Shown: positions 1-64,000 of the stretch, in pieces | Layout of the letters: the number at the start of each line of letters is the position of its first letter | How positions within the stretch are numbered: position 1 is the first letter of the stretch | NCBI RefSeq assembly: GCF_021028975.2 | Contig: NC_059426.1 | Location: 31,372,001 to 31,436,000 of the forward strand | Direction: 5' to 3' | DNA: 64,000 nt | Source of the DNA: Sphaerodactylus townsendi | Lineage: Eukaryota | Program-made: the position numbers and the translations under genes | The notes under the pieces: generated by a model | Databases searched by the model: none | Told to the model about the DNA's origin: nothing | What the model saw: the letters and a program-made list of their open reading frames with translations, nothing else

Positions 1-855
1 ATTTGGCCCCTCCCCTTTGACTGTAATTTTTCTTCTTTGGCCATGAAAGCCAGAGAGAGAGAGAGAGAAATATGCCTTTCATGATTTTTAAAATAAAATT
101 GGCACCTGTCTGCAGCATTCATCCCCAGTTGTGAGAAAGTAAAATACAAAGAACACATGAGATTGTTGCTTTTGTAGAACACAAGCTTTCATTCCTTTGG
201 CACCATTATGATAGCTTTGGATGCAAATATTAGATACCAAAAAAAAATACTTTTCTATCAATCTGCCAACACAATCCTTTTCCTGTTGTATCTGTGGAAT
301 ACAGAAATTCCACACAAAAGTTTCCTTGATGTCTAGTTAACAAAGACAGGAGTGAGTGTGATAAAGAATGGGTAAATTTGTCTCTTCAGTCCTTTGGTGA
401 GAGCTTAGCAGATGCTTGTTTTCATACATAAACCATCACCATGAAGTAAGAGAGATGACATTTTGTACTGTAGTGTGAAGTTTGGAAGTTCTGAGAAGAG
501 AAAAACGATTATTTCACAGCAAGGGTGGACCTCGTCGTCTGCCCTACCTCAGCCAATTCCAATAGTACTGGTTAGATGGACAGAATTTACTTCCTGCCAT
601 TATTCCTTCTTGTAAAGTCATGTCAGATGACTCACAGTCTACCACTGAAAAATAACAGCTAAAATAATATTTTCAAAATACAAGTGAAGACTATTAAGGG
701 AATGTTGTCATGAAGGAATTGTTGTCATGGAACAATTGAATCCTATTGTCTTAGCACTTCACAGAAATATGAGCATCTCCAATCCCTGATATACCCTTTA
801 AAATTTGACACCTGTTTGGAAATTGCACAACAGTGAAGTTGCCAATATCTCTTAC

Positions 856-965
856 CTGGTCCTGTTTCACATGTTATAGGAAATTGCTCGAGACATGGGA
901 TTGATTGGTTTGGATAAATCATTGTTTCTTGAACCCACCAGTATGGACGGTGACCAAATAAAATC
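856..965 (-). CDS. G6PC2: G6PC2 exon 2 (110 nt)
   Basis: Acceptor ctctggcag|G, donor CAG|gtaaga; encodes [10 protein letters not shown]...CETGP. Confidence 0.95.
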
Positions 966-1449
966 CTGCCAGAGAAAATACATTCTTTAATTAACATAGA
1001 AAACTCAAAACACTGTTCAGCAGCCAATCCTGGCATATTTTAAATTATTTCAGTTCTTCTTACTTGATAGCTAAATGAAAATCACCCGTATTTTGCTAAA
1101 GCGGAATTCTTAAAAATTTCCTGATGCGGTTTCGAAGAAAAAAGACTATCGACTCGTCATTCAAAGCCAACATATTAAAAGATCCCACATTCTTAATTTT
1201 ATTAAGTTTCCAGAGAAACAGCAGACCTTACCATTTAAATATAAGATTGAACCAATCACCGATCACTGCCACCCATATCATTTTTGTACCAACCACTGGA
1301 TTCAGCTGGAACCAGAGAGGAAAATAAATTAAAAAAATATTCCGAGGATCTCCGACGTGTGACATGAAATTTAAAAAACTCTGGTAAGACCTGTAATCCT
1401 TCTGCAAATGTTGAATTATGAGCACTCCATTACTATGGAGGAGATCCAT
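856..1449 (-). CDS. G6PC2: Glucose-6-phosphatase catalytic subunit 2 (IGRP), 5' part of the gene: coding exons 1-2; later exons lie left of the window
   Basis: Exons 1449-1232 and 965-856 splice in frame: [109 protein letters not shown]. Contains the PAP2 K-x6-RP motif. Synteny with SPC25 and NOSTRIN fits G6PC2 rather than G6PC1 or G6PC3. Confidence 0.96.
1232..1449 (-). CDS. G6PC2: G6PC2 coding exon 1 (218 nt)
   Basis: ATG at 1449; donor TG|gtaagg at 1231. Confidence 0.95.
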
Positions 1450-1584
1450 CCTAACCAGTTTCAAAAAAAATGTCCCTCAAGTGAAACGAGTTTCCCTTTG
1501 CTCGTTAGCTCAAACGGCAGAATTAAAAACCATGGAAGAAGAACAGTTACGGAGATGAAAGGGCTACCTGCCTGCTGGTTTTGC

Positions 1585-1800
1585 TTTTATATTGTCCATT
1601 CTAAAACATGTGACTCTTTGCAAAAGACGCACGAACCTACCCATTTTGGAGACCGGTGGGTGTGGGGGTTGCTGTTTGAATTAAAAGAAGGAAGCCGAGG
1701 GATGTGCTGATCTCCGGCAAACGGGCAGCAAAAGTGCGCAAATGCTACATACATGTCTTATATAATCACGGCAGGAACAGTTGGGCCGTGTTTACTTGAC
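1585..1800 (-). promoter_or_regulatory. G6PC2 proximal promoter (TATA box, E-box, MARE-like and FoxA motifs)
   Basis: TATAAAA on - strand at 1591-1585; CATGTG at 1607-1612; TGCTGAtctcCGGCA at 1705-1719; TGTTTAC at 1789-1795. Confidence 0.55.
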
Positions 1801-2811
1801 ATTTTTTGCACAGTTCATTTCTCCAAAGACTGGCCGTGAGTATATTTGATTAACTGCTACTGTGGCTGGTATAAAGACCAGGAGAATCATTGCTCTCCGA
1901 ATAACTCATTAGTGAGTCACATTTTTATTTGAAATCAGAAAGTGCCTCTTTTACTGAGCTCATCACGTAGCATAGCCTACGCCTTTACATTATGATCAGA
2001 TACTGGGAAAATACCTACAGCAACAAGATCCCTTTAAGTAGTCTTCCCAAAGAAGAGAGGGTTTGTGTGTGAGTGTTTGGGGGACCGGGGGGGGGGGGGT
2101 TGCTGTTAAATTTTGCACAAACCATTATGCTGGTCAAGAACATATCATGTACATTTAACAGAAGGCTACTATTAACAGTTCATGTTGAATTCTTCCCCAT
2201 AATCATATCATATCATAATGTAACCATGTAAATATTTTGAGTCTGGTTGGCAGGCAATGTGGAATTGGCATGGGTGAACACACAACTGATTGCATCAACA
2301 TTTTCCATCTTCTGGGCAGTCTCCTTTGTGTATTCCCTCGTCCAAGAAGGGATAGTGGCCTTGGGTCCAGAAGATCTCCTGGACTTACAACTTCTCTCCA
2401 AAGAGATCAGTTCACCTGGGGTAAATATCAGCTTTGGAGGGGGGACTTTGTGGTGTTATACCCTGCTGAGGTCCAGCCACCAAATCTCTGGGAATTTCCC
2501 ATCCTGAAGCTGTCGACCCTATCACAAACACTCTGGGTGGTGGTACCATCTCACGGCAAGCTTTAGGAAGCAGATATAAAACAGTTCTGTTTGAGAGGGT
2601 ATTTGCCAAAGCCCCTTTGAGGCTAACATAGTTATTCTGGTTGATGTTAGGGCTGTAATGCTATTGTTTTGGCTTTGTCTTTGCAGTGTACTTACTTTTG
2701 ATAAAAGTCGAGGTAGGCCATTTGGATCCCTCTTTGACAGGAGAAAGGCGTATTGAAAATATTTGAATGAATAAAATCACAAAACAGGGTAAATTATTTT
2801 ACACATTATGT

Positions 2812-3120
2812 AGAAGAAGAAGAGTGTGATTTATATCCCCCCTCTCTCTTCTGTAAGGAGACTCAAAGGGGCTCCTTTCCCTTACCACCTCCTTTCCCTT
2901 ACCACCTCACAATAAACACCCTGTGAGGTAGGTGGGGCTGAGAGAGCTCAGGAGAACTGTGACTAGCTCAAGGTCACCCAGCTGGCATGTGTTGGAGTGC
3001 ACAAACTAGTCTGAATTCCCCAGATAAGCCTCCACAGCTCAAGCGGCAGAGCGGGGAATCAAACACGGTTCCTCCAGATTAGAGTACACCTGCTCCTAAC
3101 CGCTACGCCACTGCTGCTCC
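2812..3120 (-). mobile_element. Squam3-like tRNA/CORE-derived SINE
   Basis: About 300 bp, tRNA-like head (GGAGCAGCAGTGGCGTAG), GGGTGACCTTG core, (CTT)n tail; near-identical copies elsewhere in the window. Confidence 0.85.
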
Positions 3121-4738
3121 ATATGTAGGAGAAAATAAGCCCAGAAGCCGTAGTGCTGAAGATACCATAGTGGTGGAAGAAATAAGTCAATGTTGGAATG
3201 CCTTTTGAGGTAGCAACCTCATGTTGAAATAACATGAAGTTTTACTGTAAAACATAGAGCTGGGGTCCCCAACATGGTGCTCCTTGGTTTGTGCCCACTG
3301 ACACCTTTTCTGGTACCTACCAGGGGTTTTTATGAAGTGGTAGCTGCTAGGTAGGGCTTTTGTCCAGAAAAGCTTCTGACTGATTATTGAAGCTTTGATT
3401 GGTTACACAGACCTTTTAAAATATTGCTTTGGCGGCAGTTGTTACCACAGCACAAGGATCGGCAGTGTATTGCTGAAGTTACATTGTGGCAATCAATTCC
3501 AAACATGTCCACAGGCTCAAACATGTCAGGGACCCCTTGTTCAAGAAGCTGTAGCGACTTCCAGTTGGATCCGGAAGATCCCAGTTGGAATTTGACAGCA
3601 AGGACCTAGAACTCCAAGGTCTTAGACCATACTTCTTCCGCTGATACCCATTGCTTTTGCTGTGACACAGTAAGTTTTGTCAGTTTCACTTGGGTGAAAT
3701 GATGATTGAGCTCTGTGTGGTTGTAGCTAGTAGCTATGGAGAGGGACAGCCCTGCTAATTCTCAGGCTCTTCATTGGTCCTAAGTACCTGCTTTTACCAC
3801 ATGGGGATGTATTCAGACAGAATATTCAGAAATGAAAATGAACATGATAAAATGACTGCATGGCAGCCTTGTCATAACAAAAATGAATGGGGAAACTGGT
3901 TTTAACTTGGTTGCTTTGTGAGCATTCAGGGTAGGAAAGAAAAGGAAGAACAAGTCTTATCAGCTGAATTCAAGAAATAGCAAAAAACACAGAATGTACT
4001 ATGAAGTCAATGCAGATACAAAGTGAACAGCCCAACTGTAACCCCTTAATTTTCAGGAGCACTCACTGTCCCAACTGGATGATCAGAACTGCGACTAATA
4101 ACAAAAACTAAAAGCCAATAATAGTGGTCTAGAATTGTTTCTTCATTAAAATATGAAGCCCACACCTTTTGAAAAGCTATACCATTTACAAGTTGTGTTT
4201 AATGGAAGAGTAAAAAACTACTGTGCATTTCAACATAATGTAAGACAGCACCTGATGAACTTAAAGGACCTCATCTACAGATAGCTAGTTGACATTTACT
4301 CGAGCCTCGATAAATGTGTTTGCAGAAGCCTTTTAGCAGATTCAGTCTAGGTTTGATGAAAAGTACAACAATGAGGATTTGAACCATTAATGCTCTGTTT
4401 CTGAGAGGTGTTTGTAATGACTCAGCTACTTGTTCTATCTCCTCCCGCCTACTATTTGTTAGGTCTTGATCCTTGAGTCAATAAGCAGTCTCTGGATTGT
4501 TGATCAGTACTGTTTGTTGGAAAGGTAAGGAAGCACCTGGCTTTTGCCCCCTTTCTTTATTCAGAAACAATCCTACCTCCCATTTTCCCAAAGAATGTAT
4601 GAAAGACTTATCGGTATTTGGCCTCGCAGTGCCCCAGGGCTGCCCCAGGGCAGGCAGGGCATGGCATAGTAGCAGAAAACCTGCTGCATGAAGAAGGCCC
4701 AAGGTTTAATTCCCAGCATCACCATGTAAAACCATATA

Positions 4739-4970
4739 CCGTGTTTCCCCGAATATAAGACAGTGTCTTATATTAATTTTTGCTCCCAAAGATGCGCTAT
4801 GTCTTATTTTCAGGGGATGTCTTATATTTCTGTATTCTGTTCATCAGGCATTCTTCCAAATAAAAACTTTGCTACGTCTTACTTTTGGGGGATGCCTTAT
4901 ATTTCGCACTTCAGCAAAACCTCTATTACGTCTTATTTTCCGGGGATGTCTTATATTCGGGGAAACAGGG
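4739..4970. mobile_element. Tc1/mariner-superfamily MITE (232 bp), nested in an older SINE (about 4655-5086)
   Basis: TIR CCGTGTTTCCCCGAATATAAGACA, TA on both flanks. Confidence 0.85.
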
Positions 4971-6066
4971 TAGTAGGTGATAGAAAGAACTCGGAGACCT
5001 TGGAAACGCCTGCCAATCAGAGGAGACATTACTGACCTTGATAAACCAATATTCTGACTAAGTATAAGGCAGCTCCATGTGTTCATTATTTTGCAGGAGA
5101 GCCATAGGCACAGACAGCTAGATAATCTCATTTTTTTTCACATGGTTTAAAATCAAAACTCTATAGCCAACAGAAACTAAAAGCTGCAAGTGAGCTTGTC
5201 ACTGAAATTCCTAGAGAGTCTTCTCTGTGTGGTTATAGAGAAGGTCTGAAGGTTGAACTGAAGTGGGATAGGTAAACTCACCCCTATCTAGCATGATGCA
5301 GTAAACTATTCATTTATGGGTCTTGTATGCTGCCTTCCCCAATGAGCTCATAACATTTCCATAATACATGAACAGAATAATTTGGAACATGACCAATATA
5401 ATACATTTAAAAACTATAAAGACATTAAAGACATTTTAAAATATTGAAAACTAACTTTATGGCGTTGGGAAAATAGTACTGGGGGGCAGGGCAGAGGAGA
5501 CCAGACTGATGAAAAATCATAGCCACCTCAACCATATGCCTGGTGGAACAGCTCTGTGTTACAAGCCCTGTGGAACTGCATCAAGTCCCACAGGGCCCTG
5601 GTCTTACAGGACAGTGCGTGTTCCATCAGGTTGGGGGTAGGACCAAAAGTCCTGACACTAGTTGAGGCTAGCTGGATGTCTTTTGGGCAAGGAACCACTA
5701 GTAGGTTTTCATTTGCAGATCGTAATGCTCTTCAGGGGCGTATCTGGAGAGATGGCCCCATAGGTTCGTTGGCCCCAGATCTTTTTGGGCTTTGAAGGTA
5801 AGTTCCAGAACCTTGAACCTGCTCTGGTATTTCACCTGAAGCCAATATAGCCGGCGAAGCACTAGTTGAACCAGTGTCCGACATGGAGTCCCTGAAAAGA
5901 CCTGAGCTGCTGCATTCTGCACCAGCTGAAGAAGAGCAAGTTGCAGTAATCTAGCCTAGAAGTGACTGTTGCATGGATCACTGGGGCAAGGTCGGTTTGT
6001 ACAGGTAAGGTGTCATTGTCTCACCTGGCATGGCTAATAAAATGCAAGTTACCTATACCACCTGAG

Positions 6067-6258
6067 CAGTGGTGGGATCCAAAAATTTTAATAACAGGTT
6101 CCAATGGTGGTGGGATTCAAACAGTGGCACCGCCGCACACACGCACCTCCAGTCCCTATTGGGCAGGGAGGTTGCTTTAGTAACCCCTTCTCGGCACTCA
6201 GAAAAAATTAGTAACCACTTCTAGAGAAGTGGTGAGAACTGTTTGGATCCCACCTCTG
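6067..6258. mobile_element. Non-autonomous hAT element (CAG(T/A)GGTGGGATCC TIR family)
   Basis: Perfect 8-bp TSD cacctgag; inserted in a degenerate LINE fragment (about 5500-6410). Confidence 0.88.
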
Positions 6259-8289
6259 CACCTGAGCCTCCATTGTCAGGGAGGCATCAAGGAATACCCC
6301 CAAACTCCTGACTTTAGGATTCCTGATTATAGATGCAAGATTCAACTGCATTCCATCAAGAGTTGGTAATTGGCATCTTCCACCTAAGCCTCTCCGTCCC
6401 AGCCACAGGGTGGGGGGTTAATTTTTATGCTATTTTATTGTTGTTTTAATTGTTATATTTTGTGATGTTTTATTATTGTTGTTGTTTTTAACTTGTGCAC
6501 CTGTGTCTACCGATACAGGTATGAGGCAGGGTATAAATGTTTATAACCAGCTAACTAATAAAAGTTTGTGTAATGGGTTTTACACCATGAAAGTGTTTTT
6601 AAGATTACAATGTAATTTCCTGGCAGTAAAAAAATGTTAAAACTGGCAACATAAAATATAAAATGCGAGCCATTAAAAATTAACAGGAGCAGAAAGCAAG
6701 TCAACGTCAATAACTCAAGATGGGAAAACCTTAACAGTTAAAAGCTTAGCTGATTTCACCAGTATCCTTACGTAATCTTCAGTCTTCCAATACAATTAGC
6801 AACCCTTGTCCAAACAGTCAGAGTTAGAAAGGTGCATGCCAGCTGTCTGGGGAAAGGATGGGGAGGGAATTAATTAATGAAAATAGATGGTGTGTAACTA
6901 ATGCAAAACACTTGCTGTGATTCAGCATAAAATCCCGCATTGGTTAAAAATAACTTATATTTTATGAAGAAACTACATTACAAAAGTATTCAGTTCCATA
7001 AAATCTAGTGGGCAGCCCACAGACTGTTGCAACACAAGTGTGGGTAATATTGAAATATACTTCATATTTGACAAGTTGAACTTTCCAAGAAAAGTTGGTA
7101 TTCTGTAAAACCATTGTGAGAATCCAGAGTGCCTCTGTATTGTTCAGATTAAAGCTTTTCTAAAATGTTAGAAGTTATTGAAGCTCCCAGAAGGACAAAG
7201 AAATCTCACTAATAAAACAGTCAGACAGAAAACAGGCATTTGATTTTCTGCTTTCTGTCTTTCATGTAAACCACAACCTTGTCATCTTCGTAACTTGTAT
7301 TTTATGTTTCATCCCACCTTGAATGTCAGGTATGAGAATTGGATAACTAAATCCTCTGCTTCTGCAAAGAGAACAGAGAAGCGGAAGCCGGAAGGGGCAG
7401 ATAAATGTCCTGATCCTACACTATTTGAGGCAGGGGTAGGAAACCTTTAAACCCCACTTTAAAATAAATGCAATGTCTACCTGTAGAAGTCATTGGTACA
7501 CTGCCCAACAAATTTGGGGAGATGAGTCAAGAGTTATACTTGGCCAGATACAACTTGCAGCCAGCCAAACCCTGGCAACATTCCAGGTAAGGGCATCAAG
7601 GTGAAGCCCTTGAATAGAGGTGTCATCCTTGAGGAAGGACCTAGAATAGGCTTGTTCATTCAGTAAAGCTGAATCAGCCAAAAAAAACCCATCCCAAAAA
7701 ACCCAAAAACCATATTTGGCATTAGAGCTTTTTCAGGTTTTTCTAGGAGCTGAATTCTGACTTGGGGGTGGGGGGGGGGGGGGGGGGGGTTCTAGGAACC
7801 GAATTTTTAAAAACTGGGGAAAAAATCCAGTGCCAACTAGTAAAAAAATAAATAACCCAAAAAAGGATTTCCACAAATCTCTCATTATTTTTAGAGATTT
7901 GGAAAATTCCTTCATAATAGCTAACACCATGATGTCACTTTGGGGTATGAAATTGGAAGTGACATCATGGTATAGCGCAATGGTTGTTTCCACAGTCTCC
8001 ATCCAATATTCCAAGGAGTTTCTGGGGTGGGGATGGCAACCCTAGATGTCAGTGCCTCGGTTGCTTGGTTGGAGATTTGGTATTGGTTGCTGAGCAAAAT
8101 GGTTGGTGTGCCATTATCAGGACACTTGGGATGGGGTAATGGTAGCTTGTAATGTTCCTTCAAACTTCTGTCTGGCTACATGTTACAGCCCTCATTCACT
8201 GGTAGGTTTTGGAGACCTCTCAAATAGGATACATGAAAAACCTTACAATCTTTTGAAGTCTGCACAGGGGAGTAATGCCCATTGGGCAA

Positions 8290-8870
8290 GGTGGGCATAA
8301 CTTTACCCCCCTGAACCAAATTGCACCAAGCTTGGGGGGGTGCCATCAGGACAGTCTCCAGATGATACCCTAAAATTTTGGTGCCAATATGTCCAAAAAT
8401 GCGCCCCCTGCAGGAACATCCCAGAAATTTGCCCAAGAATCTTTGTTCTGCATTGAGTTTTCTGTATTGCTGTCAATGGGGGTTGCAGGCTGGGGGGGGG
8501 GCACATTTCTGAAGGCACAGTCTCAAAGCTTTCAGGGTCTCATCAGAAGACTGCACTAATGATACCCCCCAAGTTTGGTGCTGTTTGGTTCGGGGGGGGG
8601 GGCAAAGTTATGGACCCTCAAAGGGCGTGCCCCATCCCCCATTCTTTCCAATGGGAGCTGAGATGGAGGCTGCCCTTTTGAGGGTCCATAACTTTGTCCT
8701 CCCTGAACCAAACTGCACGAAACTTGCAGGGTAGCATAAGGACAGTCTCCTGATGATACACTGAAATTTTGGTGGTGATTTGTCTAAAAATGCACCCCCT
8801 GCAGGTACCAATGACCTGGTGCAAAAAAAAATTTTGGTCATGGTGGGGTGGCTGCCAATGGGGCGGGTTT
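8290..8870. mobile_element. Fragment of the internal repeat module seen in the 16621 element
   Basis: Direct and inverted copies of ccataacttt..cccctgaaccaaa.tgcaccaa..ttggggg, as at 16790-17105. Confidence 0.7.
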
Positions 8871-9598
8871 TGCCCAGGGCTCCAGTTTGTCTCGTTACGA
8901 CCCTGAGTCTGCAATATTATTGGTTTGCAAAATGAAGCAAAAAAACTCTCTTGTGTATTCAATTCCTCAAACAACCAAACACAGAGGCATTCAAACCTTC
9001 TATTTTCAGGTTAACGTGGATTCTGTTCCACGTTTTCGAATGTAAAATGATTTTGCAAGGGTTGCTAGCCGAACGGATTGCAAAGAATAATCCAATATGG
9101 TGGCTACGCTTCCACCAATACCCGTCTCCCAACACCCATCTTCTGAGGTTCTCTAACACAGTTTGGAAAGAACTGAAGTAAAGCAAAAAAAAAAGCTCAT
9201 CAAAGTAAACATGTTGTGTCGGCTAAGATCATGTGTTGCTAAGCAAATGTTTGCAAGGAGAAAGAAAAGCAAGGATTAGCTGTATTAGCTGAAGTCCACT
9301 TACCTTTGGTACATGGCGTTCTTGGGTTTTTTGTTTGTTTTGTTTTGATGAAGATAGCAATGACATCAATTTCAGATTTCACAGTGTTTGCTGCCATTTG
9401 AGGAAGACTTGTGAGACCTTTCTGAAATATATGGTGCTTTTCTATGAGACAGAGTGAGGAATAGGTAGGGTTGCCAGGGACACCACATGGGGGGTGGGGG
9501 TAGGGTTGCCAATCCAAGCAGAGAAACTCCTGGAGATCTGGGGATTGAGTTTGGGAGGTACAGGGACCTCAGTGGGGTACAATTCCATAGAACCCACC

Positions 9599-9990
9599 CA
9601 GTGGTGGGATCCAAAAATTTTAGTAACAGGTTCCCATGGTGGCGGGATTCAAACTGTGCTGTAGCACCAATGGGGCTGGGCGTGGCATGACGGGGGCGTG
9701 GCTGGGAATTCCTGGGGCGGGGCATTCCTGGGCGGGGCTGTGGCAAGGACGCAGCCGCTGCGCCGGTCCTTGGGCGGGAAACAAATGCACGCAGGCTCAG
9801 GCTGCCACGCACGCCGGTGCACCTCCTGTTAGACTGCTTCAAGTTCTGCGCACTACTGCTGAGAGGAGGGGCGTAACTAAGGCAAAAATCACGTGGCAAA
9901 ATCACCAATTAGTAACCCCCTCTCGGCACACACAAATAATTAGTAACCTACTCTCGGGAACCTGTGAGAACCTGCTGGATCCCACCTCTG
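9599..9990. mobile_element. Non-autonomous hAT element, same family, CpG-rich interior
   Basis: TIRs; flanking duplication gaacccac(c). Confidence 0.88.
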
Positions 9991-10340
9991 GAACCCACCC
10001 TTCAAAGCATCCATTTTTTCCCAGGGGAATTGTTTCCAAGGGAACTGTAATTCCAGGGGAGTCTCACCTGGTGGATGGCATCCCTAGCAGTAGTTATTCA
10101 TACTAAAGTGAACACCATTTTTGCCTATTTTAATAAGAATAGAAAGAGGGGGGATTCAGAACTATAGGAATTTTTTTCCAGTTCAAAATGGTCACATTTA
10201 GATATTGCATTCACTCGGTCAATTTGGAAAGCTACAATACTTGACCTTCAACAGGAAGGGAGAATTGGCAACCAAGCAATGTTGAAATCCGTGGGAGGAA
10301 CCATCGCTATTTCTCTTTTAAAGCTTCTCACTGGTTATTA

Positions 10341-10644
10341 AGAAGGAGGAGGAGGAGTTTGGATTTATATCCCCCCTTTCTCTCCTGTAGGAGACTCAAA
10401 GGGGCTGACAATCTCCTTGCCCTTCCCCCCTCACAACAAACACCCTGTGAGGTGGGTGGGGCTGAGAGAGCTCCGAGAAGCTGTGACTAGCCCAAGGTCA
10501 CCCAGCTGGCGTGTGTGGGAGTGTACAGGCTAATCTGAATTCCCCAGATAAGCCTCCACAGCTCAGGCGGCAGAGCGGAGAATCAAACCCGGTTCCCCCA
10601 GATTAGATACACGAGCTCTTAACCTCCTATGCCACTGCTTCTCC
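10341..10644 (-). mobile_element. Squam3-like SINE
   Basis: Full-length copy with (CCT)n tail. Confidence 0.85.
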
Positions 10645-11539
10645 CTTGTTAACCCTTGTTAATTACCATGTTGTAGAATGTTACCAGAAAATCAACACTT
10701 TCACAGTCCTGGTCAGGGCTGTGTTAAGGCTCTGGTTGATCCTAGGAGCAGAATAAACCAGCGGAGCCCTGTGTTTAACTTTCCTTAAGTAGAAACAACT
10801 GTAAGCATAGTTTATATTGAAACAAAAATCATCTATGCCTTTTTGGCGCAGGTTTTCTTCAACATTAGGAGAAATGATCTCCCTGGTAAGAGAGAAGTGC
10901 TTCCACCTTGATCAGCAGATTACCACCCTTTCTAATACTTGTCAGTAGGGTTTTTCTGTGTGTTGTATCTTTCCCTCAAGATCAATTGTCACTGTAGAGA
11001 GTATTTCTGCAGTTGATGAAATAAGCATGTGGAGTATGTAAGTGAAGTCAAGAAGAGCATGTGATATGTGCCAGCTGCAGTTTTGTAATTTTTTTTACCG
11101 TCCTGTCCTAACCAAATGATGGCAGCCATGTCGGGTTTTTCAAGGTTTTGTAATAACAGTGATATCAGCCATGGATAGGCTTCCCACCTCCTCTTCTTGC
11201 CACCTCTCAGCTGGGAAGGAGGAGAGTGGTAAGTGCAGCCATCAGTATTGGCAGGGAAGAGCCATCGTTGTGATGTCGAGGACTCTCTAGTATGTGGCAA
11301 AATCATAGAGTTGGGGCTGAATGCTAGCACATCCCTAGTATCTTGATGTCATCACTTCCGGTCACTCTGGAAGTGATGTCATCACTGCTCCAGAAAAATC
11401 AGTACATTGATGCCAAGGTTGTACAAGAGCGCATTTGGAGTCTGGATCTTAAAAGCCGAGTGGAGATTGGGTGGTCAGCCCCATTTTAAAGTCTGGTACT
11501 TTTACCAATATACCAAACTAGTCCAAATTATGTAAACTA

Positions 11540-11771
11540 CCCTGTTTCCCCGAATATAAGACATCCCCTAAAAATAAGACATAGTAGAGGTTTTGCTGAA
11601 GTGCGAAATATAAGGCATCCCCCGAAAGTAAGACATAGCAAAGTTTTTGTTTGGAAGCATGCCCGACTTACAGAATACAGAAAAATAAGACATCCCCTGA
11701 AAATAAGACATAGCGCATCTTTGGGAGCAAAAATTAATATAAGACACTGTCTTATATTCGGGGAAACACGG
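11540..11771. mobile_element. Tc1/mariner-superfamily MITE (232 bp), inverted relative to the 4739 copy
   Basis: Same TIRs, TA flanks, same length. Confidence 0.85.
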
Positions 11772-13571
11772 TATGTAGGAAAGTGGAAAGCTTATCTGTT
11801 TGTGCCTTTTTCAAGGGAAATGGCCTTGATGAAAGTTGGAAGGTTGCCTCTCCTACTGTCAGTTTTGAGGTTCCTGAGTGAAAGGTATACTACCGCTCTT
11901 TGTGCTTGTTTGTTTAAAGCAGGCATATAATAGGTGCACTTGGTGTGGGATCTTTTGGCTCTTCCAGACCCGTTACTTGGCTATGTCTTTGCCTTTTCTT
12001 TCCAGCCACATTCATCCCTGGAATAAGCTTTCCCTAACCTAGTGGGACCTTCTATTCCCTGAAGCAGGGCTGACCTGTTTGGCAAGCTGCTTCTTTGTGT
12101 CTTTTGATAGCTGCTCTTTCTTTTGAAAAAGGAAGGTGCGATAAAGATAAATCAATCAGTTTTGTGTTAAAGCTGCCAGTCACATCCTTGTGAATAGATA
12201 AATGATAACTAAGCAACTGTTTGGAACTCTTGTACAAAATCAAGGTGCAAATAGTAGGTCCTGTCTGCAGGCACTTATGCAATGGTGAACTAACTGATGG
12301 TTTGGATCTGGATCAGTACTATAGAAGTTATTTCTGTAGTGATAGAAAGAGAGAGCAGCTTAGAGACCAACAAAATCCAAGATATAAGCTTTTGTGAATC
12401 AAAGCTCGTTCTGTCAGAGACTCATTTGTATAGTAATAGAAACTCCTAGCAGCCACTAGAGGTCATTAAATAATTCTAGTAAAGTTGCTTTAGTGTATAT
12501 GCTGAAATGGACCTTCCTTCCTTTCTTCCTTCCTTCACTATCAGTGGGTAACACACACCCCTTGCTGGCACTCCCTCATCCTTCTGCTAGTACTCACTGG
12601 TCTAGTGGTGTGGGGAATCAGGGGGAAATTGATGTTGAGAGAATCCCTTGACTCTATCTTTTTTACCATAGACATTAGGAGAAATTCCTCGAATGTCATG
12701 CAACCAAAGGCATAGCAAAGGGGGAAAGCACCCAATGCACTGGTGCGTCCTCCACCCTTGTCCCACCCCAGAATGCCCCCATCCCGCCCTGCCCTCGCCA
12801 CACCCCCGGAATGCCCTTGCCACACCCCCACAGGGGTACACGCCCAGTGCGTCACACCCCTCCCCCTTGGAGCTACGCCTGTGCATGCAACATGTTGATA
12901 TCTCCCTCCCGTTACCAGGAAAGGGCTGGCAACTCTATTCTTGCATGAAAATGGTAGATTGCTGTTAATATTTTGGTAATATTCAAAAAATCATTATGTC
13001 AGAAATCCTCCATCACCCCATCGTTATTTCAGAAATCATCCAACAACCCTAGGCAAGTATGATTATCATCCTATTTACAACGACGGAACCAAGGCTGAGA
13101 AAGAATGCTTTGCCTAAGGCCACAGTGAGTCCATGACAGAGACAGCCCTTTGAATTAGAGGCTTTCCTGAGGTCTTTATCAGTAGTACACTATAGGCTTG
13201 ATTTCTAGGGTTCCATTTGTCCACTTATTGCAGGAGACCACCAACCAATTGTAGCCATTGCCTGCTGACGTGAATCTTATTGGTGGGCAGAAACTGGGGG
13301 CAAAGGGGGGGGGGGGCAATTGTCCTTGAGAAAAAAAATTAGGAAAAAATATAAGGCCTTGGGCACTTATAGGAAGTTCTGATCATAGAGTTCCTGATGA
13401 TTCCTAGTACTGCCCAGAAGATAAGGGTAGATCTACAAACACCAGAAACTCTAAGGCATAGAGTATCTGATGATTGCTAGAGCTACCCTTGTCATTTCCT
13501 GAAAGCTCTAGCAACTACCAGGAACTTTACAGTCAGAACTTCTAGTAAGTAGTTGAGAGTGAGACCTTATG

Positions 13572-14018
13572 AGAACATAAGAACATAAGAACAAGCCAAC
13601 TGGATCAGACCAGAGTCCATCTAGTCCAGCTCTCTGCTACTCGCAGTGGCCCACCAGGTGCCATTGGGAGCTCACATGCAGGATGTGAAAGCAATGGCCT
13701 GCTGCGGTTGTTGTTCCCGAGCACCTGGTCTGTTAAGGCATTTGCAATCTCAGATCAAAGAGGATCAAGATTGGTAGCCATAAATCGACTTCTCCTCCAT
13801 AAATCTGTCCAAGCCCTTTTTAAAGCTATCCAGGTTAGTGGCCATCACCACCTCCTGTGGCAGCATATTCCAAACACCAATCACATGTTGCGTGAAGAAG
13901 TGTTTCCTTTTATCAGTCCTAATTCTTCCCCCCAGCATTTTCAATGAATGCCCCCTGGTTCTAGTATTGTGAGAAAGAGAGAAAAATTTCTCTCTGTCAA
14001 CATTTTCTACCCCATGCA
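13572..14018 (-). mobile_element. CR1 LINE 3' end (ORF2 C-terminus and 3'UTR)
   Basis: Encodes ..VDREKFFSLSHNTRTRGHSLKMLGGRIRTDKRKHFFTQHVIGVWNMLP..FKKGLDRFM; (TTCTTATG)n tail. Confidence 0.93.
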
Positions 14019-14815
14019 GCAGGCAAGCAGAGGCAGGCAAGCAGGCGGGCGGGCGGGGGGAGATGGCCAAATGTTCTCTCCATGTGACTGAGGCCAGTGG
14101 CACCTGGGTTGCAAGACACGCGCACATCCCGAATACGCCACTGGCAGGATGCCAAACATGGACACTGCTGCTGTGCTGATGCTCCTCCACTACAGGAGCC
14201 AAGGGCACTCCCAGGGGAGGAGCCCAGTTTCAACCAGGGAGCGCCCTCTTGGGCTGGTAAAGTCTTAAAACAGCTAAACATGTGATGCAGCCCATTGGGC
14301 TGTGTAGAACTTTCATGGTAGCCGGGGATTTCTGCAGTTTTTCATTTTTCCTGCACTGCCTGAAACCCTTTTGGAGACAGTGTGGCTGTCCTGCAGCCAC
14401 ACTGTCCCTGGCTGCCACAAAACTGTTCCCCTCATGGATTGCAATGAGAGGATTTTATCTGAGAAGCCTGGGCACTTGGCTACATTTTCCGAGTGAGGCA
14501 GACCTTTCTATGAAGATTTGGAGAAGGAAATTCACACAAATAGTTCATTCTTACAAGACACAAAAATAATATAGTCTGGCTGTTGTCACATACAGCTGAC
14601 GGTCTTCTTACATGGCCATCAGCATTCTTAATAGAGTGAGAGTTACGATCCCCTGTTCCACATTTTAAAAAATGTAACTTCATCTTCCATGCCCTCCACT
14701 TGTCATCTAGTGTGGACCACTGCAACAAGTGCAGGGCATGGAGCACTTGGGGGGCAGGCAGGAGCACATGGCAGATGAGGCTACTATTTTGCTTAGGTCT
14801 TTGTGTGGAACAGGG

Positions 14816-15399
14816 CAGTGGTGGGATCCAAAAATTTTAGTAACAGGTTCCCATGGTGGTGGGATTCAAACAGTGGCGTAGTGCCAATGGGGCTGGGTGG
14901 GGCACGACGGGGGTGTGGTCGGGCATTCCAGGGGCGGGGCATTAATAATTTCTCTATTACTGTAAAAAACTCTTACTGTAAAAAAAAAGTTCCTAATTTC
15001 CAGCTGGTATCTTTCTGTCCATAATTTAAACTCATTATAGCAAGTCCTATAGTCTACTGCCAACAGAAACAACTACTTCTCCTCTAATTGACTGCCTGTC
15101 AAATACTTAATACTTTCAAATACTTAATTTTGTTTCTAGAACTCAAAATAAGGATACTTTCCTTAAACAAGGAACTTTACCATATTACTAAAACATGTTT
15201 TTAAAACAACCCAACAGGGAGAGTTATCCCATTTTCTACCTTCGCTAACCAGCCACATAGGAAACGACTTTATGATTTTTGCACCTAATGGAATTTCTAA
15301 CGGAAAAGCAGACCCAATTAGTAACCCCCTCTCGGCACACACAAATAATTAGTAACCCACTCTCAGGAACTGGTGAGAACCTGCTGGATCCCACCTCTG
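14816..15399. mobile_element. Non-autonomous hAT element, same family, AT-rich interior
   Basis: Perfect TSD gaacaggg. Confidence 0.88.
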
Positions 15400-17277
15400 G
15401 AACAGGGTATAGAAAACTCTTTCAGAAAGAGTGTTGGCTTTTTTCTTTTTGTAATTTGGATACATTTTCTTCCATGGGAAAATAATAGAGCCACAAGAAA
15501 GCTATTATCAGAGCTGTTTCTAATCAGCACCTGAACAAACAGGGAGCCAGAATGAAACGTGGTGGTTTGCTAGACAACAACCCGGAGTTGCAGAATACAC
15601 AATACAACGTGCTGGGTCTAAGGCGTCTAAAGAAGAGTACAAAAGAAGCCTGCCAGAGAAGAATGCTAAAGATCAATACTTTTGTAAAGAACTATTTTTT
15701 CAGCCGATGAAAGAGTCTTCATTTGTTCTGCTACACACAGTGTGTAATAAAAAAAGCAACACGCTTTAATCAGAAAAGTTAAAGGGCGATGGGTTCCCTT
15801 TAAACTCAAGAAAGGAACATGAAAGAAATATTCAGTCAACAGGCATTGAAGAAGAACCAATTGCAGAGTATGCAGTCTAATTATAAAGTTTGCTTTTTAT
15901 TATAGCAATTCAGAGTTCAGGACTTAATATGAAGCAACTTGAGAGGTCGCCAGACATTTTTTTTATCACCCCTTTGTTAATGCTAGCTATTTACTCCATT
16001 TTGACCTGGGATGACAACGGGTAACAAATAACTACAGCAACAGCTCATCACATTTCTGAAATCAAAAGCAAAACCTCCTTGCTTAGATCAGATAGAATTG
16101 GGGGGGGGGGGCGCAAAAATCAACATTATTTTTTAAATTATTCTTTACGCAGCAGGATTTTTATATTTTTCTCCCTGCCTTGCAAAAAAGCAAGACTTCA
16201 AAACACCAAATTTCTTAAAACAGTGGCGTGCCAGGGAAGAATAACTAAAGAGCATACAGTTAACATAACTCAATCTGCATCCAAATTTTGGCTCAATATT
16301 TCTAGCAAGTTAAGAAAAGACTTTGTATTATTTGTTGGCACACGTGAACTTTATATGAAACAGATTTTTTAGATCTATGAAATGAGCTCCATACTCTGAT
16401 TAACGAGCCTATTTTATCTCTGCTGGAGACATCCACCTATGGTCTTCAAAGGCTACCTTGGTTTTTTCATACCAAATTTTTTCATTAAAATGTCCTTTGT
16501 CTTAAAACAGCTACTTCTCCACCCTACTGGAGAAAGCTTGGTGTTAGTATTGTTAATCAAAATACAGTTTGTGGCGAAACGAGCTTGCCTATGGTTTGCA
16601 GACCCTATTTCGCTCTCAGCTAGGGTTGGTAGAGGGAAAAAAAATTCGGCCCCAGTTCGGGTTCGGGCTTAGTTCGGGTGTATGGGGTCGGATCCGCCAA
16701 ATTCGGAGCCTGTCAGGCTCGGATACACCAAAACTTGCATTGTCATCCGAGATTCTCGGATGCGTTTTTATTTTTTGGGTGTTTTTGCGTTTTGGCCTGC
16801 AGGGGGTGCATTTTTAGAGGTATTGGCACCAAAATTTCAGGGTGTCTTTAGGAGACCCTCATGATGATATCTCCCAAGTTTGGTGCAGTTTGGTTTAGGG
16901 GGTCCAGAGTTATGGACCCACAAATGGGGTGCCCCTATCCCCCATTGTTTCCAATGGGAGCAAATAGTGGATGGGGCTACCCATTTGAGGGTCCACAACT
17001 TTGTCCCCCCTAAACCAAACTGCACCAAACATGGGGGGTATCATAATGAGAGTCTTCTAAGGATACCCTGAAATTTTGGTGCAGATAGGTCCAGAAATGG
17101 GCCCCCAGAGGCACCCCTAGAAATTTGGAGGGGATTAATTGTTCTGGTTGTATTTTCCAGCAGTTCTTCAGCAGTAGTGCCCTAGGGCAGCCCAGCCTTG
17201 TGCTGGGCTGGCCTGCTACTCTCACTGACTTCATTCAGTTATGCTGGAAGCAGCAGCAAGTGGGTGAGTGCAGTCTA

Positions 17278-17778
17278 TTTTGGGGTGGAGGGGGCTTATT
17301 TGGTGGGGGGATGGAGTGGGGCGCCGAAGGGGTGTGTGTGTGTGTCTCCCCCCCTCCCGCCATTCTTGTCGGCTAGGTGTGGAGTTTCCCGTTGTCCCTT
17401 CCCCGGCTTGTGTTTTTGTTGTGAATGAATGGAGTGTGCCTGAAGGATTTTTGGGGTGGAGGGGGGTTATTTGGTGGGGGGGATGGAGTGGGACACCAGA
17501 GGTGTGTGTGTGTGTCTCTCCCCCCCCCCCATTCTTGCCGGCTAGGTGTAGAGTTTCCCGTTGTCCCTTCCCCGGCTTGTGTTTTTGTTGTGAATGAATG
17601 GAGTGTGCCTGAAGGATTTTTGGGGTGGAGGGGATTTATTTGGTGGGGGGGATGGAGTGGGACGCCAGAGGGGTGTGTGTGTGTGTGTGTGTGTCTCCCC
17701 CCCCCCATTCTTGCCGGCTAGGTGTGGAGTTTCCCGTTTTCCCTTCCCCTGCTTGTGTTTTTTTAATGAATGGAGTGC
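17278..17778. repeat. Tandem array, about 169-bp unit x3
   Basis: Units start at about 17278, 17448 and 17617, each with (GT)n and a C-run. Confidence 0.9.
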
Positions 17779-17804
17779 GTGTCCGCAATCTTGCACACGG
17801 TTTT

Positions 17805-18165
17805 TTTTTGGGGGGGGGGGGTCCTGCCTGCGCTGCCCTTGCAGGGCTTGTGTTGTGTGTGGTTTTTTTTCTTTTGCGGGGGGATCTCACCCGCACTGCC
17901 CTTACAGGGCTTGTTTCGCGCGCGATTTTTTTTCTTTTGGGGGGATCCCGCTCGCACTGCCCTTGCAGGGCTAGTCTCGCGCGCGGCTTTTTCTTTTGCC
18001 AGGGGGGGGGATTTTGCCCACTCTGCCCTTGCAGGGCTCATTTCACGTACGTTTTTTTTCTTTTGGGGGGATCCCGCCCGTACTGCCCTTGCAGGGCTAG
18101 TCTCACACGCGGTTTTTTCCTCTTTTTGTGGGGGATCCCACCCGGGCTGCCCTTGCAGGGCTTGA
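17805..18165. repeat. Minisatellite, about 62-bp unit x6
   Basis: CTGCCCTT(G/A)CAGGGCT recurs at about 17833, 17896, 17957, 18023, 18083 and 18147. Confidence 0.9.
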
Positions 18166-18499
18166 CTTGTGTGTGCGGAAGGGGTATTTTCCCCGTCTCA
18201 GGCCAACACGGTTCAAGTGAACTGCTGCTCCGAACTCCATGTGCTCGGAGTGGCTGAAGTTCGGAGGGTGCAGGCTCGGGTAAGCAGTGCCCGACCCTCC
18301 CCCGAACACCACATGGCTCAGCCGACCCACAGGGTCGCCAACCCTACTCTCAGCCCTCTCCCAGAGTTATCATTTTTTTCCCCTGGAGAAGGCTATCTCA
18401 TTCTCAGCATATGCTGCCACCACCTGGCCAGTTTTAGGACTGCCCACTGGGAAGGGCCAGGACTTCCCAGTTTCCTCTTCCACTAGCGTGTCTGCTACA

Positions 18500-18560
18500 C
18501 CACAGTTTGAATCCCACCACCATGGGAACCTGTTACTAAAATTTTTGGATCCCACCACTG
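18500..18560 (-). mobile_element. Terminal fragment of the same hAT family
   Basis: Reverse complement of the first 60 or so bp of the 9599 and 14816 copies. Confidence 0.75.
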
Positions 18561-20439
18561 CACAACACCCAAATACAGCAAGGAACACAAATAAAAGAAA
18601 GGCAAACCGCAAGCCCTCTGGCCCTGCCACTATCACATACCCTGCCTACTAGTCGTTGCACAGCAGGGTAGGTCCTCGGCTTAAGCAGGTATTGTCCATG
18701 AGGAAGCTCCCATCACTGGGCCTAGCACACGGCCTGCAGGGAAAAGGCCGCTGCCTTCTCTCCCAGGCAGAGCCCCCCTCTTCCCAGAGCCCAGCAAGAC
18801 AAGAAGAACCCACCCACAGGGTTCTGGCTGGTTTTATCTTCCCACACTTTTTTGGCTCCCCCTAATGTTGTTACCAGGACACTGCAGCTTCTGCCCACCT
18901 GCTCTATGGTGCCTGGTTGGGGACAAAAAGGGAAGATAGGAAGGGCGGGGGGGGGGGGGGGGGAAAGCTATTTCTCCACACAGTTGTTTAGTGCAGAGTT
19001 CTCATTCTCACAGTGAAAAGAGCATTCTTGCCATTGTGTGTGAAAAAACCTGACTGGCCCACTAATTCCACCGTTTTGCAAAATGTTCTGTGGGTGCTAG
19101 GAAGACTGCACTGCTCCCACATAGGGTTGCCAGCCTCCAGGTGGGGAACAGAGATCACCTGGAAGTACAAATCATCTCCAGATGACAGGTATCAGTTCCC
19201 CAGTGAAAATAGCAGCTCCAAAGGATGGAATCTATTGCCTTAAACCTCAGTGAGGTCCCTTCCCCCTCCCTAAATCTCCAGAAATGTCCCAGTAAGAGTT
19301 GGCAACCTTCCCATGTGTCTCGAGCTGGTCACTTTGAAGGCTACTGATGGTCAAAGAAGGTGGGTTTGCACTTTAAAGCTCTGGCAGGTGTGTTTTGACA
19401 ACAGCCCTGCAAGGTATGCATTTGTGCCGACACTTCCGACTTACAGCAACTCTGAATTAATGTCCTCCAAAGTGTCTATCCTTAACAGCCTTGCTCAGAT
19501 CTTGCAGACTGGGGGTCATGGCTTCCTTATCTTGCAGACAGGACGGTGGAATAGAAAGACAATGAACCTTAAAATATAATTAGGAGTCCTCTAGCACCTT
19601 AAAATTTTATTCCAGCATAAGTTTTTGGGCCAACATTTTACGTAAGAAGTACACAAAGTCAAAAAACAGACAGCAGGTTCAAGGGTCCATGAAGTATAGG
19701 GAGTCCAGGACAGAATATTGTATTTATATATTAAATCAAACATAATTGAAATGTTATCTTGAAATCTAACCTTGAAAAATACATTAAAACATCTACTAGT
19801 TAACACTTATAATAGGTGGGGGGTCCTAAATTTTAGGGCGGCCAACCCTGAGCTTGGAAGTTACTGGAGATTTGAAGTCTATGATTCCTGAGGTATAAAT
19901 CCATAGAATGCACTTTCCTAAAGCAGACCTTTTATCCAAGAGGAGCTGATCTCTGTGGTCAGATTATTTGTAATTCTGAGCGATCTACACTATAGTAATT
20001 TAGACATCCTGGCCCCACCCTTAAAATGCAGTGGTAACTTCTCCCCCCTTTTCCCTACACTCTTAACAGGATTCCTGTCCTGCTCATTTCCACCATTTGT
20101 ACAGGCAGAAATCCCAAAGATGTTCCGCTCCCCTAAATAACTTCACCAGCTGGATTTGCGCCAGGCAAAAAAAATTCCCTCGCCTGGCTGCAAAGCAAAC
20201 GTAAGGAAAAACGGGGAACCAAAGCAAGGAACGTGAGCTCTTTTGCTGCGAAACGTTTTCCCAATGTGATTTTGCAGCGTTTCCAGCTGGGTCTGCTCAC
20301 ACTCTGGAAAGACGGCTGCTTGTGCTCGCTCACGCATCTTTAATAAGTCAAAAAAAAAAAAACAAGGCTGAACCTCAAAGCAAATAAGGAAAAGGGGTGG
20401 GGGTGGAAGCGTTTCCTTCCCCACTGTCAGACTACAATC

Positions 20440-20597
20440 CCCATCATGCTCCCCGCCCACTTCGCCGCCATTTCAACCAATCAGCACCTTCGCCAACCAA
20501 TCAGCACCGCGAGTTTGAGCCAATTAATGCAAGGGAAACCGTTGAGCTGTGGCGCGAAGTTATGAACTTTTGCAACTGAGGAATGGACCGGGTGAGG
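20440..20597 (+). promoter_or_regulatory. SPC25: SPC25 CpG-rich promoter and non-coding first exon
   Basis: CCAAT boxes at 20477, 20497 and 20520; E2F/CDE-like GGCGCGAA at 20551; donor CGG|gtgagg at 20591|20592; locally CpG-rich. Confidence 0.75.
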
Positions 20598-20990
20598 AAG
20601 AAACGGGGGCGCTGCGGCGTTTGTTTATTTATATGTGCTGCCCCGGGAGGGAGCGGGAGGGAGCGGGGGGCTCATGAAGCAAAAGAGAAACTTATAGCTC
20701 CTGATCGTTGCAGTCAAGATGGGGGTCGCGCGCAAACAAGCCCTTTGAATGTCAGTTTCATTCCCAGTTGGGAAAGCAAGCAGGGATCCTTCCAAACTTC
20801 TCCTTGGAAGCCACTTGAATTGTTTTATTTCGTCGCAGCAGGCTAACGTGACTTTAAATTGCCCTCGTGTCTGAAGGTGTCTTTTCGTCTATAGTCTTTG
20901 CTAACAATGCTTAACGTTTCTCTCTATGAAGACGAGAAACTCTTTAAGCAAATGACAGTAGGGTTGGGTTTTTTTGGTAACCTGCTAGAT

Positions 20991-21108
20991 CAGGGGTCTG
21001 CAACCTGCGGCTCTCCAGATGTTCATGGACCAATTTGGCCATGCTGGCAGGGGTTGATGGGAATTGTAGTCCATGAACATCTGGAGAGCCACAGGTTGCA
21101 GACCCCTG
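20991..21108. mobile_element. Palindromic hAT-Charlie-type MITE
   Basis: CAGGGGTCTGCAACCT TIR, TSD tgctaga(t/a). Confidence 0.85.
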
Positions 21109-21952
21109 TGCTAGAAACTGTCTTCTGGGAAACTTTACAATACAAGGCTATAATTCCACTGTTCAGTTACTTGATACTAGGTGAAGCTTTTCTTTTAAAA
21201 ACGAGCGGCAAGGTAAGGCAGTAATCACTGTCAAAGGGGAAAGGGGTTATACTGTGTCATATTCTCATGGGGAAATTGACAAAGTAGCCGTTTGATCTTT
21301 TTTGCTGTTTTATGAGGCCTGGTTTGATTTATTAGTTGGTTTCTGATCTTGGGGGTGGGGTGGGGGGATCTGATCGATATACAAAATGCATGGCTGATAT
21401 TTTCTGAAGCTGGAGATTTTTGAACAAGTCGGCAGATCTTCTAATGTACAGACGATTGTTTTGAAATCCTAACAGTGCAATCAGAGTCAAAGGTCCCCGG
21501 GCTCGCTGACTTCAAGACCTGGTGCAAAAAAAGTTGTTTGGTCATGGTGGGGGAGGGCAGAAAACTATTTTGCACCGGGCTAAATTTTCTCTAGATACGC
21601 CTCTGAGTACGATCCTACGTAGAATTACTGTAAACCCACAGATTTTTGAAGTAATTGCCTCTTGTTGCACTGTCAGACTTGTAAGGAAGCAGTTATATTT
21701 ACAGAGACATTAATATTAATAACAGCATAATTAATATTATGCTGCATACTGATTTTAATGGTTTTAGAGGTAATTTATTTATTGACTGCTCTTTAGTTTT
21801 GTGTTGTGAATTGCCTAGAGCCCTCCAGGGATGAGGCGGTCTATGAAAGTGAATGAATAAATGAATGAATGAATGAATAAATAAATATTTCTGTGTCCTT
21901 ATGCTAGCTGAAGGGATCCTCTTTCTGACTGTCCTGTGGTCTGTTCAAAACA

Positions 21953-22106
21953 ATGGCTGAGATAAAAGATGACAATGAACTGGACATACTTGAAAAAGAA
22001 ATCAAGGATTTCAGGACCACTTTCAGTGCCAATTGTTATGGTCAATCTGTTGACCAGATGTTGGGGTTAAGACATCAGTTGCTGGAATCTATAAGCAAAC
22101 TTACAG
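21953..22106 (+). CDS. SPC25: SPC25 first coding exon
   Basis: acaATGG strong Kozak context; donor CAG|gtaaag; upstream acceptor at 21907|21908. Confidence 0.9.
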
Positions 22107-25100
22107 GTAAAGTAATTTTGTAGAGTATGTTGTCGTCAGCTCATTCTCATTTTATTGCCACTTGGTGTTTCCTGCCACACAGACACATAATAATAGAAAA
22201 GGCCAGCGCTCTTATCTGACAAAACAGGCAGATGGGGTAAATTCAGTTGCCTACCCAGAAATAAGGATGCCAGGCTGTAAACTGGTGAAAAGACCAGTGC
22301 CTTTAAAAGACCATCTTTGGCTCTTCCTCTGACCCACCATGGACCTGTCATTTTCCAGAATCTGTGGGGGGAGATTGATAATGGTAAAGGAAACTGCAAA
22401 CAGATTCTGCTAGAGTCCTACATACAGGGACGCAGGCATAATTTTTTTATGGGGGGAGTTCAGAGGCGGGGCCCCTCCCCCCTGGGCAGAGGCATAGCTA
22501 GGGAAAATGGAGCCTGGTGCAAAATCTGAGTTTTGCCCCCCCCCCTCCTTCTCCCCCCCCCCCACATGGGCAGCCGCTGTGATGCTGGAATCCATCCCCA
22601 AACAGCATCACTTTCAATGGTATTTAAACTAGAGAGCTTAAATTCTCCTTTTAAATCTTCTTTAATGGGAGAATCTGGGGTCCCCAGTTAAAACAACATT
22701 GAAAGTGATGCTGTTTTGGGGTTAATTCTCCCCCATCCTGAAACAGCATCACTTTCAATGTTTGAACTGGGGACCTCTGATTCTCCCTTTAAATCCATGC
22801 CGAAGGGGGTGGATTTAAAAATAGAATCTGGGGAAATTTGGGAGTGCCTGCTGTCAGGAGAGGAGAGGACAACCATGTTGTAAGCCATTTTGGGTCTCTG
22901 TTGGGGAGATCAGGGTATAAATGTCTGAAATAATATTTGTATACAAGAATGGTATATATGACCATATGGTGCTTGCTTTGTGTGTGGCAACTCTAAACTT
23001 GTCATGTATTTAAAGTGAATCAAGAGTTGTGTGTCAGATAAAATTTTCTAATTTTCCAGAGAAATGGTCTACAAGATTAAAGGAAGGGGACCTAATGATG
23101 GACAGATTTCAGGAATATACAAATGGTATTGTATGAAGCCTTTCTTTCTGCATGAACTGTTCTTACAACACTACGGGAAATAAAACATATTTACCTAAAA
23201 TGACTTTCTTGTGCACAGGTTCTGCCTTGTGCAAGCAGATTGTCTGCTTATATCTTTACTTAAAAGTTTCCAGCTGGTCTTAGTCAGACGTTACATGCAA
23301 TGCTAATACATTTAGCCCAAGACTAGCTTCTGCATTTCCATTTTATAATGGAAAATGATTGTGCAAACAGATCATCCACAGGTTTCATGAGGTGGAGTTT
23401 TATAAGGGGATTTAGTCATGTGCTGAGCTAGTCATCCTGTTCTATAACAAAATATCTCAAATTTGCAGCTCTTTTTTCCAAAGTGCCAGAATTACCAACA
23501 TTACTCCTTCTGCATTAACTTCAGCCAAATGTTCTTTTTATATATATCTTTCACCCAAAGACTGCAGCAGAATGTGGTGTGGCATTAAGTATTCTATATT
23601 TGGGTTTAATAATGAACATGTTCTATGAGACTCATGATAATGGGATCAAATCCTCCCCCAGCAATGCTGCTGCCTCTGTCTGCCTGGCTCCTGCGGTGGC
23701 TGCCGCTCCTCCTGGCTCCCTTTTCTTCACCTGCCCACCTGCAGCCTGCTGCTTTCGTCTGCCAGGTTCACATGGTGGTGGCAACACATTCTGATACTCT
23801 TCCCCCAATTGGTCACCTGCAGCATCACTGCCTCTGCCTGTGCGGTTTATACAGAGGGGCAACTATTTTCTTTCTTGTCCACCTAACTTCCTCAAAATGG
23901 CAGCTAACCTTTTCTTCAAAAAAATACAGCGTGGCATAGTGATTAAGAGTGGTGGATTCTAATCTGGAGAACCAGGTTTTATTTTCCACTCCTCCACGTG
24001 AAGCCTGCTGGGTGACCTTTGACTGCTCACAGTTATCTCAAAACTTATCCCACCTGCCTCACAAGGCATTTATTATGGAGAAATTGAGAAGTTTGTCAAC
24101 TGCTTTGCAACTCCTTAAAGGTAGAGAAAAGGGAGGTATAAAAACCAACTTTCCTTCTTTTTTTGGCAGACCTGGGTGGTTTTCCAATTCTTTGGGCTTT
24201 TTAATCCAGGTCAGGTTCATAATTAAATATATTATGTTCAGTGGCTGGGATGCCACTTACTTTTAATAACCATTCACATAAAGTGTTGAATATATTCACA
24301 TACATTACAGGGAGACACAAATGTTTCTTTTTACAAAGCCTGAAATAGTTTATGCCCATATGTGATATACATTTGGGTACCTTTGCACATCACTAGCACC
24401 CATTTGGCACGGGCCAGAATCACCGGTAAAACATAATGGGGGGGATCCTTCACACAGGCGACGCTGCAAAAATGATGCAGCTCCGCTCTTCCCCACCCCC
24501 CCGCCCCCAATGATGTATTCCAACCTCACTCGAGTAGTAGGGCGTTTGGTAATACACCGGCTTCCATCCGGTGCCGAGCTAATGGCACTGGGTGGAAGCC
24601 AGCATATTACCAAACACCTCCTTACCTCCTCCTGGCTTTCGTCCCTCTATGGAGACCAGGGGACACGCCTCCTGGCCGACGTCCTTGCAGTCATCGCTCT
24701 GGCCATGGGGGCGTGTCCTCTGGCCTCTATAGAGGGTCGGAAGACAGGAGGAGGTAAGGAGGCGTTTGGGGGGCTGTGGGCCTGTTGGAACCTGCTTGAG
24801 GGCCGTTCCTGCAAATGGTCCTGGGGCTTGCATCCCCATGAACCATGTCGATGCAGCCCCGCTGCTCTGGCCGTGCAGAAACGGCCTAGGATTGGATGCT
24901 ACTCAAAGAACACTTATATGTGGATATCAAATTAAACAACCGAATTTCCCTGTTTTACGCAGTATTGCACCAGAAGAACAAATCGATTGAAGAAAAACAG
25001 GAGAAGCTATCGGAAGTTCTTGCGAGCATCAGAGATGGAGAAAAGCAAAATGCAGATTTGATGGACTCCGTTCAGGAGCTCAAGGAAAAGTTGATCAAGA

Positions 25101-28100
25101 CTGAGGAAAGTGAGTTGCAGTGAGAAAGCAGAGTTCAAATACCTGTTCTAAAAATGGTGAAATGTGTAACCTTGAATGGTCCTCATGTTAGCTTTTGGGA
25201 AAAGTACAAGTATGTTTTGGGGTGTTTTATCCTACAGTTTCGCAGCTGTGTATCTGCTGGAACACAGGAGGAACATATGTCAATATCCTAATTGCGGCTG
25301 TAAAGAAGTAAGCAAATCTGTTTTCCTACATCAAGGGTTAAATTCTCTAACGACATTGCTGGCAAGGACAAAGTTGTTTCTGCAGTCTTCTTCACTAGAA
25401 CTATTAAACTGGCTGTTTGTTGCTTCATTGATCTATAGGTTTTGTGTGATGTGCCTGTAATTTCTGAATAGTTAAGCTTCCTGGATCTTGTGCTTTTGAT
25501 GTCAAGAAACTTGCAAAGGGGCGGTTTTCGGTGTAATCCTAAACAGAGCTACCCCCTTCTAAGTGCATGGAAGTCAAATATCTGTTCAGATGTTACTTGA
25601 CTGCTGGAGTTTTATCATGGTGAGACTGTGGCCCCTTCCGCACATGCAGAATAATGCACATTCAATCCACTTTCACGATTGTTTGAAAGTGGATTTTGCT
25701 ATTCCGCACAGTGAAATCCAGCTACAAAGGGCATCGCAAGTGGATTGAAAGTGCATTATTCTGCATGTGCAGAAAGGGCCACAGTGTGTGTGGGCTTCCC
25801 AGACCCTTACTCCCTCTTTTCTCTCCCCATTTACTACGCAAGGTAAAGGCACAATTTACTGGAAGAGGTCTCATCTTAATTTGAAAATGGGATCTTGCTG
25901 ATCTTGAGTGAAAGCTCCTATAAAATCATGAACCATGCATTCAAAGATTACAAAAAATTAGATTTCTAAGAGGGAACTCACTAAAGATGTCAAAGTATTG
26001 GCCTCTGATTTTTAGGCAGCTAAAATTTATAAGCCTGAGACTTTTCAGTGCCTCGTCACGTCCTGATTCCTGCTTTAGGAGGAAAGAAATTGGAAATGTG
26101 GAAATAATTAGAAGAAAACAGGGACCGTGGGGTTGGGAAAGAGACAAGGCATTGGGGAACCAAACAGTTCAGGAAAGACAGATTCACGTGCAGAGGATCA
26201 ATATTCATTTAAGACATTTTGCCCACTTTTCCCCTAAAGAGAACCGACTCACGATTAGTATTTGAGATGAATAAACTTCATTTAGAATATAAAAGTTTAA
26301 TGGCAGCACTTCAGTGGGTTTTTAAAACATGCATTGATTAACTCCAACAGTCCAGGGGGTGGGTTGGTAGGACAGCAGCACAGCCGGTGCCACAGCACCA
26401 CCTCCATTGGTGTTTCAGGTGGCGGAAACAGGGGAAAATGTAAAAAAAACTGGCCACCTGAAAAATCCCATTGGGAGCACTGACTTAAACCACACTTTTG
26501 GGTAGCATAAGTCGGCTGCTGGCGTATGGGGCATTCCCAGGCTATAAATCCTATGGGAGCCAACTTAAATTGACCACCCCCAGAATACCCCGCTCCACAC
26601 TAGTGGAGGATGTTGCAGCAGGTTTGGGCGCTGTGGCCACCATCTGTGCCACTTTGCACGGTGCTGGTGGCCCGGATGCTGGTGCAACCCCTCCGCTGCT
26701 TTCAGTGCAGCTTTGCCCCCTCTCCCCCCCCCCTTTGGATTGCACAGTTAATTTGTAAAATTCAAATGTATTGAGACAAAGATGCTGTCTTGATAACAAT
26801 AAATCTACCCCCGCTTGTTGTGTGGGAGGGGGACCTTCATCTGATAAGACAGTGAGACTATTGTTGTTGTTTTAAATCTTAGCTAAAAGTAAAGCCACAG
26901 AAGAAAAGATGGAAAGACTTAGAAAGGTGGAGAAGACATTTAGAGAGCGGACTGGGCTAGAAATACGGAAAACCTGTGGTAAGTTGGGTACATATTCCTG
27001 TATAATTTCATTGTGTGATTAGTGCCCTTAATCAGTCTCCCAGAAGAAGAAGCAAGAAGATGATGATGATTTATATCCTCCCTTTCTCTCCTGTAAGGAG
27101 ACTCAAAGGGGCTTACAAACTCCTTTCCTTCCCCCCTCACAACAAACACCCTGTGAGGTAGGTCCCTGTGAGAGAGCTCCAAAGAACTGTGACTAGCCCA
27201 AGGTCATCCAGCTGGCATGTGTTGGAGTGCACAAGCTAATCCAGTTCACCAGATAAGCCTCCACAACTCAAGTGGAAATCAAGGAGGAAAGTGATTTGTG
27301 TCAAAGCCTACAGTATCTTCTTTCTCAATCTCATTGCTTTCCCAATGAATGGCTTATACTGGGTAGTGTGCTGAAACTGCCTACCACCCTGCCCTCCCCA
27401 CTAGTCACTTCTAATTCCCCAAACTGCTGTCTGGCTTTTTAATATGAGACATTCTGAATCAAGTGGGAAGGGTTAGGCATTGGAAACATCTCAGGAGAAT
27501 TCTTTATTTGGTCGGGGGGGTTAGGGGGGGGCAATCCCTTGCAGGACCCAAGCTTGTGCAGCTAAACTGCTTTTGGGATAAATACAGTACAATTAAATAG
27601 GCTGTGCTTACATCTTTCTTTAGAAAAAAAACACCCCAATTTATTTAGCCTAGATTACATGGGCATGGATTTTGTTTAGCATCAGCAAAGCACCCACAGA
27701 AGTTGAGTTGTTCTCCTTCCTGTGGGCTGCTTTTCACCCCCCCCCCCAAAAAAAAACCCTGCCCCCAAAAGTTTGTGAAAATCTCTTCCACTTGTGGAAA
27801 AAATAGTTGAGATGAGGTCCTCCTCTCCCCCAACCCCTCTAAATGCAGTTCCTGAAATGGACAATGAAGGTTTGAGCGACGTACTATGCAAGATATCTGG
27901 GCTAGCTTGTTAAAACTGATGGTGCATGGTATGATGCTAAACTATGGTGTGTAACTGGTTCTGGTGGGTTTTCCGGGCTGTGTGGCCATGGACTGATGGA
28001 TCTTGTTCCAGACCACAGCCACACAGCCTTGAAAACCCACCAGAACCAGTTGTATCCGGCCATGAAAGCCTTCGACAATATGGTGTATAAGTCAATTACC

Positions 28101-29830
28101 CATAAAGAAGAAGAGTTTGGATTTATACCCCACCTTTCTCTCCTGTAAGGACATTCAAGGTGGCTTACAAGCTCTTTTCCCTTCCTCTTCCCACAACAGG
28201 CACCTTGTGAAGTAGGTGGGGCTGAGAGAGTTGTGAAGAGAGTTGTGACTAGCCCAAGGTCCCCCAGCAGGAATGGAGAGCAGAAACACATCTGGTTCGC
28301 CAGAAAAGCCTCTGCCATTCAGGTGGAGCAGTAGGTAATCAGACCTGGTTATCAAGATTAGAATCCACCTGCTCTTAACCAGTATACCACACTGGCTCTC
28401 AAAATATGCAATGACTTTAGGCCCAGGAGTTTACATAACAGTTGATTTGCTTGATTTGAGATAAAGTAATAGTAGATTTTAAATATGTGTTGCCTGTCAT
28501 ATTAAGTTGCTCTATTCACTGAACTATCTGACTACATTCTTTTTTGGTGGGTGGGGTGTTTGTTTTTTGCTTCAGCTAATCATCTGCAGTTTATATTCCG
28601 CTGTATTGACCACAAAGATCCAGAAAAGCCATTCATGTTTACCCTTTCCATAAATGAAGAAGGAGCCTATGAAGGTATGTGTGAAGTTTCCAAGTGGAAG
28701 ACGGTGCAAGTCCCTCCCTCCCAACTCAGTTCAGGTTCTGCATGAAAAGAAGGCCCTTTCCACACATGCAGAATAATGCACTTTCAATCCACCTTCAATG
28801 TACTTTGCAGGTGGATTTTACTGTGTGAAATAGCAAAATCCTAATGTCCAACTCTAGAGTCTAGACCCATGGTGTCGAACCTATGGCACTCCAGATGCTC
28901 CAGCCCCTGCCAGCATGGCCAATTGGCCATGCTGGCAGGGGCTGATGGGAATTGTAGTCCATGAACATCTGGAGTGCCATAGGTTCACCACCATGGGTCT
29001 AGACACCCTTGTGACGTAAGGCTCCTGTGGCAACTAACCATCAATGGAAATCTAATGGCACTGTGGAGACTAAACTTTTTAAATACATCATAAGCTTTTA
29101 TGGACCAGAGCTCTTACGTCAGACACCTTTTACTGTGGCCCAGGACACACGGATATAAAATGTTTTATTTATAGATATAGAATGGAAAATGTGTGTATGA
29201 TTGAAGTTGTAAATACCAGGGAAGGAGGCTAGGGTGAATCATAACTGTAAATTTCAAGATGGGTCTGTAAAAAGGACAGACCTGTCATGGTAGCAGTGAG
29301 TGCTGGTAGAGCTTCCTGTGTTTTGGTGTTTTCAGCTCTTCTCCTCCCCTCTCCCCCCCAATAACTGTCACTATGTATGTTTGCATGCTCACACACCCCT
29401 TGAAATCTGCATCCATCACAGGGATGAAAAGAAGTTTTAGGCCACTATCGTTTATATACTTATAAAAACCTCTCCGTCTTCAACATAGCACAGGATTCCC
29501 ATTTGTTCTTGCTGCAGCTGCCTAAGGCTGGGCTACCCTTCAGAAAAATGCACCAGATCACGCCATCACATGTGGGGTCCGCTTCTGTGTACACTGAGCT
29601 GGGAATGAGTACCGCCAAACATAAGGGGGATTGCTGTACATGCATAGGATTGCACTGTGAAATACCTCGTTCTCAAAGTAAGGTAACTTTTTCTCCTTTG
29701 TTTCTTCCCAGTGATCTCCTGTTCTCCCCCATTAGACTGCATAGAAGAACTCCAGCTAAAAGTGAGAGAAACCAAGAACTTTTCTGCATTCATTGCTAAC
29801 ATTCGGAAAGCCTTCATTGCTTTGTCATAG
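21953..29830 (+). CDS. SPC25: Kinetochore protein Spc25 (NDC80 complex), complete 6-exon CDS, 681 nt / 226 aa
   Basis: Exons 21953-22106, 23060-23125, 24963-25109, 26883-26978, 28576-28674 and 29712-29830, all joined by GT-AG phase-1 introns. Protein [20 protein letters not shown]...[40 protein letters not shown]...[13 protein letters not shown] resembles recalled human SPC25 (coiled coil plus RWD domain). Confidence 0.96.
23060..23125 (+). CDS. SPC25: SPC25 coding exon 2 (66 nt)
   Basis: ttttccag| [22 protein letters not shown] |gtattg. Confidence 0.92.
23927..24165 (+). mobile_element. Squam3-like SINE, older and shorter subfamily
   Basis: tRNA-like head, GGGTGACCTT core, diverged body. 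Confidence 0.7.
24376..24887. mobile_element. CpG-rich Harbinger-like non-autonomous element
   Basis: Imperfect TIRs (..TTTGCAC / GTGCAGAAACGGCC), internal inverted repeats. Confidence 0.5.
24963..25109 (+). CDS. SPC25: SPC25 coding exon 3 (147 nt)
   Basis: ttttacgcag| [16 protein letters not shown]...KLIKTEE |gtgagt. Confidence 0.92.
25630..25780. mobile_element. PIF/Harbinger-like MITE
   Basis: GGCCCCTTCCGCACATGCAGAATAATGCA TIR. Confidence 0.75.
26883..26978 (+). CDS. SPC25: SPC25 coding exon 4 (96 nt)
   Basis: aaatcttag| [32 protein letters not shown] |gtaagt. Confidence 0.92.
27042..27278 (-). mobile_element. Squam3-like SINE, 5'-truncated
   Basis: Body and tail match the other copies. 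Confidence 0.8.
27951..28081. mobile_element. Penelope-like element terminal fragment with inverted structure
   Basis: Hairpin plus ggccatgaaagccttcgacaata end typical of squamate Penelope-like elements. Confidence 0.7.
28104..28400 (-). mobile_element. Squam3-like SINE, second subfamily
   Basis: Shares tail and core; distinct middle segment also seen at 29990-30274. Confidence 0.8.
28576..28674 (+). CDS. SPC25: SPC25 coding exon 5 (99 nt)
   Basis: gcttcag| [33 protein letters not shown] |gtatgt. Confidence 0.95.
28867..28996. mobile_element. Palindromic hAT-Charlie-type MITE
   Basis: Perfect TSD gtctagac. Confidence 0.85.
29712..29830 (+). CDS. SPC25: SPC25 last coding exon
   Basis: cttcccag| [39 protein letters not shown]. 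Confidence 0.95.
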
Positions 29831-29900
29831 AAGTGATGTCTTGTAATAACAGTAAACCTGCTTTTGTACCTACTTTTAATGTTTACTTAGTGTGGGGGAG

Positions 29901-29906
29901 AATAAA
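29901..29906 (+). terminator. SPC25 polyadenylation signal
   Basis: AATAAA (twice, overlapping) 70 nt after the stop codon. Confidence 0.7.
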
Positions 29907-29989
29907 TAAAAGTATTTATTGGATTCAATAGAAGCATTTTAGATGTGTGATAGGCAAAAATACAACGGGGGGGGGGGGGGCACGACCAT

Positions 29990-30274
29990 GAAGAAGAATA
30001 AGAGTTTGGATTTATACCCCACCTTTCTCTCCTGTAAGGAGACTCAAGGTGGCTTACAAGCTCCTTTCCTTTCCTCTCCCCACAACAGACACCCTGTGAG
30101 GTAGGTGGGGCTGAGAAAGTTCCGAAGAACTAGCCCAAGGTCACCCAGCAGGAATGTAGGAGTGCGGGAACACATCTGGTTCACCAGATAAGCCTCAGCC
30201 ACTTTGGTGGATTAAACCCCGTTCTCCAGATTAGAATCCACCTACTCTTAACCAGTACACTACTTTGGCTCTCC
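29990..30274 (-). mobile_element. Squam3-like SINE, second subfamily
   Basis: Similar to 28104-28400. Confidence 0.82.
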
Positions 30275-30457
30275 ATAGAGTTTATGTAGTCATCTCTGGC
30301 TTTCAATGACTACTCAAGTTCTGGGATCTTCACAACTGAACAGAGATTGTGTTTAAAGTACAAGCTTTTATTTATTTCTTGCATTCACACCCCAGGTTTT
30401 CCTTCTTTGCAACAATCCAGTGAAGTATGTTAGGTTGAAGGAGATTGACTAGTCTAA

Positions 30458-30752
30458 AGGAGCAGCAGTGGCGTAGTGGTTAAGAGCAGATGTACTCTAA
30501 TCTGGAGGAACCGGGTTTGATTCCTGGCTCTGCCGTTTGAGCTGTGGAGGCTTATCTGGGGAATTCAGATTAGCCTGTACATTCCAACACACGCCAACTG
30601 GGTGACCTTGGGCTAGTCACAGTTCTGAGCTCTCTCAGTCCCACCTACCTCACAGGGTGTTCATTGTGAGGGGGAAGGGTAAGGAGTTTGTAAGCTCCTT
30701 TGAGTCTCCTATAGGAGAGAAAGGGGGGGATATAAATCCAACTCTTCTTCTT
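30458..30752 (+). mobile_element. Squam3-like SINE
   Basis: Full length; A-box-like TGGCGTAGTGG, B-box-like GGTTTGATTCC, (CTT)n tail. Confidence 0.87.
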
Positions 30753-31200
30753 CAAAGTCAGCTTTGTGATAGAATACAGATTTGTTCCCACATTTTCTCT
30801 GTCGATATCAACTCATTCATCACAGCGCTTTTTAAGGTATCCCTGATGGGAAGTAGAATTGTACAAACTATTCTCAAGTGTGATTGTTATTCCTAAAGAC
30901 TGGACGGCCCCAGCTAAGTCTTTAGCAACAGAAATAAGTTGCTTTTCCTCTTGCTGCTTCTTACGTCTTCCGCAAGCCAGAGTGGAAGAGTTTGAGAAGT
31001 AGTTATTAAATGACAAGTCAAAGTGATCTCTCTCTGATGCTGAAATCAGCTAAAATACGAGCTCTGATAAAATTTAGTAAAAGGGTGATTAAATCTAACT
31101 GCATAGATTACGAAATGGAAGGGTTAACTCTTCCACAAAGTCCTTTAAGACAGGAATTTATTCAAGGGTAAATAAAAGCTTGCAGCTTGGGTGGTTGGTC

Positions 31201-31206
31201 TTTATT
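31201..31206 (-). terminator. NOSTRIN polyadenylation signal
   Basis: AATAAA on - strand 65 nt after the stop; a second copy near 31157. Confidence 0.6.
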
Positions 31207-31271
31207 AAATAAACCCACAGTGCACATTGTGCTTGCGAGCCATCCCAAATACGATTGCCTGGTTTGTATCT

Positions 31272-31426
31272 TTAATAAGCTGTTCCACCATCTGCAGTAG
31301 TAAGGTTCTGGTCAGGACTGGGAGAGATCTCTTCTACATATGTCGCTGGAAAAACACCACTTTTCCCATTCAGAGATCCATGCCACCATCCATCGTCTTC
31401 CTTTTGATGAATTACAATCACATCAC
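31272..31426 (-). CDS. NOSTRIN: NOSTRIN last coding exon (SH3 C-terminal half, stop)
   Basis: cttttag| GDVIVIHQKEDDGWWHGSLNGKSGVFPATYVEEISPSPDQNLTTADGGTAY*. Confidence 0.95.
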
Positions 31427-34400
31427 CTAAAAGAAAGAAAGACACGCACTGGATTTACTTTATCGGTCACATGTTATGCATCTGTGCCTAATCACAGAAT
31501 TGGAAGAGACCCCAAGGGCCATCAAGTTCCAGTCCCCTGCAATGTAGGAACATACAATCAAAGCACTCCAGACAGACAACCATCCAGCCTCTCTTTAAAA
31601 ACCTCCAAAGAAGGAGCCTCCACCACACTCCAAGGTAGTGCATTCCACTGTCAATCAGCCCTTACTGCCAAGAAGTTGGACTCTTTTCCTTCACCTTGAA
31701 CCCATTAATTACTCCTGGTCCTAGTCTCTGGAGCAGCAGGAAACAAGCTTGCTCCCTCACCAACCTGACATCCCTTCAAATAGCTAAACATGGCTATCAT
31801 GTCACCTCTTAACCTTCTCTTCAAACTAAATATATCCAGCTCCCTAAGTCTCTCCTCATAGGGCATGGATTCCAGGTCTTTCACACTTTGGCTGCCCTCC
31901 CCCATGGGGTTGGAGCCATTTGAAATTTCTGCTGGGGGGTGATTTTTGCTGATTTTTTACCCATGGCAGACCTAATCACCACCGCCACCACCATTCCAAA
32001 TCATTTCAGAGGTCATTTTGTGTTGGAGGGGGAGGCAAAGTCATATTCTGCTAGAAATCTCTCTCTTGTACTCTTTTAGTATTTGGGTATCTTGCTACCG
32101 GTCCTGCTTTGGCAGGAGAGAGCAAGGTATTAAATAAACGAACAACTTTCTGGCAGAAGACTTGTGGGATCATGTCTGGCAGTTGGTTACTAACCCAACA
32201 AATGGAAGGAGCTATGCTAGGATGAGAAGACTTAAACCAAAAGTTGCTACTAGTGACCAGATCCCTGATTTTACAATTCTTGAATTTTTCCTTTAAAAAA
32301 ATCTGTGGGATCATTTTTTGCTTTAGCTTTTAGGTTGTGTTAGGGTTTTTGGGATGAGGTTTTATTTTGATGTTACCATTGTGATGAGATTTTGCGTGGT
32401 TTTTATTGTAACCTGCCCTGAAACCATGGTAAAGGGTTGAGAATAAATGCAAATAAATAAAACGTCAGTATTGACTGAACTATCCACAGTGATCGAGCTC
32501 AAGTGCTTGTGCCAGAAGCTTTCTCCTTTCCATTCATCAAGACCCAGTAAGTTCTGTGCCGATGAATTGCCCGAGCTCTGCCTGTGTGGTCCTTGGAATT
32601 ATCTTTTTTCTGATTGTGCTTCACCAGCACTGAGGTACAGAAGTTGAATTTAGCTGTTTCTATAGGTTGGAAGCTACTTCTGTATACTGTTGGAAGGTAT
32701 ACTCCTCCTCTGAGAATGCATTTATTTATACTTTTATTTATATCCCACCCTTCCCAACCGGACTCAGAGTGGTATTAAAAATGAATTTACGCACACACAA
32801 GAAGCTATTGTGTCATATGTTCTTGGACTAAGATCTGGCAGCAAAAGCAACTTTTAGCCCAAATTGCAGCAAAACCTGTCTGAAATTGAAAGAGACAAGC
32901 ATGGAGAATTTATCTGCTCAACTGGGCTGGTGCCTTGTCCATTTTTATCCAGGGAGCCTTGCATTATCCGAGCAAAAAGTATAAATCTACACGGTGCTTC
33001 CCCCTTTCCCATTTCATTCTGAAATATCTGGAGGGTGACATGCAGAAAACAGGTTTTTGAGACAGGTCCATGATACACATTTGACATTGGCTATCAGGAA
33101 CATTATCTGATTCTTATTAGACTTCCTTCCTGCCCCTTTCCTCCGTGTATTTTTAGCTTGCAAATTGAGGAGAAAGAGTCTGTTCAGGGGTATGGGTTCA
33201 AGATGAAATTGCCAGAGATGTGGTGTGGTCCTCAGAATATTTACTCAAAAACATATATTGCTTTTCAGTCAGCGCACTGTTTCCTCTAGCACGGCTGTTC
33301 TCAACCTGTGGGTCGCGGCCGCTTTGGGGGTCAAATGACCCTTTCACAGGGGTCGCCTAAGACTCTCTGCATCAGTGTTCTCCATCTGTAAAATGGATAA
33401 ATGTTAGGGTTGGGGGTCACCACAACACGAGGAACTGAATTAAAGGGTCGCGGCATTAGGAAGGTTGAGAACCGCTGCTCTAGCAATTGGTTGGTTTTCA
33501 GCCTTAATGAAATTGACCATAGTTTGAGATTGCAGTGATGGTATAAATCGAGGGCTGCTGACTCCAGTCTGGGAAATGCCTAGAGACTGGACTTGAGGGT
33601 GCCTGGGTCACACGGAGTTTGGGGAAGGGAGGGGTTCAGCCGGAACGTGAGGCCATAAAATCCACTCACAGAAACTTCAGTTGTGTAGTTCAAAGATCAG
33701 TTGTAATTCCAGGAGAGTTCCAGACCCCACACTATGGCTCCTTCCGCACATGCAGAACAATGCACTTTCAAACTGCTTTCAGTGCTCTTGGAAGCTGTGC
33801 GGAATAGCAAAATCCACTTGCAATTAGTTGTGAAAGTGGTTTGAAAACGCATTATTCTGCGTGTGCGAAAGGGGCCTATGTAAATCCTAACTGTGGCCTG
33901 ACATTTTATTGCCATCTAAATATTTGTGTGTTTTTTTAAACCCAATGAATACTTCCATTTGGATGAGAGAAAAAGTTACCTTCTTTCAAACAAAGTTCAT
34001 CTTCCCTTTCCGTCTGGTAATCGTATAAAGCTGTACACATGGTGCTTGCTGAATCACCATTCACCGGATGTGAACAGGGTGTTGGATTTGAATTGCAAAC
34101 AATCGCTGGAAAGCAGAAGGGGAAAAAAATGGCGAGGTTTGCAGGGGGAAGTTAAAACTGGGTCTGACCCTCTTCAGCAATTCCTCTCCCTTTAGCAGCC
34201 TCCCATTTCAGCTCTTGAATTTTTAAGAGGGGTTGAACATTGATAAGACAGATTGAACATTGGAGCTGTAGGACTAAAAGCGTTTTGTTCCATTTTGGGC
34301 ATGCAAATTCCACTCACATAAATAATTTAAGTTGGTGGATGTTTCAGTTTTGATCACGCAAGCAGCTGCCCCTCCCGTCCACCCTGAAGGCGGGCACCCT

Positions 34401-37400
34401 TGCTTCTGTACCCCATAGTTACAGAATATCTCCAGTATTTTAATTTAAAGTCACTTTTCCCTAACTTGCCCTGTTTTTTTTTTTATAAATTTGAAGGAAC
34501 TGGGTACAGGGAAGTGTAGAAGATGAAGGGGAGGGTCAGAGTTATAATCCCACCCTTGTGGCATCTTTCATGCCCTGCCCTTTCAATCTAGCTGCACTAA
34601 AACTTGGGGAAAATGGATAATTAGAATGATACCTCTTACTGGGAAGAGTGAAAATTAGTGGCTGTAAAGTTCACGGAGGGTATTGGAACAAATTTCCAAA
34701 ACGGGTGTCAAACATGTGACCCAGGCGCCAGATGCAGCACCTTGAGAGAGCTTATCAGGCTCATGTGTCAGCTGCGGCAAACCCCGCCTCACTCCTGATT
34801 TGGCCTCTGTGGGCTCGCCTGTCCAGGCATCCACCACCACACTCCTAATCTGTCCTGGCGAGCCACACCCCTGTGCAAATCTGGGCTGGCTATCCTGCTG
34901 CAAGTTCAAGAAGAAGAAGAAGGAGGAGAAGGAGAAGAATTTGGATTTATATCCCCCCTTTCTCTCCTGCAGGAGACTCAAAGGGGCTTACAATCTCCTT
35001 GCCCTTCCCCCTTCACAACAAACACCCTGTGAGGTGGGTGGGGCTGAGAGAGCTCTGAAAAGTTGTGACTAGCCCAAGGTCACCCAGCTGGCGTGTGTGG
35101 GAGTGCACAGGCTAATCTGAATTCCCCAGATAAGCCTCCACAGCTCAAGTGGCAGAGCAGGGAATCAAACCCGGTTCCTCCAGATTAGAGTACACCTGTT
35201 CTTAACTACTACCCCACTGCTGCTCCTCCAAAGTGCCGACCATCTTCCCCATTGTGGCCTCTACAGCGGAGATCAGTGCCGATCCAGGCTGGCGATCCTG
35301 CTGTGGGCTCGATAGCTGAAGCAGCCAAATGCACAAACACCCGCTTGTGCTGATCTGAGGCAGCCACCCCCCACCCCAGTGCCAACCATGTCGTCGTCCC
35401 CCCATGCCATTCTGGGCTGGCAAGCCTGCTGGGTCCTCACCAGCAAAGGCAACCACCCCAAGGCCTGACCCAACCCAGACATTTATGTCATATCTGGTCC
35501 TCGTAACAAATGACTTCTAATTTTTGTCCTCAGATTAGAGGAGATATACCAGATGCAGGCATTTGGATTTCTTCGCTGTCCTCACCAGCTAGGTGGTTCC
35601 TATACTTGACAGTACGTATCACTGCCAAACTCTCAACACTGAGGCTATCTTCCCTCATCTGCTTTTTAAAGCCCCTGAAAAGGTAGGTGGGCAAGACGAG
35701 CACACTGATTTTCTCCCTTTGCTACTTTCTGGATGAGCATGCATGTCTGCACGTGCAATCTGCAAAGCAAGCCCAATGTTATGGATCAGCCTGGTCTAGG
35801 TGGGGATCCCTGGGAGGAAGGCTGAGCCTGACCAGTCATTAGTCCCTGCAGGACCAAGTCCAGAGGCTCAGACAGAGCAGGCAGACAGGGATCCACAGCC
35901 ATGTCCAAGCTCTGAGATTTCCCAGCCAGGGTCTAGCTCTGGGACACTTCAGCCTCTTCACAATGAGCCAGAAGGGACCCTGCCAGCCCCATCACCACCA
36001 CCCCTGTCTCCATAGCCCCAGGAGCAATGCAGGAGGAGGGTGCGTGCTAGGGTACAGCAGAGGAGATGCAGTAGCAGATTAGAAGCCATGGGGCAAACTG
36101 ACTTAGATGCTAAGCCCTTACAGGAGCCAGACTAAAACAACCCAGCTGCAAGAGGTTATTGCACTACTAGGGAATGGGAGGCTGCTATCAAAGAGAGGTT
36201 GCAGCTGAGCCATCTTGCGGCAGCATTTTGTTTCAGTTTGCAGGTCACTGTCTCTGTTCCTAGCCTTGTGTATTCAATATGCACTCGCTGAATCAATGTG
36301 TCCGGACTGTCTGTTGGTTGCCGGGGGGCCTGTCTACGACCCCCAAACCCACGTTATCTTCCACAGCAAGGTCTGGAAGCTCCTCTCTTCTGGCCAGAAA
36401 GAAAACTTTTTAAAAAGACTAATTCACAGGGAGCTAAGTCTATGGGTTCTTGTGAAATCTCTGCCCAACTAGGGAAAACACAATTTAAAAAAAAGTTTTC
36501 GGAGAAACAGGACCCAAAAGCATGTTCATGGCCCCTCCTTCAAGAATAATTCAGGATTGAAATCCACATGACAAAATCTGGTTCAGTTCTATCATCAGTG
36601 TGTTTGCCCTAAAGGCAACACTGGGAACTAAGTACAACAAAACTTGCCCTGAAGGTAAAGATGGCAGTAGGAGAAAACTTGTGAAATGTGAGTGGGTCTA
36701 GTGGGGATATGGGCTGTTTTTGGCCACCAGCTGGCCCACGTAGACACTGAAGACAGCCATCTTTTGGGCCTTTGGCAATCTGATCTGTGAGGCCTTATAC
36801 ATTTTTCTGGGCATTAATTTTGTACTACTAGTCTCATCTGAGTGGCCAGTTTATGCTACCTACGAGTTAGAGCCAAAGGTTCTGGATCCAGAACCTTTCC
36901 ACCAGAGGAGCAAGCCTCTTGCCAGAGCTAGGCTCCTAGCCTTAAGGGGAGGAATCATTGTCACTGAAACAAGCTTTGGATCCAGCTCTGTGTATTTATG
37001 GGAGAGAAAGGAACTAAGACCTTCGTACGACGAGATTACAATGACGTAGCTGGTTACCTGACAGAGAACTTGGATTCCTTCCTCTTTCATTGGCCACCTG
37101 CGTGCTCAGAGTTCGCTCAAAGTATTTTATTTTGATAGGGCAAGTGATCATCACAGAACTATGCACACAGTCCTAGAAGGGGGGAAAATAGCATCATTTA
37201 CCATTTTAATCTGGTTCAGTTTTTTCCCCCATCTAATCAGCTGATATGGCAACCCCGTGGTGATTTCATGACGAGACATTCAAAGGTGCTTTGCCATTGC
37301 CTTCCTCTTTGTCCCAGCCCCTGGATTTCCTTGGCAGACTCCCAACCAGATCCTAACCAAGGCCAACCCTGCTTAGCCTCTGAGATTGGGTTAGCCCGGG

Positions 37401-40400
37401 CTTATCTAGGTCAGGGCACTTAATCTGCTACAGAAGAAATGCAAAAAAATAACGTTTTTGGCAAAAATTGCTGTTATTGAAATTGCAGAAAAATGAATAT
37501 TTCCTTGCACCTGGAAATTAATATTTTAATGAGCAATGTTTCACTGAATCCTACTGCTAGGAGACCTAGGAGGATCTCCAAAGAGGAAACTATTCATAAT
37601 TCTTTTTTATTCACTGCTGGTGAGAAAAAAAGTGTTCTCATTTAGCCGGCTTGCTTCTCAACTCTCAGAGAATGGATGCATGTCAGAGAAGAGGGGTCAA
37701 ACAGAGGCCCAAAAGCTATGGTGAGCCAAGGTTCCTAGGCATGTGGTTTGGGATACATAATTCCCTGCCATACATAACAGCGGACAGAAACGTTCAGGGT
37801 TAACGGGGACTCATCTTTTCCTGTGGCATATAAAGTAGTCTTCCATTCTGGACTCTAGAAAGCCTGCCCCGGCCACAGTATATACCTTTCCATAATTTTT
37901 GAAGTCTGTTATTTCATTTATTGATGTTGATCCTGTGAACTCAGCTTATGAGATCTTGCAAACCACTTACAAAAATGTAGAGAGAAAAATAAAATGTGGG
38001 TGACCTATCATTTTACAGAACGGGGACAAGCTCAAACCTGTGTGTTGCTGTCTTATTGACTATCTCTTGAAGTTTTTTTTTTTCCGTTTCTTCAGTGACA
38101 AAACTGTGCGTTGTCGTCTTATCAACTATCTCTTAAAGTATTGTCAAAGGATTTCATGGCCGGAATCACTGGGGTGCTGTGTGGTTTCTGGGCTGTATGG
38201 CCGTGTTCTAGCAGCATTCTCTCCTGACATTCCGCCTGCAATTGTGGCTGGCAGCCAGCTGTAGATGCAGGCGAAACATCAGGAGAGAATGCTGCTAGAA
38301 CACAGCCATACAGCCTGGAAGCCACACAGCACCCCAGTATCTCTTAAAGTTTTTTTCCTGTCTCTTCATTGACATCAGTAGTGCCAAACCAGGCTTTTTA
38401 GTAACTGAATGACTTAACATATACTTGGGTTGGTTAAGGACAAGCTTGCTTATGCCTGGAGTTTCAGCAGCAATAATGTTGTGTTGACTCCATGTGGCTG
38501 AAGAGAACCACGCTATACAGAAACTCCAGCAGACTGTACCATAGCATAGACAGTGAAGCTGGCACTTAGAACACTCTGTGTTTCCAAAGTTACCTTTTCT
38601 TTCCATTTCGAAATACAGTCGTGCCAGGGTTCAATCGGTTTTGGCTTCTGTTCCATTTCTGCTAGAAGACTGCCCAATTTGAAGTAATTTGCTTGTAAAA
38701 GATTAACTTTCAGAGTTGCCTTCAATATTGCACATGAAAAATAAAACCACAAAAACACTCTTAATAAAACAGTATTTTGCTGCACGTTGAATTCAATTTT
38801 TTTTTCAAAAAAAGAGAAACTCTTTGTTTTTTTAAAAAAAATTCTTTCCTGTCCCTTTGTCCTAAAATCAAAGTTTAAATAAGTCCAACAAATACTAGAC
38901 AGTTTTTTACTCTCTAGCTTGCCTTCAAGAAAGTTCACTTTACTTTCTCACAATCCTACTGATGATAATCTGTTGTTTGACACAGTGGGGATGGAAAATG
39001 GCTCAGTAGTAGAGGATCAGTTTTGCACGCAGAAGGTCCTAGATAAGGGGACTGCAACCTGTGGCTCTCCAGATGTTCATGGACTACAATTCCCATCAGC
39101 CAATTGACCATGCTGGCAGGGGCTGATGGGAATTGTTGTCCATGAACATCTGGAGAGCCACAGGTTGCAGACCTCTGTCCTAGATCGATCCTTGGCATCT
39201 TTAGTTACAAGAATCAGGTAGAAGGGAAATGTGAAAGACCTCTGCCTAGGAGCCCAGATCAGAGGCGTATTTGCATATTTAGCAAAGGCTCATGGGTATG
39301 TTGTTAAAATGATCACTATAACTTGAAAACATAGTCCAAGGCACTGACCTTGGAGATCAGGAATGTGGCCGTGTCTCCCTGCTTTTAGCAGGCCCAGTTC
39401 TGCCTTGGAATATCTATTCAAGTTATTTTTGAAATGTTCACCATAACTTGGAACGATAGTTCACGGCAGGACAAGGCCTGCTAAACGACATGGGCTAAGA
39501 CCACAACCTGGATCTCTGGGCAGGGTTGAGGTGTTCCTGGCTCTCTGCAGTAGGGAGGGGAGCACCTGGAAGAGGCTTGTAAAAAAAGTATCCCATAGGA
39601 CCCTTCTGTGTATTGTGATTGTGATATTGTGTACATAAGGCAGACTATGTGTGGGCCTTTTATAAATGTAGATTATTTTAATTTGTAATAAATACATATG
39701 TGTTTTGAATACTTAGCAGTTTTATATTGAGTGGCCCCTTCAACTATTTCTTGACCTTTTAAGTACTTCTATTTTGTAGGGTTAAGTTTGTTTCCCCTTT
39801 TTTGTTTGTATTTAAGGGACTCCCCAGGAATAGAGAAATAGGTGACTTTGTGAATTATCCCAAAGGGGCGGCGGGGGGGGCATTTAAAAACTGTTGAGGA
39901 CTGAAAATGCTCCAGAAGGGATGAATTATTGAGAGTCAGTTAAAGAGAAGAAAGGGGAGCAGAGGAGAAAGCCCCGTTGAGAACACCTTGGAGTGGGGGG
40001 GGGGGGGGGGACTTGGAGGCGTTTTGGACATTGTTGTCCTCTTTCCACCATTCCTGGTGGATCCCCAGATTGGGAGGTTCTAAAAGTCACGTTACAAACT
40101 TAAAGTACGAACATGATGTTTAAAACTCTGAAAAACAGAACTCAGTCCCAACAGCCACAAAAACGTTCCAAAAGAAGAACGATGAAAAATACAAAATCCC
40201 AAAATAGCAGCATAGAAAGAAACTGTGCTTATAATAAAAGCAAAATGTGCCCAGAAAACCTGAATCTCAGCAGTTTGCAAAGACAGCCTGAAGACAAGCT
40301 AAACAAGCATGTGAATTAGCTGCTGAGTTTGGGATTTTCTGGTGATAAAAATGGAAGTGTCGGCTGGTATTTTCCAAGGTGGTCCAAAACAACTTATTCA

Positions 40401-43400
40401 TATACAATCCAAATTGTACCTCGTTGAGCTGCTCGGTGATCTCGTTCTGATTCTGCGGATCCAAGAACTGCGGCATCTCCAGGTACGCTTGAATCATCCG
40501 TTCCAGTCCTTTAAAGAAGGTATTGGGATAAATGATTATTTCTAAATCCTTCTTTTTAAAAGATTGTTTTAACTGTATTGCGGGATTTTCAAACACAGTG
40601 AGTTGGGCCCTACCACCCAGGAGTGCAAGGAGTACACAGAAAGGGGACTTCCACTTCTCTCACCAGCCATATCCCCTCCCCCCACCCCAACAGCTTGTGT
40701 TGAGGGGTCAGGACCCTCCTGGAAAAAACGCCACATGGCATAGCGGAACACGATATTCAGGCAAAATTGTCCTGGTGAAGAGCTTGTTCCGCCAAATTTC
40801 TGGGATATATAAAGTTCGAGAATATAAGAAGGTGATTTACACGGGTAGGGGGAATCTGGGTTCAAATTACTGCTCAGCCTTGTCTATCTCACAAGGTTTA
40901 TTCATTTACTGAATTCATTTGCCTTTCTCCCCAGTGAGGGCCCAAAGCAGCTTACATTGTTCTTCTGTCCTCCATTTTATCCTCACAACGACCGTATGAA
41001 ATAGGTTAGGGCAGCTGAGAGAACATGATTGGCCCAAGGTCACCCAGTGAGTTTCCATAGCACATGTGGGGATTTCCAGATACTAGTCTGACAATGGCCC
41101 TTTCCACACCAGCCTTTTAAAACGTTTTGAGGCAGGAAATAAAATATTTCCTCCACGGAGTTCTGGATTGTTTTTGCCCCCAAACGTTTTATTTCCAGCC
41201 TCAAAACATTTTAAATGAATCCCTTTTAACACTATTCTCTGGCTGAAACGTTGTGAAAATGTCTTCAGTTGCTATGCGATCCATTGACTAACTTTCCCAC
41301 ACTTCTCTGCTACCATGAACTTCTTCCTCAGCACCATTTTGTGAGCTCATTCAGTTCCCTCTTATTTGCTGTATTTCTCGGTTTGTCCTTTTATTTTTGA
41401 CGGGCCAGTCTTTGAAACATCAAGTGTATGAGGAATATAGAATCCAGCACCAGGCTGTGAAGCATTAAAGCATCAATTCAACACTGAACTCAAAAAGGTT
41501 GGGGGGGGGGATCACACAATGATGGGCAGGAATCATTTTGAAGGGGTGAGTGAAGACATACGTTATTGTAAAGCAGGGGTCTTCAAACTATGGCCCTTCA
41601 GATGTTCATGGACTACAATTCCCATCAGCCCTGCCAGTTGGCCATGCTGGCAGGGGTTGATGGGAATTGTAGTCCATGAGCATCTGGAGGACCATAGTTT
41701 GAAGACCCATGCTGTAAAGGATGGGAGGACTGAAAACGTTTCCGAATCATTTTAGGGGATTTGTAGAGGAAAGGCCACTCTTAACCACTACACACTGGCT
41801 GTCAGGGTTGCAAAATGGAGGGAGAAAACAAAATGGAGGAAGGGAGAACCATGTAGATCTCCCTGAACTCCTTGAAGAAGGATGGGATAGAAATAGAATA
41901 GATCACCAAGTCAGTTATGAATTTGGTATAGCTCTGTCCTTTGAAATGGCTCTCAGAACAAAACCATGGATGAATCCAGTGGTGGGATTCAAATAATTTA
42001 ACAACCAGTTCCGGTGGTGGGATTCAAATAATTTAACAAACTGATTGTTTACAAGCACCATTTTAACAACCGGTTCTGCTGATGTGATGCGAACCTGCTG
42101 AATCCCACCACTGGATGAATCTACATCCAGGCTGATGAACCCATATGATAGATCAAGGCATAGCGCATAAGAACCTCTCTTGTCCTGTAGGGCTTTTTCT
42201 AAGTCCTTTTGTAGGCGTAGTACTTTAGCTTTGATGGAAGCGTGCCTCCTCTCTTTTTCAATGAGGCTGGTTGAATCTTCCTCCTTCACAGGAAACAGAA
42301 TTTAGACCCAGAAAGAAAATAGAGCATTAAAGCTGGAACACACACCTGTTAAAAGTGCAAGTCTGGAGTAAAATATATATTAGGTAGTAGTCTGAGTTCA
42401 AATATACTTTCACGACTGGAGTGATAAGTTACACATTTTGCAGTGATTTTATGCATATGTACAGTTTCAGTTGTTACTATGAAAACGAAATAATAATCTC
42501 CCCTCAGCGTGTGAAGGGTGAGCAGGTCTTTGGAACAAAAGAGGGGTTGCAAATATTACTGAGAAAAGATGACAGGGGTTGAACTGGTGGACCATGTCTG
42601 GTTTGAAGGACACAATAGGGCCACAGCTGAAAGATGAGCTCAGATGGAGCCTTGGGGACAGTATGCCCTTGAATTGGAGAGGATAGAGATGGAGGCGGAA
42701 TGAGGGACCACTCCCCACATTCCCAGACCATTGCTGCATGATGGGTGTGGACATGTGGAGATGAGCTGGGGAGGGTGGCAACAGGGGTAAGCTGTGAGCT
42801 CACAGGTCATAGGAACAGGGTGCAGCTCAATGTCCTAGTATGGAAAGATGGAGTCGAAAAGAAGCTTCTATTAAAACTAGGTTTGTATGCTTGCCTGCGA
42901 GTACTGTGTTGATTCTGTGGGGAGATGAATGGCCGACCCCTTCCCAATCTGCTCACCACCCCTGCCTCCTCTGTGTGCTGGGCTGGAGGCCATGCCTTCA
43001 ACTACACTGTGTGTTTAGGGTGTTTATGCTGATGTTCTGCAAAATAGCAGATCTGGGAGCTAGTGTGACCTGATTAAGTGGGAGGTAGAAGGGACCTCCA
43101 AAGTGAAGGCAATGGAATAGTTGGGTGTGGTATAATGGTTAGAGTGTTGGATGAGGATTTGGGAGACCTGAATTTTAATTCCTACTCCACCATGAAGCTC
43201 GCTAGATGACCTTGGGCTAGTCACTCACCTACAGCCTAACAGACCTCACAGGATTATTGTTGTGAGGGTAAAATTGGAAGAGGAGAGGGACAATGTACTT
43301 TGTACATTGAGCTCCTTTAAGGAAGGGAGGGATTAAAATGTGAAAGGTAAATAGATAGAATAACAATGTATACTATGCTGACCAGAGTCAACAACCAATT

Positions 43401-46400
43401 TTATGGCAAAGTCCCTTTGAAGATGGTGATGGAAGCCACATGGCTAGTTCCCAATCCCACTCTTTCAAAGAAGACTATCAGCAAGGCCCATCGCCACAAT
43501 AATCAACTCTCCAAGCAACCTTCTCATCCCAAGCCCCTCTCTGCTCCCTGTGCTGTTTACATCAGGGTTACCCTCATATTGAGGGGCCTGCTGCTCTCCC
43601 TTTTTGGGGAAGGTTTTAAAGGTGTATTTTTTGGATGCCTCTTTTTAACTATTTAACTGTATTAACCGCTGTTTATATGGAGTTTTAGCGAGTTTTATTG
43701 ATTATTAACTGGATAGAGCTATGTTATTTGTTTATTGCATTTTGTATGATTTGTTTCTCTATCTGATATTATATGATTTTATGCTGTACACTGCCCAGAG
43801 CCCTTCGGAGACGGGGCAGTATAGAAATCCAAGTAATAAATAAATAAAAATAAATAGATTTGTCAATAGAGGCACAAACAGGTATGGCAAGCACAAGGGG
43901 CCAGATTTGCATGGGAATTCAGTTGCTGATCCTCATGCTAATATAGTCCAATATCTGTGTCCCAAAAACTGAAACAGGCACTCTGCAGAATGCATTTAAG
44001 CATAGCTTGCCCCTCCAAGTATGAGGGGTGGGGGGGAACATCTTGGCAACACCAGCTTTCTGTCTTTATATACATATTGCCCATAATATCGGTGGCCATT
44101 TTGACAGTCTACTTACATAATAATCTGTTAACAAAAACTCTGATTTGTTCTCTTCGACGGACATTGCCATTTCTCCCAACAACAACTGGGAGTCTTTTTC
44201 AGGATCAACTTTGCCAACAGCAGTATGCATTTGAGTGTGACACTAGAATCATGACAAACAGGATTTGTTATGAGGAATCAGTTCTTGTCATATTTTTTCT
44301 TCAGAATATTTATTTCACTCATCTGAATAACACATACAAACAAAGATAAAGAAAAAATCCCAATCTAGTACCCCTCCCCCATAATAATAATACTAAATTT
44401 AAAAAAGGGAAAAAAACACATAAATACCTACACATACATATGGTGACCTCCAGCTATCTCACTAAGGATCTAAGCATAATTCTAACTCCATGCTTATAAT
44501 TAACATCTACATTTTTTCACTTTTAGTCCTTCTTAATCCAATACGCTGTTTTTTCTTGTCATATTAAATGTGAAATGAAAAATAATAGAATTACTTACTG
44601 CAGTTATGCTATGTCCAAAACTGGAAAGATGTTGGCTGTAGCAATTTAACATATTGCATAGTAGGTGCAGCCGCTCCTTTTCAAGATTGAGGATATTCTG
44701 TTTGAAACAGGAAAAGTAATTACCACACAAAATCTCTGTTATCACACTGATCTTCTGAAAGCCACACAGAATTGTAGCAATTGGAGTAGGACACCTCCTT
44801 GAGTTTTTCCTGTTAAGTCAGAATGGCTCATTCATGCAGGCTGCCGCCAAGTGATTCAACAAATTGAGGATGCTTTAAAAATGGGTTTAAAATTGTATGT
44901 GATAAGTTCTCAGCAGAACCCATGCTTTTGGTTTCTGGTGGTGGAAAATGCTGTCAATTTGCAGCTGGCTTACGTCAACCTCATAAGGTTTTCAAGGCAA
45001 GAGACCTCAGAGATGGTGTGTCATTGTCCAGCTTTGTATAGCAACCTTAGAGTTCTTCAGTGGTCTCCCATCCAAGTACTAACAAGGGCCATCTCTGTTT
45101 ACCTTTTTAGATCAGGCTAGCCTGCTCCATCCATGTCAGGGTCTTCTGATTACTACAAAGTTTAAAATATTAAACGCAGCTTTCATAGAAGGTGGCACTG
45201 GTCAATGCACGTGCTTTGTAATGCTTAAGGAGAAGAGGCAAAATTCATTTTTAAACTAGATCCTTAAAGAATCACATCCGATTCTCATATCATGTGTTCA
45301 TGTCTCCAAAGACACCTCATCAATTTTTCTTTAAAAAAGCGGAAAACTACATAATCAGCTGGAAATGCTGAGTTGAATCATGTACATTACAAGCTAAAAG
45401 AGCAGGTGCACTCTGATCTGGAGGAACCGGGTTTGATTCCCAGCTCTGCCGCCTGAGCTGTGGAGGCTTCTCTGGGGAATTCAGATTAGCCTGTGCACTC
45501 CCACACACGCCAGCTGGGTGACCTTGGGCTAGTCACAGCTTCTCGGAGCTCTCTCAGCCCCACCTACCTCACAGGGTGTTTGTTGTGAGGGGGGAAGGGC
45601 GAGGAGATTGTAAGCCCCTTTGAGTCTCCTACAGGAGAGAAAGGGGGGATATAAATCCAAACTCTTCGTCTTCTTCTTCTTCTAAAAAGGCAGCTAGCAG
45701 CGATGACTGCAGAGCAACCATTCTGGGCAATCCTAATAAAGGTGGGGGTGGTTGTAAATCCTGGGTGGGTGGAATGAAGGAGTGAAGTGGCAGAAAATGG
45801 CAGGCACAAGGAACAGAGAAACCAAAAGCGGGCTTAGGATAAAACCCACTGTCTCCCCTCACACTTTTTTTTTGTCTGTGCTGTTCAGAAAAAAAGATGA
45901 GAAAACAAGTTTTTTTAAGACACCCCCCATGACATCTTATTTTGGTTGTGCAGAAAAGACCATTTTCTCCCCACTGTGAGTATATGTGTAAGTACTTTGC
46001 ATGGAATAGAGGGAAACATTTCCTTCTATCCCTTCAAGCTGGTTCACAGATTATTTTTTAAAAAAACCTCATCCATGGGATGAATTAACGTTCATAGGAA
46101 CATCCATATTGTTCACTCAAAGATTTTAAGTGTGGTGGCTCCCATAGTTGTTGGTTTTTTTGCATATGTTTTGAAAAATTGAAGGCTGTAAACCAGAGTT
46201 CTATGAACCACCAACCTGCTCACCAAACAAAAGCAAGGGACTCCCATGAGTGAAAACGTGGATCTGACCGTCAACAGACACATCCACCAACATGATTAAC
46301 CTTCTCCCATTGAGATCAGGGGATTTTAAAGTTCTTCAATTTGGCTGAATCATGGCCTTTGTTTCTTTTATGTAACTGTTCCCTTAGCTAAAGAACCCTT

Positions 46401-49400
46401 ACAAAGTTTGAAGCAGATCCAAACAATATTATTAAAAGTAATTAAAAACACACTTGCTCTCACAGCGGAGGTGGGGATGCTTAACAGGGTTTAATTAAAC
46501 TTCTGCTTGAAGAACAAAAATGATTGGAAAGTTTACAGCCAAATTGTTGGGGCTGGTGGGTTTTAAAAAAGCATCTTTAATGAACTTCTGTGTTTTTGTT
46601 AGTTTTCTAGGTCAGACTCTAACATGAAAGGAGTAATTCCAAATACCGGCAAAGTCAGTTTTGACTTTATTGAGACACAAAGAAAAAGAGGTGAAAACTA
46701 AGATAGTGATAGGATATATTCACCAAAAAAAAACAAAAACCCAGCGTATACCGTGTTTCCCCGAAAATAAGATAGGGTCTTATATTAATTTTTGCACCAA
46801 AAGATGCATTAGGGCTTATTTTCAAAGTAGGGCTTATTTTAGGGAAAATACGATACCTTCACAATTAATTAAGGCGGGCTCTTGGCAGCCCCATTGCTCC
46901 CCCCATCACGTGGGATGCAAGCTGCATCCTCATTGGCAGGGAGCACCCTGCTGGATCACACCATCCTGATCTGTAACTACGGGTAGGGCTGACTTTTGGA
47001 GTAGGGCTTATATTTTAAGCATCCTCCAAAAATACTGAAAAATCATGATAGGGCTTATTTTCGGGGTAGGGCTTATTTTCGGGGAAACGCGGTAGTTAAA
47101 TGGTTCTTGTTGCCCTTAGAATAGGGTTCCCCAATGTGGTGCCCCTCATCACCATGGTACCAGCAGACGCGTAGCAGCAATGGAGACATCTGGGGTGGTT
47201 TGTCCTGGGTGCCACCATTGCTGTCACGTGGTGGGGACGTTTCAGGGCGTGTTGGGGCGGAGCAGGGGCAGGAGGGCGCATGTGGGCAGCTCATGCCCCA
47301 TGTGTTGTTCACCCTCCCTTCGTCACTGGGTACCAGCCATGTGTTTTTAGAAAATGAGCAGTGCTAGATCAGACTTTTGCCCAGCAGGACTTCTGATGGG
47401 CCACTGGAGATCTCATTGACTATGCAGATTTTATAAAAGTTGCTTCAGCAGCTGCCACCACAGTACAAGCATCTTCACTGCATGATTGAAGATGTATACA
47501 TTAGATTACTTAGATTATTTGAAGATTATTATCGATTAAGATCATTAAGAAATTTGGTTAAAATAAGATAACGAACGGGGACTGGAGATAAGTTCCAGTT
47601 GATCAGAACAGTTAGTGCCACCTCTGTTAATGATGAAGTTAATTTTCAGTTAGTAGAGTTGTAAGAGAGGTCATACAAATAGTAATATAGTTGTACAAGG
47701 AGAAAGAATGAGGTTGGTTTTACTTTCTAATCTAATTAACAGCTGTTAAGATATTGGAAGCAAAATGTTTGTAACCTGATTTATCAAATGAGATGTGACG
47801 AGAACAAACCTGCTCCTTTCTTTCTCTCCTTTCTCTCTTCTTTTTTAAAAATTTTGTAACTTCTATCTTTTAAACAATAAAGATATTTTTTTTAAAGAAG
47901 ATGTATACAAGGAAACATTTTAAACAATATGCTCATTTCAAAAGACATCTTGATAGAGTTTCGGCCTGAAATGCTGAAAAGTTACTCTTAGAGCTACGCA
48001 TAACCTCTTTTTCAGACATGCTGTGGTTGGCTCTGTCTCTTATGGCAGCCATTTTGTGGTTGTGCACTCCACACTGTCAGAATTCCAAAGGTGTCTTCAG
48101 GCTCAAAATGTCTGGGGATCTCTGCCCTGGACATTACTGACAATGACAGTTTCTCTCTTAAGAGTAGAAACATCCTTACTTCAATAAGTCAGGTTCTGGG
48201 TTGGACCTAAAATACTGTGAAAAGAGCTCCTCATAGAATGCAGCATGCTTGTTCTGGCTACAGCCCACTATGGGCTGGGAATCCCAGAAACAGAGCTAGG
48301 CAAAATGTGGGGTCTGCAGTGGGAGGGGACAACTGGCAAAGACTGTACCTTCCTGTGCTAGTAGAAGTGCCCTTGGTCTCCCCTAATCGGCATCCCTGTG
48401 ATAGATCAAGACCTTGTCTGATGATCCTTCAACTAACAAGTGAAGACCTTCAGCAGAGGTTGTTGTTGAGGACTTTTCTTGCCCCCAGGATAATTGGCAG
48501 TGCTAGGACAAATGAAGTGGCCTTAAGCAGAATCAGGTCATTGTGGGGATGCCAGGCTCCAGGTAGCACCTGGGGATCCCCCCCAAAATCCCAGCTCATC
48601 TCCAGACTACATAAATCAGTTTCCCTGAGAGAATGGGAGGATGGACTTTGGAGGATGGACTCATTCGCATGGTAACCCAGCAAGGCCCCTGTCCTACTTC
48701 GTCCCCAAATATCCAGGAGTTTCCCAGCCTGTATCTGACAACACTACCTCGAATTCCCTACCAGTGGTCAGGAAAGATCTGGCAACATTCGGCTGTTGGT
48801 TCATCCAGTCCGATAGTTCCTAAATTTTGTGGCTTTGGGAAAAGTTTCTTTTACTGGAGGTGTCAGAAACAGAATCTGGTACTTTCATAAGGTACAACCT
48901 TCTTCTCACTTTCAACAAATAATCTTTGAAATTAGTGATTTTTCTTTCAGGGTGATTTTGTAGGCCTTGATTTCTCTTGTGAACAGACAACAGTTTTTGT
49001 TGAGGAGGGAGGAGGTCAGAATGGGGGGGGGAAAGAATCTTCTGGGGGGAAAGAATCAGCATGAAACCACAGAACGGCACAAGAAAAGAACCTCACACAA
49101 CTTACCTGGTGGCAGTTTTCTAATGTTGTCCCCCATTTTAACCTAATTTCACAGGCAGTTAAACTCTTGTTGTAATAATCTTCATCATCCTTTGCCAGTT
49201 TTGTAGCAGATTTTTCCAGGTTTCTGAGTAACTTCAATAAAAATACAAATGCGTAGTTATTTTAAGAAATGAGATAATTGACTTTGTTTATTTGAGCCTC
49301 TGTCTCATAGTGGGCACACGCTGTCGTTTATTTATGTCTGTGTGGAGTCAGAAGAGGTACGGCCAGCTGTTTTACAGTGTTACATGCAAAACTGACATGA

Positions 49401-52400
49401 AAAAAATGTGCCAGGATGGAAGAAATAAAATTATTATTATAAACTGCAGGCTCCTGAGAAAAGGATAGGTGGTAGTTTTATGACTGCTAAACAAAGAAGA
49501 AGTGAAGATCATTGCACTCTGCCATGTGACCTATGTAATCCTAATCTTAAATGGAGTTATGCCTGACTAAATTATTGGAGTCATTAACCCTACAAGGATG
49601 TTACTTCACTAAGGATTGCACTGCTAACACAGATGATCCAAGAGATTATCTGAATAGTGACTAGGTAGTAACTAGATAGTGTAAAACAATCCTGACTTCT
49701 TTTCAATGCATTTACTTATCTGGAGTACCTTTTGTTTGGTCTTTGGTGAAGCCAAGGGCTGGGAGCTTTCTGTATCCCGGAAGAGTGCTTCATGGTCCCT
49801 GGTAAATTCCTTTAATTTCTTCTTGGCCTGCCACCAAATGCACAGAGATCAGCAAACAAAAGAAAGGTAACAGACTGATACAGAGCTACTGTAGTGAATT
49901 CTTTGTCCATGTCCTGATTATTGTACTCTCCCAGAGCCATCTCTTGCTGCTGAAGAGGTTCAAAATAATGTGACCAGTTAGAGAAAGCAACATCTCTGAG
50001 AAGCCAGTGTATGGATGCCACAAGGGGAAAGGTGGTAAGGCCAGGCACTGCGTGCACGCCTAGCAGAAAATTTCAGGACCCTCCACCTATGGTACTTCCT
50101 TACGGCATTTTACCCTTCTTCCCACACTTACTTTAGTTCCTTTCCTTTTCCTAGAATTTTTTCAAGCTAAAAAAAGGCCTGTTCTAAGTACAGGCTAAAA
50201 ACAGCCTGAGGAACTACAGTTCCCAGGAGACCTTGGAGCTCACAAGGTCTCCTGGGAAGTATAGTTCCCATCAGGCCACTGCTTTAAGCCTGAACTGTGA
50301 ATAAACCTTTTTTTTCAGACTGAAAAAGTTCTAGGAAAAGGAAAAGAACTAAGGTAAGTGTGGGAAGGGCTCACTTTGGAGGGCCTCTGCAAAGCGCAAT
50401 TTTGAGGGGGTGGAAAATATAGACTGTGCACCAGGCACAGTTTGGCCCAGCTACGCCTCTGCTGAGAAGATAGCATGTGGCACCCAGGACAAAGACAATG
50501 CTGAGTTTATGGGATGACATGAACCACTGTGCTTACAAGATCTGTTGATAAGACCTGCCCACTGAGATGCACTGAGAGAGCTCATACTCAGCAAAAGGCC
50601 ACCTGGGCTTGAATCTTTGTGATCTTTGTAGGTTCATCAGAGTCAGACATTATTTCTGAGCTCACTAAACTTTCAACTCAAAGGCAAAAACCTTTGGAAG
50701 CATACCACGGCCAACAACACGGCCTATTTGCGATCATTGTTACAGCCTTAAACACGTACCAGTTCCAAACAGCTAGTTCCCAACATTGTTTTCAATTCAG
50801 CACATCATCTAGTAAGGATAAGTGTGGTGGACTAGCTTCAACAATTCTCCTTATCTTTGAGAAGCAGCAAGGGTTGCCAGCTACAGGTTGAAAAGCTCCC
50901 GGAGATTGGGAACTGGAGCTTGGGGAAGATGGGATCTGGGGAGAGAAGGGCCCCTGTTGGATCATAATGGCATGAAGTCAATTATGGCATGAAGTCCACC
51001 CTTCAAAGCAGCCATTTTCTCCAGGAGAACTGATCTTTGTAATCTGGAGAGCAGTTGCACTTTTGGTAGATTTCTGGGCCATATGTCTGCTTTGAAGATA
51101 CTGAGCTACATTTCAGACAACATAGGCTGTGCATGCTGCCCAGTACAATACATCACTCAATGTTGCCGTATAATGCCCGTCCAGATGACATACGAGACTG
51201 TCTTTCCCTTCCATATAGAGATAAAACATCAGATTTGCAAAGAAGCCCATCGACATTCATTCCCATCCTTAGCACAGCCAATGTTTTTTATTTGAAATTA
51301 GGAAGCACCATCTAGTTTCAGTGGAGCCCTTCTAAATCTCAATTGTGTTGCTGAAATCAACAGGACGTGGAAGTATTTACTTTGGCTAGATCTTGCAGTA
51401 ACAAAAGATGGGAAACACATTTCACCATGACATGCCTGTGAAGATGCCAGCCACAGATGCAGGAGAAATGTTAGCTGCCAAAAGTCCCAGGCCATGCCAC
51501 CTAGCCCGGAAAACCCACCACAACTAGTTGATCCCGGCTGTGAAAGCATTCCACAATACCAAAGATGGGGCCTTGCCTTTATTTGTTGCCTCCAGTTGCT
51601 GGCAACCATGTCCGCTGCCTTCTCAACCGTGTTGTTCAGCTTATGGAAGAGAAACACAATCAAATTGGAAAAGCAAATGGTTTCATCAGTTTTGTCTTCT
51701 AGCATCGGGAGGATCAGATAAACAGCGCTTTACTGGATCACGTCATTGCTGAGCATGAAGTCAAAGTAAAATAAATAATAGAAAATTTGTAAAAATCTTA
51801 TTGCACTTGCCAAACCAAATCTCCAGTGGCTCAGACTGGATCCATATGTCCCTGGATATTGTGTTACTGTAATCCTTCACCTACTGGATTTTCTGGTGTG
51901 GCCAGGAAAATCCAGGAAGTCAATGAGTACAGCAGTGCAATATCCAGGGTCATATAGATCCCTGCTCTTACAGAGCAATCTGACTCCTACTGAATCAGTA
52001 GGCAACCTCCCATTGATTTCAATGGAACAGAGACACACCTTAGTTTGGAATTATAAGGGCTGGATCACACCAGCTTCCCGCTCTGTCTTGCCCAATTATC
52101 CTCCTTACTGCACCACCCTTTCCACATGGCTTTTATACAGGTCCTATGATCCCAAGCATAGCCTTTGGTGGGGAGTCAGAGGAGCAGGCAGCCTAATACA
52201 GAGCCCCCGACAGCAGGACGCAGCACTGTTTGGGTGCCACCCCACCACATCTAAGGCCTTCTCATAGATGCAGGAGGATAAAAACAGAAAAAGCTTCCCT
52301 CCCACCAAAAATCCCTCCATTGGGCTCTATGGGCCTACATTACCCAAAAGCCCCTGGTGCTGGTGTTCTGCCAGGCAAAGGTCAGGTGGAAGCCAATGAA

Positions 52401-55400
52401 TGCCGGCTCCACCCCCGGCCATTCCTCAGGAATGCCCTCACTGCGCCGGTGGAGGAGTGCTGACATGGCGCTCTGCATTGCTTCTAGCTCCCATGGAGGG
52501 CCACGGCAGCTGCCCATCAGTGGATTTGCCCTTCCGTGGGGGCAAGTGCCTCACAGAGTGCAAATCCACCAGTGCAGCCCTGCCCTGCCTCCATGGGCAG
52601 ATTCCCCCCTCCTCTGGATTGGGGTGACATTCTTCTATTTTCTTCTATTTTCACCATCAGAAAAGTTGGTTGGGTCCAACTCATCCTTTCAACATGATGC
52701 TGGGATCCTTCCGGAGAATGGTGATCTCCCCACCTCCAAGAGACAGCTTTTTTGTCTGACATGTTTATTAATTCACAATAATCAAAAACATCAAAGAACA
52801 TATCAATACATGATAAGAACAGCAGCAGCAGCAGCAGCAGCAGAAGAAGAAGAAGAAGAAGAAGAAGAGGAGGAGGAGGAGGAGGAGGAGTTTGGATTTA
52901 TATCCCCCCTTATATCCTCTCCTGCAGGAGACTCAAAGGGGCTTACAATCTCCTTGCCCTTCCCCCCTCACAACAAATACCCTGTGAGGTAGGTGGGGCT
53001 GAGAGAGCTCCAAGAAGCTGTGGCTAGCCCAAGGTCACCCAGCTGGCGTGTGTGGGAGTGCACAGGCTAATCTGAATTCCCCAGATAAGCCACCACAGCT
53101 CAGGCGGCAGAGCTGGGAATCAAACCCGGTTCCTCCAGATTAGATACACGAGCTCTTAACCTCCATCGCCACTGCTAAAACACATCATAAAAAGCAAGAC
53201 CCCTTCCAAAAAATCCCAACAGTGTACACACACCAGTAACAATCAAGTCTGTACACTTCCTACTGATGTCCCAGAAGAACAACACTCTTTAAAAGTCTGT
53301 CTCCTCACAAACCTGAGGAAGGAGCTCAGACTGTAATTGTCATCTAACTGCCTCATCTCATCTGAGATAGTCAATAGTAACCCCCTAAGAAATTTACTCC
53401 CAATAGACTTACGGTAAAGGAAAAGTTTTAAATTTACTGCTAACCTGGAGGATTCCATGTTCAGAAAGAGAATATTTTGTGTGTGGTGATCAAGTTGATG
53501 ACCAGAAGCTCTGCAAGCTTGTTGGAGATGAAGAGGAATGTCCTTGCAATGACTTTGAGTATCTTTCCTCGTGTGGAAACACCCATGCTTATCTCTGAGA
53601 GCCAGTATGCTGTAGTAGGCCAATTAGACTAGGATTTAAACTACTCAGTCACAAAGCTACCTTGGGTTGACCTTGGGCCAGTCCACTGAATTCACCTCAT
53701 CCCATTTGCATGGGAATAAAACAAACAAGGGAAGCGAAACCACATAAGGCACCCTTAGCTCCTTGGAAAATGGGAAAGATAAAAATATAATAGATCTGTT
53801 TATATTGTTCTGTCTTCCTGGCTTGGGGAGCAGATGAGCTGAAAAATTAAAGCTGGTATACAGGTATGCACTCAAGAGTATCATTACACCAGCTACATCA
53901 TACTAAATAGCATTATATATGTAAATGCCCTCAAAATGCTGTCCCAGATTAGCCGAAAAGTAACAGAAAGCTACTTACTGCTTTTTTCTTCTTTTCGTGT
54001 TCATCCAGGATGCGTTTCGTTGGGTTTATGGCTTCTATCTGAATAGCTTTGCCAAGTTTACTGGGCACAGAACATAAAACACATATACCTGCTGAATGAA
54101 AACTTGCCTCCTCAGAAATTATTTGCCAGACAAATCATGTGGGAACAGTTATAAATACTCTCCATGCAACCCCAGAACAAGTCATAAAAAACTGAAATGT
54201 TTATTGTACAGGTTTTAATACCTTTCTCGTCCCCAGTGGACTTTGAATAATGCACCTTCTTGTACTCACCAGTGCAAATCAGATGTTGATTTCATCCCCT
54301 CCAAAACACAATGCCAGGCACTGCAACTATAACTGGAGAGAAAATATGGATATTAACTCTTGCTTCAGCTTTAAAAACCCAACAGCTGATCTGCTATGAA
54401 TCTGGTCTGAAGAGTCGGTTTAAAATTCACATCACTTCTGCATTACTAGTTTGCACTCAAAGAACTAATTTGAGAACCAACTTTGCAGAACAACCACTAT
54501 ACAAGAAGTTAGAATTAAGGGGGTTCAATTATCCAGTAGTGTATAGAACTGATGCCACCTTTTGATAAGCAAACTTTCCAGCAGACAGCCAGTGTGGTGT
54601 AGTTATTAAAATATCAGAACCACAGGTGTCAAACCCGTGGCCCTCCAGATGTTATGGACTACTGTTCCCATCATCCCCTGCCAGCATCATGCGAGTTTGA
54701 CACCTGTGACAGAACAGAATCTGGGAGAACCAGGTTTGAACTCCCACTCTGCTGTGGAAGCTTGGTGGATGACTTCGGGACACAGATCCTCTCTCGTGGT
54801 CAAATTACGTGTTACTTGTGACACATTTCAGGTTTCAGGTGCCTGTCCTGATTCTCAGTTACATGCCCGTGAGGGAGCTAAGCTTTAAAAAACCTCTCAT
54901 GATCTCCCCATGGCTCAAAATGCTGTGAGAGGGAGCTTCAGGCTTCCCTTCTCTGTTGTTTTAGCCAGCAGAAACAGCCATAGACTGAGGAAGAGCATGT
55001 CAAAGAACCACATGTGGCTCCCAAGTTACTATCACTGAGTTGCATACTCTAAAATAACAGCCGTGTTGCCTCTTCTTCAGATTCCACATGTCCATCCGTG
55101 GGTATATGGAGTGCAAGGAATGGGCAAACAGCCCTCTGCATAGGGTTGTCAGGTTTCTCTCTATGGCAGGAGACCTCCCTGTATCCCTGTGCCTGCCAGT
55201 GGGGAAAAAAATAGCTGGCTCAGGAGTGAATTGGGGGGAGAGTTTACATCCATGAAAATACTGCACTAGGAGGGTGGGACTCACTTACCTCCAGTCCCTC
55301 CAGCAGCACCTGTTTCAGGGTGAGAACCATTTGCCAACCCTGGTCACTTTTGTGAAACGTGGGGATGCCACACTGAGGAAGAGCATGTCATAGAACCACA

Positions 55401-58400
55401 TGTGGCTCCCAAGTTACTATCACTGAGTTGCATACTCTAAAACAGTACATATCTGAACTCAGCTACCCTGTGTGTTAACTGCACACAATCTTAGTCAAAA
55501 GATCCGCCTAATGTTGAAAGTGTTAGGTTTTGCAAGTGTCTGTCACAATCCTGACGATAAGGGGTTAACTGTGTGCATGTTAATTAGCTAGTGAGGTCAG
55601 TGTCTTGCGACCAGTTCATTGATTAGTCATTGGGCAGTTAATCCGACATTGCTTATGTGACGCAGAGCACGTAGGTCAGAGGTTATAAAGTTAACTATAT
55701 TTCTTTGTCTCACTCACACAGAGAGAGTGCACCAGCACATGAGGTTTTTCTTTTGTACCTGTAAGATGGATTCACCTTAAGAGGTGAATGCCTAGGCCAC
55801 ATGTGGGCTCACATGTGCCTAAGTTCTGTAACCAAGGCTCCTTCCGCACACGCAGAATAATGCGTTTTCAAATCACTTTCACAACTGTTTGCAAGTGGAT
55901 TTTGCTATTCCGCACAGCTTCAAAGAGCACTGAAAGCAGTTTGAAAGTGCATTATTCTGCATGTGCGGAATGAGCCCAACAAGTTTGTACTAGAATAGTA
56001 AGGATTTATTGTGTTTATTCCATGTATACCCTACCCTGATTTAGTTAAGTAAAGTTTCATCTTTTATAATCACAGCAAAAGTCTCCTGGTCTTTCTTCTC
56101 ACTCTGCTTATTACTCAAACAATTCCCCAACAGAAAGCAGTTTGGGGGTGACTTTTTCAACAGTGGAGGAAAGGGTTAAACATCCTCTCCTTCTACCATT
56201 CTCCTTGAAAAAGCAGCCTTAATGGATATAGTTGCAAAAGAAAACATGTTAAAATGATGGAGGGGAGAGGGAGGGATAAGGTGTCATTTGATCTTAAGAC
56301 ACCATTTGAGTCAACACTGTCCACAGACACAATGTTGTCTAGGACCAGGATCCTCTTCATTGACTTTCCAAATTAAGAAGAACATTTTTTGTTTGCAACA
56401 GGAAGGAAAAGTTATTAAAGGCAATACATATACATTCCAGTTTTGGATTTGTGTAGTTTTGGTATGCATGTACCAAGGCTGAAAATATGACCTTATGTAT
56501 CGCGCATTCTCCTCTCAGGTTGCTAACCTCCAAGTGGGGTCTAGAGATTTCCAGAAATTATAACTTGTCTCCAGGCTACATTTTCTCCTCTGGAGAAAAT
56601 GGAAGCTTTGGAGGGCATTATATCCTGTTGACAAAGGCCCTCCCTTCCCCAGCTCCACCTTCCCCAGCTTCCTCCCTCAAATCTCTAGGATTTCCCAACT
56701 ATAGATGGCAACCCTAAGTGTAAGATGACCAGATGGTCACCTTTGTGAACCAGGACGGGCGGGTAGGCGGGCACGCGCGCAGCTGCAGGAGCGCACGGCC
56801 TTTTGGGGCACTCCCGTTTCCCGCCCTGTCACAGGGCAGGAAACGGGAGCACCCCAGAAGGCCGTGTGCTCCTGCGGCTGCGCGCGCAGGAGGCTGTCGC
56901 ACTGCCTTGCACCCCAGAAGGCAGTGTGGCAGCCTTTCAAAAACCGGGACACTTGAAAAAACCCGCGGGACGCAGGACAAATTGTTTTAAGGCGGGACTG
57001 TCCCGCCAAAAGCAGGACGTCTGGTCAGCCTACCTAAGTGCTATGAGAACCAAATGAAAAATGTTGCCAGAGCTTGTGTAAACCTTTGTAATCAAGTTAC
57101 CACCACAACAACCAGGGCTATCATTCCTGGTTCTGACAGTCTGAAGTGCTTGCTCAGAACAGCAAATATTGCTGCATTGCACTGGAAGACAATTCTGTTT
57201 TATTACTGCAATAAAAATAAATCCTATTTAAAGCGGCTGAATCAAGAATGAATTTCTGTTCCGTTCAGGCAATAAACAAGCCTTCTCCTCAGTCACTTTT
57301 TCTTTTACAGTAGAAGTTACAGGCCTGCAAGACACTGAACCGTCTGTGGCAGTGGTGGGATTGAAATAATTTAACAACCCGTTCTGGTGGCGGGATTCAA
57401 ATAATTTAACTACTGGTTGTTTACAAGAACTATTACAACAACCGGTTCTGCTGAAGTAGTGCAAATCTGCTGAATCCCACCGCTGGTCTGTGGCCTCCTT
57501 TGTGAAGGTATGGATGTCTGGAAAAATTTGAGGAAATCTCACAACACACAAATCTTTTTCCTCATGATTTTTTCCCTACATGTTTTCAAAAGGAAAAACT
57601 GAAAATTTGAAAAAACAATACAAAGAACTCCAACAAAATATTTTCTTTTGTAGAATTTGAGAAATAATTTTGACTCAAAGTCTTACTCCCTCAGACTGTG
57701 AATGAACATTTTAATGTAAGGCAATTCAAGCATTAGATAACACTGACTCCCATGTTGACATACACAACACCTTTCAAGTTTATATTTGTTCACATGTGAC
57801 TGATTTTGTCCACAGTTCATGTGCTATGACATAAACAATGATAAAACAGTGTGGAATAACTCAGTCTATTCAACAATAGAAAGTTTAGCTCAAAAGCCAA
57901 GTATTTTGCTAGTCCTATTATGACTGCATGAGCCAACTTCTATCCATCACTTCTTTTCTTTTTGTTTACTACAAAAAATATGTTTTCTATTTTCAACATT
58001 TCTATTTTCCTATCTCTCAATGGCAAAAAACCAAAATACACATGCCAGGTATCACAAAGTGTTGCAGTTTGCTTTCAGTATGGGGGTATATTCAAACTTA
58101 CTCTAAAAAATCTAATGTATTTAGATTTTTAGATTTAATAAATATGCCAACTGGTACCATTTCATATGCTATAAATATTGCATTTTATGTCATTAAAGCC
58201 ATGTAATAAGTTTAGACTGGATAAGAAAACAAGGCTTCTGTATATTTTAATTTCATCTTCAACTTCTTTTTCAAACAAAACAATTTCTTTCTCTTGGGAA
58301 AAAGAAGAAATTGGGGGAATTTTTTTCTTTCCACTTGTGACTTCAAATTTTCTGGAAATGTTATCTCTCGATAGCTTCTATGGACATGTCAGCCTTATAA

Positions 58401-58911
58401 AATGGTACAGTGCTGTAAAAGAGTTCCCAAAGTGGCACCATGGCACATACTGACAACTTTTTGGTGCCTATCAAGTATTTTTAGATGTCGTTTTAGATGT
58501 CTATGAGGCTTATAATTGGCTGCTTGGATTTTTTTTTTTATGTTGCATTGGCAGGAGCTACCATTACAGAACCAGGATTTTCACTGCATGGTTGAAGGTA
58601 AGCTATGACAGCCATTTTGTGGCTGGCTCTACCTCTGGTAGTCACCAATCTGTGGCTATGCCCAGTGCCCACCATCTTGTGTCAGAATTCTAAAGGTGCC
58701 CACAGGCTGAAAAATATTGGGGACCCTGATACAGAACGTTATGAGAAAAGAAAAACCTATAGAAGCCACTTTCAAGAAGTTGTGCTCTTCTGCTTGTTCT
58801 AGGTACACAAACTTGCTTGTCACTTACTTGACCTTCATCTTGTCCAACACTTTTGTGAGCTTCTTGGCCAGCTTCCCCAGTCCTTCAGCATAAGCAACTT
58901 CCAAATTCGCT
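31272..58911 (-). CDS. NOSTRIN: Nostrin (eNOS trafficking inducer; F-BAR, HR1 and SH3 domains), 14 coding exons; N-terminal exons 1-2 not found in the window
   Basis: Phase-consistent chain 58911-58828, 54332-54270, 54060-53979, 51639-51577, 49827-49729, 49231-49106, 44697-44599, 44242-44117, 42283-42175, 40508-40420, 38719-38594, 37172-37058, 34105-33980, 31426-31272. Peptides such as RANLEVAYAEGL, KLGKAIQIEAI, ENKSEFLLTDYY and the SH3 ALYDY..EDEL..GWW.G..G.FP.TYV match recalled human NOSTRIN. Confidence 0.96.
31490..31903 (-). mobile_element. CR1 LINE 3' fragment
   Basis: YEERLRELDIFSL-KRRLRGDMI motif; ATTCTGTG-type tail. Confidence 0.9.
33292..33477 (+). mobile_element. SPIN (SPACE INVADERS) non-autonomous hAT MITE, 186 bp
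   Basis: Ends match recalled SPIN termini (GTTCTCAACCTGTGGGTCGC...GGGGTCGCCTAAGAC and GGGGGTCACCACAAC...TAAAGGGTCGCGGCATTAGGAAGGTTGAGAACC.CTG); perfect TSD ctctagca. Confidence 0.88.
33736..33876. mobile_element. PIF/Harbinger-like MITE
   Basis: TIRs, 3-bp TSD tat. Confidence 0.8.
33980..34105 (-). CDS. NOSTRIN: NOSTRIN exon (126 nt, SH3 N-terminal half)
   Basis: ctttccag| ...STMCTALYDYQTEREDELCLKE G|gtaact. Confidence 0.92.
34908..35228 (-). mobile_element. Squam3-like SINE
   Basis: Full-length copy. Confidence 0.85.
37058..37172 (-). CDS. NOSTRIN: NOSTRIN exon (115 nt, linker)
   Basis: ccccttctag| DCVHSSVMITCPIKIKYFERTLSTQVANERGRNPSSLS G|gtaacc. Confidence 0.85.
38140..38337. mobile_element. 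Penelope-like element, inverted terminal fragment
   Basis: 13-bp TSD tatctcttaaagt; two inverted halves. Confidence 0.75.
38594..38719 (-). CDS. NOSTRIN: NOSTRIN exon (126 nt)
   Basis: attgaag| ATLKVNLLQANYFKLGSLLAEMEQKPKPIEPWHDCISKWKEK |gtaact. Confidence 0.93.
39045..39177. mobile_element. Palindromic hAT-Charlie-type MITE inserted in an older SINE
   Basis: Perfect TSD tcctagat. Confidence 0.85.
40420..40508 (-). CDS. NOSTRIN: NOSTRIN exon (89 nt)
   Basis: tttaaag| GLERMIQAYLEMPQFLDPQNQNEITEQLNE |gtacaa. Confidence 0.92.
40895..41801 (-). mobile_element. Old Squam3A-like SINE interrupted by a Harbinger-like element (41096-41776), which itself contains a hAT MITE (41574-41711)
   Basis: SINE halves rejoin across the insert (tagtctgaca / actcttaaccactacac); the insert has GGCC(C/T)TT..C.ACA termini. 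Confidence 0.65.
41574..41711. mobile_element. Palindromic hAT-Charlie-type MITE
   Basis: TSD (t/c)tgtaaag. Confidence 0.82.
41977..42113. mobile_element. hAT MITE (CAGTGGTGGGATTC TIR)
   Basis: Perfect TSD gatgaatc. Confidence 0.88.
42175..42283 (-). CDS. NOSTRIN: NOSTRIN exon (109 nt, HR1)
   Basis: gtgaag| EEDSTSLIEKERRHASIKAKVLRLQKDLEKALQDKR G|gttctt. Confidence 0.92.
43120..43358 (+). mobile_element. Old MIR/Ther1- or Squam3A-like SINE
   Basis: ggtgtggtataatggttagagtgttgga head, gatgaccttgggctagtcac core, (TAGA/TAAA) tail. Confidence 0.65.
44117..44242 (-). CDS. NOSTRIN: NOSTRIN exon (126 nt)
   Basis: ttctag| CHTQMHTAVGKVDPEKDSQLLLGEMAMSVEENKSEFLLTDYY |gtaagt. Confidence 0.94.
44599..44697 (-). 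CDS. NOSTRIN: NOSTRIN exon (99 nt)
   Basis: aaacag| NILNLEKERLHLLCNMLNCYSQHLSSFGHSITA |gtaagt. Confidence 0.94.
45397..45682 (+). mobile_element. Squam3-like SINE
   Basis: Nearly full-length copy. Confidence 0.85.
46751..47092. mobile_element. Related Tc1/mariner MITE
   Basis: TIR CCGTGTTTCCCCGAAAATAAG, TA flanks. Confidence 0.8.
47501..47896 (+). mobile_element. 5'-truncated AT-rich retroposed insert (L1-like 3' end)
   Basis: 13-bp TSD gaagatgtataca (47488-47500 and 47897-47909); AATAAA at 47876. Confidence 0.7.
49106..49231 (-). CDS. NOSTRIN: NOSTRIN exon (126 nt)
   Basis: ttgaag| LLRNLEKSATKLAKDDEDYYNKSLTACEIRLKWGTTLENCHQ |gtaagt. Confidence 0.94.
49729..49827 (-). CDS. NOSTRIN: NOSTRIN exon (99 nt)
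   Basis: tggcag| AKKKLKEFTRDHEALFRDTESSQPLASPKTKQK |gtactc. Confidence 0.92.
51421..51560 (+). mobile_element. Penelope-like 3' fragment
   Basis: gaagatgccagccacagatgcagg...cccggaaaacccaccac...gtgaaagc..caatac. Confidence 0.7.
51577..51639 (-). CDS. NOSTRIN: NOSTRIN exon (63 nt) with GC donor
   Basis: ccataag| LNNTVEKAADMVASNWRQQIK |gcaagg. Confidence 0.88.
52820..53176 (-). mobile_element. Squam3-like SINE with compound (GCA)n(GAA)n(GAG)n tail
   Basis: Body matches other copies; expanded trinucleotide tail at 52820-52890. Confidence 0.85.
53979..54060 (-). CDS. NOSTRIN: NOSTRIN exon (82 nt)
   Basis: gcccag| KLGKAIQIEAINPTKRILDEHEKKKKA |gtaagt. Confidence 0.94.
54270..54332 (-). CDS. NOSTRIN: NOSTRIN exon (63 nt)
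   Basis: ctctccag| YSCSAWHCVLEGMKSTSDLH |gtgagt. Confidence 0.92.
54621..54708. mobile_element. Short hAT MITE inserted in a SINE head
   Basis: TIR CACAGGTGTCAAAC; SINE sequence resumes after the insert. Confidence 0.7.
54984..55442 (+). repeat. 71-bp direct duplication (54984-55054 and 55372-55442)
   Basis: 70 of 71 bases identical, offset 388 bp. Confidence 0.9.
55836..55976. mobile_element. PIF/Harbinger-like MITE
   Basis: TIRs, 3-bp TSD caa; inverted relative to the 33736 copy. Confidence 0.8.
56721..57032. mobile_element. Young CpG-rich hAT (Ac-type) MITE
   Basis: TA.G.TGACCAGA termini, perfect TSD cctaagtg. Confidence 0.85.
57350..57485. mobile_element. hAT MITE (CAGTGGTGGGATTC TIR)
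   Basis: Perfect TSD gtctgtgg; similar to the 41977 copy. Confidence 0.88.
58828..58911 (-). CDS. NOSTRIN: NOSTRIN exon (84 nt, FCH region)
   Basis: caacag| (R)ANLEVAYAEGLGKLAKKLTKVLDKMKV |gtaagt. Confidence 0.93.
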
Positions 58912-59235
58912 CTGTTGACAAAGTCAGCAGAAATCATTATGCATTTGCTTATCTCTCTTGGGCATTGCTTTGTAGAAAACTGAAACCTCCCCCTCCCAAA
59001 CAGGAACACTCTTTCTAAACATGAAAAGGGTTATCTTGTAATGAATGTTTAGATGCATAACTGGCACCAAAACCAAACACATTAATTTGTACATACATAA
59101 CAAAACAAAAAGGGACTTGTGACGTCCAAAGCAGAGTTGTACCCTTTTGAGTCTATTGTGGGTGTACTGCATAGCTCTGCTTAGAGTTGCATTTGAAGTG
59201 ACCCACCATGCCAGTAGAAGCAAATGCCCCTAGAA

Positions 59236-59386
59236 CAGGGGTCTGCAACCTGTGGCTCTCCAGATGTTCATGGACTACAATTCCCGTCAGCCCCTGCCAG
59301 CATGGCCAACTGGTAATCCATGAACATCTGGAGTCCATGAATTGTAGTCCATGAACATTTGGAGAGCTGCAGGTTGCAGACCCCTG
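59236..59386. mobile_element. Palindromic hAT-Charlie-type MITE
   Basis: TSD c(c/t)ctagaa. Confidence 0.85.
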
Positions 59387-59419
59387 CTCTAGAAAGACTA
59401 CAAGGACAAACTCTCTCCT

Positions 59420-61260
59420 GTTTTTTTGTCTCTCAGCACTGGTATTCAAGGGTTGCTGCCTCTGTACATGGAGGATCCATTTTGTTATTGTCCCTAATAA
59501 ATACATGACTGTGTATAATCATCTTTTAAAGCCATCTATCCTCGTGGCCATCACTACATCCTTCTTCTTCCTAGCGTTGTACCATTAATGCAGCGTCTGC
59601 TGCTTGGATTTTTAATTGCCACTTCTCTCGATTGAGCGCGATGTCTGGTTGTAGGCTTGTAATTTTCAGATCTGCATTGATGGTATCTTGCCATCAATGC
59701 TTTGGCCGTCCGTGTGGCCACCAACTGGTAACCTCAATGTGATAGGCGATGCTGGCAACAGTATCTGGGGCTGCTTGTCGGACATGGCAGGCACCTCTCT
59801 CTCATTTGTGCCTGGATGGGCACGATGCCAAATTGTTTTCGGACCATGTCATTGGTGTTGTGGTCAACGAGGGATACACCCAGTATCCGGGGAATCATGC
59901 ATGTTTCTATGACATGGAGTCGTCTCTCAGCCGCTTTTGTTACGGGCCAGCACTCTGACCCATAGAGTGCTATGGGGCAGACCGTAGTCTTGTAGATTTT
60001 TGACTTCAAGTGTATAGGCATTTTCTTATCACAAAGAAAATCACTACATCCATTGGCTGTGAATTCCCCAAGATAAGTACTCTTTGGATGAGGCAGTACT
60101 TCCTTTTGTTTACCCCAAATCGACTGCCCATCAGTTTCACTAAATGCCTGCACATTCTAATATTATGGAAGTCGGACAATATTATCTCTATCCACTTCCT
60201 CCATCCTATCCTTAATTTTATAAATCCCTATCATGTTCTCTCTCAGTTTTCTATGCCCTAAACTTAAAAGCTCCAGATTACTCACTCAAACCTCTTGATC
60301 ATTTTAGATGCCCTTTCTGCACCTTTTCCAGTACTACAACAACCTTTTTAAATATATGAACAGTTCACAATACTCCAAATGCAGCTGCACCATTACAATA
60401 CCTGCTATTTTATTTGTCTTTGATAACTAGTTTATCAATGAAGTAAATAAATAAACGTTTATAATTGACAATGAATGAGTCAACATTTTCATCAAGCTAT
60501 CCATTCAAAGGCATATTTCCTGGTCAATCACCACTTCCTCAAAGTGCATCAGAGTCAAATAAAAAATCGTCACAATGTGAATCACTTCAGACTCACACAG
60601 AACTTCATTTTCCACATTGTAACCTTCATATTGGCAAAATTCAGTCAATTTGCAGAGACCTATTTGGAGCTTTTCACAATCTGTTTTGGTTCTTTTCATC
60701 CTAAATAATGTAGTTTCATCTACAAATATGGCTTTGTAGCCTGATTGCTCACCCACAACTAAAGATCATTTACAAATAGCGCTGGTCCAAATACCAACTG
60801 CTGTAGAATCTCACTTCTGACTCCCCTGCATTGCAAGGACTGCCCATTTATGTCCACTGTCTGCCATGTGGTGCTTATTCTGTTGCTAAATCAAAGGTAG
60901 ACCTGTCCTGTTATCCCATTGGTGCTAGTGCTATATTTCCTCAAGAGCCTTTAGTGAGGGACTTGGTCCAAAGTTCTTTGGAAGTAGAAGAATACAACAT
61001 ATGCCAGATATTGTCCATATACCCTTACAAAGAACTACAAAAGACTGGAAAGATAGGACTTCCTTTAAAGAAGCCATGCTTATTCATCCTCAAGGGCTTG
61101 TTCTTCCATGTGATTAAATTGTGTTATCTTTAACAACAGTTTCCACCTTTGTACCCAAACTGATATTAACTGGTCTATAATTTCCTCTGTCTGCTCTGAA
61201 TGCCCTTTTGAAAATGGCCATTATATTTGTTATTTCAAGGGAAGGGTGGCCAAATTTATA
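59420..61260 (-). mobile_element. Old degenerate CR1 ORF2 fragment interrupted by an RTE insertion
   Basis: IFK...D.GNYRPV and F.D.T.L...DCEKLQ..L motifs; CR1 3'UTR-like sequence near 59420-59560. Confidence 0.8.
59562..60039 (-). mobile_element. 5'-truncated RTE-clade LINE (non-BovB type)
   Basis: LCDKKMPIHLKSKIYKTTVCPIALYGSECWP..ERRLHV; (GAA)n tail; 12-bp TSD atcactacatcc. Confidence 0.88.
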
Positions 61261-63204
61261 CTTAGAAAAAATAGTATAAAATATTTTTAGCAAGGAGATA
61301 ATTTGTTCAGCCACTCAGAAGCTCAACAAGCATATAACAGTGGAAACCCAGGCAGTTAAAATTTATGTCTGTTCTTCATGTAGTTTGTTAATTGAACTAC
61401 CTCATGTATTGCTTTGGTTCTGGAAGGCCTTCATCAAATTTCACACTTTCTGTTGCAAAGATCATTGTTGCTGATTGCATTTCTATACGTTTCCCAGCAG
61501 CAGCCCATACCTTGACAGCAATTATTCGTCAGCGGGCAGTCCATAATTCATGTCACTCAGCAGCGCATGATTGAAACAGACATCACTTCTCCTAAGCATT
61601 CTGAAAATGCACCATCATGAATCAATTATGCCCTGTTTGTCCTCAGTGTTCACATAATTTACATGAGAAAATTGGTTTGGGTATCTGAGCCATTTCCCCT
61701 GGCTTTTACTAGAATGTGATTCCACAGTCCTGGAGTGGAAGAGCTTTTTGAATGAAGAGTGGGGCAGACAATAGATACACACACAAAAAAAGGTGTGTGG
61801 AATGAAAATATAAAGTCGCTTCCTGGCAAGACGTCTCATGGACTGCTGTGCAGAACGGATCATAGAGAACTAGGCCTGCCACACTTTAAAAAATGGTCAC
61901 ACTTCATAAACGGTTGTACACCTGGTCTGCCATTGAGGTGCTCTAATGTGAAACAGAGCATTAGAGTGTGTGATTCTAAAGGCCTACTGAACTTGAACCT
62001 ACACTGTTACTGGACTTCCACTGCAAATCAAAGATGCTCTTGAAACTATGTACACAAACGGCTGTCTTATCTTCATGGGACTGAACCTGTGCTCCCACAA
62101 ACAAAGGAAGTTGACAAGTGGATATAGCCCAGCTTTCCCTTCTCTACTAAACCTTTCCATTAAGCCACAGCTGAAGTTCTGGAGATCCTTTGGAACAATA
62201 TTTCGAGCTCTTGAGTACATATTTATCCTTTGCTCCAAAAATGTACATGGTTCTCCCTTCCCATTACACTATAACCATGTGAGACCGATAGGGTTGAGAG
62301 AGATTGACTTGCCCAAGACTACCCAGAATGCTTCAGGGCAGTGTGGGGATTTGAACTACTACAGCAGTCTGGTTCTCACCAATATGCATGCAGTATAGGA
62401 AGCTGCATCGAGAAGGGAAAAGAGCGACCGGGAACACACACACACACACACACACCCCGCCGCAGTTGCAGCCTGGGATGGGCATGAAGAGGTCTTTGGC
62501 ATCCGCCTTAGTAAGGGCGGATGAGGGCCTCTCGGCCATACATCATAAGGGCAGGGCACATCAGCAGGGGGAGGCCGGCCTGACCTTACATAAGGCTGAG
62601 CTGGCCTTTGTGCCCTGGCCGGCCAGCAACTCGAACATTGAACAAGTCACCCTCTCTCCACTTCTCTGTGAGCTTTTGCTCTGCTTGTGCAAGTCTGTAA
62701 GTATGTAATATATCTGGGTTGTAGTCAGGGGAGATTCCCCTTTCTTGATACAAGCCCTACTGAGGTTGTGTCAACATGGCTTCTTTAAAGGGATGTCTTG
62801 TCTGATTAACCTTTTGGTGTTCATTGAAAAGATCAACTAATGTATGAACAATGGTAATCTTTCACATATTATAGACTTGGACTTCCAAGTTCCAAACCAA
62901 ATGCTTCTGATAAAATGTAGCACTGATGAGTATTTATATTTGTACAGGTTTTGCGTGGTATTGAATAAGTTGTGAGCTGCGCTGAACCCATGAAAGGAAG
63001 TTATGCTTCCATGAAACCCCTGTTTGCAGGACCTGGTTTACAACTCACTAATAATATCATAGTGCTGATTCACACATGTATATACACAATTCCCATCATT
63101 TGATATCTTATCTCCTGATAGTTGGGAGCTGAATGTGGGAACCTAAAGAGATAGGTTTGGCAGGATACAAACTATCCACTCAGTCTAGCATCCAGTTTGA
63201 TATG

Positions 63205-63335
63205 NNNNNNNNNNNNNNNNNNNNNNNNNNNNNNNNNNNNNNNNNNNNNNNNNNNNNNNNNNNNNNNNNNNNNNNNNNNNNNNNNNNNNNNNNNNNNNNN
63301 NNNNNNNNNNNNNNNNNNNNNNNNNNNNNNNNNNN
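63205..63335. other. Assembly gap (131 N)
   Basis: Run of N. Confidence 1.
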
Positions 63336-64000
63336 AAGAACAAGCCAGCTGGATCAAACCAAAGTCCATCTAGTCCAGCTCTCTGCTACTCGCAGTGGCC
63401 CACCAGGTGCCTTTGGGAGCTCACATGTAGGATGTGAACCATAATGGCTCTTCTCGCGGCTGTTAAGCTCCCGAAAGCACCTTACTTTCCTGGTCTGTTA
63501 AGGCATTTGCAATCTCGAGATCAAGGGAGGATCAAGATTGGTAGCCATAAAATCGACTTCTCCTCTCCATAAATCTGTCCAAGCCCCTTTTAAGAAGAGC
63601 TATAGTCCAGGTTAGTGGCCATCACCACCTCCTGTGAGCAGCATATTCCAAACACCAATCACACGCTAAGTGAAGAAGTGTTTCCTTTATTAGTTCTAAT
63701 TCATTCTTCCCCAGCATTTTTTCAATGAATGCCCCTGGTTCTAGTATTGCCAGGAGAAAGAGAGAAAAATTTCTCTCTGTCAACATTTTCTACCCCATGC
63801 ATAATTTTGTAGACTTCAATCATATCCCCCCTCAGACGTCTCCTCTCCAAACTAAAGAGTCTCAAACGCTGCAGCCTCTCCTCATAGGGAAGGTGCTCCA
63901 GTCCCTCAATCATCCTTGTTTGCCCTTCTCTGCACTTCTTTCTATCTCCCTCATCCTATCCTTTCTGAGATCGCGGCATGACCATGAGACTGGACACAGT
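63336..64000 (-). mobile_element. CR1 LINE 3' part (same subfamily as 13572), indel-rich, next to the gap
   Basis: GLEHLPYEERLQRLRLFSLERRRLRGDMIEVYKIMHG; colinear with 13572-14018. Confidence 0.9.

What the first reader, a model, noticed from the sequence alone, without database searches (positions are those of the whole stretch)
33292..33477. SPIN MITE carrying a captured MIR/CORE-SINE-like filler, a possible tag for the donor of a horizontal transfer
Seen: a 186-bp element with a perfect 8-bp TSD (ctctagca) in the last NOSTRIN intron. Between the SPIN left and right arms lies about 43 bp (33364-33406, tctctgcatcagtgttctccatctgtaaaatggataaatg) resembling the MIR/Ther1 CORE (ctctctgagcctcagtttcctcatctgtaaaatgggg). 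Known: SPIN hATs spread by repeated horizontal transfer among mammals, squamates, a frog and a triatomine bug. Inference: the filler was captured by gap repair in whichever genome formed this MITE. If the same breakpoint and filler occur in a mammal or insect, the non-autonomous element itself crossed species.
Basis: partly seen in the sequence, partly recalled or inferred. Interest (0 to 1): 0.7.

Follow-up and report, generated by a model that had tools for sequence, protein, structure and literature searches.

The report
Gecko jumping element carrying SINE fragment
This is one of thousands of copies of a small jumping DNA element in a gecko genome, whose middle is a scrap resembling an ancient retroposon that was likely picked up in the gecko lineage itself, so it is probably not a tag of a donor species.

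Summary
The 186-bp element and its perfect 8-bp target duplication are real and lie in the last NOSTRIN intron. It is one copy of this gecko genome's main SPIN-type hAT MITE (5,902 exact junction matches). The 44-bp middle is absent from the long parent elements. It matches the MIR/Ther1 CORE at 29-30 of 34 positions, in the segment that Squam3 has lost.

The donor-tag idea is not supported. The parent element and several sister MITEs with other middles lie in the same genome, and old native CORE remnants exist there. The four organisms whose runs hold the filler also share a neighbouring repeat with this genome. In four other SPIN carriers the arms run into other sequence.

Import is not excluded (about 12%): native CORE remnants are rare, no donor locus was found, and the organisms are coded.

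Side result: this subfamily, unlike its sisters, forms 122-bp tandem arrays (416 junctions). They lie near chromosome ends, often within one target duplication, and likely spread by local recombination.

The parts
33284..33291 (+). Left copy of the 8-bp target site duplication
   Evidence: Identical to 33478-33485; fits the family consensus nTCTAGAn from 75 perfect duplications
33292..33363 (+). SPIN left arm (element nt 1-72) with the 16-bp terminal inverted repeat at 33292-33307
   Evidence: Shared with long elements L151 and L153 and with sister MITEs
33356..33363 (+). Internal 8-mer CCTAAGAC (nt 65-72): the filler starts right after it, array units start at it, and two nested insertions used it
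   Evidence: L057 duplicates it around another hAT-like element; L313 holds an inverted copy inserted at it; 416 end-to-8-mer junctions
33364..33407 (+). 44-bp filler; 33363-33396 is MIR/Ther1 CORE-like; the last 7-8 bases are ambiguous with the SPIN arm
   Evidence: 30/34 to MIR1_AMi, 29/34 to Ther1 (by eye); best local score 21 or less against six long or partial parent loci
33408..33477 (+). SPIN right arm (nt 117-186) with the terminal inverted repeat at 33462-33477
   Evidence: 88-96% identical (element nt 109-186, reference copy L002) to the right ends of five long copies
33478..33485 (+). Right copy of the target site duplication
31437..33979 (-). Host: last intron of NOSTRIN
   Evidence: Last exon 31311-31436 best matches Nostrin SH3, E 4e-14; the preceding exon ends near 33980

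Best explanation
This is a passive 186-bp copy of the gecko genome's main SPIN-type hAT MITE, whose middle likely came from an old MIR/Ther1 remnant of the gecko lineage's own genome, likely copied in during repair of a cut SPIN element. Shown: structure, copy number, a parent element in the same genome, filler foreign to the parent, CORE-like match. Inferred: after SPIN entered this lineage, gap repair of one element left the template after nt 72, copied about 35 bases of a CORE remnant and rejoined the right arm, helped by short matches at both ends (one base left, about four right). The product was then amplified in trans by SPIN transposase to roughly 10,000 copies. Later, also inferred, one or a few insertions into the internal 8-mer joined a right end to nt 65, and that junction spread between nearby copies by recombination, giving 122-bp arrays.
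For: Near-full-length parents with 618- and 636-residue open frames lie in the same genome. The 600-aa transposase has 85-91% identical relatives in snakes, a loris, a toad, a bat, a gerbil and an anole. The genome made its own sister MITEs: of 70 loci examined, 27 had another 44-bp middle (B), 20 a 56-bp middle (C), 17 other forms and 6 were this family. Right-arm non-CpG divergence is similar: 44/1425 here, 37/1736 in B, 29/1300 in C. This family and B share two left-arm variants that are absent from 20 of 20 C copies. Native CORE remnants exist: 11 of 11 hits are free of SPIN arms, and several continue as MIR. All 4 of 4 laid runs that hold the filler (organisms A, B, C, F; 3 studies; one may be this species) also cover the unrelated repeat at about 33730-33877; A also holds sister B's middle (loose ends). 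In the other 4 laid runs (D, E, G, H; 4 studies) contigs leave the left arm at 33357-33363 into other letters (17-66 contigs per listed loose end).
Against: No donor locus was found: all 44, 68 and 30 (of 31) hits of three filler patterns built to avoid the arms were MITE derivatives. Full-CORE remnants are rare here: 11 hits within two mismatches in 1.81 Gb, with a strand imbalance of 10 to 1 that suggests an incomplete search. Squam3, the abundant native SINE, lacks this segment. A MIR-rich genome would offer many more templates (own knowledge). The family is not younger than its sisters (3.1% against 2.1-2.2%; B and C were picked by a stricter pattern), so arrival together with the parent is not excluded. 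The last 11 filler bases also match the Ther1 tail exactly, better than the reptile tails (by eye). Organisms are coded, so their kinship is inferred from one shared repeat.
Confidence: 0.78

Rival explanations
1. The MITE formed in a MIR-rich genome (mammal, or a turtle- or crocodilian-like reptile) and crossed into geckos together with, or after, the autonomous SPIN.
For: Native templates are scarce (a rough binomial estimate gives 2,000-4,000 decayed remnants, about 1% of them as close to the consensus as the filler). Squam3 is excluded. No donor locus. The family is as old as its sisters or older. The last 11 bases match the Ther1 tail.
Against: The run search ranked arm-only holders (share 0.60) among its 20 rows, and all four organisms with higher shares cover another repeat of this window. 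A SPIN-arm variant in 3 of 64 non-family copies matches the filler's end at 7 of 8 bases, so the Ther1 tail is not needed. Passages in PMC3621081 and PMC3157835 describe such MITEs as likely deletion products of the longer elements of their family.
Confidence: 0.12
2. The filler is not SINE-derived: it is ordinary genomic or repair-synthesised DNA, or a heavily changed version of sister B's 44-bp middle, and the CORE match is chance.
For: The two middles have the same length and agree at 20 of 44 positions without gaps (p 0.012 by shuffling). The match to CORE is short and was found after the fact.
Against: Without the last 8 SPIN-like bases the agreement with B is 14 of 36 (p 0.11). No intermediate form was seen among 70 loci. 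30 of 34 identity to a published consensus is about 41 bits by a hand estimate with recalled BLAST constants.
Confidence: 0.08
3. The filler is an internal piece of the autonomous SPIN.
For: Sister B's middle does contain a piece that also occurs inside the long element (14-15 bases), so such origins occur.
Against: Best local score 16-21 on both strands of six long or partial parent loci, equal to background (95th percentile 21).
Confidence: 0.02

Closest known systems
SPIN non-autonomous elements (hAT, Charlie group), e.g. SPIN_NA11_AC (273 bp) and SPIN_NA1_AC (745 bp) of Anolis; copperhead SPIN MITEs
   Same: Same 16-bp terminal repeat and NYYTARRN-type 8-bp duplication (table passage, PMC3014272); high copy number; low divergence as in copperhead (about 6%, PMC3157835 passages)
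   Different: 186 bp with a 44-bp foreign middle instead of a plain internal deletion; forms 122-bp arrays. I could not see the SPIN_NA consensus set of Pace 2008 or Gilbert 2010/2012, so this family may already be listed there.
Filler-carrying hAT elements, e.g. hobo_AC of Anolis
   Same: hAT elements that took up pieces of other repeats, SINEs included, from the host genome and amplified them (PMC3014272 passages)
   Different: Here the cargo is one 35-44 bp scrap of a very old, rare SINE, not kilobases of common repeats
MIR/Ther1 CORE SINEs (Ther1, MIRb, MIRc, MIR1_AMi, MIR_Testu, tuaMIRa) and Squam3
   Same: 29-30 of 34 bases match the 3' part of CORE (28 for MIRb) (by eye)
   Different: No tRNA head and no LINE-derived body; moves as DNA cargo. 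Squam3 lacks the segment altogether.
Transposon-derived tandem repeats: SINE-derived satellites of squamates (PMC10702118), MITE-derived Xstir and miDNA4 of Xenopus (review PMC9659126)
   Same: Short arrays made from part of a mobile element, near chromosome ends in squamates
   Different: The unit runs from an internal target-like 8-mer to the exact right end of a hAT MITE, in one register at many loci, with one left arm and often one shared target duplication

Membership tests
SPIN (hAT, Charlie group) | 16-bp terminal inverted repeat of the published SPIN type | tested here: met
   Window copy 14/16 and 16/16; family majority 16/16
SPIN (hAT, Charlie group) | 8-bp target duplication with central TA | tested here: met
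   75 perfect duplications of 164 distinct full-length copies; T and A at 95% in positions 4-5
SPIN (hAT, Charlie group) | Ends shared with an element coding a roughly 600-aa transposase that is near-identical across distant tetrapods | tested here: met
   Pfam hAT dimerisation domain only weak, E 7e-4, below cut-off
SPIN (hAT, Charlie group) | Direct identity to the Repbase/Dfam SPIN consensus | not testable with these tools
   No such library; primary papers not held
MITE | Short, non-coding, uniform length, high copy number | tested here: met
   186 bp in 30 of 30 top hits; 5,902 junction matches
MIR/Ther1 CORE SINE | CORE domain sequence | tested here: met
   29-30 of 34 bases, read by eye from supplement 2 of PMC7983390; a fragment only
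MIR/Ther1 CORE SINE | tRNA-derived head and L2-derived 3' region | tested here: not met
   The filler is bounded by SPIN arms; only an 11-base match to the Ther1 tail, which has another explanation
Squam3 SINE | CORE with the 32-nt deletion | tested here: not met
   The filler matches the part that Squam3 lacks
Horizontally transferred non-autonomous element | Same breakpoints and filler in distantly related hosts | tested here: inconclusive
   Seen in 4 of 8 laid runs, all 4 sharing another repeat with this window; names coded, one search of 20 rows

The most novel reading that the evidence does not exclude
The MITE was built in a MIR-rich genome such as a mammal's, and the non-autonomous element itself crossed into geckos, so its filler records the kind of donor and the direction of a SPIN transfer.
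Probability: 0.12. Interest if true: 0.62.

Novelty: new member of a known kind. Interest (0 to 1): 0.3.

Why it matters
As it stands it is one more lineage-restricted SPIN MITE, useful as a marker family for gecko phylogeny and as a clean example of filler capture by a hAT element. If the filler were foreign, it would give what SPIN studies mostly lack (own knowledge): a direction of transfer and a donor type. The arrays matter in a smaller way: they show a tandem repeat arising from a MITE at one precise junction and apparently spreading between neighbouring copies, which can be tested in other gecko assemblies.

Tried and rejected
Donor search: three filler patterns built to avoid the arms gave 44, 68 and 31 hits; 44, 68 and 30 were read and all were MITE derivatives. 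An ungapped scan of 492 kb of masked loci gave nothing above the reversed control.

Lack of cover, which does not prove absence: runs of organisms D, E, G and H show next to no cover over the filler and none over the repeat at 33730-33877. No run covered the unique flanks, so the empty site could not be checked. Summed depths were not read as copy numbers.

Filler against native CORE remnants scored 30-41 against a 99th background percentile of 24. Those remnants were picked by a filler-like motif, so this is circular and was not counted; the background maximum of 80 is probably an unmasked MITE copy.

Two-part capture (CORE plus Ther1 tail): possible but not needed.

Arrays by slippage on the target duplication: rejected; duplications at arrays are no more like the internal 8-mer than those at single copies (2.8 against 3.2 of 8, 19 against 139 loci, p 0.96). 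Arrays by plain nested insertion: rejected as the general cause, 416 right junctions against 1 left junction. Repeated fresh attack on a preferred target: weak; the 8-mer scores in the lowest 7% of real target sites, the better site one base left gives 0 junctions, and sisters B and C give 0.

Earlier findings: two look-ups, nothing. Primary SPIN papers were not held. One search was a script error, rerun.

Full report
Observation. The element lies at 33292-33477 with a perfect 8-bp duplication and terminal inverted repeats. It has no second copy in the window. It sits in the last intron (31437-33979) of a minus-strand gene: the last exon matches Nostrin SH3 best and the exon before it ends near 33980. 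The foreign middle is 44 bp (33364-33407).

The family. The 19-mer across the left junction occurs 5,902 times in G000, with 0 for the control. About 10,000 copies follow if 3% decay is allowed (estimate); both numbers include array units. The 30 best hits are all 186 bp and differ from their majority by 2.7% on average, a best-hit sample. The first 30 junction hits on contig 1 differ from a near-majority copy by 4.9%. Target duplications are perfect in 75 of 164 distinct full-length copies, consensus nTCTAGAn.

The parent. Long elements with the same ends lie in this genome: L151 and L153 carry both ends with internal gaps; L356 and L357 carry open frames of 618 and 636 residues and the right end. 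The 600-aa protein has relatives at 85-91% identity in pit vipers, corn snake, slow loris, toad, Myotis, gerbil and anole. That patchy spread fits SPIN as described in the passages I saw, and the terminal repeat equals the published one. The filler is in none of six long or partial parent loci on either strand: scores 16-21, background 95th percentile 21.

Sister MITEs. A pattern for the left arm followed by anything but the filler gave 443 hits; 70 were read (the first 30, plus 40 chosen for the SPIN-type continuation). They hold 27 of subfamily B (also a 44-bp middle), 20 of C (56 bp), 17 other forms and 6 mutated members of this family. So SPIN made several MITEs in this lineage. Non-CpG divergence on the right arm is 3.1% here (44/1425, 22 copies), 2.1% in B and 2.2% in C; B and C were picked by a stricter pattern, so I read these as about the same age. 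This family and B share two left-arm variants that C lacks.

What the filler is. Read by eye against supplement 2 of PMC7983390, window 33363-33396 matches MIR1_AMi at 30 of 34, Ther1, MIR_Testu and tuaMIRa at 29, MIRb at 28. One base cannot tell reptile from mammal type. A hand estimate with recalled BLAST constants gives about 41 bits, so the likeness is unlikely to be chance. Squam3, abundant in geckos, lacks exactly this segment. Full-CORE remnants do exist in G000 but are rare: 11 hits within two mismatches, none with SPIN arms, several continuing as MIR. The paper reports from one to about 500 tuaMIRa-like copies per squamate genome. No donor locus was found. The last 11 filler bases equal the Ther1 tail, but a SPIN-arm variant in 3 of 64 non-family copies explains 7 of the last 8 as well.

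Other organisms. One search of sequencing runs gave 20 rows, 8 coded organisms, 7 studies; I laid one run per organism. Organisms A, B, C and F (3 studies; one may be this species) hold the filler. By the tool's 31-letter rule the left junction is bridged in A and F and the right one in A, B and F; in C a 61-letter contig matches the filler with no difference and 8-9 arm letters on each side. All four also cover an unrelated repeat of this window at about 33730-33877, and A holds B's middle. In D, E, G and H (4 studies) contigs leave the left arm into other letters.

Mechanism. Most likely (0.78) the filler was copied from a native CORE remnant during gap repair of a cut SPIN element and the product was amplified in trans; these steps are inferred from established hAT biology. 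Import from a MIR-rich genome keeps about 0.12. My rough reasoning: templates may be some 30 times denser in such a genome (own knowledge), but import of a ready-made MITE is uncommon, and no holder outside the apparent lineage turned up. A chance likeness has 0.08 and a SPIN-internal origin 0.02.

Arrays. Many loci hold one whole copy followed by repeats of nt 65-186 (122 bp), up to 23 units in the stretches read. The junction from the right end to the internal 8-mer occurs 416 times; the reciprocal left junction once, the register one base left 0 times, and the same junction in B and C 0 times. Of 30 arrays with both ends read, 19 have one shared target duplication, and their heads show about the same mix of variants as single copies. 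All 33 array loci on contigs 1-4 lie within 35 Mb of an end; on contigs 1-2 that is 18 of 18 against 55 of 96 control loci (p 2e-4; loci are clustered, so not independent). Among the 30 of 44 arrays with a recurrent non-CpG variant, pairs within 5 Mb share one in 20 of 71 cases, distant pairs in 27 of 364 (permutation p 0.001). This fits one or a few founding junctions spread by local recombination. Hopping of whole arrays is the rival, and assembly errors in short A-runs could inflate the sharing. One contig of organism B shows the same junction, with 30 letters on the short side.

Literature seen. PMC7983390: first quarter of the text, passages, supplement 2 whole, search hits in supplements 1 and 3. 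PMC3014272, PMC3157835, PMC3621081, PMC10702118, PMC11614815, PMC9659126: passages only. Pace 2008, Gilbert 2009, 2010 and 2012 were not held; what I say of them is recalled or second-hand, and their supplements may already list this family. Eight paper searches showed, in the titles and abstract starts listed, nothing on this MITE or its arrays; PMC10702118 has no occurrence of SPIN or MITE.

Verdict. A real, ordinary member of a known kind with an unusual but explicable filler. The donor-tag reading is not supported and not excluded. Interest 0.3, part of it for the arrays.

Noticed in passing
G000, e.g. L009, L270, L340, L343, L347, L349 (C1:6-18 Mb and 179-187 Mb, C3:145-168 Mb, C5:3-19 Mb): Tandem arrays of a 122-bp unit (element nt 65-186) behind one whole MITE, often inside a single target duplication; 416 exact junctions, near chromosome ends, not found in subfamilies B and C; neighbouring arrays share variants.
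   Followed up: yes
L057 (C1:138.10 Mb) and L313 (C4:23.80 Mb): The internal 8-mer was used as an insertion site twice: by another hAT-like element of about 640 bp, which duplicated it, and by an inverted, truncated copy of the MITE itself, although it is a weak match to the target consensus.
   Followed up: partly
L031-L060, L360-L399: Independent SPIN deletion forms converge on a 44-45 bp middle and 186-187 bp total (this family, B, L036, L391), with C at 198 bp; this may reflect a preferred end-to-end distance for the transposase.
   Followed up: no
L356:1752-3554 (C1:19.886 Mb) and L357 (C3:11.72 Mb): Two SPIN-type transposase copies keep long open frames (600 aa from the first Met in L356) and are annotated as ZBED8-like genes, despite about 10% decay.
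   Followed up: partly
window 33736-33877: A second, roughly palindromic repeat of about 140 bp, abundant in runs of organisms A, B, C and F; not classified.
   Followed up: no
L161, L163, L164, L167: Old native MIR/Ther1 remnants with the full CORE; L161 keeps recognisable body and tail.
   Followed up: partly
L315-L318 (C1:186.85-186.91 Mb); L324 and L335: Array loci that share target duplications and private variants, so they probably lie in segmental duplications or inside a larger repeat.
   Followed up: no
L171, L176, L177, L181, L187-L189, L197: Some copies and long arrays carry many small indels, which looks like unpolished long-read error rather than decay.
   Followed up: no
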